Positions 1 through 64,000 of a stretch of 64,000 bases of DNA are shown here, one piece after another. The first letter of the stretch is position 1. Every line of letters begins with the position of its first letter. Position numbers and translations under genes: made by a program. The stretch is from Amoeboaphelidium occidentale (taxonomy: Eukaryota). The stretch lies in assembly GCA_023515795.1 (NCBI GenBank), contig JALGPX010000064.1:1-64000 (forward strand), given 5' to 3'. The notes beneath the pieces were generated by a model. That model saw only the letters and a list, made by a program, of their open reading frames with translations, was not told the DNA's origin and made no database searches.

Positions 1-200
1 AGATGTGCTCGTTGTGTGATCATGAACTGGTTCAATTTCGATTCTGGTCGATCAAGAGTTGCAACAATAACAACTGCTGGAACCGCTGGAATCGAGATGT
101 CAATGCAGCCAGGAATATCATGCGCGTTTTCCTTCATATGAATGCTAATGGTGGTTACAGGCCTGAAGCGTTCCGAAGGGGAAACCCGCATGGTAACTGA
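1..200 (+). CDS. C-terminal fragment of a Fanzor1-like (TnpB-derived) RNA-guided endonuclease, truncated by the window start
   Basis: Zn-finger CSLC...SC(NNNN)C, then RuvC-III WNRDVNAARNI and the Fanzor1-type tail RPEAFRR; stop TGA 198-200. Confidence 0.8.
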   Translation, partial: MCSLCDHELVQFRFWSIKSCNNNNCWNRWNRDVNAARNIMRVFLHMNANGGYRPEAFRRGNPHGN

Positions 201-211
201 AACAACAACAG

Positions 212-345
212 CCTCATGTGGTCATGGTGGAGAAGTCTAGGCGGAGGCAGCCAAAGATGACTCTCATGAAAGCCATGATCAGCGATAGCTCATCACTGTA
301 GTAATATGGTGATGGGTGCTTTCGTGTACAGTGTTTTTCTTGGAA
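212..345 (+). ncRNA. Candidate omegaRNA scaffold and guide of the Fanzor1-like gene
   Basis: Nested stem GGTCATGGT(220-228)/GCCATGATC(272-280) with inner GAGA-AGTC/GACTCTC; 13-bp hairpin 288-300/305-317 closed by a GTAA (GNRA) loop with G-U pairs; directly downstream of the stop. Confidence 0.6.
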
Positions 346-1184
346 TTGATCAAGGTAATTTTTTATTTTGTTTTGATCGCGTTGCTTACTTTCAGGAAAA
401 TACTGTAACTACGATTATGGGAGTTCTACAATATTTTGTTCAACATAGACTGCTACTTGGTGAAACAATTATGTGATGATCTCACTGGAATCAGTTGTCA
501 TATCGTTGGCAGACGCTCTGCATGGTTCATGAATTTCGTTGTGGGTTTTGTCAGCTAACAGTTTCTAATCAGGACAAGCTGATTTTCGAAATATTTTATC
601 CAATGGGATCGGAAGCAAGACACTCTTGGCGTTGTATTCTTTGATTTACGAAAACGACTGCCTCCCATCTTTGCACAGAAGCGTCACTGTATAATACGAC
701 CTCAGCCAGTTGAAAAAGGAAGTTTCATCAAGTATGATGCAGGATTAGTGGTCTTTAAGAACTTTTACTCGTTGATACTGCAACTGTTGAAATCGTGCAA
801 GTCAAATTGTATTTCATATGGTGATGGGACAAAATGGAAGCACAAATTACGAAGTTGGCTATCTCCTTGCCTTAACATTGTGCACAATGGAGGTTTCATG
901 GGATGCGCTCGAAGCAAGACGTGTTATGTGAATGAACTTGGCATGTACAAACGGAAATCGGATTCAGTCGCATTTATTGCATTAATTTCTTTGTATCCAA
1001 TTAAGAGGTTGATACATTTTACACTGCAATCCGTGGACTGCAATAAGTGCATGATTATGAATAGGGCTGATAATATAAGTAAGATTTTTGCAGTTTCACG
1101 CTGAATTCTCAATTAAGATATATCAGAGTTGATCATACAGTGTAATTGCAGTACAAAATGATGTTTGGCAATAAATAGGTGTAT

Positions 1185-2251
1185 CTATTGTTGGTTCGAG
1201 AACAAGAGGTTGAGAGCTGCTTCAACACTTCCACCTGACGCCAGCAAAGCGCGCAAACATTTCTCATCATCTGTAAACCCCATATCATTCAGAACCTTTA
1301 ACTCATTCGAATATTTAATTTTGTATGAATCCCAATTGAAGGCAGCATTCTGTTGTGGTTGTGCCGTGAAGCTTGGCTGCACTGGAGAGTTGATTTGAGG
1401 CGGACCGAACATAAAAGGTTGAAATCCAAAAGGAAGAAAGTTTGAATTGCTAGCAGGCGGCGCTTGTATACTTGCGGAGCTCTCTCCTGTAGCACTCCAC
1501 GGATTAGGCAAAGCAACATCATTAACGCGGTCTTTAGGAATAGATTCAACCTTCAACTTCTTTGCCATTTCTTCATTCTTACGTTCATCTTCTTTAACTT
1601 TCTACAGAAATGAGTTGAAACGATGTATTAAAAATTAACCTCTGGGTCTAGACCTGTGCCTGAAGCATCATTCATGGTGCCGTATAACTGGCGCATGGCA
1701 TCGAAGCCACCAGGAATTGTATCAAGTCTCGCCATAGCCGTATCAGCAGAGCGCATCATTTCTTTCATGCGAGCAGGATTGCTCATATTCTGCGCCATTT
1801 CCTGCAAGAACTTCTTTGACTTGAACAAATGGCCCAATTCCGGATTCTTCTCCGTCATCTCTTTAAATTGAGGATTACTCATTAGGATGGCTTCCATAAG
1901 TTCGGGGCTTGAAAACAATTCTTGGAACATTGGATTGCCAGACATCATTTTAAGCAGCTCGTCCTTTGAAGACTCAGGCTCGGCTGGTTTAACAGGTGAA
2001 GAAGGACCAGAGGCAATATTGACGGCCAGCTTTGTAACGTAAACTTTGTTCGAAGAGATAAGTCCGTATTGTCGCAAAGTGAAGAAGTCTTCCTGCAGAA
2101 CTTTGCCACTCACAACTAATCGAACATACTTTGGCTCCATGTTCACCATCTCCGCTATCCTTTCCCGTAACTCCGAAACTAAAGTATCCTCTGATAACTC
2201 CAGTTGACCCTCGGTTCTAAACTGAAATACAACTTCCAAGCAAAACGTCAT
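1185..2251 (-). CDS. DSK2: Ubiquilin/Dsk2 (UBL-STI1-UBA); intron 1602-1639
   Basis: N-terminal UBL (RLVVSGKVLQE), STI1 repeats (NPELGHLF, IPGGF), C-terminal UBA (LNDMGF...RALLASGGSVEAAL); 38-nt intron joins the two ORFs in frame. Confidence 0.9.
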
Positions 2252-2447
2252 AAATCAGATTAGAGTATGGTTGTGGCCTGAATGCATCATAATAGTTCAG
2301 CGCGCCATAAGTAATGCTTCAATACTGTGCCTAAATCGAACGATCTATTGAATACCCCTATGGGACAACTGAAACGTGACGCTAACTGACATACTGAACG
2401 TTCCTCTGAACCTCTTGAATCTTGATTTCAATCCAAAGACATTTCAA

Positions 2448-3145
2448 ATGCGATTAATACCAAATACAAAAGCGACATTTGGTAAACAGCTCCCTCAGCG
2501 TGTTTCCATGCTGAAGAATCTCGTATCTCGACTTATCATTAATGAACAAGTCGTCACGTCGAAAGCACGCGCTTTAGCTATAAGACCTATCGCTGAATTG
2601 ATTATCAGTAATGCTCTATCCGGAAAGCAAGATTTAAAAGCGGAAGCAGAAGAATGGCTAGTGGTAAGCACTCTAAAGTATCTTAGACCACTCATTATTA
2701 GAATCACCAAAGAACTTTGCCTGTGCTTTACGGACCATTGATGGAAAGGTACAAAAAGATCAACACGAATACAAAGTACACCAGAGTGTATAATTTATTG
2801 CATCGCCAGTATCATCACGTACCAATGGCTGTTGTCGAATTAGTTGGTGGTCCAAGAGATACTTTGATTAACCTAGAGAAATACAAGGAAGAGCTAGCAA
2901 AGTTCAAAGAGCAGAACGGTGACTTATTCAGCCTGGACCCAGATCAACTGGTACAATCTCTGGAAACGAAACCTAGAGGAAGAATGCATAAGCATCACAA
3001 GGAACAGAAGGAACGAAAGCAAGAAATTGACGAAAAACTTCTTAAGGTTGGTAGAATGAAGTGTGAGCATATCATGAATAGTTTTGCTTTGCACGCCGTT
3101 GGAAAGCTGCCTGTAGAGGTCCAGCCAGAGTTTTGGGTTCGCTAA
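2448..3145 (+). CDS. MRPL17: Mitochondrial ribosomal protein bL17m; intron 2664-2701
   Basis: R.SMLKNLVSRLI.NEQVVTS.ARA, YTRV and PMAVVELV motifs of L17; in-frame splice. Confidence 0.8.
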
Positions 3146-3186
3146 AGCCTCACTTTAATATAATACGTAATAGTTTTTCGCAACTC

Positions 3187-6100
3187 ATGAACCACTCCAT
3201 CAAGACAGATCCTGCATTGTTCGAAACTCCGACTTTTAAGTTGGCTCTACAGCAAACCAGTGGCGGCTTAGAAGAACTGGACCATATCATATCTCTTGTA
3301 ATCGAGAAGACGCAGAGCGCATGCCAGATAGCGACAGGTTAGTTTACACGCCACAATTCTAATCCAGCGCAGAACTTAATTCGGCATATTTATCTGTGGT
3401 CAGGGAAATTACCCGGTTAAAGACGCTTTACCGGTTGGACCAAGCGAGCGATGACCAACTTTTGAAGGATTGCGTGGACTTTGGGAAAGATGATAAGATC
3501 CATAACTTTGGTAACAACCGTGCGATCCTTTCAGTTTAATATTTTTAAAGTTGGTGTTCTATCTTCCCTTGCGCAGTTTCTTGTTGATATGCAGTGCTCG
3601 CTTGAAAGCAAAGTCACTAGCTTGAAGGAACAGTTTCTGGAGCCATTGATAGACTTTCAGAATAAGTCGCACCATCTGGAAAAGGTTATCTACTCTTTAT
3701 ATCAAATGAATATAACGTGTAGAACGCCAAAAAGTTGTATGAGAAAAGCTCAGATGATTACGAAACAAGTTTAGCAAAATACTTGTCTGCTTCAAGGAAG
3801 AAGCCTAATGTTGAAGCTGCCCTGCAGTTGTACAACACGAAAGCGAATTGGCTTAAAGCAAATCACTTTTACGCATCATCTTTGAATTCTATTAATTTGG
3901 CAAAGGAGGATATTTTCTTGCATGGAATCAAAATCGTTTTTGAGGTATTGTCTTCAAACGCGGATGCTCATGCAGGAGCTGATTTAATTGATGCTCTGAG
4001 AATGTTTAAAAGCAGCGCTGATACTAAAGAAGCAAAAGATCTTAACCTCAGTCCAGCCTCGCTAAAGAATGCCGACTTTGAACAGATGATGAAAGATTTT
4101 GAGAAAGAGCTGAAACTATCTTCTTCTAATATTGAAGTGAAAGATGACCCAGTTTTATCTGAAGTCTCAAAAAGTGGCTATTTGTGGGTCAGAGGAAAAG
4201 GACCTATGAAAAGCTGGTCAAGAAAATACTGTCGCATCAAATATCCTCCTGGCCATTTTTGCACGTTATCAAAGGGAAAGAGTAATCTGGCAGAAGAGGT
4301 CATTGCTGATTTGTTGGTTTCTAAATGCAATGAAGTTGAAGTTGATGATCGAAACTGGACTTTCGAAATAATAACATCTTCAGGGACACAGTATTTTCAA
4401 GCGGAGTCGGAAAAACAGTTTGCTGCATGGATGAATTCTATATTCTCTGTTCAAAATATTGTTAGTCATAATGTCCACTCTGGCGCTCAGAGCAAAATTA
4501 TTTCTGGAAACGATGATAAAAGAAAGGCCGTGTATGCAAAGTTATCAGAAAGAAATGATTCTTTGGGAAATATGTCATACACATCTTTCAAGTCGAGTGA
4601 TGAAGATCTAGTTATATCAGGTTTCCTTGGTATGAAACAATTTAAAGCTCCAAGAAGATTTTCTATTGGATCCAAAGATTATTCAGATCATTCTACGTGG
4701 AGAACGGTCAAGTTAGAATTACTTTCTAACGGAAAGCTATTCCAGCAGCTGATAAGTGATGGCAAGAGACAAAACATGGAATTATTAGATTTGAAGTCAA
4801 AAGTACCAAACAGATACCACATTCAGTCTGTAGACGAATCCCTTTTTAACAAGAAGAACTGCATTTTGATTAATTGCTCGGATGGAAAGCTTTTTTATCT
4901 CGCAACTAATTCATATCAAGAGTGTAACGCTTGGTTGAATAGCTTGAAAGAGGCACTACAGGGTTATCTTCCTGGTAAGGATGGAAAGATGTTTCGTGCT
5001 TACCGCAAGCTGACTTTGAGAATAATTGAAGCTAGAGGTCTTCACACCTCAAGCGATTACTATTGCGAGATATTTTTTGGGTTTCAATTGAAGGCAAGAA
5101 CCAATGTTAGATCTAAAACCTCTGGGGAGCCATTCTGGAGAGAAGAGTTTGTGTTTGACGACATCCACTCTTTAAGACAGGGAGTTTCAATTGTTTTGGT
5201 CGAAAAATCGAAATATGGAAAAGAAAGCGAAACTGGGCGAGTTTATTTTGACAGTACTAGTATTAAGAATGGCGAAACAGAATCGTGGTTTCAATTGTCT
5301 GGAGGAGATAGTTCAAGCTCTATGAGTCTTTTGTCTAATGCAAACTCTAATGAGAGCAGTGGTGAAATCAAACTTAGAATCAAGTTTGAAGAAGAAGTTA
5401 TTCTCTCTTCAGATCAGTACGATGAACTACGTAGCATTTTTTCAAAAAAGCAAACCCCGATTGTTTATGATCTTGCTCAAGTGTCTCCCGATTTAGAGTA
5501 CATTTCTGCAATTCTCCTCAATATCTATGACTCTTCCAACAGCGCAGTTGAGTGGTTAACATTCCTTTTGGAAAACGAAATAGGAAATACTGAAAATACT
5601 GCTGTGTTATTCCGCGGAAATTCATTACTAACGAAGGCCATGGACACTTATATGAAGGTGTGCTGCCAAGAGTATTTAGAAGAAACTTTGGGCGATGTTT
5701 TANNNNNNNNNNNNNNNNNTGGAAAACGAAATAGGAAATACTGAAAATACTGCTGTGTTATTCCGCGGAAATTCGTTACTAACGAAGGCCATGGACACTT
5801 ATATGAAGGTGTGCTGCCAAGAGTATTTAGAAGAAACTTTGGGCGATGTTTTAAGGGAAATATGCGAACTAAAACCTGCTTGTGAAATCGATCCAACTCG
5901 ATTAGAACCGAAAGAAGACTCTGGCGCCAATTTTCAACGACTTAAAGATTATGCAGCAAAGGTCTGGAGTAATATTCGGAGTTCAGTGCCAAAACTTCCC
6001 AGGTATGCCACTATGTTTCTGAATAACGTTCTAGGGAACTTCGATTTTTGTTTGCTAGAATTGTCGATCTTGCGAAGACCAAGTTCTCACTGAAAGATAA

Positions 6101-6713
6101 TGAAAAGTCAGTGTATACTGCAGTTACAGGTTTCCTATTTCTGAGACTACTCTGTCCTGCTATATTGAACCCGAAACTATTCAGACTCTGCAGAGATTTT
6201 CCGGATACAAAGACTTCTAGAACTTTCACACTCTTGGCTAAAATCTTGCAATGTCTGGGAAATCTGGCGAGTTTTGGAATGAAGGAGGATTATATGATAG
6301 CGATGAATTCTTTCCTAATGGATAATAGCGCGGAGCTAATGGAATTTATTGAAAGCATATGCAACGTCACAGAGCATGATGCTTCATACACTGGGCACAA
6401 GATCGATGAAGAGAAACAGTTCAGCACATTACATCGTTTCATCAGAACCCAGAGTATTGACATCTACCGATTGTCTCAACAGTATCAAAACGCAGCTAAT
6501 GAATTGAAAAAATCACAGGGTATATCTGATGAGACATCAAGTTCTATTTCAGCATCAGAAGAGGACTTGCAACATTCACTGAATATTCACATTTTCGTGC
6601 CACCTAACTCAGGACCGAAAATCGAGCACTTGGAACAAAGAGCAGAGCAACTTAAGAATTTACTTAAAGTTTGCGACGCATTGGAGCAGAGGGTACAACA
6701 GAAACTATCATAG
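3187..6713 (+). CDS. Multi-exon BAR-PH-PH-C2-RasGAP protein (GAP1/Bud2-like)
   Basis: BAR-like N-terminal exons, PH (KSGYLW...WSRKYC, FQAESE...WMNSI), second PH, C2 (LRIIEARGL, PFWREEFVF), RasGAP (LFRGNSLLTK, FLFLRLLCPAILNPKLF); N-gap overlap at 5703-5719; start codon inferred. Confidence 0.85.
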
Positions 6714-7142
6714 ACTCATCTCGCAAAGAAGTTCCAACAACCGCTTCTGCTTCGCAATGTACTCGTAGTTCCGTGTTGGACAAAAGAAGTTGCTATTCTT
6801 GAATAGACTTTTAAGTACGAACGATTGCTTTTCCAGCATATTGTCCCATTTGGCGAGAATCTTCAACAGATCTTGATGTGAGAGTTTGTCGTTTGGCCCG
6901 TAGTGAGTATACAGCCTGGATTCAAACTGATCTTGCTCATCCTTCATAGATCTTAGGGCTTTTAGTATGTCAGGATTAGCTCTTATTTCTTGCCCAATGC
7001 TGATGAAAAGGTCAGGAGTGATAGGGGCGCAATAGCCACTATCATAAGCAGAGGCTGGCGCTACATTTACCACAACAGTCTCAGTGGGCTCCTTCGATGG
7101 CACAAGGAGCTTCAGCAATTCATTTATGCCCGGATTTGCCAT
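6708..7142 (-). CDS. Hypothetical 144-aa protein
   Basis: ATG-initiated ORF filling the gap between two genes, with its stop overlapping the RasGAP stop; no family recognised. Confidence 0.55.
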   Translation of the reverse strand: MANPGINELLKLLVPSKEPTETVVVNVAPASAYDSGYCAPITPDLFISIGQEIRANPDILKALRSMKDEQDQFESRLYTHYGPNDKLSHQDLLKILAKWDNMLEKQSFVLKSLFKNSNFFCPTRNYEYIAKQKRLLELLCEMSL

Positions 7143-7224
7143 AGTCAGCCAGAAAGCCTCTTTTCAATTTTGCGTGGCGTAAATTTCTGAACAAGTTTGC
7201 AGCGTTTTCCTCGCAAAATCAACC

Positions 7225-10200
7225 ATGTCAAATCCAAATCTTGGTTCATCACAAGTCAACCTCAATGATGAAGGGCCAAGTAAGCTCATACCACAAAGGG
7301 AACATAGATCTAACTTCTGTAGCCGTTGGTGGCAGAAAAAGATTGCAGAAAGGTGCTACATCAGCTGCATTTGGAAAGAATGCCCAGTGGATGGAAGAAG
7401 AAAGAAAGAACATTCAAGCCTACGAGTACCTTTGCCACATCGGTGAAGCTAAAGAGTACACTACCTTCAGATCTGCGACTATAACTCTTTTGTAGATGGA
7501 TCGAGGCTTGTATTGGCGAGAACATTGGAGAGATCACAAAGTTCGATGATCTACTTCGATACGGCATAGTTTTGGCAAAGCTGGCGAAGTTCTTTGAGCC
7601 TTCTGTAGTCAAGAAGATCTTTGAAGATCCAAAGCTACAGTTCCGTCACTCTGACAACACCAATTATTTCTTTGCTGCCTGCAAGAAGGCTGGATTACCT
7701 GATTTATTCTTGTTTGAACTTACTGACGTCTACGATAAGAAGAACATCCCTAAGGCGATCTATTGTATCCACGCCCTTAGTCACTTTCTTGCCAAGAAGG
7801 GTATCGCTCCAAAGATCAAGAATTTGGTTGGTCAATTGGACTTCACTGATGAAGAATTGATGAATACTGAAAAGAACTTGGCCGACTCTGGTGTAACTAT
7901 GCCTCATTTCGGAAATATTGAAGGTGCTTTGGCTAAGGAGTTAAACGAAGAAACTGATGAAGAAAAGAGACAGAAGTACTTGGCAGAGCACGAAAAGGAA
8001 ATCATCAAAGCGCAGTCTCATGTGCGCTCTTTCCTTGCTGCTAAGAAGTACAAGCACAAATTGCAGCTTTTTAAGGATAATGAAAACTTTGTTTTGAAGT
8101 TGCAAAGTCACATTCGTGGATACTTTGCTAGAAAGAGATACAATGAGCAGCTAGACTTTTATAAGCAGCACGAAGAGTTTGCGGTAAAAATTCAGTCTCA
8201 GGCCCGCAGATTCTTGCTTCAAAGAAAGTATCAAGAAAAAATTAAGGTAAGCTTTGCTTTGTGTTAATTGATTTGTAGAAAATGCATGGCAATGAAGAGA
8301 TTTATACTAAGCTTCAAGCTCATGCTCGTGGTTATTTGGCAAGACTTGCGTTTAAATTGAACGTTGGCCATTATAAAAACCCAGATAGCATTGCCAAATT
8401 GGTGAAAATTCAGGCTTTGGCAAAGGGAAGGATTATGGGAAGAGGCTATAAGCAACTTTCAAACATTGCCAACATCCCAGTCAAGACTATCCACCAATTT
8501 ATCCATCTTTTGGATGATTCTGATCAAGACTTTCAAGAAGAGTTGGATTTGGAGAGCTTGAGACAGTTGGTTGTAAAGAAAATCCGCGAGAACAACCAAA
8601 CAGAACAGCTTCTTAACGAACTTGACATCAAAATCGCTCTTCTCGTCAAAAACAGAATTACTCTTGACGAAGTTCTTAAAACTTCAACTCGTCAAAAGAA
8701 AGCGATTCTGGGGGCTACTAGCCCGCACTCATCTGCTGCAAACCTTCTCAGCCAGGAGGACTTGTTTTCTGTGTCAAACTTGAAGTCTTTGGACAAGGAA
8801 TCACGTCACAAGCTTGAACTCTACCAGAATCTTTTTTATGTCCTTCAAACTCAACCAAGATACTTGGCACGCGTGATTTACTCTGTCCGCCAAACTAAGT
8901 TGAGGAGCTTCATGGACCATGTATTACTTCCTTTATTCAACTATGCGAACTCTGCAAGAGAAGAATTCTTATTGCTGAAGTTTTTCAATGACGCTGTTAA
9001 GGAGGAAATGGTTGCAACTAATGAGATTTCTGAGTTCCTGAAAGGCAATCCATTGTTCATCAAACTTGCCGTTCACTACTATCGTGGTGCAAAAGAACGT
9101 CAGTTTTTGAGAGAGCTTTTGCAACCTTTGGTTAAGGAAGTTATCGGAAACGACCAGTTGGATTTTGAGACTGATCCTTTGGTTCTATACAGACAGGCTA
9201 TCAAAGAAGAAGAATCTCGAACTGGTGAGGCTAGTACCAAGCCTTTTGATATTCCTCGTGAGGAAGCCCTCAAGGACGCTGAAACACTTAAGGCTTTCGA
9301 GAAGAATATGGCCAATCTTCAAACAAGTGCAGACAAATTTTTGGATGCTATTGTTAAAAGTTTGAACAGAATGCCTTATGGTATCCGTTACATTGCGCGT
9401 CAACTTGAGCGTGAGTTATTGGCAAAGTTTCCTCCTCAGAACAAGGAAGAAGAAGACAGAATTTTGAGAGTTGTTGGTAACTTGGTTTACTACCGTTACA
9501 TGAATCCCGCAATCGTTGCTCCTGAAGGTTTTGATGTTATCGACCAATTGATTACGCCTCAACAACGTAAGAATTTGGCAGAGATTTCCAAGACTCTGCA
9601 GCAAATCTCTGTCAACAGAGCTTTTGATAACGAGTACGGCTACATGAGCCCTATGAATCCTTACATCTTGAAGGCTGCTTCAAAGATGTCAGATTTCTTC
9701 CGTGAATCCACTAAAGTTCCAGATGCTGAAGAGCATTTCCAAATTACTGACTTGTCTGATCTAACCAAAACTCAGAAGCCTGTTATCTACATCTCTCCTG
9801 TTGAAATTTTCAGTACTCACCAATTGCTTTTGGATTCCTTGGAGTTTCCAGGAAAAGAGAAGGATCCTTTGCAAGAGCTATTGAAGGAATTGGACTCTGT
9901 ACCTGGTAACATGTCTCTTATCGATTATAGCGGTGCAGGAAACACCAAGAAGGAAGAAGACGATAAAGCTGCAGGAAATGAGAAGAACTCTAATGAAATC
10001 TCGTTGGTTTTGTCATCTCGCTTTATGGAAAACTTCACTGCTGGTTTATTGGCTGGTGGAGGTGACAGTGCAGTCGAGTATAAGAATTTGTTCCTTGAAA
10101 CAAAACGCTTTGTATTGTGTTTAATCAGGGTTCAGTCTGGAAAGAACTTGTCAGAGTTATTAGATAAAGGAGTTAATGCAAAAGAAGAGAGAATTTACGA

Positions 10201-11042
10201 AGAGTTGCTTTCTCAAGAAAAGGCTCAACAAGATAAGAAGTCGAGAAGTGAACAAAAAGAAACTCCATTGCCTGCAAATTTAACTCTGTTGAAAGAGAAC
10301 ATCAAAGTTAGTCTAGCAAAGTTGGAGACTCTTTACAGTAAATTCGATTCTTTGGAAGCCGACAAGAAGCAACAGCTTGGCTTGATCAAGGTATCGAAAG
10401 AAAACAATTATCAGGATGTTCTGTCCTCTATTGGTCTTGACATTCGTAACAAACACCGTCGCAGAATTCAGAGAAGAACTGAATTGCGTCAATTGAACAA
10501 AACCATTCAAAATTTGGACGAGAAGATGAAGTATTTGGACGATCAGAAGCAAAGCTACCAGGATTACATCAACAGTTGTATGGCCCAACTCACCAGCAAC
10601 AGAAAGAAACAGGCTGGTGGATCCTCCGGAAGATTCGTCTTGCCTTTCTCTCCTCAATGGAATCACTTGCAAGATCTAAAGAAACAAGGAAAGGTTCCGC
10701 AGTTCGGAAGTTACAAGTATGGTGCTGATGTGCTTTACAAGAAGGGTGTTTTGGTCAGCGTTGATGGCTACACGCCAAAGCAGTAAGTTTATTCGTTTTG
10801 AAGAATGCTAATTATGTAGATTCGATAAGATCTCTCTCACTATTTCTTCTGATGAGACTGGTGTATTCACTATCGAAGTATCCATCATGGGAATTAAGAT
10901 GCCTCAAAAGATGGAGTTGAAGTTGGAAGATTTATTGCAGTACCAGTTTGACAATCAGCAGGTGATCCCTCTGTTTGATGGAGCTGCCAAAGTCAATGTC
11001 AATTTGTTGATCTTCTTGATTAACAAGAAGTTCTACAATTAA
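7225..11042 (+). CDS. IQG1: IQGAP (CH, IQ repeats, GRD, RasGAP_C), 5 exons; first intron 7280-7322
   Basis: AYEYLCHIGEAKEW, LQFRHSDN, IQ repeats, YYRYMNPAIVAP, C-terminal VNVNLLIFLINKKFYN*. Confidence 0.95.
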
Positions 11043-11076
11043 AGGAATAAAAAGAATTGTCGTTTTCTTCCTTACA

Positions 11077-11499
11077 ATGTTGCGACATGTCCTGATCCTT
11101 TGCACGCTGATTTCTGTCACCCTTTGTGCAAACGTTACGCAGTACTGCAAGTGCGTATGTGGAAAGAATGTCACTATTGATGCTGTTTCCAGTTGTGGAC
11201 TATGTGATGCAAACTTCTGCAAATCTAAACCTTCATGCAATGGATCCCCAGATGATCAGTGTGCTACTTTCATACACATATGCTTCGGTAAAGCAATTAT
11301 ACGGAAACGACTAAATGCCCTGTAGCCAGAGACTCACTGAAAGACCAGATCATTATAATTACATTTATTGTTATCGTTGGTGCTTTGCTGCTATATGCGA
11401 TGTTGTTTCCTTATGTTAAGAACTTTATAAAGGTAAATTTAGACATTTGATAATCTGAAATATCAGCCTGCTACCAACAGACGATACAACGCACTATGA
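11077..11499 (+). CDS. Small Cys-rich single-pass membrane protein, 3 exons
   Basis: Signal peptide, CKCVC...CGLC...FC, spliced CF-RDSLKDQ followed by a TM helix. Confidence 0.7.
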
Positions 11500-11816
11500 A
11501 TAAAGAATACTTTTTATTTCCAGGCCCATTGTGTTCAACAACTTTCACAGGGACAAATATCCTATCACGCAACTTGTGGTCAATTTAGTGAACTTCTCTT
11601 AGTAGTTTCAAACGGTTAATGTCCAGCAAGTTGACTATACGGTAACCCTGTTAATCATTATTACGTTAAAACTAAAGCGCGACATGAGAAAGCTCACGAG
11701 GTCCCTTCAGTTCAAACTTCTCGGCCAAAGTGCGCCACAAATTGCCATCGCTGTCATTCTTCGCGTTTCTTTTCGAGACGATTAAAGCTACTTAAGCATT
11801 TGAGTACTCAATTAAA

Positions 11817-12724
11817 ATGGCACAAATGAACGCACAAGAAGGTAACGCCCAGAGCCCTGTCGCTGAGAAAGGCACAAAAGTTTACGTTGGGAATTTAACT
11901 TACGATGTCACCAGCGAGCAACTGCACAAGGAATTCGAGAAATTTGGTGCACTGTAAGTTCTTAAGTCATTTAAGTGTTTAAATTAAATCTTTAAAGTCT
12001 TTCTGCATCCGTCAAGACGAGAAAGTTCCGAAAGTATCGCAAGAAGGGCGCTGCTGAGGAAGAAGCAACAGAAGAAGACAGCGAACCTCAAATCAGATCG
12101 CTCGGTTACGGCTTTGTGGTTTTCGAGAACAAGGCTGACGCTGAGAAGGCTGTTTCAGAGAAAGATCAGAAGGACTGGAATGGTCGCCCTGTCAAAGTCG
12201 CACTTGCTGTACCAAGAGAAGAATTGGCCGAGAAACCTAAGCGCGGTCGCGGCCCAAAACGCTCTGGTAGAAGAAAGAGCAAGGCTGCATCAAAAGACAC
12301 AGCAGGAAATGCTTTCGCTGATGCTGAAGAAGCAAATGGTGGTGATATTGAAGATGGGCCTGTAAACGAGACTCCAGCTGGAAAAGATGAAACCAAGAAG
12401 AGAAAGCCAAAGAAGAAAGCACAAAGGCCGCGTGATCAACCAGTCGAGTATTCAAAGACCATGGTATACGTTAGGAATGTTGCATTTTCCGTCACCAATG
12501 AGGAATTATCTCAATTCTTTACCGACAACGGAGTTAAGGTTGCTAATACTCGATTGATCATTTCCACAAGAAGTAAGACTCCTGCGAACAGAGGTTATGG
12601 ATACGTTGAGTTGGCTTCAGAAGAGGACCAGAAGAAAGCTATCGAGGAGCTGAATGGAAAAGAAATGAAGGAGCGTCCGTTACTTATCAGAGCTGCTTAC
12701 GCTATTGAGAAATCTGAAGAATAA
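11817..12724 (+). CDS. Two-RRM RNA-binding protein; intron 11954-11997
   Basis: KVYVGNL/SLGYGFVVF and VYVRNV/RGYGYVEL RNP motifs. Confidence 0.9.
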
Positions 12725-12744
12725 ACTTAAGCATTGTGTGTATA

Positions 12745-15700
12745 TTATGGACTTGAGGCTTTCCTTGTAATAAGAGATTCTGCCTTCTCGATATTCTTGT
12801 CAAACCACCTCTTGAAACCGTGCTTCTTCAAGAATAGATATGCTTCCTTATCAAACTTCAGTGACTGTGCCTCAGTGTTAGAGCTCTGCTTATTGCTTAG
12901 AACACTGAATATAGATATAGCATCTACATTGAAATAATCAGGATTGCCGAAACCACCTCTCCTCGCAATCACGTTGAAAATCAATGATTTCTTCCAAGGA
13001 TTGAACTTCGGGACATCGTCAGTTTTAATTGTTGAAATTTCATTAAAGAACGGGTTCTTGGAAGGGGTTAATTCAGGTTGATCGTGAACCAGCGCTTGGA
13101 TATCATGTTTCAAATGTAAGACCTTTATAGGCCCTTGATTATCTTTTGCCTCTGCCGATTTGTCTAAAACGGTTCGTTCTTGCAACTGCAATACGAAAGA
13201 CGCACGTTGCTGATCTTTCTCTAGCTCTGCTACAATTTCTTGCATGGTAAAATCAGCATAAATTTTACGAGAAGGCCACGGTTTGTTTGAAACGCCAGCA
13301 ACTTGCTCCGACTCTGTAAAGTAATCGTCTTCTTTAGTTTTTTCAAAGGCTTTTATCAGCAACGACGTTTCAACAGGAAATAAGGCCGTTACGATCTGCT
13401 TGACCGGGCTTATGGATTTTTGTAAACCTTTCAGATTCAGCATTTCACCTCTACCTTCTAAAGCCTCCGAGAACAGCTGCACGATAACCTAATAATAAGA
13501 TAACGCCCACATAAATTACATTTTGATCTTCAAGTAACAAGGTTGTATCTTTCGTTTCAAATTTTCTTCCACTGTAAGCGTTCAAGACTACAATCGCTTC
13601 GTAAGCTTCCAAAAACTCTACATAGAAACACAAAAGCAAGTGCCTAGCTAGAGAATCATGTTCTGAGGTCTTTCCTTTCTCTTCCAACAAGGCCCTGTCT
13701 GCATAAACATTCATGAAGATTTCATCAATCAGTTTTTTTATGGGCGAACTAGAACATTGAAGAGTTGCACCAGTGATATCACCGCCACTATTTCTTTGGT
13801 AGAGACCATTGATGAAGTCATCCCGTAGTTCGACAAAAACGATATGCTTGGCCGTAAACTTCAGTAGCGTTATCAAAGATTGATTTAGAGTGTGTTGGCA
13901 TTTAAGGAAAATCTCCGAAACAGTCGAGCCAGAGTTTTTCTCCTCTACAGAATGATTAGATAGTTCAGAATCATTATAAGTAATAATTCCATTCATTATT
14001 GACAAGTTCTGATTAATAATACTTTCAATAGCCGCAAGTTTTTCTTTGAGGAAGCAAATATTGTTAATTCTGATGAAAAGCTTGTCCAAAAATCCTAAAA
14101 CTGTTAAACATGATCACGAATTCAAACCTGAAGGCGTCTTGAGGTCACTTTTGATCTTGATTTTGCGAGGAAGCTCAAAGTCACCGCGGTTGACATCTAT
14201 CTTCCATGATGATGATGTGATAATTTGAGCGTAATAACTAATTCCAGATACAATACACGAACAGAATCCGTTAATATTCTCGATTAGCAAATCTGTACAT
14301 CCTCTCAACAAAGAACCAATTGCAGATCTCTTATCAACAAGGCCAACATCACATTCTTTCGGAGAACATGGAAGGGAGAAGTAAATGTCCACCAATGTTT
14401 TGATATACTGAAAGATATCGGTAGGCGAAGATGAAATCCCATAAGAGCTATTCTCAACCTTTTCTCCATCACTTGATAAGATCTTGAAAATGACTGACTG
14501 TACATCTGCCAATGTATCTTTAAGCCATGGAACAAATAAAGGCTTTGCGATGCTCCTTACATCTATAAGTGGAATTCCTTCACGCCTAGTTGATTTCCAA
14601 TAATCGACACCGAGCAAAGATGTTGAAATGCTGTAAATATCCCCATTTAAGCAATTTATGTCTTTCAGAGCAAGAATTAAAGGCTGATCCAGAGTTCTTT
14701 TCGTAGAGCCTTGATTAGCAAAAGGATCGAAAATAATGGCCACTTCTGCTCTTAGCTGAACGAGTTGAGGTTCCAAAAGTGTAACAAAGACATCGTGTTT
14801 GCTGAGATATTTCGATACTGAGGGAATAATAACATTCTTGCTCAATTTGAGAAAGTTTCTAAAATCATCTCTCTTTGCATCGAACTGTGCCATGCAAAAT
14901 CCTACTTAAATAAGCATTATAGATTAATCTTACCAGAACCAGCAGAAAGTAATGGAGTCGATATTTGAGTCACTTTCTTTTTGTACATCATAAAGTAGTT
15001 TTCGNNNNNNNNNNNNNNNNNNCGAACTGTGCCATGCAAAATCCTACTTAAATAAGCATTATAGATTAGTCTTACCAGAACCAGCAGAAAGTAATGGAGT
15101 CGATATTTGAGTCACTTTCTTTTTGTACATCATAAAGTAGTTTTCGTGAAACTTTCGTAATGAATTGTTGATCGGTTGGACGAGTTGGTGTCTATGATGT
15201 TAGACATTACTAACAAAAAATACTTGGCTGGCAAGGGCAATTTTGAATGATCTCGAAGAGTTTCTTTGAACCCAAACAGATAAGCTGAAGTCTTGAAGAA
15301 GCATCGGAAAGTCAAATCAAAGTTTTCCACATCAGACAATCCAAATGCGGTAAAACTATTCTCCAGACACAAGGCCAGCCAACAATGTAATTTCAGAATT
15401 AAAAGAGTTACTCCAGAAGAGTTATTGACTTCCATCACACAAACTTCGTTCAACAGGCCATCTGCAATGTTACTGTAGTTTCCGGCACAATGGAAATAGC
15501 CGCCAAGAAGTCGATCGGCATAAATTGAAAATAGCCTAAACATAAGACAAAGTTTTGAGAAATTACGCTATTTGGAGATATTTTTTCCGAATGAGTTTGT
15601 TATCTGATTTTCCCGAAGTGGAATCAACCTTCTGTTCTGGGCCTATGATCCAATTCCGATAGCACTCAAAAAGGTAATACGTATCATCGCTCGTTAAAGA

Positions 15701-16729
15701 GATACTGATTTCCCCCGGGGAATAGACGCGGTTCCATAGATCATTAAAGTCGTGATTATCAGAGTCCAGCATGGAACCGACCACACACTGTGTCATCAGC
15801 AATACCGCAGAGTTAAACGGTTCAATTTTTTGAGCCTGCAGTAATTTTTGAGCGGCCTCCAAATGAATGCTTTCTGCGCTGAAGATATCTTTAATCTGTT
15901 CCAAAGTCTTTAACAGACCCGTTTCAGTCTGATTATTTGCAAAATCATGGATGATTGCATATTGAGCTTTCTTCCAGTATTTGTAATCTTCTTCAGAACT
16001 AAAATGAGTTTCATTTACCTTTTGTAGCAGAGAGACTTTAATATCAATAATGTTCAACAATTGCTTGTAATCGAGCAAAGTTAATAATGACTTGATTGAA
16101 TTATGCTTCTTCTTCGATATGCCAAGAGATGGTCGTGCTACATCATCTACGATAGTTAAAAGCCGCGATGATCCCATGGTTTTGTCGTAGAATACGGCCA
16201 AGTACAGCAAACTTTCATACACACAATATTTCAATAGTTCACCTTCCTTTTGAAGTATCAGATCTGGAATACCCTTCTGCGTCTTCATCGCATCATATCT
16301 CACTTCGACAGCTTTCTTCATATTATCTTTTGTTAATTCCACAGGAGAATCATCAACGCATAAGTCATTTCTTAAAGATTTTTCAGTAGTTTCAATTATG
16401 GGAGCTCTTTCCGCCAGCTTATCATTATCAGCTGTTGAAGGGACATTAAAGGCAGAAACTCCACTATTCCTGGGAGGCAAGGCAGGCCTCGAAACAACCC
16501 CAGATCCATTCACAGGCAATATCACTTCATTATCATTCCTTAATTGGTACAAAAACATCGTGACGTCCATCTTATCAAAGTTGATCACCTTCTTTAACTC
16601 TTCAATACCTTCCGGCACAGGCTTCAAAGCTTGAGTAACATGATCCCGAAGTATAATTTTCTTTTTACCCACAATGCCCTCCAAAATAAACCACAAAAGC
16701 GCTTTCCTATCCGCCTGGAGTGCGTCCAT
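12745..16729 (-). CDS. Large multi-exon helical protein with a probable MUN/Munc13-homology domain
   Basis: Five consecutive minus-strand ORFs joined by short introns; LFVPWL...SSSPTDIF...RINNI resembles MHD1; N-gap overlap at 15005-15022. Confidence 0.55.
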
Positions 16730-16827
16730 CGATCGCAACCACTTCGAAGAAATCAACACAAGCGGTTTCGTTGTTTGCGGAACGTTTCGACTCAAAAGCT
16801 ATCTGTTTCTACAAAAGGATTTAAACA

Positions 16828-17952
16828 ATGTCGGTAGCTCAGCAGTCTACCTCGCCCCCTAAGAAGGGCTTCTATAATTCTGTGTTATTCGCTGTTATGT
16901 TTTACATGGGCACAAGCATCACAATGGTTTTGGCTAACAAATGGTTGCTGAAAGAGACCCCAGACATTCCGTTGACTCTTCTTTGGCTTCAAATAGTCGT
17001 CGCTGTGCTTTTAATCGCTGTAACTCATGCTTTCGGAATATTGAGCTTCAATGACACAGAAGCACCGGAAATTATAACATCGTCTTATTCAACCTCTGCG
17101 ATCTCGCGCAGCTTTCGGTCATTCTTCAAATCCCGTGTACCTCGAACGGAAGCAAGAATTTCTAAAAGTTTGGGCCCTTTAATTGCCGTTAATGTTGTTG
17201 GATTATCGTTGAATACCTTATGCTTGAAGTGGATTGATGCTTCAATGTATCAGGTTGCTAGATCACTGATTCTTCCGTTTACTGTGATATTTCAATACTT
17301 GTTTCTTAAGAACCCTTCTTCTATTGGAGTTATATTATCATGCGCAATCGTGTGTTGTGGATTCTTTGTTGGAATGATCTTTGGTGAAGGTTCTAATGAT
17401 CAAAGGCAAACTGATAATGGTGGTTCTTTCGTTGGTATTTTGTTTGGATTATTAAGTAGCATTACTACAGCTTTACACGCAATTATTATAAAATCTAGTA
17501 TGGATATTGTGAGAGGAAATACGATGGTCTTGGTATGGTACAATAATTTGTTGAGCGCTGTGTTCTTACTGCCCATCATAATATTCTCTGGTGAAATTAT
17601 AAGTGTTTACAAGATGTTTGGAAGCGATACTGTTAACTGGTCTTCTCTGTTACTCGGCACAATTGTTACAGGAGTGTTTGGATTCTTGATCAACATTGCA
17701 GGTTTCTTGCAAATTAAAGTCACTTCTCCAATTACTCATATGATATCATCTGCTGTTAGGGGAGTTCTTCAAACTTTCTTGGCTGTGTGGCTATTCAGCG
17801 AGATATTGACGGCGAATCGTATGATGGGCATTGTTTTGATTCTAGGCGGGAGCAGCGCATACACGTGGCTGAAGAGTACTGAACATGCATCCAGCGCTGC
17901 AACACAGAAAAGCTCTTCCGTTAATGAATTGAAAGTTTCAGTCGAAAAATAA
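16828..17952 (+). CDS. Nucleotide-sugar transporter (SLC35C1/GDP-fucose transporter-like)
   Basis: About 10 TM helices; ASMYQVARSLILPF and LQIKVTSPITHMISS motifs. Confidence 0.85.
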   Translation: MSVAQQSTSPPKKGFYNSVLFAVMFYMGTSITMVLANKWLLKETPDIPLTLLWLQIVVAVLLIAVTHAFGILSFNDTEAPEIITSSYSTSAISRSFRSFFKSRVPRTEARISKSLGPLIAVNVVGLSLNTLCLKWIDASMYQVARSLILPFTVIFQYLFLKNPSSIGVILSCAIVCCGFFVGMIFGEGSNDQRQTDNGGSFVGILFGLLSSITTALHAIIIKSSMDIVRGNTMVLVWYNNLLSAVFLLPIIIFSGEIISVYKMFGSDTVNWSSLLLGTIVTGVFGFLINIAGFLQIKVTSPITHMISSAVRGVLQTFLAVWLFSEILTANRMMGIVLILGGSSAYTWLKSTEHASSAATQKSSSVNELKVSVEK

Positions 17953-17970
17953 ACCTGTTTTCAAACTTTG

Positions 17971-18198
17971 ATGAAAGAGGATGACGAGTTTTGGAAAAGC
18001 ATTCCGGAATCTGCTTATCCTGCACTTTACGAGCGGATATGCGTAAGAAATGAGATTCCAAAGAAAAGGATACCTTTGTGGTTTATGGTAAAACTGCTGT
18101 GGGCCGCGTGGCAAACCGAAGATTGGTTTCCGAAGCCAACATCAAGCCCTCAGCCTCAACAGGAAAAAGAGGTTACGGAAACGGTAGATTTGGAATGA
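17971..18198 (+). CDS. Small hypothetical protein (75 aa)
   Basis: ATG ORF filling the space between two genes; no family recognised. Confidence 0.4.
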   Translation: MKEDDEFWKSIPESAYPALYERICVRNEIPKKRIPLWFMVKLLWAAWQTEDWFPKPTSSPQPQQEKEVTETVDLE

Positions 18199-18222
18199 TA
18201 TGATGACAAATGAAGAAGATGT

Positions 18223-19423
18223 CTATTGTTCCAGCTTCAAGTATTGCTCCACAGTCTTCATATCGCAAATCCACACGTCGTTATGCGGTCCTTTCAGATC
18301 CATGCCACCAATAATTACCAATACATCGTTGCCGCTGTCATCTTTTGTTATAGAAATGGTATGATCAACTCTTTCCGGGATGTTTTCAAGAGGAATCTGC
18401 AACCATTTGATATCAACTAGACATGATTAGCTTCAATAGATTGCGATTACCTGTATCGAATGCCCACAAGTCATTAAAGACTCTAACCTTTTTCTGAGAT
18501 GTGTCTAGACCGCCCGAAATGAAAAAGTATCGATCTCCGTAAGCGACACAGGAATGACCAGATCGTGCAGGCGGTTTCACAGCAAACCCGTCAACTTTCT
18601 CCCATGCATTCTGATCACAATGATAAACCCATAAATCATCAGGAAGTTTCTGATTTGCTTCAATTCCTCCGTGCAACCAAATCTTATCGCCAACTGTGAC
18701 GAATGAGTGACCGAATCGCGCAGATGGTCCGTTGCTTGTAACAAATCGTATCCAGCACTCATTAGCAATATCAAATATCCAAACGCAATTCTCTTGTACC
18801 GGGCAATGATCTAAAGAACCTCCGGAAAACATGAATAATCTTCCTTTGCTTCCTACATTAGGAACCAACGCCAAGCCATCATGCATTGTTCTTCCTTCAG
18901 GTACGTATTTACCTTTTGGTTCAATTCTAGTAAACGCGAGTGTCTTTAAAGAGAATTTGTAGAAGGATGCGTCCAAGACATTCTGTTGAACGGAGCCAGC
19001 ATACAAGGAAACTTGACCATTCGCTTCATCAAAAGCGCAGCCGTGCTCATACCTCACAGAAGGCCAGTCTTCTGCCAACTTGTTATCCAGTTTAATGCAT
19101 TCTCCGCTAAGAGTAATTATGTAAGCGTCGTTCATGGCTCCTTCTTTACTCGCTCCGAACAGTAACAGACCACAATTGACATCAGACTCCTCTGAAACTG
19201 TCGATATCTTCTGGAAATCGGATAATTTAGCTTTAAACCACGTGACGGAATGTCCACATCTCGGGGAGAATACGGAATCTTTACCAAAACTTAATTTCTG
19301 CATGAAATTGTCAAAGGCTTGGATGTCTCTGATGTTCGAATCAAAGAATACTTGATGATCGCGCACTTTGGGATGTTCAACGCCAAGACTCTCAGCCTGT
19401 AGAATTATCCCTAGACCCTTCAT
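18223..19423 (-). CDS. Kelch-repeat protein (RABEPK/p40-like); one intron near 18417-18450
   Basis: Kelch repeats (SPRCGHS, PSARFGHSF...WLHGG, PPARSGHSC...SGG); last exon carries a further repeat (VIIGG...NDVW) ending at TAG 18223-18225. Confidence 0.8.
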
Positions 19424-19648
19424 TTTCCCGAGTACAATGAGAATTATTTCAAGCCAAAACAGTGAGATCTTGAACCTTAACGATCAATCTTGATCCCAAA
19501 CGTCCAGGTTCCTGAAGAATCGAAAATAATTTTCAATGTAAAGAATAATCCATCCAATTGGCGGTTCTACTTAATCTCGGAATATTCCGGGGCTGCGCTT
19601 CAGCGTCGTTTCTCGACTTGTTTCTGTTTCGATTCACATCATCAAGAT

Positions 19649-20620
19649 ATGAGCGCAGAGAGTCCAAGCAACAAGATCACCATAAACTTTGGCAAAATTA
19701 AAAAGTCAAGAAATGATGATGAAGTTCAAAAGATCAAACTTATTCTGAGACCTCCATCTCCTTCATCGAATAAAGAAGGAACAAGATCATCGAAAAGAGT
19801 CAAATCCGAGGGACCAGATGGAGCATCAGTCAATAATCCCTCATCTGATGATATAAATGAAGATTACTATGAAAATTATAATGATCACAAAGAATCGGGC
19901 GTTGATCATCACAGCAGCCCTAACAGGAACCATCTGATGCCATCTCTGTCACCGCAACCACTAGAAAAGTCTATAGGTGATGATGAAGATGACGATGATA
20001 ATGGAGATGCAACATCTATTGAAGAATCTAAAGCAAATTTATTCATGAGTGGTACTGCAAGGCAGAACGATGATGAAACACCGTCGAAAGATCGAAGATT
20101 GAACATGGCCTTTCTTAAAACAGCAAATTACTCTTCAAACAGTCTGACACAAGAGGACCCTGGTACTCCTTTCAGCCCGAAATCTCCTGGAAGATTCTTT
20201 AGTATTGATAAGCGCAAGACTCATCCTGTCAGGGCAATACCTCAAGCTTCGTCTTTACAGCAACGCATCGAACATCAAATCATCCGGCTTGAATTTATTG
20301 ATGATAATTCGGAAGATCATTCATACTCAAACCAAGATGCATACCTCAAAACGCTTTTGACTCATTATCGCTCAAAGAATGATATTCACAGGATCAGGAT
20401 GAGACGAAGACATGAAAGGATCATGTCAAGAAACGTCGAGATGGAAAACGCTTACGAGCAAGAAAGTTTGAGTAGGTCAGCTAGAAGAGCAGCGAGAGGT
20501 TCTGTTGATTATTCATATGGCGATACAGAACCTGAAGTACAAGAGAGTCTACAACAACCTGTTAAAAAGAAGAGAGGTCGTGGAAGACCACCAAAAAATC
20601 CGCCGGTAGAGCAATACTAA
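19649..20620 (+). CDS. Low-complexity nuclear protein with C-terminal AT-hook
   Basis: KKKRGRGRPPK AT-hook/NLS; S/D/N-rich disorder. Confidence 0.65.
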   Translation: MSAESPSNKITINFGKIKKSRNDDEVQKIKLILRPPSPSSNKEGTRSSKRVKSEGPDGASVNNPSSDDINEDYYENYNDHKESGVDHHSSPNRNHLMPSLSPQPLEKSIGDDEDDDDNGDATSIEESKANLFMSGTARQNDDETPSKDRRLNMAFLKTANYSSNSLTQEDPGTPFSPKSPGRFFSIDKRKTHPVRAIPQASSLQQRIEHQIIRLEFIDDNSEDHSYSNQDAYLKTLLTHYRSKNDIHRIRMRRRHERIMSRNVEMENAYEQESLSRSARRAARGSVDYSYGDTEPEVQESLQQPVKKKRGRGRPPKNPPVEQY

Positions 20621-20774
20621 TACAAATCTAATAGATCTCATTCTAGTTTCATAGCAACTTTATATTGTTTGAGTTTGAATTTATGGCTTGAAACCATATG
20701 CTTCTCTGAGAGTAAGGTTGCCGCAAGCCGGCTTGTCAAGCCGACGCGCAGCATTCAAAAATAGATAGTAAAAA

Positions 20775-20890
20775 ACAAAAATTACCTGTTACCTTAACCT
20801 GATACTCCTATGAGTACCGATTCTGCGGTCTTGCGACTGGGTGTAGCCACCAGATTCTCCCGAAGGAGAGCTCACGATTTTGTAAACACT
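20775..20890 (-). ncRNA. Candidate Fanzor2 omegaRNA overlapping the ORF 3' end (second copy about 20977-21073)
   Basis: Minus-strand hairpins TCTCC-TTCG-GGAGA, GGTG-GCTA-CACC, GTC-GCAA-GAC and GGTACTC-ATAG-GAGTATC abut the putative element end; compensatory pair between the copies. Confidence 0.7.
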
Positions 20891-22940
20891 GGATTCCAAA
20901 ATCTTGATCATGATATTTCTTGCTGCATTCATGTCTCGATCAAACTTGAAGCCACATCTAAATGATTTGTTGCCANTTAACCTGATACTCCTGGAAGTAC
21001 CGATTCTGCGGTCTTGCGACTGGGTGAAGCCACCAGATCCTCCCGAAGGAGGGCTTATGATGTTGTAACCACTGGATTCCAAAATCTTGATCATGATATT
21101 TCTTGCTGCATTCATGTCTCGATCAAACTTGAAGCCACATCTAAATGATTTGTTGCCACCGAGTTTGTGGTTGATTCTCCCACATAACCCACAACACTTT
21201 GATGTGTACTCTTCAGTCACAACATGCACTACACAGTTTGGAGTTTGTTTTGCCTTCAGTAGCAAACGGTTTTTGAATTTGGAGTGTGACCAGTTTAGCA
21301 TGTTTCTTGCTATTTGGAATTAATTTTTCGATTAGCTTTCTTAACCATTCTGCTGACTTCAAACGTTGGTATCATTATTACATTATAGGATTTGGTCAGA
21401 TGACTTACCAACTTGCCATGTAGGTCGTCGACTAGATTCTTAATGCGCTGCCGATTCCTTTGAATTGCTGAATTCATACGTTGCCTTTTGGTCCTGTATG
21501 ATCGACCCTTTCGAAACTTAAATGCTTTGGAAATAAGTTTGTCCATGTTTAGACAGAGTTTAGCTAAACTTTGGAAGTATCCCTTTCCTACTTCCGTGAA
21601 AATGCCTTGGAGATCATNNNNNNNNNNNNNNNNNNGTCCTGTATGATCGACCCTTTCGAAACTTAAATGCTTTGGAAACAAGTGTGTCCATGTTTAGACA
21701 GAGTTTAGCTAAACTTTGGAAGTATCCCTTTCCTACTTCCGTGAAAATGCCTTGGAGATCATATAAAGTCTGGAAAGTGCGAACCCCAGGATCCAAAGCC
21801 ACAACATGATTCTGTGCTGGAGCCGGTTGCTGTTTGATTGTGTGTGAATGGAAAGCATATATAGAAGTTGTTCGGTTGTTTCCACTTGATAGTCAACATT
21901 CTTGTTACTTTATCTGGAAAATGGCCACTATCATGATCAGCAAGAATATCTTGAATGCGCCTGAATTCTTGTTCGGAATAGATTTCAATATCTCCAGGGA
22001 AGTTTCTAAAGGGCAGCTTCAAACCAAACTTCTTCTGTTCAGTTCCTTTGGTTGTATCCGTCTATTTCACCATTGTCAAACTGGAACCGTTTTGAGTAAA
22101 GCCGATCGAATGATTGCGATCCTTCTTTCGCTTATAACACATAGTGTAATTAAAGGATTTCCTTTGCGCCGGCAGTGTCTGTTTTGTTGCTTTGATAGAA
22201 GAAACCAATTCATGTGCAGTCTCTGCTTTGATTGAAACAAGACACCATGAGTTATCGTACCTCCAACTCCTTGTCTCCCTTTCAGCTTCGATGTCTCTGT
22301 TTTCTTTGTTTCTGCCAAGCAAAAAATCGCGTAAGGCATGCCAATTCTTCTTATGGTTGTGCTTGTAAATCAAATCCAAGCCTGCATTCTAAATCGCACT
22401 ACTAATTTCAAAGTATCGTTTGAGGCATTCTTTTTGATCAGAGCTCGGTTGAATTCTTACTCTTGCGGCATTGATTATCTGATCGCTTTGGAGTTCGGTC
22501 TTCATTCGTTTGTAAATTTTCTTTTGATGCTGAGACATGGTAGATTGAAATGGCTTGTTGGGTTTTGAAGGACCTGTTGATAGAGCAGCTCGTTGAAGAG
22601 TATGTGGTTCAGGTGGATCATCATGATCTTCGACATTGATTTGAAGTAAAGCCAACGGTTCATAACGATTTACGGAGCACCAAGACATGGATGAATGGGA
22701 GTGAAGTAATTAAGCCGCTGCTGCGCCAGATGGATGCGTGGCTCCTGAGTTGATGAAGAGCTTTTAGGAAAGAATCCTAGACTCTTCATTCCACAATGGC
22801 GCGTATTTCAACTGTTGCGCTTGTTTCGGTTGAGGAGTTGAAACAGGTTGTCTTGGAGCTGCTGTAGCTCTAGGAGTTCTCTTGCGAGTCTGATAAGGTT
22901 TGTGCTTTGGTTTCTTATGCGATCTTGTGATAACAGGCAT
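20789..22940 (-). pseudogene. Disrupted Fanzor2 (IS607-TnpB-like) endonuclease gene
   Basis: Reconstructed protein: PLWNEESRILS*KLF...SWCS N-terminal motif, ARVRIQPSSDQKECLKRYF (TnpB N-terminus), RuvC-I ALDPGVRTF, RIKNLVDDLH, IPTFE (RuvC-II), TEEYTSKCCGLCG, DRDMNAARNI. In-frame stops at 22764-66, 22710-12, 22389-91 and 22062-64; frameshifts near 21840 (AC repeat) and 21313 (A run). Confidence 0.9.
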
Positions 22941-23076
22941 TGCTTAACAAAGAAAATAGCAAAATTTTGTTGAAACGATCGGACCATAGGTTTTGATTCT
23001 GCCCAATAGCTTGGTAATTGATGTTACAATACGCATGAACATTAATCACACGATATGCGCATACGCTTAAGGTTAA
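20794..23076 (-). mobile_element. Non-autonomous Fanzor2 transposon with putative TTAA target-site duplication and CCT...AGG termini
   Basis: TTAA(20794-97)|CCT at the 3' end and AGG|TTAA(23073-76) about 132 nt upstream of the ATG; the contig after N20976 starts exactly at TTAACCT; no transposase inside. Confidence 0.55.
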
Positions 23077-23723
23077 AGTAGACCATCAATAACAATAAAT
23101 CTGTTTTAGTACGGAAAATTATTTAAGTTACTGTCGGTTTCATTTTTGTCGCAATTAGTCATGNTGGTTCAGGTGGATCATCATGATCTTCGACATTGAT
23201 TTGAAGTAAAGCCAACGGTTCATAACGATTTACGGAGCACCAAGACGTGGATGAATGGGAGTGAAGTAATTGAGCCGCTGCTGCGCCAGATGGATGCGTG
23301 GCTCCTGAGTTGATGAAGAGCTTTTAGGAAAGAATCCTAGACTCTTCATTCCACAATGGCGCGTATTTCAACTGTTGCGCTTGTTTCGGTTGAGGAGTTG
23401 AAACAGGTTGTCTTGGAGCTGCTGTAGCTCTAGGAGTTCTCTTGCGAGTCTGATAAGGTTTGTGCTTTGGTTTCTTATGCGATCTTGTGATAACAGGCAT
23501 TGCTTAATAAAGAAAATAGCAAAATTTTGTTGAAACGATCGGACCATAGGTTTTGATTCTGCCCAATAGCTTGGTAATTGATGTTACAATACGCATGAAC
23601 ATTAATCACACGATATGCGCATACGCTTAAGGTTAAAGTAGACCATTAATAACAATAAATCTGTTTTAGTACGGAAAATTATTTAAGTTACTGTCGGTTT
23701 CATTTTTGTCGCAATTAGTCATG
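22605..23723. repeat. 559-bp near-identical direct duplication across N23164 (probable assembly overlap)
   Basis: 22605-23163 vs 23165-23723 differ at only a few SNPs, including TAA vs CAA in the Fanzor frame. Confidence 0.85.
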
Positions 23724-24985
23724 GCACCAGGTGCTTAAGGCCCTTTTGTCATCTTTAAAGACACTAAAGATAGCCCTTTACGGCTTCAAATAAATAAAAG
23801 ACGTAAATATCGACTTGAAACGAGAAGAGTTCTAAATGTTTCGATAGTTTTTGCATGAGATCAAACATCAGNNNNNNNNNNNNNNNNNNNNNTCTTTAAA
23901 GACACTAAAGATAGCCCTTTACGGCTTCAAATAAACAAAAGACGTAAATATCGACTTGAAACGAGAAGAGTTCTAAATGTTTCGATAGTTTTTGCATGAG
24001 ATCAAACATCAGGCTGAAACAACACCACTAACACGCCATTAGTTGCAACACTTTAAGCGTAATTTAACGAAATAATAAGCAAAGACTCACGCCTATGTCT
24101 CCTAGAGGAAGCGCTTTAGAACTGGTCTGGATATTCCGCTGAAACCACTTTGGCCATGTAAATGCTGGGCTTATACAATATAGTTGAAACTCTGCAGTTA
24201 ACCTTTTAAACCGATTCTATTGCAATATTCGCGCTTAGCATCTCATGGTTCGCCTTTGTTGTCGTTTATTCAGAACCTTTTAATCATGGATTGAAACTCA
24301 AAAGAAATGCCTGATCAACTTGTTTCAACGTCTTTCAGCGCATTGACCGCATCACCAGAGGAGCAACATACTGCTACGCGATGTGATCTGCAGTGGTAGT
24401 ATCCAAATAGTTGCTATTAGAAGTTCTGAATACAATAAAGGCGTGCAACATTCTCCAAAGTATCACGGCCAAATAGAAGTTTCAGCAGTAGCAAAAGAAC
24501 TGATAGAATGGTCTCTGTGAGATACTTTCATCTAAATCTCCAGCAAATTTCCGTGAATATCTTCTTTTCATATTACTCGTTATCCTTCTTGATAGTAAAT
24601 TTTCTCCAAATATCGATTAAGTTCTGCAAACTTATAACAAGATGAACAGATGCTTATGTGACAAAAGTAAAGAAGTGTATGCATAGTAAAACTATCCAGA
24701 GCACGTAAGCATAAGAGTGTAACAGTAACAGATTTTAGAGCTATCACTGCAAAAGAACGGTGCAAGCATGGCAGACGTTTCAAGGAGAAAGAGCTGCAGT
24801 CCAAAAGAGCATTGATAATCTGTAGAACATCTCAGTAGAGGAAGAGATTACGAAAATGAACGTTTATTTAGCAATATCAATATGCAACATTAATTGTTGA
24901 AAAAAGCTTGTCTCGTCTTGTCTTGATTCGTCTTGCGGCAACCTGATGTAACACTGATCGGACTTAGCGCTAAGATTTGTTCAAG

Positions 24986-25771
24986 ATGATTAAGTTTTGC
25001 TTTATCGCAGTCCTTTCTGCTGCAGTTTCAGCTACGGTTAAATCATACGGCGCGTATTATCATTCATCATCGGGGTTGTGTTCGAACGGTTTCAGCCATA
25101 ATGTTACCGTTGTTCAGTCTGATAGTTCGCTGCATAGCATCACTATAAAATGCGGGAATAAGACTATTCACATGGGAACTAATGATAATTATTTTTCAGG
25201 GCAGAGAATTAATGATGGTTTATTACACGTGAGTTCAAATCAGAGCAATGCATTGACTGTGTCAGCTACTGCTCAGCAAGGTTTTGTTCCTGTGCGCATG
25301 CCTGATGTCAGAACGGTCAATACCATCATTAAGAAGGTAAAAAATGGCGCTGATAAAATTGTCATGATGGAGTTTATCATGTACTCTGACAGTGGGAGAA
25401 GGGTTGAAAGATTTGGTGAATCGTTACAAGTATCTACAGCTGAATGCTATCCTAACAGAATTGTTAGAATCGACGTAATGAATGCGCCGTTTAGGGCTTT
25501 AAAGGTTACGTGTCAAGATAAAAGGGTTTTCAATTTGCCTGAAGGTTACAATGGCCCATTCAGTAAGACGCACATATCAACGAAAGGCTTTCCTGACACG
25601 CACGCTGAAATGAACCAAGAGGGAGATATCAGCAGTTTCAGACCTCTAATGCCGCAATACAAAGAGACTAATAAGGGTATGCTGCCTATTCTTAACGAAA
25701 CAATGGTCATAATAACGGCTGTCTCAACTTACAGCGCCGTAAAGTCTTTGCAAATTGATTATCGCCGTTGA
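24986..25771 (+). CDS. Predicted secreted protein of unknown family
   Basis: Signal peptide MIKFCFIAVLSAAVSA, intronless, beta-rich with scattered Cys. Confidence 0.7.
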   Translation: MIKFCFIAVLSAAVSATVKSYGAYYHSSSGLCSNGFSHNVTVVQSDSSLHSITIKCGNKTIHMGTNDNYFSGQRINDGLLHVSSNQSNALTVSATAQQGFVPVRMPDVRTVNTIIKKVKNGADKIVMMEFIMYSDSGRRVERFGESLQVSTAECYPNRIVRIDVMNAPFRALKVTCQDKRVFNLPEGYNGPFSKTHISTKGFPDTHAEMNQEGDISSFRPLMPQYKETNKGMLPILNETMVIITAVSTYSAVKSLQIDYRR

Positions 25772-25782
25772 TTAGAAATAGA

Positions 25783-27186
25783 ATGCCTGGAAAGAATGTT
25801 ATTGTGCCTCCCTTTAGCAATGTATTTCCATACTATTCTTTAAGCGTACAGGATGATTCTTCTATCCTGAACCTGGAAAAGAATCTAGTGAAGGAACAGA
25901 AAGCTGTCACACAACCAATTGCCCCAACTTCGCAAAATCGAATAGCAGCGATAATCAGCGCTGTAGGCCAATGGTTTAAGTTATCGCAAGCAGAAGCAGT
26001 AAATAACATAAATGCTCTGGTCAAAAGCAAGCGAAGGAAAGTCGTGATAGTTGGAATACATGGTTGGTTTCCTACTGTTCGTTTAGTTCAAACGGTGTTC
26101 GGCGAACGACAGGGGACGTCTTCAAAGTTTTGTCAGGAGATGGAGCAGATTATCAAAGATCAAGACCCAGAAGCTGATACAGTTTGCATAGCTTTAAATG
26201 GCGACGGTAAAGTTCAGGATCGTGTTGATTTGTACGAGGAAATTTTGTTGGACCCACACAATAATTACACTCAAAATTTAAAAGAGGCCGATGAGATTTA
26301 CTTTGTGGCTCACTCTCAGGGTTGTCTTGTTGCAGCTTCTTTGATATTTCGTTTGATCAAACGGTCTCTCATTGATTGCACAAGACAGAGTGTTGGATCT
26401 CTTTTTATGGCGGGTATATGTCACGGACCTTTTCGATCCATAAAAGGGAATTTAGTGATACAGTATGTTGAAACCGATGCTGCTCGCGAACTCTTTGATT
26501 ATTGTTACGGCGGAGAAAGCAGTACTTCCGCAGCAAACTCTAAAGATGACGACGAAGAAATATCGTTTGATGTTGAAATGGAAAGCGTTAAAATATTTTG
26601 GGAAGATGTTCAAAGTATACTCCAAAGCAATGTCAAAATATGTTGTGTTTCTAGCTGGCTAGATCCTGTAGTTCCTCTCTATTCTTCTTTAATGTATGCA
26701 TTTGATCATCCAAACATATTTCGGTGTATTTATGTTGATTCTTACAACTTCAAGAATGACTTTATATTACAGCTTCTATCCTTCGCTGTCAAGTTGCGTA
26801 ATATTGGTTTAGATGACCAGAGGATAATTGTGGATCTTTCTGAATTACTATCAGGATCAATGTATCAAGGTGTTGAACACTCTACTATTTTTGAAGAGCC
26901 TTCTGTGTATCAAACGGCTTTAAGTTGGTTTCGGCACGAAATTCATGTTCCTGTTACCCAAAGAAAGTTTAAACTGCGACCTTTTCGATGCACGAGCAAA
27001 ATCAATTCTTACCGTTTACCATGGTCTCTAAGATCTTTGTATGCGCACGAGGCAATCAGAAATTCAGAAGATTTAAGACAAGATTTGATACAATTACACA
27101 AGTCTTTATCGTCGTGGTCTCCTTCGAATAGGAACATGAAGATCGTTAAGCATAGACTGTTGGGGCTTCGAGACAGCAAGCTCTAG
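25783..27186 (+). CDS. Alpha/beta-hydrolase, YML020W-like
   Basis: VVIVGIHGWFP, AHSQG nucleophile elbow, AGICHGPF, DPVVPLYSS, HSTIFEE. Confidence 0.8.
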   Translation: MPGKNVIVPPFSNVFPYYSLSVQDDSSILNLEKNLVKEQKAVTQPIAPTSQNRIAAIISAVGQWFKLSQAEAVNNINALVKSKRRKVVIVGIHGWFPTVRLVQTVFGERQGTSSKFCQEMEQIIKDQDPEADTVCIALNGDGKVQDRVDLYEEILLDPHNNYTQNLKEADEIYFVAHSQGCLVAASLIFRLIKRSLIDCTRQSVGSLFMAGICHGPFRSIKGNLVIQYVETDAARELFDYCYGGESSTSAANSKDDDEEISFDVEMESVKIFWEDVQSILQSNVKICCVSSWLDPVVPLYSSLMYAFDHPNIFRCIYVDSYNFKNDFILQLLSFAVKLRNIGLDDQRIIVDLSELLSGSMYQGVEHSTIFEEPSVYQTALSWFRHEIHVPVTQRKFKLRPFRCTSKINSYRLPWSLRSLYAHEAIRNSEDLRQDLIQLHKSLSSWSPSNRNMKIVKHRLLGLRDSKL

Positions 27187-27208
27187 GACTCAAATATTTA
27201 TTATTAAC

Positions 27209-28261
27209 TCATAAATTGAATTCACTTTTAGTGCGAAGATACCATTGCAGAAGAGCATCATGTTCAACAAGAATGGCTTTCAGTTTAGAGTCAACCATAA
27301 AATCATAAATGCCGGAACTTTGATCCTTTAAGCCCATTGTTCCCTTTTCTTTGTAACTATCCCCAAACACGTAAATCAAATCTAGATACGAGAATACAAA
27401 AACATCAAGAGAACAAGCTTTCGTATCCAAGAAGAACTTGTATGAATTCTTGGACAACAGAGTTTGCAGATTCTTTAAAGCATTCCTGTATTGTGTGTCA
27501 ATATCTGATCTTGAAAGCACAGGCGCAGATCCCATAATGCCATGTTGCTGGGATTTTTCTAAATATCCAATAGCTTCTCTGCGTTTGTCTTTACTCTTCT
27601 TATGCCTCACAAAAAACCAGTCTGTATTCTCGTTATAATAGAGATACTTGGTAAAGTAAGAATAATTAAGAGTGTTCGCGAAAAGATAAAACAGCAAAGC
27701 AGGCCTGATGCTACTTTCCACCATCGAAATGCATGCCAAAGCTTCACCTCTCTCTGCTTCAGACAAGTGGGCATCAAGATCAACACCATTCAACTTTAAA
27801 TGCTCCAATATTTCATTCCAATTTGACAAGACATTGTACATCGAACCCACAGAGACAACAGCAAAAGGCATCTTTCCATGAGGAGACATTTGAGGCTCAC
27901 TGCGTGTATCTGTAGCTATTTGTAAACCAGCCATCTTTGCGTAGACTTGAACGATTAAACTATCGATATCTCTTGACAACACACCACGAATGAAACCCTG
28001 CTGTTGCTGAGCTTTAGCTTTGTCGCCCTTTGATATCCATGGCTCGTACTGGAACAGCACCATCTTGACTTTACAATCAGAACTGATCTTATTTAACGCA
28101 GCCAACGTTTCTGAGGGATAACCAAGTTCTGGTCCAGCTTCCAGCACTCTGGTCTTTGGCAGGAACGACTCAATAAATTCATTAATTCTCTTTTGCCAAC
28201 TTTCCACGAATTCTTTTGCTTCTTCGTAGGAAGTTTTCTCTGCGTGCGATTCGCTTGTCAT
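27209..28261 (-). CDS. Metaxin/SAM complex GST-like subunit
   Basis: MSPHGKMP, LDAHLS, ALLFYLF...NY, LQTLL...FFL...SLDVFVFSYL metaxin motifs. Confidence 0.75.
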   Translation of the reverse strand: MTSESHAEKTSYEEAKEFVESWQKRINEFIESFLPKTRVLEAGPELGYPSETLAALNKISSDCKVKMVLFQYEPWISKGDKAKAQQQQGFIRGVLSRDIDSLIVQVYAKMAGLQIATDTRSEPQMSPHGKMPFAVVSVGSMYNVLSNWNEILEHLKLNGVDLDAHLSEAERGEALACISMVESSIRPALLFYLFANTLNYSYFTKYLYYNENTDWFFVRHKKSKDKRREAIGYLEKSQQHGIMGSAPVLSRSDIDTQYRNALKNLQTLLSKNSYKFFLDTKACSLDVFVFSYLDLIYVFGDSYKEKGTMGLKDQSSGIYDFMVDSKLKAILVEHDALLQWYLRTKSEFNL

Positions 28262-28314
28262 TTCCCAGTGCCGAGAGTTTGTTGCTCACACACACAAATT
28301 TTACCTGTTCAAAC

Positions 28315-29295
28315 ATGCCACATTCCGCAGTCTCAGAAGAAGGCCAAGCTAAGCTGGCAGCATTCAGAAACCAGAAGATCAAGGACTTCATCCCAATGAC
28401 TAATTTGGCAGAGCAGAAGTTGATCGAAGTTAATGACAAGACTGCGATCGAAGATGTTTTGGCTATCTTAGCAAGACACAATATCTTGTCATTACCCGTT
28501 GTTGCTACAGGGGAAAAGAAGAAGACATATTCAGCAATTGCAAATGTTTACGATTTACTTGACTTTGTCCTGTTCGCTGCTTGTGATGAATTGGAACAAT
28601 CTCCTGATAAGCTCACCCATAGTGCTTTTACTCTGAAGCACCCGATCTCTGATATCCTGGAGGGTCATGATCAAAGGAAGGAAAGCTATAAATTATGGAT
28701 GTACTCTGTTGAAACAAAGCTTGATAGTGTCTTGGAGGTGTTATCGAAAGGTGTGCACCGCTGTTTGTTGGAAGAGGGGCCATACTTGTTGACCCAATTC
28801 GATATCATCAAAGCGATCCATGCTAATCCTTCCATTTTGCCAGTTGATATGCTGAATAGTTCTATGCAGGCTTTGGGTTTGTTTCCTTCAAAGTGTTACG
28901 GAAAGAGAAAGGAGGTTGTATCAATTCCTAATAGCTACACTGCCCTTCGTGCTTTTAAGCGAATGGTTATTGACGATGTGTCTGGTTTGCCTGTTGTTGA
29001 TAACAAGAACCAATTCTGTAATGTGATCACATCTTCTGATTTGAGAGGCATTGAGGTTCTTACTCTGCCTGACTTGCTTTTGTCAATTGAGAAGTTTCTG
29101 GATAAGCGTTCGCCTCATAGAAAGCATCATAGCTTTTTGACTATCACTCCTGAGACAACGCTGAATGATGCGATTGTTAAATTTGTCGATGGTAAAGTTC
29201 ACCATTTGTGGTATTTGGATGATAAGAAGAGACCTATTGGTGTAACCACATTGACTGATGTTATTACCAAGTTTAGCTCTACAGATTACTTGTAA
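28315..29295 (+). CDS. CBS-domain protein (SNF4/Sds23-like, four CBS repeats)
   Basis: ILSLPVV, GVHR, VSGLPVVD, VHHLW...IGVTTLTDVI. Confidence 0.85.
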   Translation: MPHSAVSEEGQAKLAAFRNQKIKDFIPMTNLAEQKLIEVNDKTAIEDVLAILARHNILSLPVVATGEKKKTYSAIANVYDLLDFVLFAACDELEQSPDKLTHSAFTLKHPISDILEGHDQRKESYKLWMYSVETKLDSVLEVLSKGVHRCLLEEGPYLLTQFDIIKAIHANPSILPVDMLNSSMQALGLFPSKCYGKRKEVVSIPNSYTALRAFKRMVIDDVSGLPVVDNKNQFCNVITSSDLRGIEVLTLPDLLLSIEKFLDKRSPHRKHHSFLTITPETTLNDAIVKFVDGKVHHLWYLDDKKRPIGVTTLTDVITKFSSTDYL

Positions 29296-29387
29296 TAAAT
29301 CTGGAATTTGAAACATTTGATCGCAGGGGTATCTTCTCTTGTCGTTGTTGTCGCTTCAGTTTTCGAGATCGCTCAGCTTAGCTCAAA

Positions 29388-31296
29388 ATGAACAGACTTC
29401 TTTACGAACACGGAAAGGGAATCCGCAGCATAAAATTATCCGGAAAAGATTATCAACCGGATTTGGTTGCGCTTTTAGACGCTTACAAGATCACCACGAA
29501 AGAAGAGACAGAACTAACGGAATGTCTCCGATCTGTTCTGTTAGCTTCTCCGTATGAATTTATAAATGAAGTCGACGATGTTAAGGAACTGCGGGAAAGG
29601 ATTTTGTTGCATCTTGAGAGCAGAGACTTGCGTTCGCTGCTGGACTTAATTTCCAATGAGTTCCATGACGATATCGAAGCTTCAACACTTGAAGAGCTCA
29701 AGAAAACAGAAAGCGAGAGCCCTAAAGACTCAACTGAAATGTTTTGGATGTTCTGCGTTGGGGCTGTCATGCTGGAGTCAAAGTACTCTCTGGATTTTGT
29801 TTTGCTCTTTCGCAGCTCGAATCTGTTCAAGCAAATTCAGTTGATAAATCCCAGAGCATTCGTTGGCGTGGATCCTTTCGCTCTGAATGACCTTACCATT
29901 GGGATGATACTAAAGAAAATTTATGATCAGTTCAGTTCCAATACGGATTATTCTGGTTTGATTGCAGCATTAGGTGCGCCTTTCAGAGGAGGAGTTCAAG
30001 CAAACATATTCGCATTGTTCAAAGATCTGCTGCAGATAAGTTCATTTCCACTGCAGCATCAGAGTACCACACGATATTTGTGTATTAGGAAAGTTATTTA
30101 TGACTGTGCGCGCAATTTGGCTGGATCTTTGACTTTAGAGGATGGACTGTTGGCAGTTGTGCCTTTTAATTCTCTTGTAAGTTACTATAAGGAAGTTGTC
30201 AGTNNNNNNNNNNNNNNNNNNNGACTGTGCGCGCAATTTGGCTGGATGTTTGACTTTAGAGGATGGACTGTTGGCAGTTGTGCCTTTTAATTCTCTTGTA
30301 AGTTACTATAAGGAAGTTGTCAGTATACTGCGCAGAAGCAATCGATTCCGTGATGCTTCGGAATTTATTAAGTTAATCATTGAAATGCTGGAAAAGAATG
30401 AAGTTCCGGGCAGTCAGTTCAGGAATAATTCAATTGAGCTCATGTCCGATCCACAGAATGAGCGTCTAGAAGCTTACAAGAGTTTATTCTTTGTTTATGC
30501 GAAACTTGGTATGATTTCGGAATGTATCTCGTGTATTCGTAAGATGGACAACATTGAAGAGATGAAGACTCATTTAATTACATTACTTAATACTGTAGTT
30601 GAACGGGGGATATGCAAAGAATTTTTTAATATTCTAACTATGCCAAGAACAGGCCTTCACTCAACTTTTAATATACCAGAAGAAGCGCTTCATTGGCTTG
30701 AAGATTCTGCCATGAAGGAACTCTCTAGTCACAAAGGACAAGTGACTGTTGACAATTCAAAGCTTACGTTTTATTGCAATTTATTATTTGCATTCAGTAT
30801 TCATATCTGTGATTATTTGGCTGCTTCTAAATGGATGTTTTATTGTTATTTGGGGAACAGAGTTGCGTCGAAGGGAGTCAAATCATCTTTTGAAACATTA
30901 AAGCGAAGAACAAAATTGCTTCTGGCTTCCGTTAGTTCCCTTGAGCTGTATACATCTGCTGATAACCAATTAAATGCGCCATACATTGTGATACCTAAAG
31001 ATTTACGACATATTTTGGGCATTAAGAAGCGAATTTATGATTTGAAAGAGCTTAAATCATTATATCTTAAGCATGCATCAGTACTTGAAGCAGCAGCATT
31101 GGCTCAGTTTGATGAAGAAGATGGTGTAAATATCACTTTATTTATTGAAGCTCTTTTAACAGGTAAGCTTTGCATGATTTAAAATGGTTCTAACTTTGAA
31201 GCATCACTCCATGGAAACATAAAACCTCTTACAGATGCTCTGGTAAAGTATAATCTCGATGACTGGGCGATAAGCATTATGGAACTAGAAGGCTAA
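29388..31296 (+). CDS. Alpha-helical protein resembling the C-terminal part of nucleoporin Nup160/Nup120
   Basis: NLLFAFSI...DYLAASKWMF...LLASVSSL motif; two ORFs bridged by the N-gap overlap 30204-30222 plus a last intron. Confidence 0.5.
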
Positions 31297-31353
31297 AATA
31301 GAATCTTAAGTTCCATCTTGATCAGCTTTTTCTCTTTACACAAGCCACCAGAA

Positions 31354-33107
31354 ATGGCCACGAAATCTATGCCGATGATGGTAACCACTAAGCGCATCCG
31401 ATTAAACTCTTTAGCAACCGCAAATTATCCTACTAAGAGAAGGGACAGATACCTCTCAAGGCAAAGGACAGCTTTTAAGCAACATTAATGCATGTTTGGC
31501 TGTTGGCGACACTATTCGCACAACTCTTGGTCCTCGCGGAATGGACAAGCTGATCGTAGACAAGCAAGGTGACTTTAAAATGAATAACTTCTGACTTTTA
31601 CGTTAAAGGCAGTGTTACTATTTCTAATGATGGTGCCACGATTATGAGGTTGCTTGAGATTGTTCACCCTGCTGCGCGCACTCTTGTCGACATTGCTCGT
31701 GCTCAGGACGCAGAGGTAAACTTTACTGGCTCAAATATTAATCGTTTTTGTAAGGTCGGAGATGGAACTACGAGTGTTGTCCTCTTTGCTGTGGAATTAC
31801 TTAAAGAGATACGCCACTTCATTGAAGAGCGTGTTTCACCTCAGGTCATTATCAAAGGGTTCAGAAAGGCATGTGAGTTGGCCATTGCGAAGGTTGAGGA
31901 AGTCGCTGTCTCTGTTAAGCGTGAGAATATGGATGAGTATAGAGAATTATTGGAGAGATGCGCTGCGACCGCAATGTCTAGTAAATTGATTCACTCTCAG
32001 ACAGACTTCTTCAAGAAGATGGTTGTTGATGCTGTATTGGCTCTAGATCAAGATGAATTGGACGAGAAGATGATCGGAATGAAGACTGTTCCTGGAGGTG
32101 CATTGCAGGAAACAATGTTGGTGCAGGGCGTTGCGTTCAAAAAGACGTTTTCCTATGCAGGTTTCGAGCAACAACCAAAGAAGTTTTTGAATCCTAAGAT
32201 CATTTGCTTGAATATTGAGTTGGAATTGAAAGCTGAGAAGGATAACGCAGAAGTTCGTATTGATAAAGTTCAGGATTATCAGTCAATTGTCGAAGCTGAA
32301 TGGAGCATTATTTACGAAAAGCTAGAGAAGATTGTGAAGACTGGCGCCAAAGTTGTTCTAAGCAGATTACCTATTGGTGATTTGGCTACTCAATACTTTG
32401 CTGACAGAGATATCTTCTGTGCTGGAAGAGTTCCTGATGATGATTTAAGACGTGTTGTAAGGGCTGTTGGTGGATCTGTTCAAACATCAGTTAACGATTT
32501 GAGAGATGAGCATTTGGGTACTTGTGGTGTTTTTGAAGAACGTCAAATTGGAGGCGAGAGATACAATTTGTTCAGCGACTGTCCTCAAGCGAAAACATGC
32601 ACTATCATTATGAGAGGTGGCGCAGAGCAATTCATCGCAGAAGTCGAGCGTTCCTTACATGACGCTATTATGGTTGTTAGACGTACTTTGAAGTTCCACT
32701 ATGTCGTAGCTGGTGGTGGTGCTATAGAAATGTTACTTTCAAAATACCTTAGAGAATACTCTAGGAAAATCCAAGGCAAGCAACAATTAATCATTCAAGC
32801 CTTCGCTAAAGCACTTGAAGTCATTCCTAGACAAGTTTGTGATAATGCTGGTTTTGATGCGACCGATATCTTGAACAAATTAAGACAGTTACACTTCAAG
32901 TCAGAGAACTGGTATGGCGTTGATGTCACAAATGAGGATGTTTCTGATAACTTTGAGAAGTTTGTCTGGGAACCATCATTAGTCAAGACAAATATGTTGA
33001 CATCTGCTACTGAAGCTGCATGTTTAATCTTATCTGTTGATGAGACTGTCAAAAACCCTCAGAGCGAAAAGCCAGGCTTTGCACCGCAGAAACAAGGCAG
33101 ACGCTGA
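31354..33107 (+). CDS. CCT7: Chaperonin CCT/TRiC subunit eta, 4 exons
   Basis: [52 protein letters not shown]. Confidence 0.97.
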
Positions 33108-33161
33108 ATTACTGAAAATAAAAATTCGAGTCTCAACAATCCATTTTAATAATCAGAGTAA

Positions 33162-33989
33162 TCACAGAATGGCACAGCCCTTTGCCGATTTCTTCTTCAA
33201 CTTTTGCTTATTTCCCGGAGAATCGTCTGTGCTGTCCTTTTGATGCGACTTTGTGGATCCAATAGTTGCCAAAGACTCCTGATTCTCAATCTTCTTCTGA
33301 CCCTCAGCTACACAAAAGTTAACTTTAAAACCTTAAAAAATAATTGAATTACTGGCTGAAGATAGAAATTGAGCTTCGATCGTCGAAGTTGAATGTTGAG
33401 ATTCACCCAAATCAGCTCTTGGTAGAGAAGCAAACGAAGATGATTTAGCCCTAACTTCCAGAGGAGCAGTAGGATCAGGAATATCACCAGCAGGGCAATC
33501 CTTTTGTGAGACTGCAACAACAGGTGTCACCAAATCCAGACCACTATCATGTCCAACCAGCTTTTTCGAAGCGACAGCAGCAGCAACAGTAGCAGCAGCC
33601 TCTGAAACATTCTTTGCTGAACCATCCACATACAAATAGACGACGTTATTTTCTATACCAGAATCATCATAAACTGTCGCCTCCAATTCGTCGTACATCC
33701 ATTTACCATCGACAATGAATTTGTACTGAACAGGTAGCAGAAGGGGCTGTTCCAGTTTATCAGCAGCTTCAGCTTCATTATTATCAGCAGCAGCAGCAGA
33801 GGAGGAGGCATTCTTATGAGGAATTTGCATTCCAATCTCTCTTTCATACAACTTTGTCTCATAATTGTAAACCATTTCTTTATCCCCAACCCATCCGTCA
33901 AATGTCCCAGTCACAATAACAGACGCAGGCAAATAATCTTTAGGATGAAATACGAACTTGTGATTTATGGCGGCGGAAGTAGAACTCAT
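33162..33989 (-). CDS. CBM48/AMPK-beta-like glycogen-binding protein with C-terminal CaaX; intron 33308-33352
   Basis: VIVTGTFDGW...QYKFIVDGKW...GIENN; spliced tail KLKKKSAKGCAIL*. Confidence 0.8.
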
Positions 33990-34544
33990 TGGAAGCCGTT
34001 GCGAAGTTGAAAGCGGGACTGAAAGTTTTGCAGCGATTCGGCAGAGGTAGACGGAAAGCACGGGAGACGGAGCGATGGCGGAGGCCCTGAAAATGAAAAC
34101 TAATACGGAACTTGGTCTTTTCAATTTACTACGAATCGAATAAGACATTCCGGCTGTATTTGTGGCAAAATGTTTGATGTTCTTGGAGAGTTAGGTCTGA
34201 GATTAGATCGCATATAGGTGATTAAGCTGGGCCATGCTTGAACCGAAAAAGGGACTCTCCTGAACAACTTGAAGTGTTGAGGCTGAAGACGTTGGTCACA
34301 TTTGTTCCATCATGTTGACAGATTCAGCTACGCTGTTGGGCAGTATTGTAACTAATGTTTAATTGAGGTTCCAGGTGCTTTAAAGGGCTTCTTCTTTTGA
34401 AAATGATTCTTTCCTTGTTCTTAAATGTAACCATACGGTGCTATGTAATTCAATCAAGTTGGTTTACGGCGAATCAAACAGTTTCTCACGAGGTTAACTC
34501 ACATATAAGAGGAAGATGCAGTTGTAAATCTTTTTCTCAGGAAA

Positions 34545-35948
34545 ATGAAATCATTTCTATTAACGGCTTTAACTTTTATGCTTTTGGTATCTTTGGTCTT
34601 TGCTGTTCCTACTGGTGATCAATCCTCGGATGCAACACAAGAGTCACAGGAGACTTCGCAGAAGGAATCAAAACTCGATCAATTGTTCCAGAAGTTTTTG
34701 CAAAAAATGAAAATCACAAAGGAACCAGTTACAAGCACCAGCAAGATAGAAACGGAGCCATCGCCGCACCTTGATATTCCGGATGATCTATGGAAAAGCA
34801 GTATTCTTCCGAAATTATCTGGTAGTGATCATGAAAATTTACGCCTGGCTAACAAACAATCCAAGTCCATAGTGGACTTGCTCTACAAAGATTTCTCACC
34901 AGTGTTCACAGCATGTGACGAGGAAACTGCCAAAACGTTTTTCAGACAACAATATTCTGCTAATTATCTGAGCTACGTCCATGTGCCCATCTACAGAGGA
35001 GATGGAGCTAAAAAGGCTCACAGATGTATATGGGCTACAAAGAAGTGGGTTGAGACACTCGACAAACCGCAAACTATCAGATTTAATATCTTAGTCCTCG
35101 ACGTTGATGCAACAGCGGACTTTCTTACTGATGAGGATCTGTTTGAAGTTACCAAGAAACTGCGTTTTTCGATTAGTATTACGGTCAGTCAGACACTTGG
35201 AAAATCGGAGAGATTGATTCAGGCGGTATCAACAAACAAAAGCATTACAAGATTGGATATTCACGAACTTGAGGAAGATGTTGACCAGATGAAGATGTTG
35301 ACAAAAGCATTAAACAATAATACATCAATAACAGAACTTAAATTGTGGAAAAGTCGTATTGGTTTCGACGGCGCCGTTGCTTTAGCAAACGAATTGGAAT
35401 CCAATACTGCTCTATTAGAATTAGACCTTTGGGGAAGTTCTATCGGACAGGAAGGTTTAATGAAGTTAGCTGAAGCATTGAAGAACAATACAAAACTTCA
35501 AAAGTTATCTTTAAGGGATTCTGAGGTTGATGCCGGGAGCGCTGAAGCATTTGCGGGAGCCTTAAATGTAAATACGGCGCTAGAAACTCTTGACTTATCA
35601 GGAAATCAAATTGGAGACGCTGGTGTAAGAGCGTTGGCTCAAGCATTGGAAGCTAATGTTCCGTTGAAACGTTTAAAGTTAAACAGTATTTCAATTAATC
35701 CAGAAGGCTTCATGGCTTTGGCAGGAGCCCTAAAAACTAATCAAAAACTTCTATATCTTGGTCTAAAAAATACTGGTTTAGCACTATCAGACCTTCAACA
35801 GCTTGTTTCAGCATTACAAGAGAATACATGTTTGCAGGAGTTAGTATTGAGCGCAACAGATTTACCGAACGCATTCTTATACTTAAGCCCTTTGGCAAGG
35901 AAGAAGACCAAAAACGGAAAGCCCTTTTTTGTAAGAGTTGCAGGCTAG
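34545..35948 (+). CDS. Secreted F-box-like, RNI-type LRR protein (candidate effector)
   Basis: Signal peptide, IPDDLWKSSILPKLSGSDHENLRLANK F-box-like motif, 28-aa RNI-like LRRs (LETLDLSGNQIGDAGVRALAQAL); intronless. Confidence 0.8.
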   Translation: MKSFLLTALTFMLLVSLVFAVPTGDQSSDATQESQETSQKESKLDQLFQKFLQKMKITKEPVTSTSKIETEPSPHLDIPDDLWKSSILPKLSGSDHENLRLANKQSKSIVDLLYKDFSPVFTACDEETAKTFFRQQYSANYLSYVHVPIYRGDGAKKAHRCIWATKKWVETLDKPQTIRFNILVLDVDATADFLTDEDLFEVTKKLRFSISITVSQTLGKSERLIQAVSTNKSITRLDIHELEEDVDQMKMLTKALNNNTSITELKLWKSRIGFDGAVALANELESNTALLELDLWGSSIGQEGLMKLAEALKNNTKLQKLSLRDSEVDAGSAEAFAGALNVNTALETLDLSGNQIGDAGVRALAQALEANVPLKRLKLNSISINPEGFMALAGALKTNQKLLYLGLKNTGLALSDLQQLVSALQENTCLQELVLSATDLPNAFLYLSPLARKKTKNGKPFFVRVAG

Positions 35949-36116
35949 TTTGGCACCGACTAAGGATAAGATCGCCAAGTGTGATATCAGCTTCGGATCA
36001 CATATGAGTACATTCGAGAATTTAAATCAATTAAGTTAATGGACAAAACTACTTTAAGTCACAATGACGCTGTTACACTCAATTTATTTAACATCAGCAA
36101 TCATATTTACATTTAC

Positions 36117-36832
36117 TCATTCATATCCTTCGATACCTACGGATTCCACGAAATCCTTCACTTTCATATCCATGCCTTCGCTAATAGCCTTGACAGCATC
36201 CATGCACTATCAATTAGACATTACACGAACAAGACCAAAATGATCACTTACCATTCGCTTTCTCTTCTTGAGTAAATCATTCATCTTCTTCAATTCCTCT
36301 TCGACTCTTTTGATCTCCTTCTCATCCACCAGCTCCACTCCACCGCCGAGCAAAAGTTGTAATTTCTGTTGTTTCTTTTCTAATTCCGCTGATACAGCCG
36401 ACAATCGCTCGCTCAATGCTTCATCGGTCAGAGTGCACAAGAGCGAATTATTCAGTAAATCAACGCGCTCCTTCAACTCAGCCTTCTTCTTGCTTAATTC
36501 TTCTTTCATTCTGTCGCACTGTTCATCCAATTCCGTCAGTTCTTCCTTTGAAACTGTTGCATCGCCCTCTTCCTGTTTCACAACGTAAACTTGCTGCTTT
36601 CCGTAAGTCTTGCAAATGATGCTTCCATCCTGTGATAGCGAAGTCAATGATTTAACAATCTGAGTCTTTCCGTAATCTTTCAAGTTATTCGTGAGATCGG
36701 TGGCTGAGTATGGTCTGTTGGTTCTCTTTAAATAGTTTAGGATTGTTGCTTCTGTTTCAAGTGTGATTAGCCATTAGGGTTAAGATTAGTGTTACCTGCA
36801 TTATTGCCTCCCTTGCTCGCTGCCTTTGTCAT
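36117..36832 (-). CDS. HOP2: Hop2/TBPIP meiotic recombination factor, 3 exons
   Basis: ILNYLKRTNRPYSATD, KTYGKQQVY, coiled coil, KKRKRM. Confidence 0.9.
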
Positions 36833-36871
36833 TTACGCTGTTCTTTGTTGTTTCCGGAAATCAAATTGGGA

Positions 36872-37204
36872 ATGTTTCAAACAGAATTGTCGTATTTGAT
36901 CGAACTGTTGCAGGAATATTCATTCTATGAAGAGATCATAATTGGTAAAGTTGAAACAGAAATAAATAGAAGAAATAATGTCAGGAAGAATGTTGCAGAG
37001 GAGCTAGAAGTTCTCTTATCAGAATATCAAGGCATTAAACAGGATTTGCGACAGATTCGGGAAGGCATCGAAGACCTTAAAAAAGACAATCCAAATGCAA
37101 ACGTTATGAATGCGAAACCGAATAGCCTCTTCTTTTTTACAGCTTTCTTGTCAATTATCGCAATTTGTTTAGTATTTGTTTCTCTGAGGTTCTTGTTCGA
37201 ATAG
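36872..37204 (+). CDS. Small coiled-coil, tail-anchored membrane protein
   Basis: Heptad helix followed by a C-terminal TM segment. Confidence 0.5.
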   Translation: MFQTELSYLIELLQEYSFYEEIIIGKVETEINRRNNVRKNVAEELEVLLSEYQGIKQDLRQIREGIEDLKKDNPNANVMNAKPNSLFFFTAFLSIIAICLVFVSLRFLFE

Positions 37205-37277
37205 AGACGCTTTTCGAGTCATTGTGACCTGTGCGCTGATTGGTCGGAATTTTTGGGCTCGCTCTTTACATTTTGAA

Positions 37278-38026
37278 ATGTCGTCCACAAGTGCAGCTGA
37301 TAAAAACAAGAACCAACCAACCGGCGTCGAAGCTGAAGAACACATCGAACATGACAATTTACACTCTGAGACTCCTAAAGAGAAGACTCCTTTGATTCCA
37401 GCTGCAACATCAAACTACAAGAGAACAATCTTGATTGCTTTGGATCACTCTAATCACTCTGAGAAGGCTTTGCAATGGGCAATGGATAACCTTATCCGCG
37501 TTGATGGTGGCGATTTGGTTGTGTTGTGCACTGTTAGGGAGCCTGTGCTAGTTCCTGGCGCTTATGGTAACTTTTAGCTTTACATGTTTAAAAGTATTAA
37601 TGCTTAACTTTTTGTTATTTATAGGCTACATGGACTTTGGTGATTATATCGCAGAGGCTGAGGAGCAAGCAAGATTAAGAAGCCATGCTCTGGTTAAGAA
37701 GTTTGGTCAGGAATTGTTGAAGAAGTTCCAATTACCTTCAGCTGGTGGTAACGGTAAGTTGACTGTTAAAGGAATCGTAATGCGTGGTGGTAAGTTTGTA
37801 TTTACCGGTCTGTCGTTTTTAACTTTTCGCTTGTTTGCTTGCTTGCGTGTGTTTAGACCCAAGAGATGAATTAGTCAGAAAGGCACACGAATTGAATGCA
37901 GCTGCTTTAGTCATGGGATCAAGAGGCTTAGGTGCTTTCAAGAGAGCATTCCTTGGTTCAGTCAGCGACTACATTGTGCACCACTCTGAAGTTCCTGTCA
38001 TCATTGTTAAAGGTGATGAGAAATAA
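37278..38026 (+). CDS. Universal stress protein (USP), 3 exons
   Basis: ILIALDHS.HSEKALQWA, GDPRDEL, VMGSRGLGAFKRAFLGSVSDY. Confidence 0.9.
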
Positions 38027-38127
38027 GCACAGACTGTAACAGCACAAATGAAAGACTGTAATGAATAAAAATTAGTAATTTTGAGTAAACGCTACAACCT
38101 CAGCTTCGGGTAAATCTCTTTAGGGTT

Positions 38128-38607
38128 TTATTGCCGTGTCATCTTTTGTATGGCTCTGTCGAATAGTTCACATCTGATGGGCATTTCTGTTTGATAGAAC
38201 GGAGATTTGAGGGCGTAGTCAGCGTATATTTCATAAACCTTCGCTGCGACAGATTCCAGACCATTGTAAAGAACATCTGCAGTCAGAATGAGTTTAATTC
38301 CTACAACGAAACAGTTTAGTTCGAAACCCATCGACTGTCTTCAGTTACCAGTTAAAGTCTGATGGCAGAGAAGTTTAAAAGAATCGGTTACTAATAGTTG
38401 CATTCCAGAGGGTTCCACTGACGATGGAGCTGGTATCAGATTTTGCGTTATTGCGTGAATGCCATGGAATGTTCCAGCGATCACAAGGTATTCATTACTG
38501 CTAAGTCTTTGTGGTCCAGATCCATCGATTCCATCTCCGTTCACAAAGTCCGTTTGGTAAATAAGACCGCCTGCTTTGTTGATTATATAAAGAGAGTACA
38601 GAGGCAT
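38128..38607 (-). CDS. TRS23: TRAPP subunit Trs23/TRAPPC4, 2 exons
   Basis: LYIINKAGGLIY, SNEYLVIAGTFHGIHAI, YADYALKSPFY..EMPIRCELFD. Confidence 0.93.
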
Positions 38608-38663
38608 GGCGAATTGCAGTTGATTGTGATAAAGAAAACAAAAAAGAGATTTTAATTTCAATT

Positions 38664-40269
38664 CTAAATTTTGCCTTTTGGTGGACGAAGAGTTTCCGGT
38701 AGCATTTTTGGTAGGTCCAGGCCTGATTGCTTTAGCTTGATCAAGTGCAGGGCCAAGGAAAACTCATCGAGATCCAAGTAACCGTCTCTTGTAAAATCAC
38801 TCAGAGCCCAAATTGTTCCCAAGTCAGCAACTGGCAACTCTGACTGCATTAAAACAGGTTTTGCTATAGAGCCACTGATTTTTCCATCGATAGGATTTAA
38901 GGAATTGAATTGATCAACATATCTTGACTTCTCAACGGAATCCCAGGACCAAGGATCTGTTTGCTCTTCAGAAAATGTAGAAGCTCCTGGTGCAACATAG
39001 TCAGCAAATGGGTTACGCTGATGAGTTGGTAGAGAAGGATTGCCTTGTGGGAACAATGCCATTAATTTCGGAAGATCAACGCTAAGAACTTCATCCATGT
39101 TCTGAATGAGTTTTGTATTTAGTTTTGCGAATTCTGAAAAGTTAAAATTCTTCAAAGATTGCTTGAATCTTTCAATATCAGGGAAATCTCCAATAGGCAG
39201 ATTATGTTGCTTGTGAATCTTCATGAATTCCACATCCAAGTTTTCAATTAATTCAGCTTGTTTCTTGTCTTTTCCAAACATGGAAGGCATTTGTTGCTTT
39301 AGGTGAGAAATAATATAAGCATGGACTTTCGCCATACGAGCCCTCTTCACAATTTCATTGACTTTTCTGACTGTAGCGTTTCGTGGTAAATCTTTCATGT
39401 CTGACAATAGATCGCCCATTTCTGCGACAAGCAAATTATAGTTCTCGCTCGACTTATCAATCTTGTCCCAGAATGAACCAACGTAAACTCTAACAACTTC
39501 TGGCGTATTAATTACTTTTCCTAATATCGTTAGAACTATTGAAAACCATTCTTCAATTACCTAATGACCACATCAAAGCACCGTAAACACGCATAAGCGC
39601 CTGATTATTGATCATATCAGCCTTATTCAAAACAACTTTGATCTTGTCAGAGTGCGGTTTCAATGTATTCATGACAGCTTTGAATTCATCAGAAATGTCC
39701 AACTTGTGAGCATCGAACAGTAACAAGATCATATCAGCCCTCTCAGCAAACCATTCGGCAACTTCAACAAAATCATAAGCACGGCCTATGCGCTGTTTCT
39801 CCCCCGATAAGACTCCAGGGCTGTCGATGATGGTGACATTCTCCAAGAAAGATACCGGTAGCTGAGACACTTGAAACTTACTCATAAAACCAGTGCCAAA
39901 CTTCGATAAACCTGTAAAAGGCATATCTGCTGCAATACAAGCGGCGTTACCAGGAATAACCTTATCAGAAGCACCATTCATCACAGCCACAAATCTATCC
40001 GTAGTCGGTTCAGGCCCAATATGACTTCCAGGATAGTCGGTATCAAGCAGATACTGAATAAAACTTGTCTTTCCAGTGGAATATTGTCCCATCAGTAGGA
40101 TGAATGGCTTCGCTTCAATATCAGTGTCAGTCAAGAGCGCAGAATGGAACGAATCGAACTTGTACAACTCTTCAATTGGCCTGATCTTCTTCTTGTAGAG
40201 AGTCTTGAGGCCATCCACAATATTTCTGTAAGTGGAAGGATCTGGTAAATCGTTCTTTCCTTTCCCCAT
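38664..40269 (-). CDS. EHD1: EHD/RME-1 dynamin-like ATPase with EH domain, 2 exons
   Basis: GQYSTGKT, IGPEPTTD, DSPGVLSGEKQR, C-terminal EH domain (DGYLDLDEF). Confidence 0.95.
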
Positions 40270-40500
40270 TTCGTTGTTTAGAAATATCGTGGCGTTTGCT
40301 AAAGCTGATCGACCAAAGCAAATCTGTCTCAAGCAACCGCGCTCAGGAATTCAAGGGACCGCTCTCTTAGCTGAAGTTATTTCTTCTCGCTCTCGTAAGG
40401 GGTTACGTAAAACTTCTTATTGGTCCCTCGCTGCTTAATGATCAAAACATCGCAACAACGTTTCTCTCTGATCATATTTTCTAGCACCTGTTGACAACAC

Positions 40501-41301
<801 letters not shown>

Positions 41302-41335
41302 TGATGGTATTAAAATCTACTAATGAATTTCAAGA

Positions 41336-43909
41336 TCAATTTATTTCTCCCTTTTCTTTTGCTGTCGTGTATTCCTTGTGTAATTTGACTTGAGTGTCAT
41401 ACTCTTTTTGAAGTTTCTTTCTGCGGCTTTTCGCTAATTCTACTCCTTCTTTGTCATGAGTTGGTAAACCATTGTCGTCCCACTTTGAAAATTCATTTGT
41501 TTTGAACAGATTCTCTGGTTTAGTCTCTCCTCTTTTCAGTTTTTCTAATCGGCGATCCCTCTCTTGTTTTGCCTGAGCTTCGCGAGCTGCTGCCTTTTCT
41601 TGCTCTTTCTTTTCCTTTTCCAAAGACATGCGTTTCAGCTCCTCTACAGGTACAAGCTTTATCAATGACTTATCGTCTTCTTTGTCCTCCAACAGAACTC
41701 CAAGATTAGGTAAATCGACATCACGAAGTTTATCGCACAATTTAAGTAAGTCGGATTTTTCTAGAAATTAAACTAAAGTTGATAATACGATTTACCTGAT
41801 CCAGATTTTGCTAGTCTTCTTACTTCGCCTCTGAACTCTGCCATTAAACTTAGATAAGGAATCAATTTATCCTCCAAATTTTCTCCTGCAGAACTATCTT
41901 GAGAATCTGAACTTCCTCCGATTTGATCATTGCCAGAATCATAAACGCCAAAAGTTTTCATCATTGTAGTGACATACTTCCCAATCTTTTGTAGAATTGA
42001 CAAGTTAGGAGCAACTTTCTTAACTTCCAATGAACGAATGTAAACATTTGCAGTAGAGATTAAATCCAAGATTTCGGCCATTGCTTGAGGGGTATTTAAA
42101 TTATCACATAATGCCTCATGGACCTTGGTTTGCTTATCGATTAATGCTTTCATTAGATCCTTTTCTGGTTGATAATATGAATGTCTTGGAACTCCTTTTT
42201 CATCAAACAATTGAGCTGGTTTAGACCGACCTAGAGCCTTAATGTATTCCAAAAAGTTTCTAATTTTGGTTTCGCAAGCAGCAGCACTTTGCATAGAAGA
42301 TTCCTTGTAATCTAACAAAGAATCCCAAGAATGTAACAAAAACATGTATCTTATCTGAGTGCCGCTATACTTATTCAGAGCCTCCTTGATTGTAATGAAA
42401 TTCTTTAAACTCTTGGACATCTTTTGGCCTTCAATGTGTAAATGCCCGGAATGCAAGAAATAATTGACCCATTGCTGGCTACCATAATAAGCTTCAGCCT
42501 GAGCCATCTCATTATCGTGATGTGGAAAACACAAATCAATCCCACCAGAATGAATATCCAATACTTGCGATGTAGCAACTTCGTTTGCCATAACGGAACA
42601 TTCAATATGCCATCCTAAGAAAGTTTAGGCAAATTATCAAAAATGATTACCTGGTCGTCCTAGACCCCAAGGGCTTTCCCATGTTGGTTCGCCTGGCTTA
42701 GCAGCCTTCCATAATGCAAAATCCAAGTCTGATTTCTTTCCTGTAAGNNNNNNNNNNNNNNNNNNNNNAAAAATGATTACCTGGTCGTCCTAGACCCCAA
42801 CGGCTTTCCCATGTTGGTTCGCCTGGCTTAGCAGCCTTCCATAATGCAAAATCCAAGTCTGATTTCTTTCCTGTAAGTGCTGCTCCCAAAGATCCTTCTC
42901 CTTCTGCAACCAGCCTGGAGTGACCTGCAGCCCATGGAGCAAGCTTGGCGTAGTCATTATTCTTCTTGAAAGCATTAAGATCAAAATATACAGAACCATT
43001 AGATTCATAGGCAAGACCTTTATCTACAAGAGTCTCGACGTATTCAACAATTTCAGGAACGTATTCACTGACTCTTGTTAAAATATCAGGAGGTCTAACA
43101 TTTAGACGCTGCATATCAACAAAGAACTCGTTCTCCCAATGACTAGCCAACTTCTGAAAGATGCTCTTATCATTTACTTCCGAGTACATGCGTTTATCAA
43201 GATAATCAGCCAAAGCATCAAGGGAAGCTTCAAACAATTCATCCAAACATTCTTTTGTGTCAACATTGTCCTTTTTAATCTCTTTAGCCGCATGATCTAA
43301 TGCTGCCTTCATTTGAAGAATTGTGTTCCAGTAAAGCGAGAACTTTTCACCAATATCTTCTTTCAATTTAGTTTCCAGCTCAGTGACCAACAACACAAAG
43401 GCATCAAAGTCATCAAACGCTTTCTGAACGCTAATGCCCGTGTTTTCAAGAGTCTTTGCCTTCAGGAACTTGGACTGCACAAACTCTTTCCATGCTTCAA
43501 CAAGAATCTTGATCAGATCACTATCGAGACTGGTGCGCTCCAACTTAAACTTTTCAATTAAATAATTCTGTCTTGCCCTCAGAATAATTTTATCATCAAT
43601 ATCAGTGATGTTCATGATGTACAGAATCTCGTAGTTGAAGTAGTCTTCCAGAATGCGCCTCACAATATCAAAAGTTATGTAATTCCTAGCGTGGCCCATA
43701 TGCGCCGCATCGTAAACAGTCGGACCGCAATTGTACCAGGTGAGCTGCTTAGTTCCCGTTTGAGTAATGAACACCTCCTGCAAATTTAAGCATGATTAAA
43801 AAGCTTGGTTACCTTTTGACGTGTTAGCGAGTTATTTAAACGCAGCGATGGTGCCGTGTAAGTTGGTTGAGGTGCGTGCCATTTGGGCTGTTTAATATCC
43901 GTCGACATT
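41336..43909 (-). CDS. CARS1: Cytosolic cysteinyl-tRNA synthetase, multi-exon
   Basis: CGPTVYD, HMGHAR, GRPGWHIECS, HSGGIDL.FPHHDNE, KMSKS; N-gap overlap at 42748-42768. Confidence 0.96.
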
Positions 43910-44139
43910 TGCCTTATTATAGGAGATTTAAGAACACTGCGAAGATATCTGAACAGTTTGGCAGTCGTTGGAAAAAATCACGCAGTCTGGGCCAGAAATT
44001 GTGTGATAAGTTTTACTGGAATGGTTTAACCTTAAGTTTAAAAGACATTCCGTAAGCATTAAAGCGCACTAAAGGCCCATAGAAGGGACGTCTTGGCTAT
44101 ACTTCTTCTGATTTTCTTGTTGATCTTGATTTCTGCTAC

Positions 44140-45105
44140 ATGCTGCTAAAGCTAGACAAATATGTGGATATTGAATACTTCCGGAAGGAGCATTACGAAA
44201 AGAATCAGCCTGCACTTATTGGTGAATGGCTAGTAGAAGACTGGCCCATATTCCATCAGCTGAAATTAGAGAGGTTCCATAATGACACGGTCATGGTTGT
44301 CAATTGCAACGACACAGATTGCGAGCCAGTAAAGATGAAATTGAAAGAGTTCATAGAAAAACAAGATAACAAAGAACCGCTGTATGTCAAAGACTGGCAT
44401 TTATTTCGTGATCATCCGGATGTCGTGCTTTATCATACTCCTGCTTTATTCCAAGACGATTGGCTCAATGATTACTGCTTAGCACGCACAGAGAGCGATT
44501 TCAGGTTTGTTTACTACGGCTTAGACGGGAGCAAGTCATTTTTGCACGCAGACGTGTTTCGATCTTATTCTTGGTCAACGAATATTACCGGAATCAAGCG
44601 ATGGTTACTGTATCCTCCACATTGTGAAGAGCTTTTGAAGGATAAATGGGGCAACTTGATTCTAGATCCTGATAATGTTGATCATGATCAGTTTCCTAGA
44701 TTTAAAGAAGCTAAAAAGTTTGAATTGGAGGTCTATCAACATTCCCAACAGACAATCTTTGTGCCATCAAATTGGTTTCATTCTGTGTACAATTATGGTT
44801 CTACACTCTCAATTAATCACAATTTCTTTAATCGGCACAACATATCAGACGTGCTAAATTACTTTGAAAAGTGTCTCAAAGATGTACAGAAGGAACACGA
44901 AGATTTGCTGGAACCGCCAGTATCGTTAGATCGCCAAGAATGGTTAGAAATATGCCAAAGAACACAGAAACTTCATTTCGGTTTGGACTCCTTAGAGTTA
45001 AAGGAAATTTTGGCCTTTAGATTGGAATCGAGCGACTGTTCTGAATTAGATCGCACCGAAGCATCTGCGGCAATTAGGAAAATCGAAACTCTACAGAAAC
45101 TTTGA
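44140..45105 (+). CDS. JMJD4: JmjC oxygenase, JMJD4-like
   Basis: LYVKDWHL, DFRFVY.G, HADVFRSYSWS, FVPSNWFHSVYN...SINHN. Confidence 0.88.
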   Translation: MLLKLDKYVDIEYFRKEHYEKNQPALIGEWLVEDWPIFHQLKLERFHNDTVMVVNCNDTDCEPVKMKLKEFIEKQDNKEPLYVKDWHLFRDHPDVVLYHTPALFQDDWLNDYCLARTESDFRFVYYGLDGSKSFLHADVFRSYSWSTNITGIKRWLLYPPHCEELLKDKWGNLILDPDNVDHDQFPRFKEAKKFELEVYQHSQQTIFVPSNWFHSVYNYGSTLSINHNFFNRHNISDVLNYFEKCLKDVQKEHEDLLEPPVSLDRQEWLEICQRTQKLHFGLDSLELKEILAFRLESSDCSELDRTEASAAIRKIETLQKL

Positions 45106-45126
45106 ATTTATGGAAGAAATTGATTA

Positions 45127-46743
45127 TTAGAACTCCTTATTTTGATTCAAGAACTTTTTAAAGTATTCAACAGTTTCTGCGATTCCAGTTTTTACATCGA
45201 ATTTTGGTTTCCATCCTAAAATCTCTCTTGCTCGAGAGATGTCTGGCTGTCTTTTTTGTGGGTCATCAGTTGTAGCAGGAAGGTGTGTAATCACAGCATC
45301 TGGGTTCACTTCCTTTCTAATCATCTCTGCGAATTGCTGTATAGTGTATTCATCGGGATTACCGATATTGACTGGCTGATTGTATTCTGCATTCATTAAT
45401 GCAATTAAACCATCCACTAAGTCATGAACATACTGGAATGANNNNNNNNNNNNNNNNNNNNACAGCATCTGGGTTCACTTCCTTTCTAATCATATCTGCG
45501 AATTGCTGTATAGTGTATTCATCGGGATTACCAATATTGACTGGCTGATTGTATTCTGCATTCATTAATGCAATTAAACCATCCACTAAGTCATGAACAT
45601 ACTGGAATGATCTTGTCTGCTTTCCGTCACCATAAACAGTAATATTTGATCCAGTAAGCGCTTGCATAATAAAGTTTGAAACAACACGACCATCTTCTGC
45701 GTTCATTCTTGGACCAAATGTATTGAAAATACGAGCAACTCTGACTTCAACGCCATCTTGCTTTTCATAAGCATAAGTAAGAGTTTCAGCCACTCTCTTT
45801 CCTTCATCATAACATGCTCGGGGACCAATTGGATTTACGTGGCCCCAGTAAGTTTCTTTTTGTGGATGTTCCTCGGGGTCTCCATAAACCTCTAAAAGGA
45901 ATATAAGCAAACATTAGAAACGATAAAACATACCTGAAGTAGAAGTCAATAGAAATCTTGCTTTCACTCTTTTTGCTAGCCCAAGCATGTTAATTGTACC
46001 AACAACGCTTGTTTTAACGGTCTTTATAGGATTATACTGATAATGTGGAGGTGAAGCTGGACATGCCAAATGATAAATCTGATCAACTTCAGCAAGGAAC
46101 TAGAAATTACAACAAAACATTTAAATCTTACTGGATCAACAACATCATGCCGTACTAATTCAAAATTAGGATGGCCTATCCAATGCATGACATTGTCTTT
46201 GTTTCCGGTAAAGAAATTATCCAACACGATAACATCATGACCCATCAACATGAGCCTGTCCACAAGATGAGAACCAACAAAACCAGCACCCCCTGTGACC
46301 AAAATTCTCTTCTTCTGTGATGGTGGTAGATGCTTCACCGGTGGGTATCCACTCTGCGGCGAAAAGACCATAACATCCTGGTTGACTTTAGCCCATCTGT
46401 AAGTGCTATCATCATCTGGCAAATATAAATCCCTGAGTTTCTTTAAAGGGAATGCGGAGTGATACTTCTCGTACCCGACAGTCATCTTAGCGCTACCGTC
46501 CCGCCCTTCGTCGTCGCCTTGCTGCATATTTTCTAAACTGGAATCCGTGGAACTTGAAGATAGTGAGAGCGTAAAGGCAAAGTAAAATAGATAACAATTG
46601 ACCCAAAGAATGACAAGTAACATGGCTTTTTTGCCAATGGAATTAGCCTGACCAAATATCGACCTGTAAGGCAATGTGAAAATATTGAATGGTGTAACAG
46701 CTTCTGAATTTTTCAAAAGAGCACTCCTCTGGTAAATTGACAT
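45127..46743 (-). CDS. UXS1: UDP-glucuronate decarboxylase (UDP-xylose synthase), type II membrane form
   Basis: [47 protein letters not shown]-terminal TM; N-gap overlap at 45442-45461. Confidence 0.95.
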
Positions 46744-46943
46744 AAACTAACTAGGCGCTTAAGTTTTCTGTTGCTGCTACGACTGTTGTTGTTGCTGCTG
46801 CTGCTGAACTGCGCCTGCTATACCACGAAGGAGATTTCACGAAAGACGAAAACTTGTTTGGACTCTCGCAGGGTTGGTTCGCAATTAAATAAATGTATGC
46901 GCATAGCCTCGTAATAGTAATTATTTCTATTGGTAAGAAGAAC

Positions 46944-47669
46944 TTAAAATACCATAACACCCAGAATCGCAAAACCAGCCATGAGTACCAAACCGATTAT
47001 CATCCAAATCAATGCCCACACCTGACCAGGGCAACAACCACACAGCTCTGCGAATTTCGTTGCATCAGACTGAGGGTGCTTAAAAAATATGAGGCCTTGG
47101 AAGTCCCACAGACTTTGGAGGGAACACATAACACCAACAAACAAAATTGCGTAAGGCAAATACTTACCGCCTTCAAACCACCACAAAACGCCCATTGTTC
47201 CCATGAACAGAACAGATATGATTCGCGTTAACCAATTCTTGGCCCAGTACAGAACCAGTAGAAAGCAGATACCAAGAATGATTGCGACAACTTTTGATGC
47301 GATGATATTGAAGCCAGCGAAAACCATCAAGCCACCATAAAATGAACTTCCGAGGTATCCTGCGGGAAGTGCCAAATATGGGTTACCGCCCTTCATTTGA
47401 GTACATCCTTCGGTATTCAGTTCAATCTTCAATGAATGGATCCTTCCACCAGTGCAGAAGCCAACGGAAGCGTGACCAAACTCGTGCACCGCGGTAACAA
47501 GTAATTTGAATGGAGTAAGAAGGTGTTGTAGAATCGGAAAATTCCATAAAATAAAAATACCAATAGAATAACCCGCAATGAAGTACAGCGTGGTTTTATC
47601 ATCATCCGACAATATCGTCAAAGAATCTTGTGCATTCTGTGGTGAGCTGAAAGTATCAAGAGGTGCCAT
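46944..47669 (-). CDS. Peptidase M50B-like membrane metalloprotease
   Basis: HEFGH, LPAGYLGSS, SDA motif, multiple TMs. Confidence 0.85.
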   Translation of the reverse strand: MAPLDTFSSPQNAQDSLTILSDDDKTTLYFIAGYSIGIFILWNFPILQHLLTPFKLLVTAVHEFGHASVGFCTGGRIHSLKIELNTEGCTQMKGGNPYLALPAGYLGSSFYGGLMVFAGFNIIASKVVAIILGICFLLVLYWAKNWLTRIISVLFMGTMGVLWWFEGGKYLPYAILFVGVMCSLQSLWDFQGLIFFKHPQSDATKFAELCGCCPGQVWALIWMIIGLVLMAGFAILGVMVF

Positions 47670-47823
47670 TAGTGCTGAAACAAGTTTTAACGCGGAAACT
47701 AACTTGTTACTCTTTTAGCAGAGAAAAGCAACTGCGCTAGAAGAAATAGCAAGCTTCAAAGATCTTTGATTGGATTGCCTCGCTTGGCGTTTTGTTCTCG
47801 TCACGCTGCGCACAACCTACGGA

Positions 47824-50062
47824 ATGAAACAAATCTTTAACATTTCAGAGGAACAGCCTTACTTAACACCAGCTTTTAAGGTTCCACCATCAAAGTATCA
47901 CAACACGCCTATTGTTATTGACCATGGCTCATGGCAGACTAGAGCAGGTTTTTCTAAGATGGACTCGCCCTGCTTGCAATTCGATAATTTATTGGCTAAA
48001 GTTAAAGATAAAAATACTGGGCAGAATGTTATTGTAGTTGGAAAAGATATTGAGTCTTATGGGGAGAAAGGGCATGTTCGTAATGCGTTTGATGGTTCAA
48101 GTTCAGTCGTGGTTCACGGTGAAATGCTAGAACATGAATTGGAGTATATTTTTTCCAATTTAGGATTCAAAGATGCTGTTAAAAGTCCTGTGCTGATGAC
48201 GGAGACTCTGTGTAATCCAGCAGCGAGCAGGCAAGTTACTTATGAAGTTCTGTTTGAATGTTACAATGTTCCACACGTAACTTATGGAGTTGATGCAGTC
48301 TATAGTTGCGCATTTAATGGCATATCACTCAAAGATGGCGGTATAATAATTTCTATGGGACATAATGCTACTACACTTATGCCGTTCTTTGATGGGAAGA
48401 TTTATCATAACTGCTGTAAGAGAATATCACTAGGAGGATCGCATGCTTCAGATTTTATGCTGAAACTAATGCAGCTGAAGTATCCTAACTTTCCTACAAA
48501 GATGACACTGGAAGAAGCTCAGATCTTGGTTAATCATCATACTCACATTCCAGAAAACTTCTTTGAAGAATTACACTCGTTTGAGAATGTAGACTCCATC
48601 GAAGAAAAGGAGCACATTATTCAATTTCCTTACACAGAAGTTATGGAGACTTCAGAAGAAAATGCACAAGAGATAGAACAAAGGCGAGAGCAACAACGAG
48701 AGCGAATGAAGAAACATGTTGAACAGCAACGATTGAAAAAGCTTGAGACTAAAGAGCGTGAGCTTTCTGACCTTATTTCTCTGAAGGAAACTAAGGAAGA
48801 AGATCCTGATTCTTTTGCCACTAATTTGCTTATTGCTGGTTATGAAACAGAGAAAGAATTGGATACTACGATCAGCTCGGCACAGGCTGCAATTAGGAAG
48901 ATTAAAAACAAGATGGAAGGCGTCGAAGACGAAGAACCAGAAATTAAAGAAACACCATCTTTTCCTCTTGTGGACATTCCAGATTCAGAGTTGGACGACG
49001 AGCAAAAGAGAGAAAAGAAGAAGCAACGTCTAATGAAAGCAAATTATGATGCCAGAGAGAAGGCTCGACAGGAAAAAGAAGCTCAACAAGCGGCATTAGA
49101 AGAAAAGGCTAAACTTGAAGAGGAAAAAAGACTGGCAGATCCAAAAGCTTACATTGAGGACCTGTATTCAAAGAGAACTCAAATTTTGGATAAGATCAAG
49201 GAGAAAAACAAGCAGTCTGAGGCCATGAATGATCGTAAGAGTAAGCTTGCCCAAAACAGGATGAAGAAGCTTGTTGGTCTTGCTGATGATGGAGGACTCA
49301 CGGCAGCCGGTACAAAAAAAAGAACTAGAAAAGAAGACGACGATGGTTTTGGGATGTCTGATGAGGACTGGATGGTTTATTATGATATCAAAAAGGGATC
49401 AGAAGAAGAAGAATTACAAGAACTTGAAGCAGACCTTGAAAATGTCGAGAATCTCCTTACACAATACGATCCTGAATTCTCACCTGATGACATTGACATG
49501 CAAACAGAGGAAAGAAACAAAAGTTTGTTCTATATCTTGAAGTATGGAAGAGATGGTTATCTGAAACATGACGATATCGCTGCACATCACCAGATTAGAA
49601 TGAACGTCGAGAGAATAAGGGTCCCAGAAATTTTCTTTCAACCATCAATTTGTGGTGTAGATGAAGCAGGCATCATTGAAACCCTTCAGACTATTCTGTC
49701 CCAATTTACTAAAGAACAGCAGAGCATTATGGTCAACAACATATTTATCACTGGAACTAATTCGATTTATCCTGGAATAGTAGAGCGTGTGGAATCAGAA
49801 GTGCGAGCATTTAGACCTTTCAAGTCTCAGTTTGGTGTGACACAAGCAAAAGATCCTCGTCTTGATGCATGGAGAGGAGCAGCACAATGGGTCAGAAACT
49901 TGGAGACAAAGAATCAGATACCAAAAGTATTTGTATCATACGAAGAATACATGGACAATGGACCTGAATATTTGGTAAGATTGTTAACAAATGAAAATTG
50001 TTTTTAATCTGTTTTAGAAAGAACATCAGTACTCTAATCGGTACTACAAACTGCAAGGCTAG
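47824..50062 (+). CDS. ARP5: Actin-related protein 5 (INO80 complex)
   Basis: PIVIDHGSW..RAG, LMQLKYP, long charged insert, DDGFG..DEDW, ERIRVPEIFFQPS, DAWRGA; short final exon. Confidence 0.93.
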
Positions 50063-50075
50063 AATCCTCCAACAA

Positions 50076-50939
50076 TCAATTATTCTTCTTTTCTTCCGAA
50101 GATTCTGGTCTCTTCGTGATAACTTCATCAATGAGCCCAAACTCAACTGCTTCTTCTGCGGACATAAAATAATCTCGATCTACAGCCTTTTCGATCTTTT
50201 CTAGTTCTCTTCCAGTGTGTTTGACATATAACTTGTTCATGCGATCTCTGATACTCAAAATTTCCTTTGCGTGGATTTCAATGTCAGAAGCTTGTCCCGA
50301 GTAACCACCAAGAGGCTAACAATGAAATAATAAGTGAGTTTCAGGGCTGTTTTACCTGATGTATCATGATCCTGGCATTTGGTAAAGAAAACCTCATTCC
50401 TGGAGCACCAGCAGTCAATAACATAGATCCCATTGACGAAGCTTGACCACAGCAAACAGTTCTTACAGGGGAATGGATAAACTGCATCGTATCATAAATA
50501 GCCATGCCAGAAGTTATGTAACCGCCTGCACACAAATAAACAAATTTATAAGCAAATACATACCAGGCGAGTTAATGTACAAACTGATTTCCTTGTGTGG
50601 ATTATCTGCTTCCAAAAATAAAAGCTGAGCAACGACCAGCGACGCAACATTATCGTCAATCTGACCATTCAAGCAAATAATCCGTTCCTTCAATAATCGA
50701 GAGAAACTTTCAATTTAGAATCCTTTAAAAGAGAATTGTTACATGTCCATCGCCCTTTCGCCGCCTCTTCCGCTCTGTTCAATGACATACGGGACCAAAT
50801 TAAGTCTTGGCTCATCCCTTCTGCCATGCTGCGACAGATTTCCAAAAGCATTTCCGTTAAAGAGCCTTCGCCCTGCACTGAAACTCAAAGGGCCAACTAA
50901 ATTCTGAGATAAATTCTTGTTAATGAGCGACTTTAGCAT
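50076..50939 (-). CDS. CLPP: Mitochondrial ClpP protease, multi-exon
   Basis: [51 protein letters not shown]. Confidence 0.93.
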
Positions 50940-51140
50940 TCTTTTCGATTATGGGCAGTTGTTTCAACACGCTTCAAAGAAAACAAGAAAGTTGTGATAG
51001 CGAACAGTTTCTATTAGGCTCGCAATAAAAGGAATTAAGATGCTGGAATATCAAGAACTGCTCTGACGCAATGATCAATCTGGGATACCTTCGTAACCAT
51101 CTCTGTGACCTCCCGTTGGAGCACGACACGAATTGCGACA

Positions 51141-52064
51141 CTACTTTAAATCAGGCTCTCGTAACAGTTCGGCGGCAGTGCTTCTCTGGTTGTAATCGTA
51201 ATGCAGCATCTTTAATATAAACTGTACAGTGACCTCATCGACGCCTAGTAGTAATTCTGAAAGATCACGTCCTTCTTTTGGTTCGAATGATAGTTTCATG
51301 TAATCTGGAGTATTGACAAAATCAGGCCATGTGGTAATTGGATTGCTGCCATTAGGAGTTCCCATCAAGTCAAAAACAACACATATCTGATCTATATCAG
51401 ATGATCCCTTGAATAGAACTCGCTTTGTAAGCATTTCTGCCATGATACAACCACAAGACCAAATGTCAACCCTGAAATCATAGTGCCTTGAAGCGAATAG
51501 GGTCTCTGGTGCTCGATACCATCGTGACATTATTTGATGGCTCATCTCTTCAGCTGGAGCGCATTCTCTAGCTAGACCGAAATCAGCAACCTTGATAACG
51601 CCGTCACTTGTTAACAAGATATTAGCCGGCTTTATGTCTCTGTGAATGACTTTTAACACATCGTGAACATAACACAGACCTGAAAGTATTTGTTTCATAT
51701 AGTTTAAAGCTTCCATCTTCGTGATCCCTGCTTTGATTTTATCTGCCAAATTGTTGGGCACATGTTCAAAGACCATAATGGTTTCAACTCCATTCACTTT
51801 AGAATCCAACAGTTTGATCACATTTAAATGGTTTAATCTGTGGCATATTTCAACTTCTCTTTTTATCCTTTTGCGATGTGTCGGCGCTTCTCTTGAAGAT
51901 GTTGGGCAGTAAACATGCTTGATCGCAACATAATCCTCATGATCATCTTTACAAATGTCACCCGAATGTTTCTTCTTTGCTAAGGCGACCGTTCCAAATG
52001 ATCCCTCGGCAAGATCTTTAATGTAAATGTACTTGCCTAGAATTTCTCCCTTGGAAAACATCAT
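51141..52064 (-). CDS. Cyclin-dependent kinase-like protein, CDK20/CCRK-like
   Basis: IHRDIKPANIL, ADFGLAR, SRWYRAPE, PDYMKLSF; lacks PSTAIRE. Confidence 0.75.
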   Translation of the reverse strand: MMFSKGEILGKYIYIKDLAEGSFGTVALAKKKHSGDICKDDHEDYVAIKHVYCPTSSREAPTHRKRIKREVEICHRLNHLNVIKLLDSKVNGVETIMVFEHVPNNLADKIKAGITKMEALNYMKQILSGLCYVHDVLKVIHRDIKPANILLTSDGVIKVADFGLARECAPAEEMSHQIMSRWYRAPETLFASRHYDFRVDIWSCGCIMAEMLTKRVLFKGSSDIDQICVVFDLMGTPNGSNPITTWPDFVNTPDYMKLSFEPKEGRDLSELLLGVDEVTVQFILKMLHYDYNQRSTAAELLREPDLK

Positions 52065-53373
52065 AAGAAAAACTTTGCAAGCTTCGAACTTTAAATTTGA
52101 TTTATTGAGCCTCTGCTGAAATCTTCTCATTATCGCCTTCAGGATCTGCTGGTGCTTCAACGCCCTCATTTAAAATGCTCATAATTTCAATTTGCTTTGT
52201 TAACTTGGCCTTTTCCCTCTCTAGCTTGGCGAATTCAAGCTTTGATAATTCCATGGCAGTTTTGTATGTCACATTCGACCTCTTTTCCAATGACCCAACA
52301 GTCTGAATGGAATATGATGCGCCATTCTGAAGCATCTGGTCAATTTTTTCTTCAAGGTTCTCATAAGTCACGGCATCATTTGGCGAAATGCTAAGTCCCG
52401 GAACAACGATTAACTGTGGTTTCTTTGTTGCTGCTTCTTCGCGCAACCTTTTCAATTCAGCAGATTTCTGTTTTCTCATAGCAACAGTTAATTGGTCCAG
52501 CGATGCTTTGATGGCGTTTCCTATATTAGGCTTGAAAGATTTAGTCTTGTTCACTTGATCGTTCTGATCATCGGTTGCTTTGGCTTCATTCTTTAGTTCC
52601 ATCTGCTTCTTCTGTATTTCCATATGATATTTCAATCGCNCAGTAAACATGCTTGATCGCAACATAATCCTCATGATCATCTTTACAAATGTCACCCGAA
52701 TGTTTCTTCTTTGCTAAGGCGACCGTTCCAAATGATCCCTCAGCAAGATCTTTAATGTAAACGTACTTGCCTAGAATTTCTCCCTTGGAAAACATCATAA
52801 GGAAAACTTTGCAAGCTTCGAACTTTAAATTTGATTTATTGAGCCTCTGCTGAAATCTTCTCATTATCGCCTTCAGGATCTGCTGGTGCTTCAACGCCCT
52901 CATTTAAAATGCTCATAATTTCAATTTGCTTTGTTAACTTGGCCTTTTCCCTCTCTAGCTTGGCGAATTCAAGCTTTGATAATTCCATGGCAGTTTTGTA
53001 TGTCACATTCGACCTCTTTTCCAATGACCCAACAGTCTGAATGGAATATGATGCGCCATTCTGAAGCATCTGGTCAATTTTTTCTTCAAGGTTCTCATAA
53101 GTCACGGCATCATTTGGCGAAATGCTAAGTCCCGGAACAACGATTAACTGTGGTTTCTTCGTTGCTGCTTCTTCGCGCAACCTTTTCAATTCAGCAGATT
53201 TATGTTTTCTCATAGCAACAGTTAATTGGTCCAGCGATGCTTTGATGGCGTTTCCTATATTAGGCTTGAAAGATTTAGTCTTGTTCACTTGATCGTTCTG
53301 ATCATCGGTTGCTTTGGCTTCATTCTTTAGTTCCATCTGCTTCTTCTGTATTTCCATATGATATTTCAATCGC
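51907..53373. repeat. 733-bp near-identical direct duplication across N52640 (probable assembly overlap)
   Basis: 51907-52639 vs 52641-53373 differ at a handful of SNPs; creates chimeric ORFs in the ORF track. Confidence 0.85.
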
Positions 53374-53799
53374 ATGTCTTCTACAGCCTTTTTATATGCA
53401 GCAACAGGATCATTAATAACGGAAGCGCTGACTTCAATATCGCTAGGAACCTCTTGAGCTCGATCAGCAACAAGGAACGGCTTGACATTCTTCAATGCGT
53501 CGTGGTATTCTTCGGTTCTCTTTTCTTCTTTTGCCTTTAATTTGCGTTCCTTCTTGAAAGCCCTTCGTTCGCTTGGAGGAACCCAAGGCACACGACCTTC
53601 TGCTACTTCGTAATTCTTTGAGAATTCAGGCGAAAACTATAATTAACGCGATACTTTGCCAAATACTTACCCTTGAGCGTCCTGTAGCATTATGTAGAAT
53701 CGTGCTCTTTGATGGTGTTACTCTTCTTAGTGGCGATATATGCGATCTTTTTGGTCTTATCGGCGGATGCCTTTGTCGCAGCACAAAACTTGCAATCAT
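52836..53799 (-). CDS. Coiled-coil mitochondrial protein, probably mitoribosomal mS26; 2 exons
   Basis: Arg/Ser-rich, acid-free presequence-like exon 1 (MIASFVLRQR...); YKKAVEDMRLKY and VTYENLEEKIDQML resemble mS26. Confidence 0.5.
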
Positions 53800-53821
53800 C
53801 TACCAATAAATGAAATTGCGA

Positions 53822-55373
53822 TTAAGCGACTATATTAAAATCATCATCAAACTTGAACCCAACCAAACTAAATTTACTCTTCTTTGCCTTCTTGCGCTTC
53901 TTCTTGGACTTGGCTGAACCGTCTTCTGTTGCAGGTCGTCTCTTCTTCTTTTGCTGTTCCGTAGTGTTTTCCCTGTCTTCTAGAGTGAAAATATCTACTT
54001 CATCTTCAGCACCACTGGCAATATCGTCAGGATATATCGGAACATTCAGTACATCATCAGACAGTTCCCATTCATCATCATCGTCTCCAAACGGCTGAAT
54101 CTTTTCAATTGTGACAACATCAACGTCAATGTCTTCTTCTTCAAACTTCCTTCTTGTGACTTCTTCTTCTGGGATGATATCAAACTCATCTTCTTTTTCA
54201 ATGTATTCAACATTAGTTTCTAATTCTTTGAAATCTGGAGCGAATGCACTCCAATTCTCCTCAGCTGTTTTAGTCCACAGATAGATCACTCCGATATTCG
54301 AAACAGAAGCCATTAAAGGCTTCAAAGGATGACAAGACATGTCTTCTACAGGTTCCTTTGGGCCTTCAAGGATTTTCGTCAAACTGCCAATATTAAGATC
54401 CCAAACATATAATTTATGATCATCGCTACTTGCTCCCATAACATAATCTCCTGTCCAATTGAAACAACAGGAAGACCATTGGATCCTATTAACAAGATCT
54501 TGAAACTTGTTCAAGAGTTCAGGTTCTTTTGTTTGTTCCTGCGACAAACTGTATAATCTGAGAATACGATCAGCTGCATTCACCAACATATTCTTTCCAT
54601 TGCGACTAACAACTATCTGTCGAATAGGAGAATTACTCGTTATTTTTGTACTGAACAAATGATCATGATTTACAAAAGAGAAAGCGTGAATGTATCCCTT
54701 GTTTGTTCCTACTAATAATCTCTTGCCTTTGAGATCAAAAGAAACTACACATGTCTTGTTTGGAGAATCTTTGTGTGTATCCGAGGAGAGCGCATCATTT
54801 GATGGAACTAAAAAGGAATGTGATCGTGCATACTCTTCACCAGGAGCCCATTCCACCACCATAGGCCAAGAATCTTGAGTACAAACAATTAAATTAGAAT
54901 TTGATGGATCTAAATGCACACTGTCTATCGAAGTGTTAAGCCTCAAAGTAAAAGCACGATCCAACTCAACAAGGTCCCAAACAATAACATTCCAATCAGA
55001 GGAAGATGAAACAAAGTATCGACCATTCTTGCTCCAACTAAAATACTCAGCGACAGAATTAATCGATGGAAACCTTATAGAAGTAACAGGGCCAATGTGC
55101 CCTGGCAGCGTCAGAACTTTGCTTCGAGTAATAACATCAAAAATCAAGCAGCGACCATCTCGACAACCTGCGCCGAGTAGCGTTCCTCTCCGATTAAATC
55201 GACAAGTTGTAATGCAAGTATCATCCAGGCAGTCGTCGATAACCTGCAATAATAATTAGTAAACACAAAAGCATAATAGGAACATACTTCCGGAAGCTCT
55301 TGATCAAAAGGGTCTTGACAAAAGTTAACATAAACGAAGCTTAATGAAACTTACTGAGTAATGTTATGTTCAT
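53822..55373 (-). CDS. RBBP5: COMPASS WD40 subunit Swd1/RBBP5
   Basis: FNRRGTLL, KFQDLVNR, ILEGPKE, ENWSAFAPDFKELETNVEYIEKEDEFD; two small 5' exons and an in-frame intron 55038-55073. Confidence 0.95.
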
Positions 55374-55519
55374 TCCGTAAAACTATTTTCCCTTCTGAGT
55401 ATGTTACGATAATAATAAAAAATGTTCCACAGAGTCTGTTGGGAACAAAACAGTTTTGCAAAGAGCACGGAAGCGAGCGAGCGAGACAAATCGTTTTCTT
55501 GTCCCAATTTCCACACAGA

Positions 55520-56042
55520 ATGGCAATTTACAAAAGCCTCGCAAACTTTCTAGACAGTAACTTATGCAGCCCTGAAACCCTTTTTGAAACTAATTTTACA
55601 GAACGGCTGGTTTTAATTTTACGGGATGGACGCAACTTAATTGGAGTGCTTCGATCTTATGATCAGTATTGTAACACTTTACACTTTTTAATTCTTATTA
55701 ACCTTCTGCTGCTGCTGCTGTTGTTGTTGTTTCTGTGTAGCTAACCTCGTATTCCAAGATACCGTCGAAAGAATCTACGCAAAGAACATGTACGCAGACA
55801 TTCCGCGTGGAATATTTCTAATCAGAGGAGAAAATGTTGTAACGATGGCAGAACTTGGCACAATTGAAGAATGCATCGAGGCAGAAAGGAAAAGAGGCCT
55901 TTTGGGTCCAGTGGATGTTCAGCAAGTTCTAATGCTACAGAAGGAAGAATTGGATCGCAAGGAACGCATGCAAAAGGCAAAGAAGATGATCATACTAGAA
56001 AAGGGCTCAGACTTTGAGATGGATTCTGTTCAGTTTCAATAA
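55520..56042 (+). CDS. LSM1: Sm-like protein Lsm1, 3 exons
   Basis: LILRDGRNLIGVLRSYDQY.NLV.QDTVERIY, GIFLIRGENVV. Confidence 0.9.
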
Positions 56043-56058
56043 TCATAAAATCGGCACT

Positions 56059-57271
56059 TTATTTTGCAGTGGTTTCAGCTAAATGGTTAGCACTCGTGCG
56101 TCCAGCCCTGAAAACAGATTCCTTGAGTCTCTTTCTTTCTCTTGTATTCGCATCTGATGGAACGTAAAACTCACAAATGAAACTGACAATATCATCTTCG
56201 TTCCATTCTACTTTAGCCCTTGGGCCCCAAATGTACTCGACATCTTTTGGGTCTTTAGTTGTACTCTGGTTGAATCTCTCAAGATATCTAAAATTAAAAT
56301 CAGTTAAAGCAACAAACGGAAACAGTTGTTACCCTTGTTTAACCCAAGTGTCCAGTAGAGCTTCCATATCACCAACATGATCTTCCAGTCTTTTACCTAA
56401 AGCATTCTCTGTGAAACCAATAGACAACAAGTATCTAGTCAAGATCGCATTTTTCAAGCATCCTTGGCTTAGATAAATAAATACCAGAATCATAGTCAAT
56501 GCACCGTAACCAACTTGTTGATCTTCCCTTAACTTCAGCACTTCTCTTTCTTGCTTTTCCATGATAGAGCACAGAGAGAATACATCGCTGGTCTTCTCTG
56601 TCTTCTTCACAGATGAATTCTTGTAAACAGCTTTCGTTGGCCATGAAACAACTTTGAAACCAAAAATATTCTCCAAGCGCATCTTTACTTTATCAAACAG
56701 CGGTTCAAATTTCTCATTTCCGATTATCTGGCGCACATCGGACTTCGTGAAACTTTGCTTCTTTGACTCTTTGAATAGGCACATTCGAATAACGTCACGG
56801 ATTCTGCGCTCTGTTTCATTGGCTGCCTTTTTTGGTAACTGACTTTTCCTGCGCTCAGCCGGAGCTACGTGAGCTGTTAGTGTGCTCTGACGGGCGACGC
56901 TCTTCCTGCCTCTCCTTCTGTTTGAGCTTGTTGCTTCTTCCATTTCTTCGTCGTCTTCATTATCGCTAACCACGAAATCATTCAAATCTTCGTCAGCTTC
57001 CTTTGAGCGTTTCTTACGGTTCTTACGAGAGTCCCTTACGGAAGACGACGGCTGTTCAGATTCTTCCTGGTCTTGGTCTTCGCTTGGAATGTTTTGTTTC
57101 AGTGGTAGCGATTCCCTGTTACGCTGCGATTTTCTTCTGGTCGGTTTCAAGTCGTCATCAGCTTCGATTTCTATTGGCTTTGAGCTGACCACATCGTCTT
57201 CGTCCTCATCGTCGTCTCTAATTCTTCTTGGCTAAAGGTTAGTAAGGGAATGTTTGAAAGGTTCGTACCAT
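56059..57271 (-). CDS. NSE3: MAGE-domain Nse3 (Smc5/6 complex); first coding exon is ATG only
   Basis: LENIFGF, GALTMILVFIYL, WVKQGYL, YIWGPRAKVE. Confidence 0.85.
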
Positions 57272-57501
57272 CTCAAACAGCGTCACACAGAAAAGCAAGC
57301 GAAGCACGGCGCAACAGTTTCGCAGTCGGTACTCCTTCTGGCGCGCACCAGAAAAGCACCAAAATTTAGATAAGACTGAAGATCTTCTCGTCTTAGGCTT
57401 ACAGATATGCTCATTAAACTATCTTGAACTTTCATTAAGATTTCTTTTATTTTTACCCTTCGCTTCCGCTCAGGAATTCGTAATAATCTGCAAATGGAAG
57501 G

Positions 57502-58629
57502 TTACAAGAAATAATCAGGAGTTCTTCTGGTGACATGTGGTTCTCCTCTTCTTGGGGCAGGTTCAAACTGTAAGAAGTTGTACTTCATGTGCTCATCTAA
57601 TTCCATAACTGCAGCTTGATTTCCGCAACGATAACAGTAATTAGGAGCACTAAAGATTGTAACAACATTATGATCTTGCGACCAGTTGTAGCCTTCCATA
57701 ACCAATTGATGGGCTCTGGCGACTAATTGAAGACCGTTATTATGATTGAAATTCTCTGAAATATCTTGACCAAAGGTGTATCCAGCACCGCGAGGAGAAA
57801 TACCCCAACCACAACGATCATCAGGATCAGACCATAACAAGTCACACATTGGGCCTACACAAAGTTTAAGTAACAGCAAGATCATAAATGATACCTTCAT
57901 GTGGTACTTCTTGAATACGATCAAGAGCTCTGACATGATCCAAAGTATCAATAGACGGAGATAATCCACCATGCAGACAGAATATCTGATTCTCAACGAT
58001 CGCAGTCAAAGGAAGATAATCAAATAAGTCAGTAAAGAATTTCCAAACGTTTGCGTTTCCGTACTTTCTAAGGCATTCATCGTAAAAGCCGTAAACTTGG
58101 GTAATCTGTCTGGACTCATGGTTTCCTCTGAGGATAGTAACTCGGTCCTTAAACCTGACCTTCAGCGCAACCAACAAAGTGACAGTTTCAACGGAATAGT
58201 ATCCTCTGTCAACGTAATCACCCATAAACAGATAATTTGTGTCTGGAGAGTTACCGCCAATACGGAATAGTTCAATTAAGTCATGGAATTGGCCATGGAT
58301 GTCTCCGCAGACCTTCAGGATCAGATCGCAGTGCCAGATCGCAACTTACCGTAACAGGAGCTCTTACAGGCTGCACATTCGACTCTTCAGCCAAAATTTC
58401 TCTGGCCTAATGGATTACATGAGAAGATTCTTCTTTAAAGTGTTGTGGGTACCTTGTCGCATAGACGCTTAATATCGTTCTCTGGTAATTGCTTGCACTG
58501 GCTCAAGCTCTGGACCCAAGCATCTAATTCTCCGATTTCAATGTGGGCTGAAGTTGAAGATGTGGATGGGGCTTGCCCTCCTGAAGTGCTTGAGACGGCT
58601 GATGTTACTGCTGTAGCAGGTGTGGCCAT
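57502..58629 (-). CDS. PPH21: Protein phosphatase 2A catalytic subunit, 4 exons
   Basis: [30 protein letters not shown]-terminal RRTPDYFL. Confidence 0.96.
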
Positions 58630-58897
58630 TTGGTCAGTTGTTTCCTACAAAAAGAAGCGACTTGGAATCGCTCTTTAAGCTTTCGCACAGTTACGTTACG
58701 GTATGACATTTAAAATTAAGATTTCACATTTAAGTGTCTTTCAGAGGGAATATCAACCGCTTTAAAATGCTATTAAAAGGTCCCACATTAGAAGTATAGA
58801 GGCGAAACACTGAAAGCTTTTTGCTCGAGAATGCGCCACAAAAAGAACCGAAAATTGACAACGATTTTTTCCTTTTATAAAAATTTAGAGTCGAATT

Positions 58898-59812
58898 ATG
58901 GATAGCTCAAACCCATTTTCTATCCTCGCTGAACAGGATGAACCAAAGATTGCTGCTGCACCAAAGAAGCAGCCAGCCAAGACACAAGCGGCTTCTATCC
59001 CTGGTGCTGCTGCTCCATCAAAGTCTTCCGCTGCACAGAATGGAAAACAAGCTGGAAAGCCTCAGAAGTCTTCTGCTGCTCCTGTTGATAAGAAAGTCGA
59101 AGGTTTTTATAAGCGCGTTTATTGAGTTTAACATTCAGGTTCCGATCAACCTATTGCTAATGGACATCACGAACATCGTCCTCACCACGGGCCAAGGAGA
59201 GGCCAAAAAGGATGGCACGGAAGAGGCCGCACATTCGACCGTCACTCTGCTATGCCAAAGGACTCTGAGCGCAAAGCTAACGCTGGATGGGGAACTGGAG
59301 AGGCTCCAACTGATGCTGAGGGCGTTACTGAGACTGAAATTACTCCAACTGGCGCTGAAGGAGAGAACGTTGAAGTTGCACCAGAAGTTCAGGAAGAACC
59401 TGAAGCACCTGTAAAGACTTTGGAGGAGTACTTGGCTGAGAAGGCTGCAGCTAAGTCGAACATCACCAGACAAGTTCGCAAGGTTGATGGCAGTCAGTAC
59501 ACAGACGTTGTTAGAATTAAGAAAGACGAAGAAGATGAAGCTCTATTTCCAGGTGTTGCAACTGCAAGCAAAGAAGACGGTAACAAGAAGAAGAAGGATC
59601 CTAAGAAGACTATTTTGGAAATTGACGCACAGTTCCAGCAGGTTCGTGTAAGTGGTAGAGGAAGAGGTGGCAGAGGTAGAGGTGGTGATCGTGGACGCGG
59701 TCGTGGTCGTGGTGAATCGCGTGGTGGTTCTCGTGGTGGTAGAGGTGCAGGTCGTGGTAATGCTAGAATACCTGATGTAAAAGATGTCAATTCATTCCCT
59801 GTTTTGGCATAA
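58898..59812 (+). CDS. STM1: Stm1/SERBP1 (HABP4/PAI-RBP1) ribosome-hibernation factor, 2 exons
   Basis: NPFSIL, FDRHS, GWG, KTLEEYL, RGG box, FPVLA end. Confidence 0.85.
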
Positions 59813-59886
59813 GTACTTAAAACAAAATAAAAGGTAAAATTTAAGTTCCTTAACGGAAGAATAAGATTTAATGAGAGATCGTGGAC

Positions 59887-61134
59887 TTAGCTACGCAAGA
59901 ATTCCAAGCCCTCAAAATCGTGCACGGAAACTATTTCAGCCAATGCTTGCACTTTCTGTTTGCTTAGAACAACCTTCAAGCGCCCATAATTCGGCTTGAA
60001 TGATAAGAAAGATCGTTTCTTCTTTGCTTCTGTTAAAACTGCCACAATGTGATCTTTCGTAAAACTATTCTGAAGAACATATTCCAATATAACTGTGTAA
60101 CAATCATTTGATTCTCCATCAGGTCCAATAGTTTCAACTTGTAAGAATCCTTCATATTTCACGAGAAGCTGTCTGAAGTTTTTCAAATTGCGTTCATTCA
60201 AAGATAAGCCAACTGCGACTGCCGTAAGTTCCTCTGAGCCTATGTTACATGCTTTCCTTGTAAATTCAATGATAGTAACAATTTGATCCCAGTCATCAAT
60301 GACTTGCGACACTCGATGTAGGAGAAAGATGTAATACTGATCTTTCGACGCTTTATATGGCTCTCCTGGTTTATACTGGCGCAAGAGAATGCCCAAAGCA
60401 TCAGACGGTGTTCTAGCTTCAAACAGTTTCCTTAAGAAATCCCCAGCAGACTTATTATCCAGAAGCATATTCTTTAAGCTATTTAAAGCGCCTAAATCAG
60501 CAATGAAGAATGAAACCATTTGAATAAGATAGTCATACAGATCATTACAGCCAGAAGTCAAAGCGTTGTAGATTCTCCTTTTGAGTCTTCGGGCCAATGG
60601 ATAATTTTTAAAATATTGGTGCTTGTATGGATTAGAGCTTTCATACAACCCTGTGCGTACCAGCTGGGCGAATTCTTGAGCAGAAGGAACATTGTTCACC
60701 TTGACACACCAATTCGCCAATTCAAAGTTACACTCCGCCTTTGCGTCTACTCTGAGCACACTGGGATAATTGACATTCCACTTGTCAATAATTGCCTTAT
60801 TTCTGTCGAGCATCGCCTTGATGGCATCATTGAACTTCATACTTGTCGCAGTATCTATCAAACTGCAATAGAACTCACATTCCCAACCGCAACCATTTCC
60901 CAATAAACCGTCTATCAATAGCCCAAGTAGCTTTGGGTTCAGCTCTTCATGATAGTAATTTTGAATATCGTTATGCTTCATTATCAATCCTTTTCGTTGG
61001 TACCATACCATGACCCAATAGATTTCGTATAAGAACTTGAACTTTCTTGATCTTATCCTTAGTAAGTTCAAATGATCATTACGGTCAAGTAAAAAGCAGA
61101 TCTCTTGAAGAAGTTCCTGGGGGAGGGATTCCAT
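59887..61134 (-). CDS. F-box protein with uncharacterised C-terminus
   Basis: N-terminal ESLPQELLQEICFLLDRNDHLNL F-box; intronless. Confidence 0.7.
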   Translation of the reverse strand: MESLPQELLQEICFLLDRNDHLNLLRIRSRKFKFLYEIYWVMVWYQRKGLIMKHNDIQNYYHEELNPKLLGLLIDGLLGNGCGWECEFYCSLIDTATSMKFNDAIKAMLDRNKAIIDKWNVNYPSVLRVDAKAECNFELANWCVKVNNVPSAQEFAQLVRTGLYESSNPYKHQYFKNYPLARRLKRRIYNALTSGCNDLYDYLIQMVSFFIADLGALNSLKNMLLDNKSAGDFLRKLFEARTPSDALGILLRQYKPGEPYKASKDQYYIFLLHRVSQVIDDWDQIVTIIEFTRKACNIGSEELTAVAVGLSLNERNLKNFRQLLVKYEGFLQVETIGPDGESNDCYTVILEYVLQNSFTKDHIVAVLTEAKKKRSFLSFKPNYGRLKVVLSKQKVQALAEIVSVHDFEGLEFLRS

Positions 61135-61206
61135 GGCTCTGTTCCGCTAGCTTTTGCTCAAGTTTTGAAAGTGTCAAGAAGATTCAAGATTGAAGAAAAG
61201 CACAAT

Positions 61207-62400
61207 ATGACTGTGACTCAAATTCAAAGCAGCGAAAAGATATCATGCGCGTTATTTATGGCTAAGAAGAGGAGGAATTGTAAAATGCAACCTTTTCGCG
61301 GTGGAATGTATTGCGTTCAGCATTTAAATGCGAATGATGCCGAAAGCTCGGAAAACGATCAAGCTAAGCGGATACCATGCCCTTTCGATTCTAATCACAC
61401 CGTGTTCGAGGATCAATTAGAAAAGCATATGAAAAAATGCAATTCGAAGCCTCCCTCGGAGTACCCATTGTATTTTAAAAAGAATGTTAACGTGATATTG
61501 AAGGATCATGAAGAACAAGACGTAATACCACTGAAAGATCTTCCTTGCGAGGCAGTGGAGCAGTTTTTAAAGAAGATAGAACGGATATATGATCAAATTA
61601 AAGTTGATATAGTCGATAGAATAGGATCTTATGAAGGGCTGAACTTCACCTCCGAAAGACAAGTAAAGCACGCTGCGCAAATATCATCGATCATATCTCT
61701 ATTGCACCTCAATGATCTTTTAATACCTTCTGAGGAGACAAGCTTTATTGAATTTGGTTCAGGCAGAGGAGAATTATCATTTTACGTACATCAAGCAGCT
61801 AGCGATCATATGGCTGCGACAAACTCTAGCATCATACTAATAGACCGCTCGAGGGTCAAGCATAAGTTCGATAATCATATACCGAACTGTAAAAAAATCT
61901 ATATTGATATCAAGGACTTCAGTTTGAGTGATTACACAGAGAAAGAAGTTGTAGCATACAGCAAGCATCTTTGTGGTTCTGCTTCAGATTTATCAATAAT
62001 GGCACTTCTAGGTAGCAACTCAAAAAGTTATGATCATTTCAAAGGAGCTGTTATCGCGCTCTGTTGTCACCATAAATGCTCATTCAATACGTTCTGCAAC
62101 CAAGATATGTTACAAAGGTTTAATATTTCTCCTGAAGAATTTAAATACATGTCTGCTTGTGCTCCGTGGTACACAAATGGCATGCGAGATGGATTATCAC
62201 CAGAAGATGGAGCATTGAACCATTACACGAAAATTAGTTTGGGTGCTCGTTTTGAGTTTGGTTATAAATGCAAAAGGATTCTTGACAATTTCAGAATGAA
62301 ACTCCTTCAAGCAAAAGGATTTGATGCTACTTTAGTGAAATATTGCACACCTGAAACTTCGCTAGAAAATGTTTGTCTCATCGTAAAGCGTAAATCGTGA
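61207..62400 (+). CDS. TRM13: tRNA:m4X 2'-O-methyltransferase Trm13
   Basis: CCCH and CHHC Zn fingers, IEFGSGRGEL, KHLCGSASD, ALCCHH, TSLEN. Confidence 0.92.
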   Translation: MTVTQIQSSEKISCALFMAKKRRNCKMQPFRGGMYCVQHLNANDAESSENDQAKRIPCPFDSNHTVFEDQLEKHMKKCNSKPPSEYPLYFKKNVNVILKDHEEQDVIPLKDLPCEAVEQFLKKIERIYDQIKVDIVDRIGSYEGLNFTSERQVKHAAQISSIISLLHLNDLLIPSEETSFIEFGSGRGELSFYVHQAASDHMAATNSSIILIDRSRVKHKFDNHIPNCKKIYIDIKDFSLSDYTEKEVVAYSKHLCGSASDLSIMALLGSNSKSYDHFKGAVIALCCHHKCSFNTFCNQDMLQRFNISPEEFKYMSACAPWYTNGMRDGLSPEDGALNHYTKISLGARFEFGYKCKRILDNFRMKLLQAKGFDATLVKYCTPETSLENVCLIVKRKS

Positions 62401-62414
62401 TAAGTTTTCTAAAG

Positions 62415-64000
62415 ATGATGAATGCTTCTGCTTCACGAATAAAGCGAACGTTTTCTGTTCAACTGAGGCCCTACCAAGCAGAGTGCATCCGTGTATCTTT
62501 AGGGAAGCTGCAGCAGGGCGTCATGAGACAGGCCGTTTCTTTGCCAGGTATCTGCATGTAATCGAATAATAATTGATAGTAAAGTTGGTAGCGGCAAGAC
62601 TGTGATATTTTCTAATCTGGTTTCTCAAATACCCACCCCTACACTTAAGCCTAATGCGCATAAATGTCTGATATTGGCGCACCGAGAGGAATTAATACAG
62701 CAAGCTTACAATCATTTATGGAAGCATAATCAGGATAAGAGAATCGCACTGGAGCAGGGCACTAAGAGAGCAATAGTTGACGATGCAGATATCATCGTTG
62801 CCAGTGTACCGACACTCGGAAGGAAGGGTTCTTCGCGCTTACTTAAGTACGACCCTTCAAAGTTTAAAGCGATCATTGTCGACGAAGCGCACCACGCTGT
62901 TTCAGATTCTTACAAGCGTATATTTTCACATTTTGGTTTAATGAACGATGCAGCTGTAAGAAACGATCATACTCTACTATGGGGATGTTCCGCTACATTG
63001 TTGAGACACGATGAGAGACATTTGGCTGAAATTTTCGATGAGATTATTTATCATTTGGACTTGAAGGATATGATAGCGCAGAGTTATTTATCGGAATTCA
63101 AAGTGCACACTGTCAAAACTCAAATCAGCTTTGTTGATAAAGTGAAACGCAAGAATGGCGATTATGATGCAGAAACTTTAAACAAGGCTGTCAATACTCT
63201 AGAACGTAACTTGATGGTGGTAAAAGTTTATAAAGACATGGTAGAAAAGTATGATTTGAAGTCTACTTTAGTTTTTGCGGTGAATGTTGATCATGTTCAA
63301 AAGCTTGTTCATACATTTCGAGAACAGGATATTGCTGCGATCGGCTTAACGAGCGATACAGCGCGAGCTAAAAGGTTTCAAGCCATCAGGGATTTTAGAG
63401 AAGGAAAAGTTCCTGTTTTGGTCAATTGTGGAATATTGTGTGAAGGGACTGATATTCCGAACATCGATTCTTTAATTATGGCCCGACCAACGCTAAGTCC
63501 TATTCTTTATCAACAAATGCTAGGTCGTGGTTCAAGGCTCTCTCCTGGAAAAGATAAATGTCATGTGATTGATTTCGTGGATAATTGCTTAACTCATCCT
63601 CCAATGAATGTTCCAGCGTTGTTTAGAGAATGCAGTAATGAAGGGGATTCAGGAAAGAACATCTCTGTAAAATTGAATAAGAAAATACCGCTACAAAAAC
63701 CTGCGTACATTGAGGTTTTCCAGGATCTTGTGGAATGGCAGCTGTTTTCCGAGAAAGACTGGCTAGGCGTGCTTGCAGATTTCAAACACAAGTCTAGACT
63801 TTCTTGGCTTATTCATTCTTGCAACAACACACAACTTAAAGAAGCAGGACTTGACCTAGGAAAGGATGGGTATTTTTATTACAAGGAGAATGAAGAAAAT
63901 TTTTACTTAATCAACTTTGACTGGAAGAATAATATTTCATCCAGTGTTGCTTTTGATATTGGGCCAGGAGCCAGTTTTAATGCGGTTATGAAATATATGG
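62415..64000 (+). CDS. IRC3: Mitochondrial SF2 helicase Irc3, running off the window end; intron 62548-62584
   Basis: LRPYQ, VSLPVGSGKT, LAHREEL, IVDEAHH, SATL.RHD, EGTDIPNID, ARPT...QMLGRG.R; absent from the ORF track. Confidence 0.9.

Follow-up and report, generated by a model that had tools for sequence, protein, structure and literature searches.

A broken Fanzor2-type gene and pair-preserving variation in its predicted omegaRNA scaffold

Three described systems stand closest to the locus analyzed here. The mimivirus Fanzor2 named ApmFz2 or ApmFNuc (PDB 9B0L) lies in an IS607 element and has a DPG motif, a shifted RuvC-II glutamate, and structure conservation that reaches into the open reading frame (ORF) (PMC11832414, PMC10530073); its 205-nt scaffold extends to the right end and contains a pseudoknot (PMC11832414). 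In the cut-and-paste elements with Fanzor2* of molluscs and Chloropicon primus, Fanzor2 sits between short degenerate terminal inverted repeats (TIRs), and the repeat and target duplication are predicted to lie within the RNA scaffold (PMC10711439). TA-ending target motifs have been reported for the mussel and snail enzymes (PMC10530073). Spu-1 of Spizellomyces punctatus, with its ghost elements, is a multicopy family with inverted repeats and a TA duplication, whose scaffold subfamilies differ in their stems (PMC10432273, PMC3627910). More generally, Fanzor RNAs span the right end, run 14 to 15 nt into the variable flank, and may overlap the ORF (PMC10432273), and TnpB cuts the excision site, after which the element is restored by gene conversion, as shown for bacterial elements (review PMC13565253).

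The window, that is, the whole stretch of 64,000 nt analyzed here, contains a Fanzor2 gene that shares with ApmFz2 the DPG motif, the shifted glutamate, structure conservation reaching into the ORF, and a long scaffold running to the right end, for which about 180 to 190 nt are predicted. Unlike ApmFz2, it comes with no detected serine recombinase, its element ends in TA and not GGG, the gene copy is broken, the predicted scaffold takes in about 30 codons, and no convincing pseudoknot was found. It resembles Fanzor2* in its candidate short degenerate TIRs, in a repeat and possible target duplication predicted to fall within the scaffold, and in a predicted TA-ending target motif; however, the host here is in appearance an early-diverging fungus or a relative, and the left end and target duplication come from one copy. 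With the fungal Spu-1 it has in common the multicopy state, inverted repeats, and scaffold subfamilies that differ in stems, whereas SpuFz1 is a Fanzor1 whose scaffold, 75 nt long, lies downstream of the stop codon (PMC10432273, PMC3627910). Fanzor2 proteins, omegaRNAs, overlap with the ORF, and inverted-repeat hosts have all been published already. A search of titles and abstract openings found neither covariation in a Fanzor2 scaffold family nor a fungal Fanzor2*, and supplementary Fanzor tables may already list the family.

The Fanzor2 gene and its decay

20789..22943, minus strand: Fanzor2 pseudogene with DPG, a glutamate six residues before the zinc finger, and DRD; decayed

The minus-strand ORF extends from an ATG at 22943 to a stop at 20789 and encodes a TnpB-family protein (PF07282, E 5.7e-13; NF040570). 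A DPG motif is described as characteristic of Fanzor proteins, as is a glutamate placed six residues ahead of the zinc finger (PMC10711439), and both were found. The DPG lies in ALDPGVRTF, in a minus-strand frame near 21800, and is shared by 20/20 relatives; the RuvC-II glutamate stands six residues before the zinc finger (EEYTSKCCGLC), and the RuvC-III DRD is also present. The frame is interrupted by four in-frame stops (22764, 22710, 22389, and 22062) and, in the unspliced DNA, by two frame changes near 21840 and 21312. A 9-nt deletion after 21130, found again at the matching place in copy A of the doubled stretch described below, removes part of the second cysteine pair of the zinc finger. 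Neither an intact C4 zinc finger nor an uninterrupted ORF, as expected of an active nuclease, exists at this locus, which holds a broken Fanzor2-type RuvC nuclease gene from which the protein cannot be made. In family contigs from public DNA runs, the 9 nt are present and the frameshift at 21312 is absent. The functional omegaRNA put forward in the initial annotation was retained in part: the word functional cannot extend to the protein of this broken locus, and a structured RNA stands as a candidate on the evidence of other copies. At 22710 to 22712, one copy of a contig overlap reads a stop and the other, at 23270 to 23272, reads CAA, so the two haplotypes differ in the extent of Fanzor2 gene decay.

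The closest relative, P0001 (344 amino acids, from a JGI contig), was 58% identical. Its best match among solved structures was 9B0L, the mimivirus Fanzor2 (E 3.1e-24, with the next match at 1.2e-16), and no Fanzor1 chain was among its 12 solved-structure matches at E 0.1; assignment to Fanzor2 rather than Fanzor1 is made through this best match of P0001. The window's own 114-amino-acid piece matched Cas12f-like chains first (1.4e-6) and 9B0L at 3e-4, and a Chlorella virus protein was among the matches. In the viral contigs searched, neither the window piece nor P0001 had a relative. Metagenome contigs yielded one locus among 108 candidate stretches; it is 48% identical, its ORF ends right after the RuvC-III motif, and it gave no DNA match to the scaffold.

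The C-terminal tail of P0001 comprises 34 homologous residues after the RNI motif, and those of the other relatives (18 in which the motif was found) comprise 8 to 28. The P0001 tail is of the same kind, across the scaffold region. Protein-level constraint on the tail was considered and rejected. The part that varies between copies A and B shares the ORF reading frame, and 7/7 changed codons alter the amino acid, so it is not the tail peptide that is constrained; copies shortened by 7 and 8 nt, possibly noncoding, exist as well.

Ends of the element and its surroundings

20713..20730, plus strand: right end, TA (20713-14) followed by the terminal repeat (20715-20730)
20789..20791, minus strand: stop codon of the Fanzor2 ORF, lying 76 nt inside the end; TAA here, with TAG in the corresponding position of family contigs
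20692..20712, minus strand: predicted guide region in the host flank, which differs between copies; by analogy with known Fanzor RNAs
24929..24944, minus strand: candidate left TIR, matching the right end at 13/13 and then 15/16 bases; preceded by TC, not TA

Other copies of the element were observed through contigs of public DNA runs mapped onto the window (X1 to X4 and X6 at 20713). At 20713, four X1, two X2, three X3, two X6, and one X4 contigs left the window into unrelated flanks, and TA was present at the right end in all flanked contigs; a conserved structured region is followed here by a variable flank. The initial annotation had ended the element at TTAA (20794), with the stop codon outside it and with an RNA that ends 15 to 20 nt past TTAA. 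All three positions had to be moved: family contigs continue to 20713, the stop falls inside the element, and the predicted guide begins only after 20713. TTAA as a target duplication of the piggyBac kind was likewise rejected because the family sequence runs on past it. Near the stop, the family differs from copy A by T>C at 20789 and C>T at 20793.

The same insertion site was bridged by X2 and X6 contigs that differ from the window at 10/351 and 26/389 letters, respectively, so the insertion is old. The Fanzor2 family is multicopy, apparently with more intact members; the summed depth for 20713-20770 reaches 8177 but counts overlapping contigs together, and it was therefore not read as a copy number. 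Contigs containing only the last 41 to 44 nt, that is, the terminal hairpin (20713-20756), with unrelated sequence on both sides were also observed (X3 record 9 and X4 record 18) and may be ghost or miniature elements.

The terminal 13 bases are found one further time, in inverted orientation, at 24944, where 24929-24944 agrees with 20715-20730 at 15/16 bases. None of 2,000 simulated 6-kb regions (0/2000) reached a 13-base inverted match. TIRs are thus present, in one copy only, and CAAG(A/C)C occurs twice at each element end. As to a possible target duplication, TA stands at the right end and TC beside the candidate left end, the latter being taken from one copy. The candidate element measures about 3.2 kb once duplicates are discounted, and without it two host genes would lie about 130 nt apart. 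Judged from these DNA features, Fanzor2 probably lies in a TIR element, of which 24944 is a candidate left end read from a single copy. Within 23069-23083, and again in its duplicate at 23629-23643, a TAAGGTT reads as at the right end and in unchanged orientation, and a stretch of 12 bases there matches, inverted, the sequence that the family has at 20787-20798. This is possibly an alternative or internal end, or a product of chance, and a left end near 23070-23083 was ranked lower than 24944.

No transposase or recombinase was found in 23165-24944 by comparison with Pfam, NCBIfam, 1.84 billion representatives (one of six frames), and plasmids (one frame), or by looking for homologues of an 83-amino-acid ORF; this DNA is decayed and frameshifts were unbridged. 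For a serine recombinase of the IS607 type upstream of Fanzor2, Pfam (12 frames, 23165-24944) and NCBIfam (6 frames, 23893-24944) gave no match, and a badly decayed gene could escape these comparisons. About 1.7 kb of noncoding or decayed DNA in the candidate element (23100-24930) is without a protein match.

The host neighborhood has a compact, intron-poor layout, with a nucleotide-sugar (GDP-fucose-like) transporter at 16828-17952 (plus strand) and a Kelch-repeat protein at 18413-19423 (minus strand). The unannotated host protein encoded at 19649-20620 (plus strand) has at its C-terminal end what we take to be an AT-hook-like motif. Among the 120 matches listed for the neighboring host gene, the best named ones were early-diverging fungi and an aphelid, at 47% identity or less. 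By this comparison the host appears fungus-like, without a close named relative among those 120 matches.

Two copies around an assembly gap

20794..20975, minus strand: copy A, at the left contig end; covers the 3' end of the ORF of Fanzor2 together with the 5' part of the predicted omegaRNA
20976..20976, no strand: scaffold gap of 1 base, separating overlapping contig ends
20977..21158, minus strand: copy B, at the right contig start; scaffold type of the dominant X1 family contig except at 21027

Copies A and B aligned without gaps over 182 nt and differed at 10 positions, all within 20810-20886 (20810, 20811, 20812, 20844, 20856, 20869, 20873, 20875, 20879, and 20886); the 89 bases from 20887 to 20975 were without difference. 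Copy A runs on into the right end of the element and, beyond it, into the host gene at 19649-20620. Duplicated overlaps of 102 to 733 nt with 1 to 10 mismatches were present beside each of the 10 N gaps in the window (5703, 15005, 20976, 21618, 23164, 23872, 30204, 42748, 45442, and 52640). The nine overlaps other than that at 20976 had 1 to 5 mismatches each (18 in 2157 nt in total), and their 0.8% compares with 10 differences in 93 nt at 20976. As initially described, then, an identical RuvC part adjoins 10 differences in the structured part, and the other overlaps differ at only a few single-nucleotide polymorphisms. With a duplicated overlap at 10/10 gaps in the window, any "tandem duplicate" at a gap of this assembly is suspect, and the doubling at 20976 most likely arose in assembly.

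The ten left contigs had identical tails of 78, 77, 89, 78, 76, 76, 76, 76, 77, and 171 nt; in 8/10 overlaps the left contig ended 76 to 78 nt past the last mismatch. Such a tail would correspond to the fixed overlap that arises when a heterozygous genome is assembled by a de Bruijn method, and about 76 of the 89 identical bases in A and B are likely assembler overlap, expected by construction. Comparing mismatches in the variable and identical parts by Fisher's test gave a P value of 0.0015 for 10/93 versus 0/89, but 0.61 when only the 13 identical bases beyond 76 were retained. The contrast with identical RuvC coding DNA, to which the initial annotation had attached meaning, is therefore weak evidence, given the likely origin of those 76 bases, and is gone over the remaining 13.

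We favor the reading that A and B are the overlapping ends of two contigs and represent alleles of one old, broken Fanzor2 insertion, whose variable part is the 5' half of an omegaRNA scaffold running to 20713. The 9-nt zinc-finger deletion is common to A and B, whereas the 9 nt are present in X1, X2, X3, and X6 contigs, and the letters at 21084 and 21148 are likewise common to A and B and not in the X1 family contig; A and B therefore descend from the same damaged insertion. The X1 family contig, with a depth of 1014 compared with 105 for the host flank contig, carries the B letters at 20810, 20811, 20856, 20869, 20873, and 20875 and the A letter at 20844. With 12 other letters relative to A, it fits B at 9/10 sites, three of them deduced from this count, and at 21027 B has a letter of its own. 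The A scaffold type occurs in X4 and X6. The tract around 20810-20886 of one allele was likely overwritten by gene conversion from the dominant subfamily, and two alleles, one of them converted, would be the simplest account of A and B. No X1 contig carried the window's own letters over most of the overlap, and neither allele was seen outside the assembly. An earlier proposal of paralogs or recombinant scaffold variants holds as to recombination; paralogs are less likely than alleles, given the shared lesions absent from family contigs.

The same RNA could also be read as coming, in B, from another locus, where the broken copy had undergone duplication or had recombined with an active one, the contigs then being joined by the scaffolder via shared sequence. 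The multicopy state of the family, the density of differences, far above that of the other overlaps, and the coincidence of the start of B with 20793, a private letter of A that departs from the family, agree with this. We nevertheless consider it rather unlikely, as the lesions private to A and B are shared and the remaining nine overlaps, three of them inside the element, resemble ordinary allelic bubbles; moreover, right contigs begin at variable short distances before the first mismatch, so a start at TTAA says little. The agreement of B with the depth-1014 contig at about 9/10 sites would also result if B were an assembly chimera, with high-depth family consensus pasted onto the locus as its left part. 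This is improbable, since the family-type 21069 and the locus-private 21084 are only 15 nt apart, far below the overlap of about 76 nt apparently needed, and the private letter at 21027 also argues against it; chimera or not, both scaffold types exist in public runs, and the covariation described below stands. A true tandem duplication of the scaffold, although the window displays the segments head to tail, is hardly credible: the junction is an N and the same pattern occurs at every gap in the window. No tandem junction was found in any contig or joint among the 32/121 pieces listed from four runs, and among these an X6 contig joins 20956 to 21131 as one copy.

Folds of the predicted scaffold and their variation

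20713..20900, minus strand: predicted omegaRNA scaffold, about 180 to 190 nt; fold z -2.82, 2/200 shuffles as good, and variation across copies
20856..20869, minus strand: hairpin H1 with cUUCGg loop; pair probabilities 0.90-1.0; basal pair U-A, U.G, or C-G
20840..20851, minus strand: hairpin H2 with GCUA/GCUU loop; rebuilt stems in X2, X3, and X4 loose ends
20828..20837, minus strand: hairpin H3 with GNRA loop; rebuilt stems in X2, X3, and X4 loose ends
20796..20822, minus strand: hairpin H4; loop-closing pair C-G, U.G, or A-U across copies
20719..20753, minus strand: terminal hairpin H5; z -4.13, 0/200 shuffles; plus strand z -1.49

H5 is the strongest hairpin, and its 3' arm is the right TIR. 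The last 80 nt of the element, which hold it, were absent from the initial model; over the interval used there, the fold of A had z -2.04 and that of B z -0.67, the latter no better than shuffles. For H2 and H3 (20828..20851), the pair probability in copy A alone is low (0.17-0.35). Rfam gave no match at E 5 over 20500-21500. By eye, no convincing pseudoknot partner was found; 20874-20871 could form four pairs with 20716-20713, kept in both A and B, and some copies use 20871 in H1. A 16-mer from H5 hit 15 loci in viral contigs, none of which matches the element beyond the hairpin (≤28 nt) or encodes a Fanzor relative.

On the minus strand, copy A has U-A and copy B has C-G at pair 20869/20856, the base of the cUUCGg hairpin, so the clean covariation noted at first at this pair was confirmed. 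The remaining differences had been assigned to loops or G-U pairs. This is correct for 20844 and 20810-11, which lie in loops, and for 20812/20807, which is C-G versus U.G, but some pairs do break. In the minimum-energy fold of copy A, five pairs change and two break in B (20886/20871 and 20882/20875), both in the helix just 5' of H1; in the fold of copy B, three change and one breaks in A. When 10 random substitutions were simulated in 93 nt, at least one compensatory pair arose in 10% of cases, no break in four kept helices in 1.8%, and both in 0.4%, with two of these helices chosen after the loops had been seen and the helix that breaks left out. Taken alone, A and B are suggestive, and no more, of selection on RNA.

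The structure was then compared with X1, X3, X4, and X6 contigs over 20700-20905, phased by depth values. Pair 20869/20856 was kept in all six covering contigs, two of which have a depth below 5: C-G in X1 record 8 and X6 record 32, U.G in X3 record 16 and X6 record 30, and U-A in X6 record 31 and X4 record 23. The U.G contigs gain C-G and G-C pairs below it. Pair 20812/20807 was A-U in four X3 and two X6 contigs (two X6 contigs are ambiguous at 20807) and broken in one X3 contig. One-sided changes at 20743, 20744, 20819, and 20820 were all C/U opposite G on the minus strand. Three changes broke a pair, namely, 20752 (one contig, depth 4.2), 20865 (the closing pair of the UUCG loop, depth 6.9), and 20807 with 20812 in the X3 contig. 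Overall, 8/11 distinct changes at paired sites keep the pair, versus 28 to 45% expected (P of 0.003 to 0.06, depending on transition bias), a count over related sequences with no tree correction that leaves out 20854, 20855, and ambiguous contigs. All listed indels in 20700-20905 (8/8) fall in the unpaired linker 20769-20788. In loose ends of the X2/X3/X4 subfamily, H2 has a GUAG/CUAC stem around the GCUA loop in place of the GGUG/CACC of A, amounting to two double changes, and in H3 the loop reads GAAA instead of GCAA, which keeps it a GNRA loop, and the two bases of one pair are both missing. Loose ends of X1 and X3 variants retain the UUCG hairpin with the stem region 8 and 7 nt shorter, respectively.

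Changes among copies thus mostly keep base pairs, and selection on an RNA structure overlapping the Fanzor ORF, as first proposed, gains support from the other copies and not from A and B alone. Going by sequence, the structured region is likely a real guide-RNA (omegaRNA) scaffold. An omegaRNA is predicted here from DNA alone, and hairpins could in principle be DNA features, such as inverted repeats bound by a transposase, or relics; the 3' arm of H5 is the terminal repeat, the CAAG(A/C)C motif is doubled at each end, and three changes break pairs. We regard this as improbable. The one-sided changes, C/U opposite G on the minus strand only, form a wobble pattern; the UUCG and GNRA loops are retained even where the stems differ, H1 to H4 sit 80 to 160 nt inside the end, and the folds favor the minus strand.

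With a predicted omegaRNA as the preferred reading, intact family members would transcribe through the right end, yielding an RNA composed of a scaffold of about 180 nt (the last 30 or so codons, the terminal repeat, and TA) and about 15 to 20 nt of flank as the guide. This RNA would load onto Fanzor2, which would cut the empty excision site next to a TA-ending motif, and repair of the cut would restore the element. Fanzor2 is described in inverted-repeat transposons with the repeat and target duplication inside the scaffold (PMC10711439), and by analogy we infer the same cycle of excision and restoration, with a TA-ending target motif, in this family. The U-A/C-G swap would not have been selected at the dead locus; it would be an older difference between scaffold subfamilies that passed through a U.G intermediate, the two states likely having been brought together here by gene conversion. 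A more far-reaching scenario, which we offer tentatively and think unlikely as a whole, is that a TA-targeting inverted-repeat transposon of an early-diverging fungal lineage captured Fanzor2 independently, that copies swap several interchangeable scaffold subfamilies by gene conversion, and that a dead copy thereby supplies a refreshed scaffold and its own guide to active Fanzor2 made elsewhere.

The copies form a natural covariation series for a Fanzor2 omegaRNA, with three states of one pair, deletion of a whole pair, and stems rebuilt around fixed loops, and this series shows which scaffold helices matter. The multicopy family, apparently with more intact members, offers a new Fanzor2 whose target motif is predicted to end in TA. 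If the candidate left end is true, it would place a Fanzor2 of a fungal lineage in an inverted-repeat transposon, a proposed step between Fanzor2 and Fanzor1.
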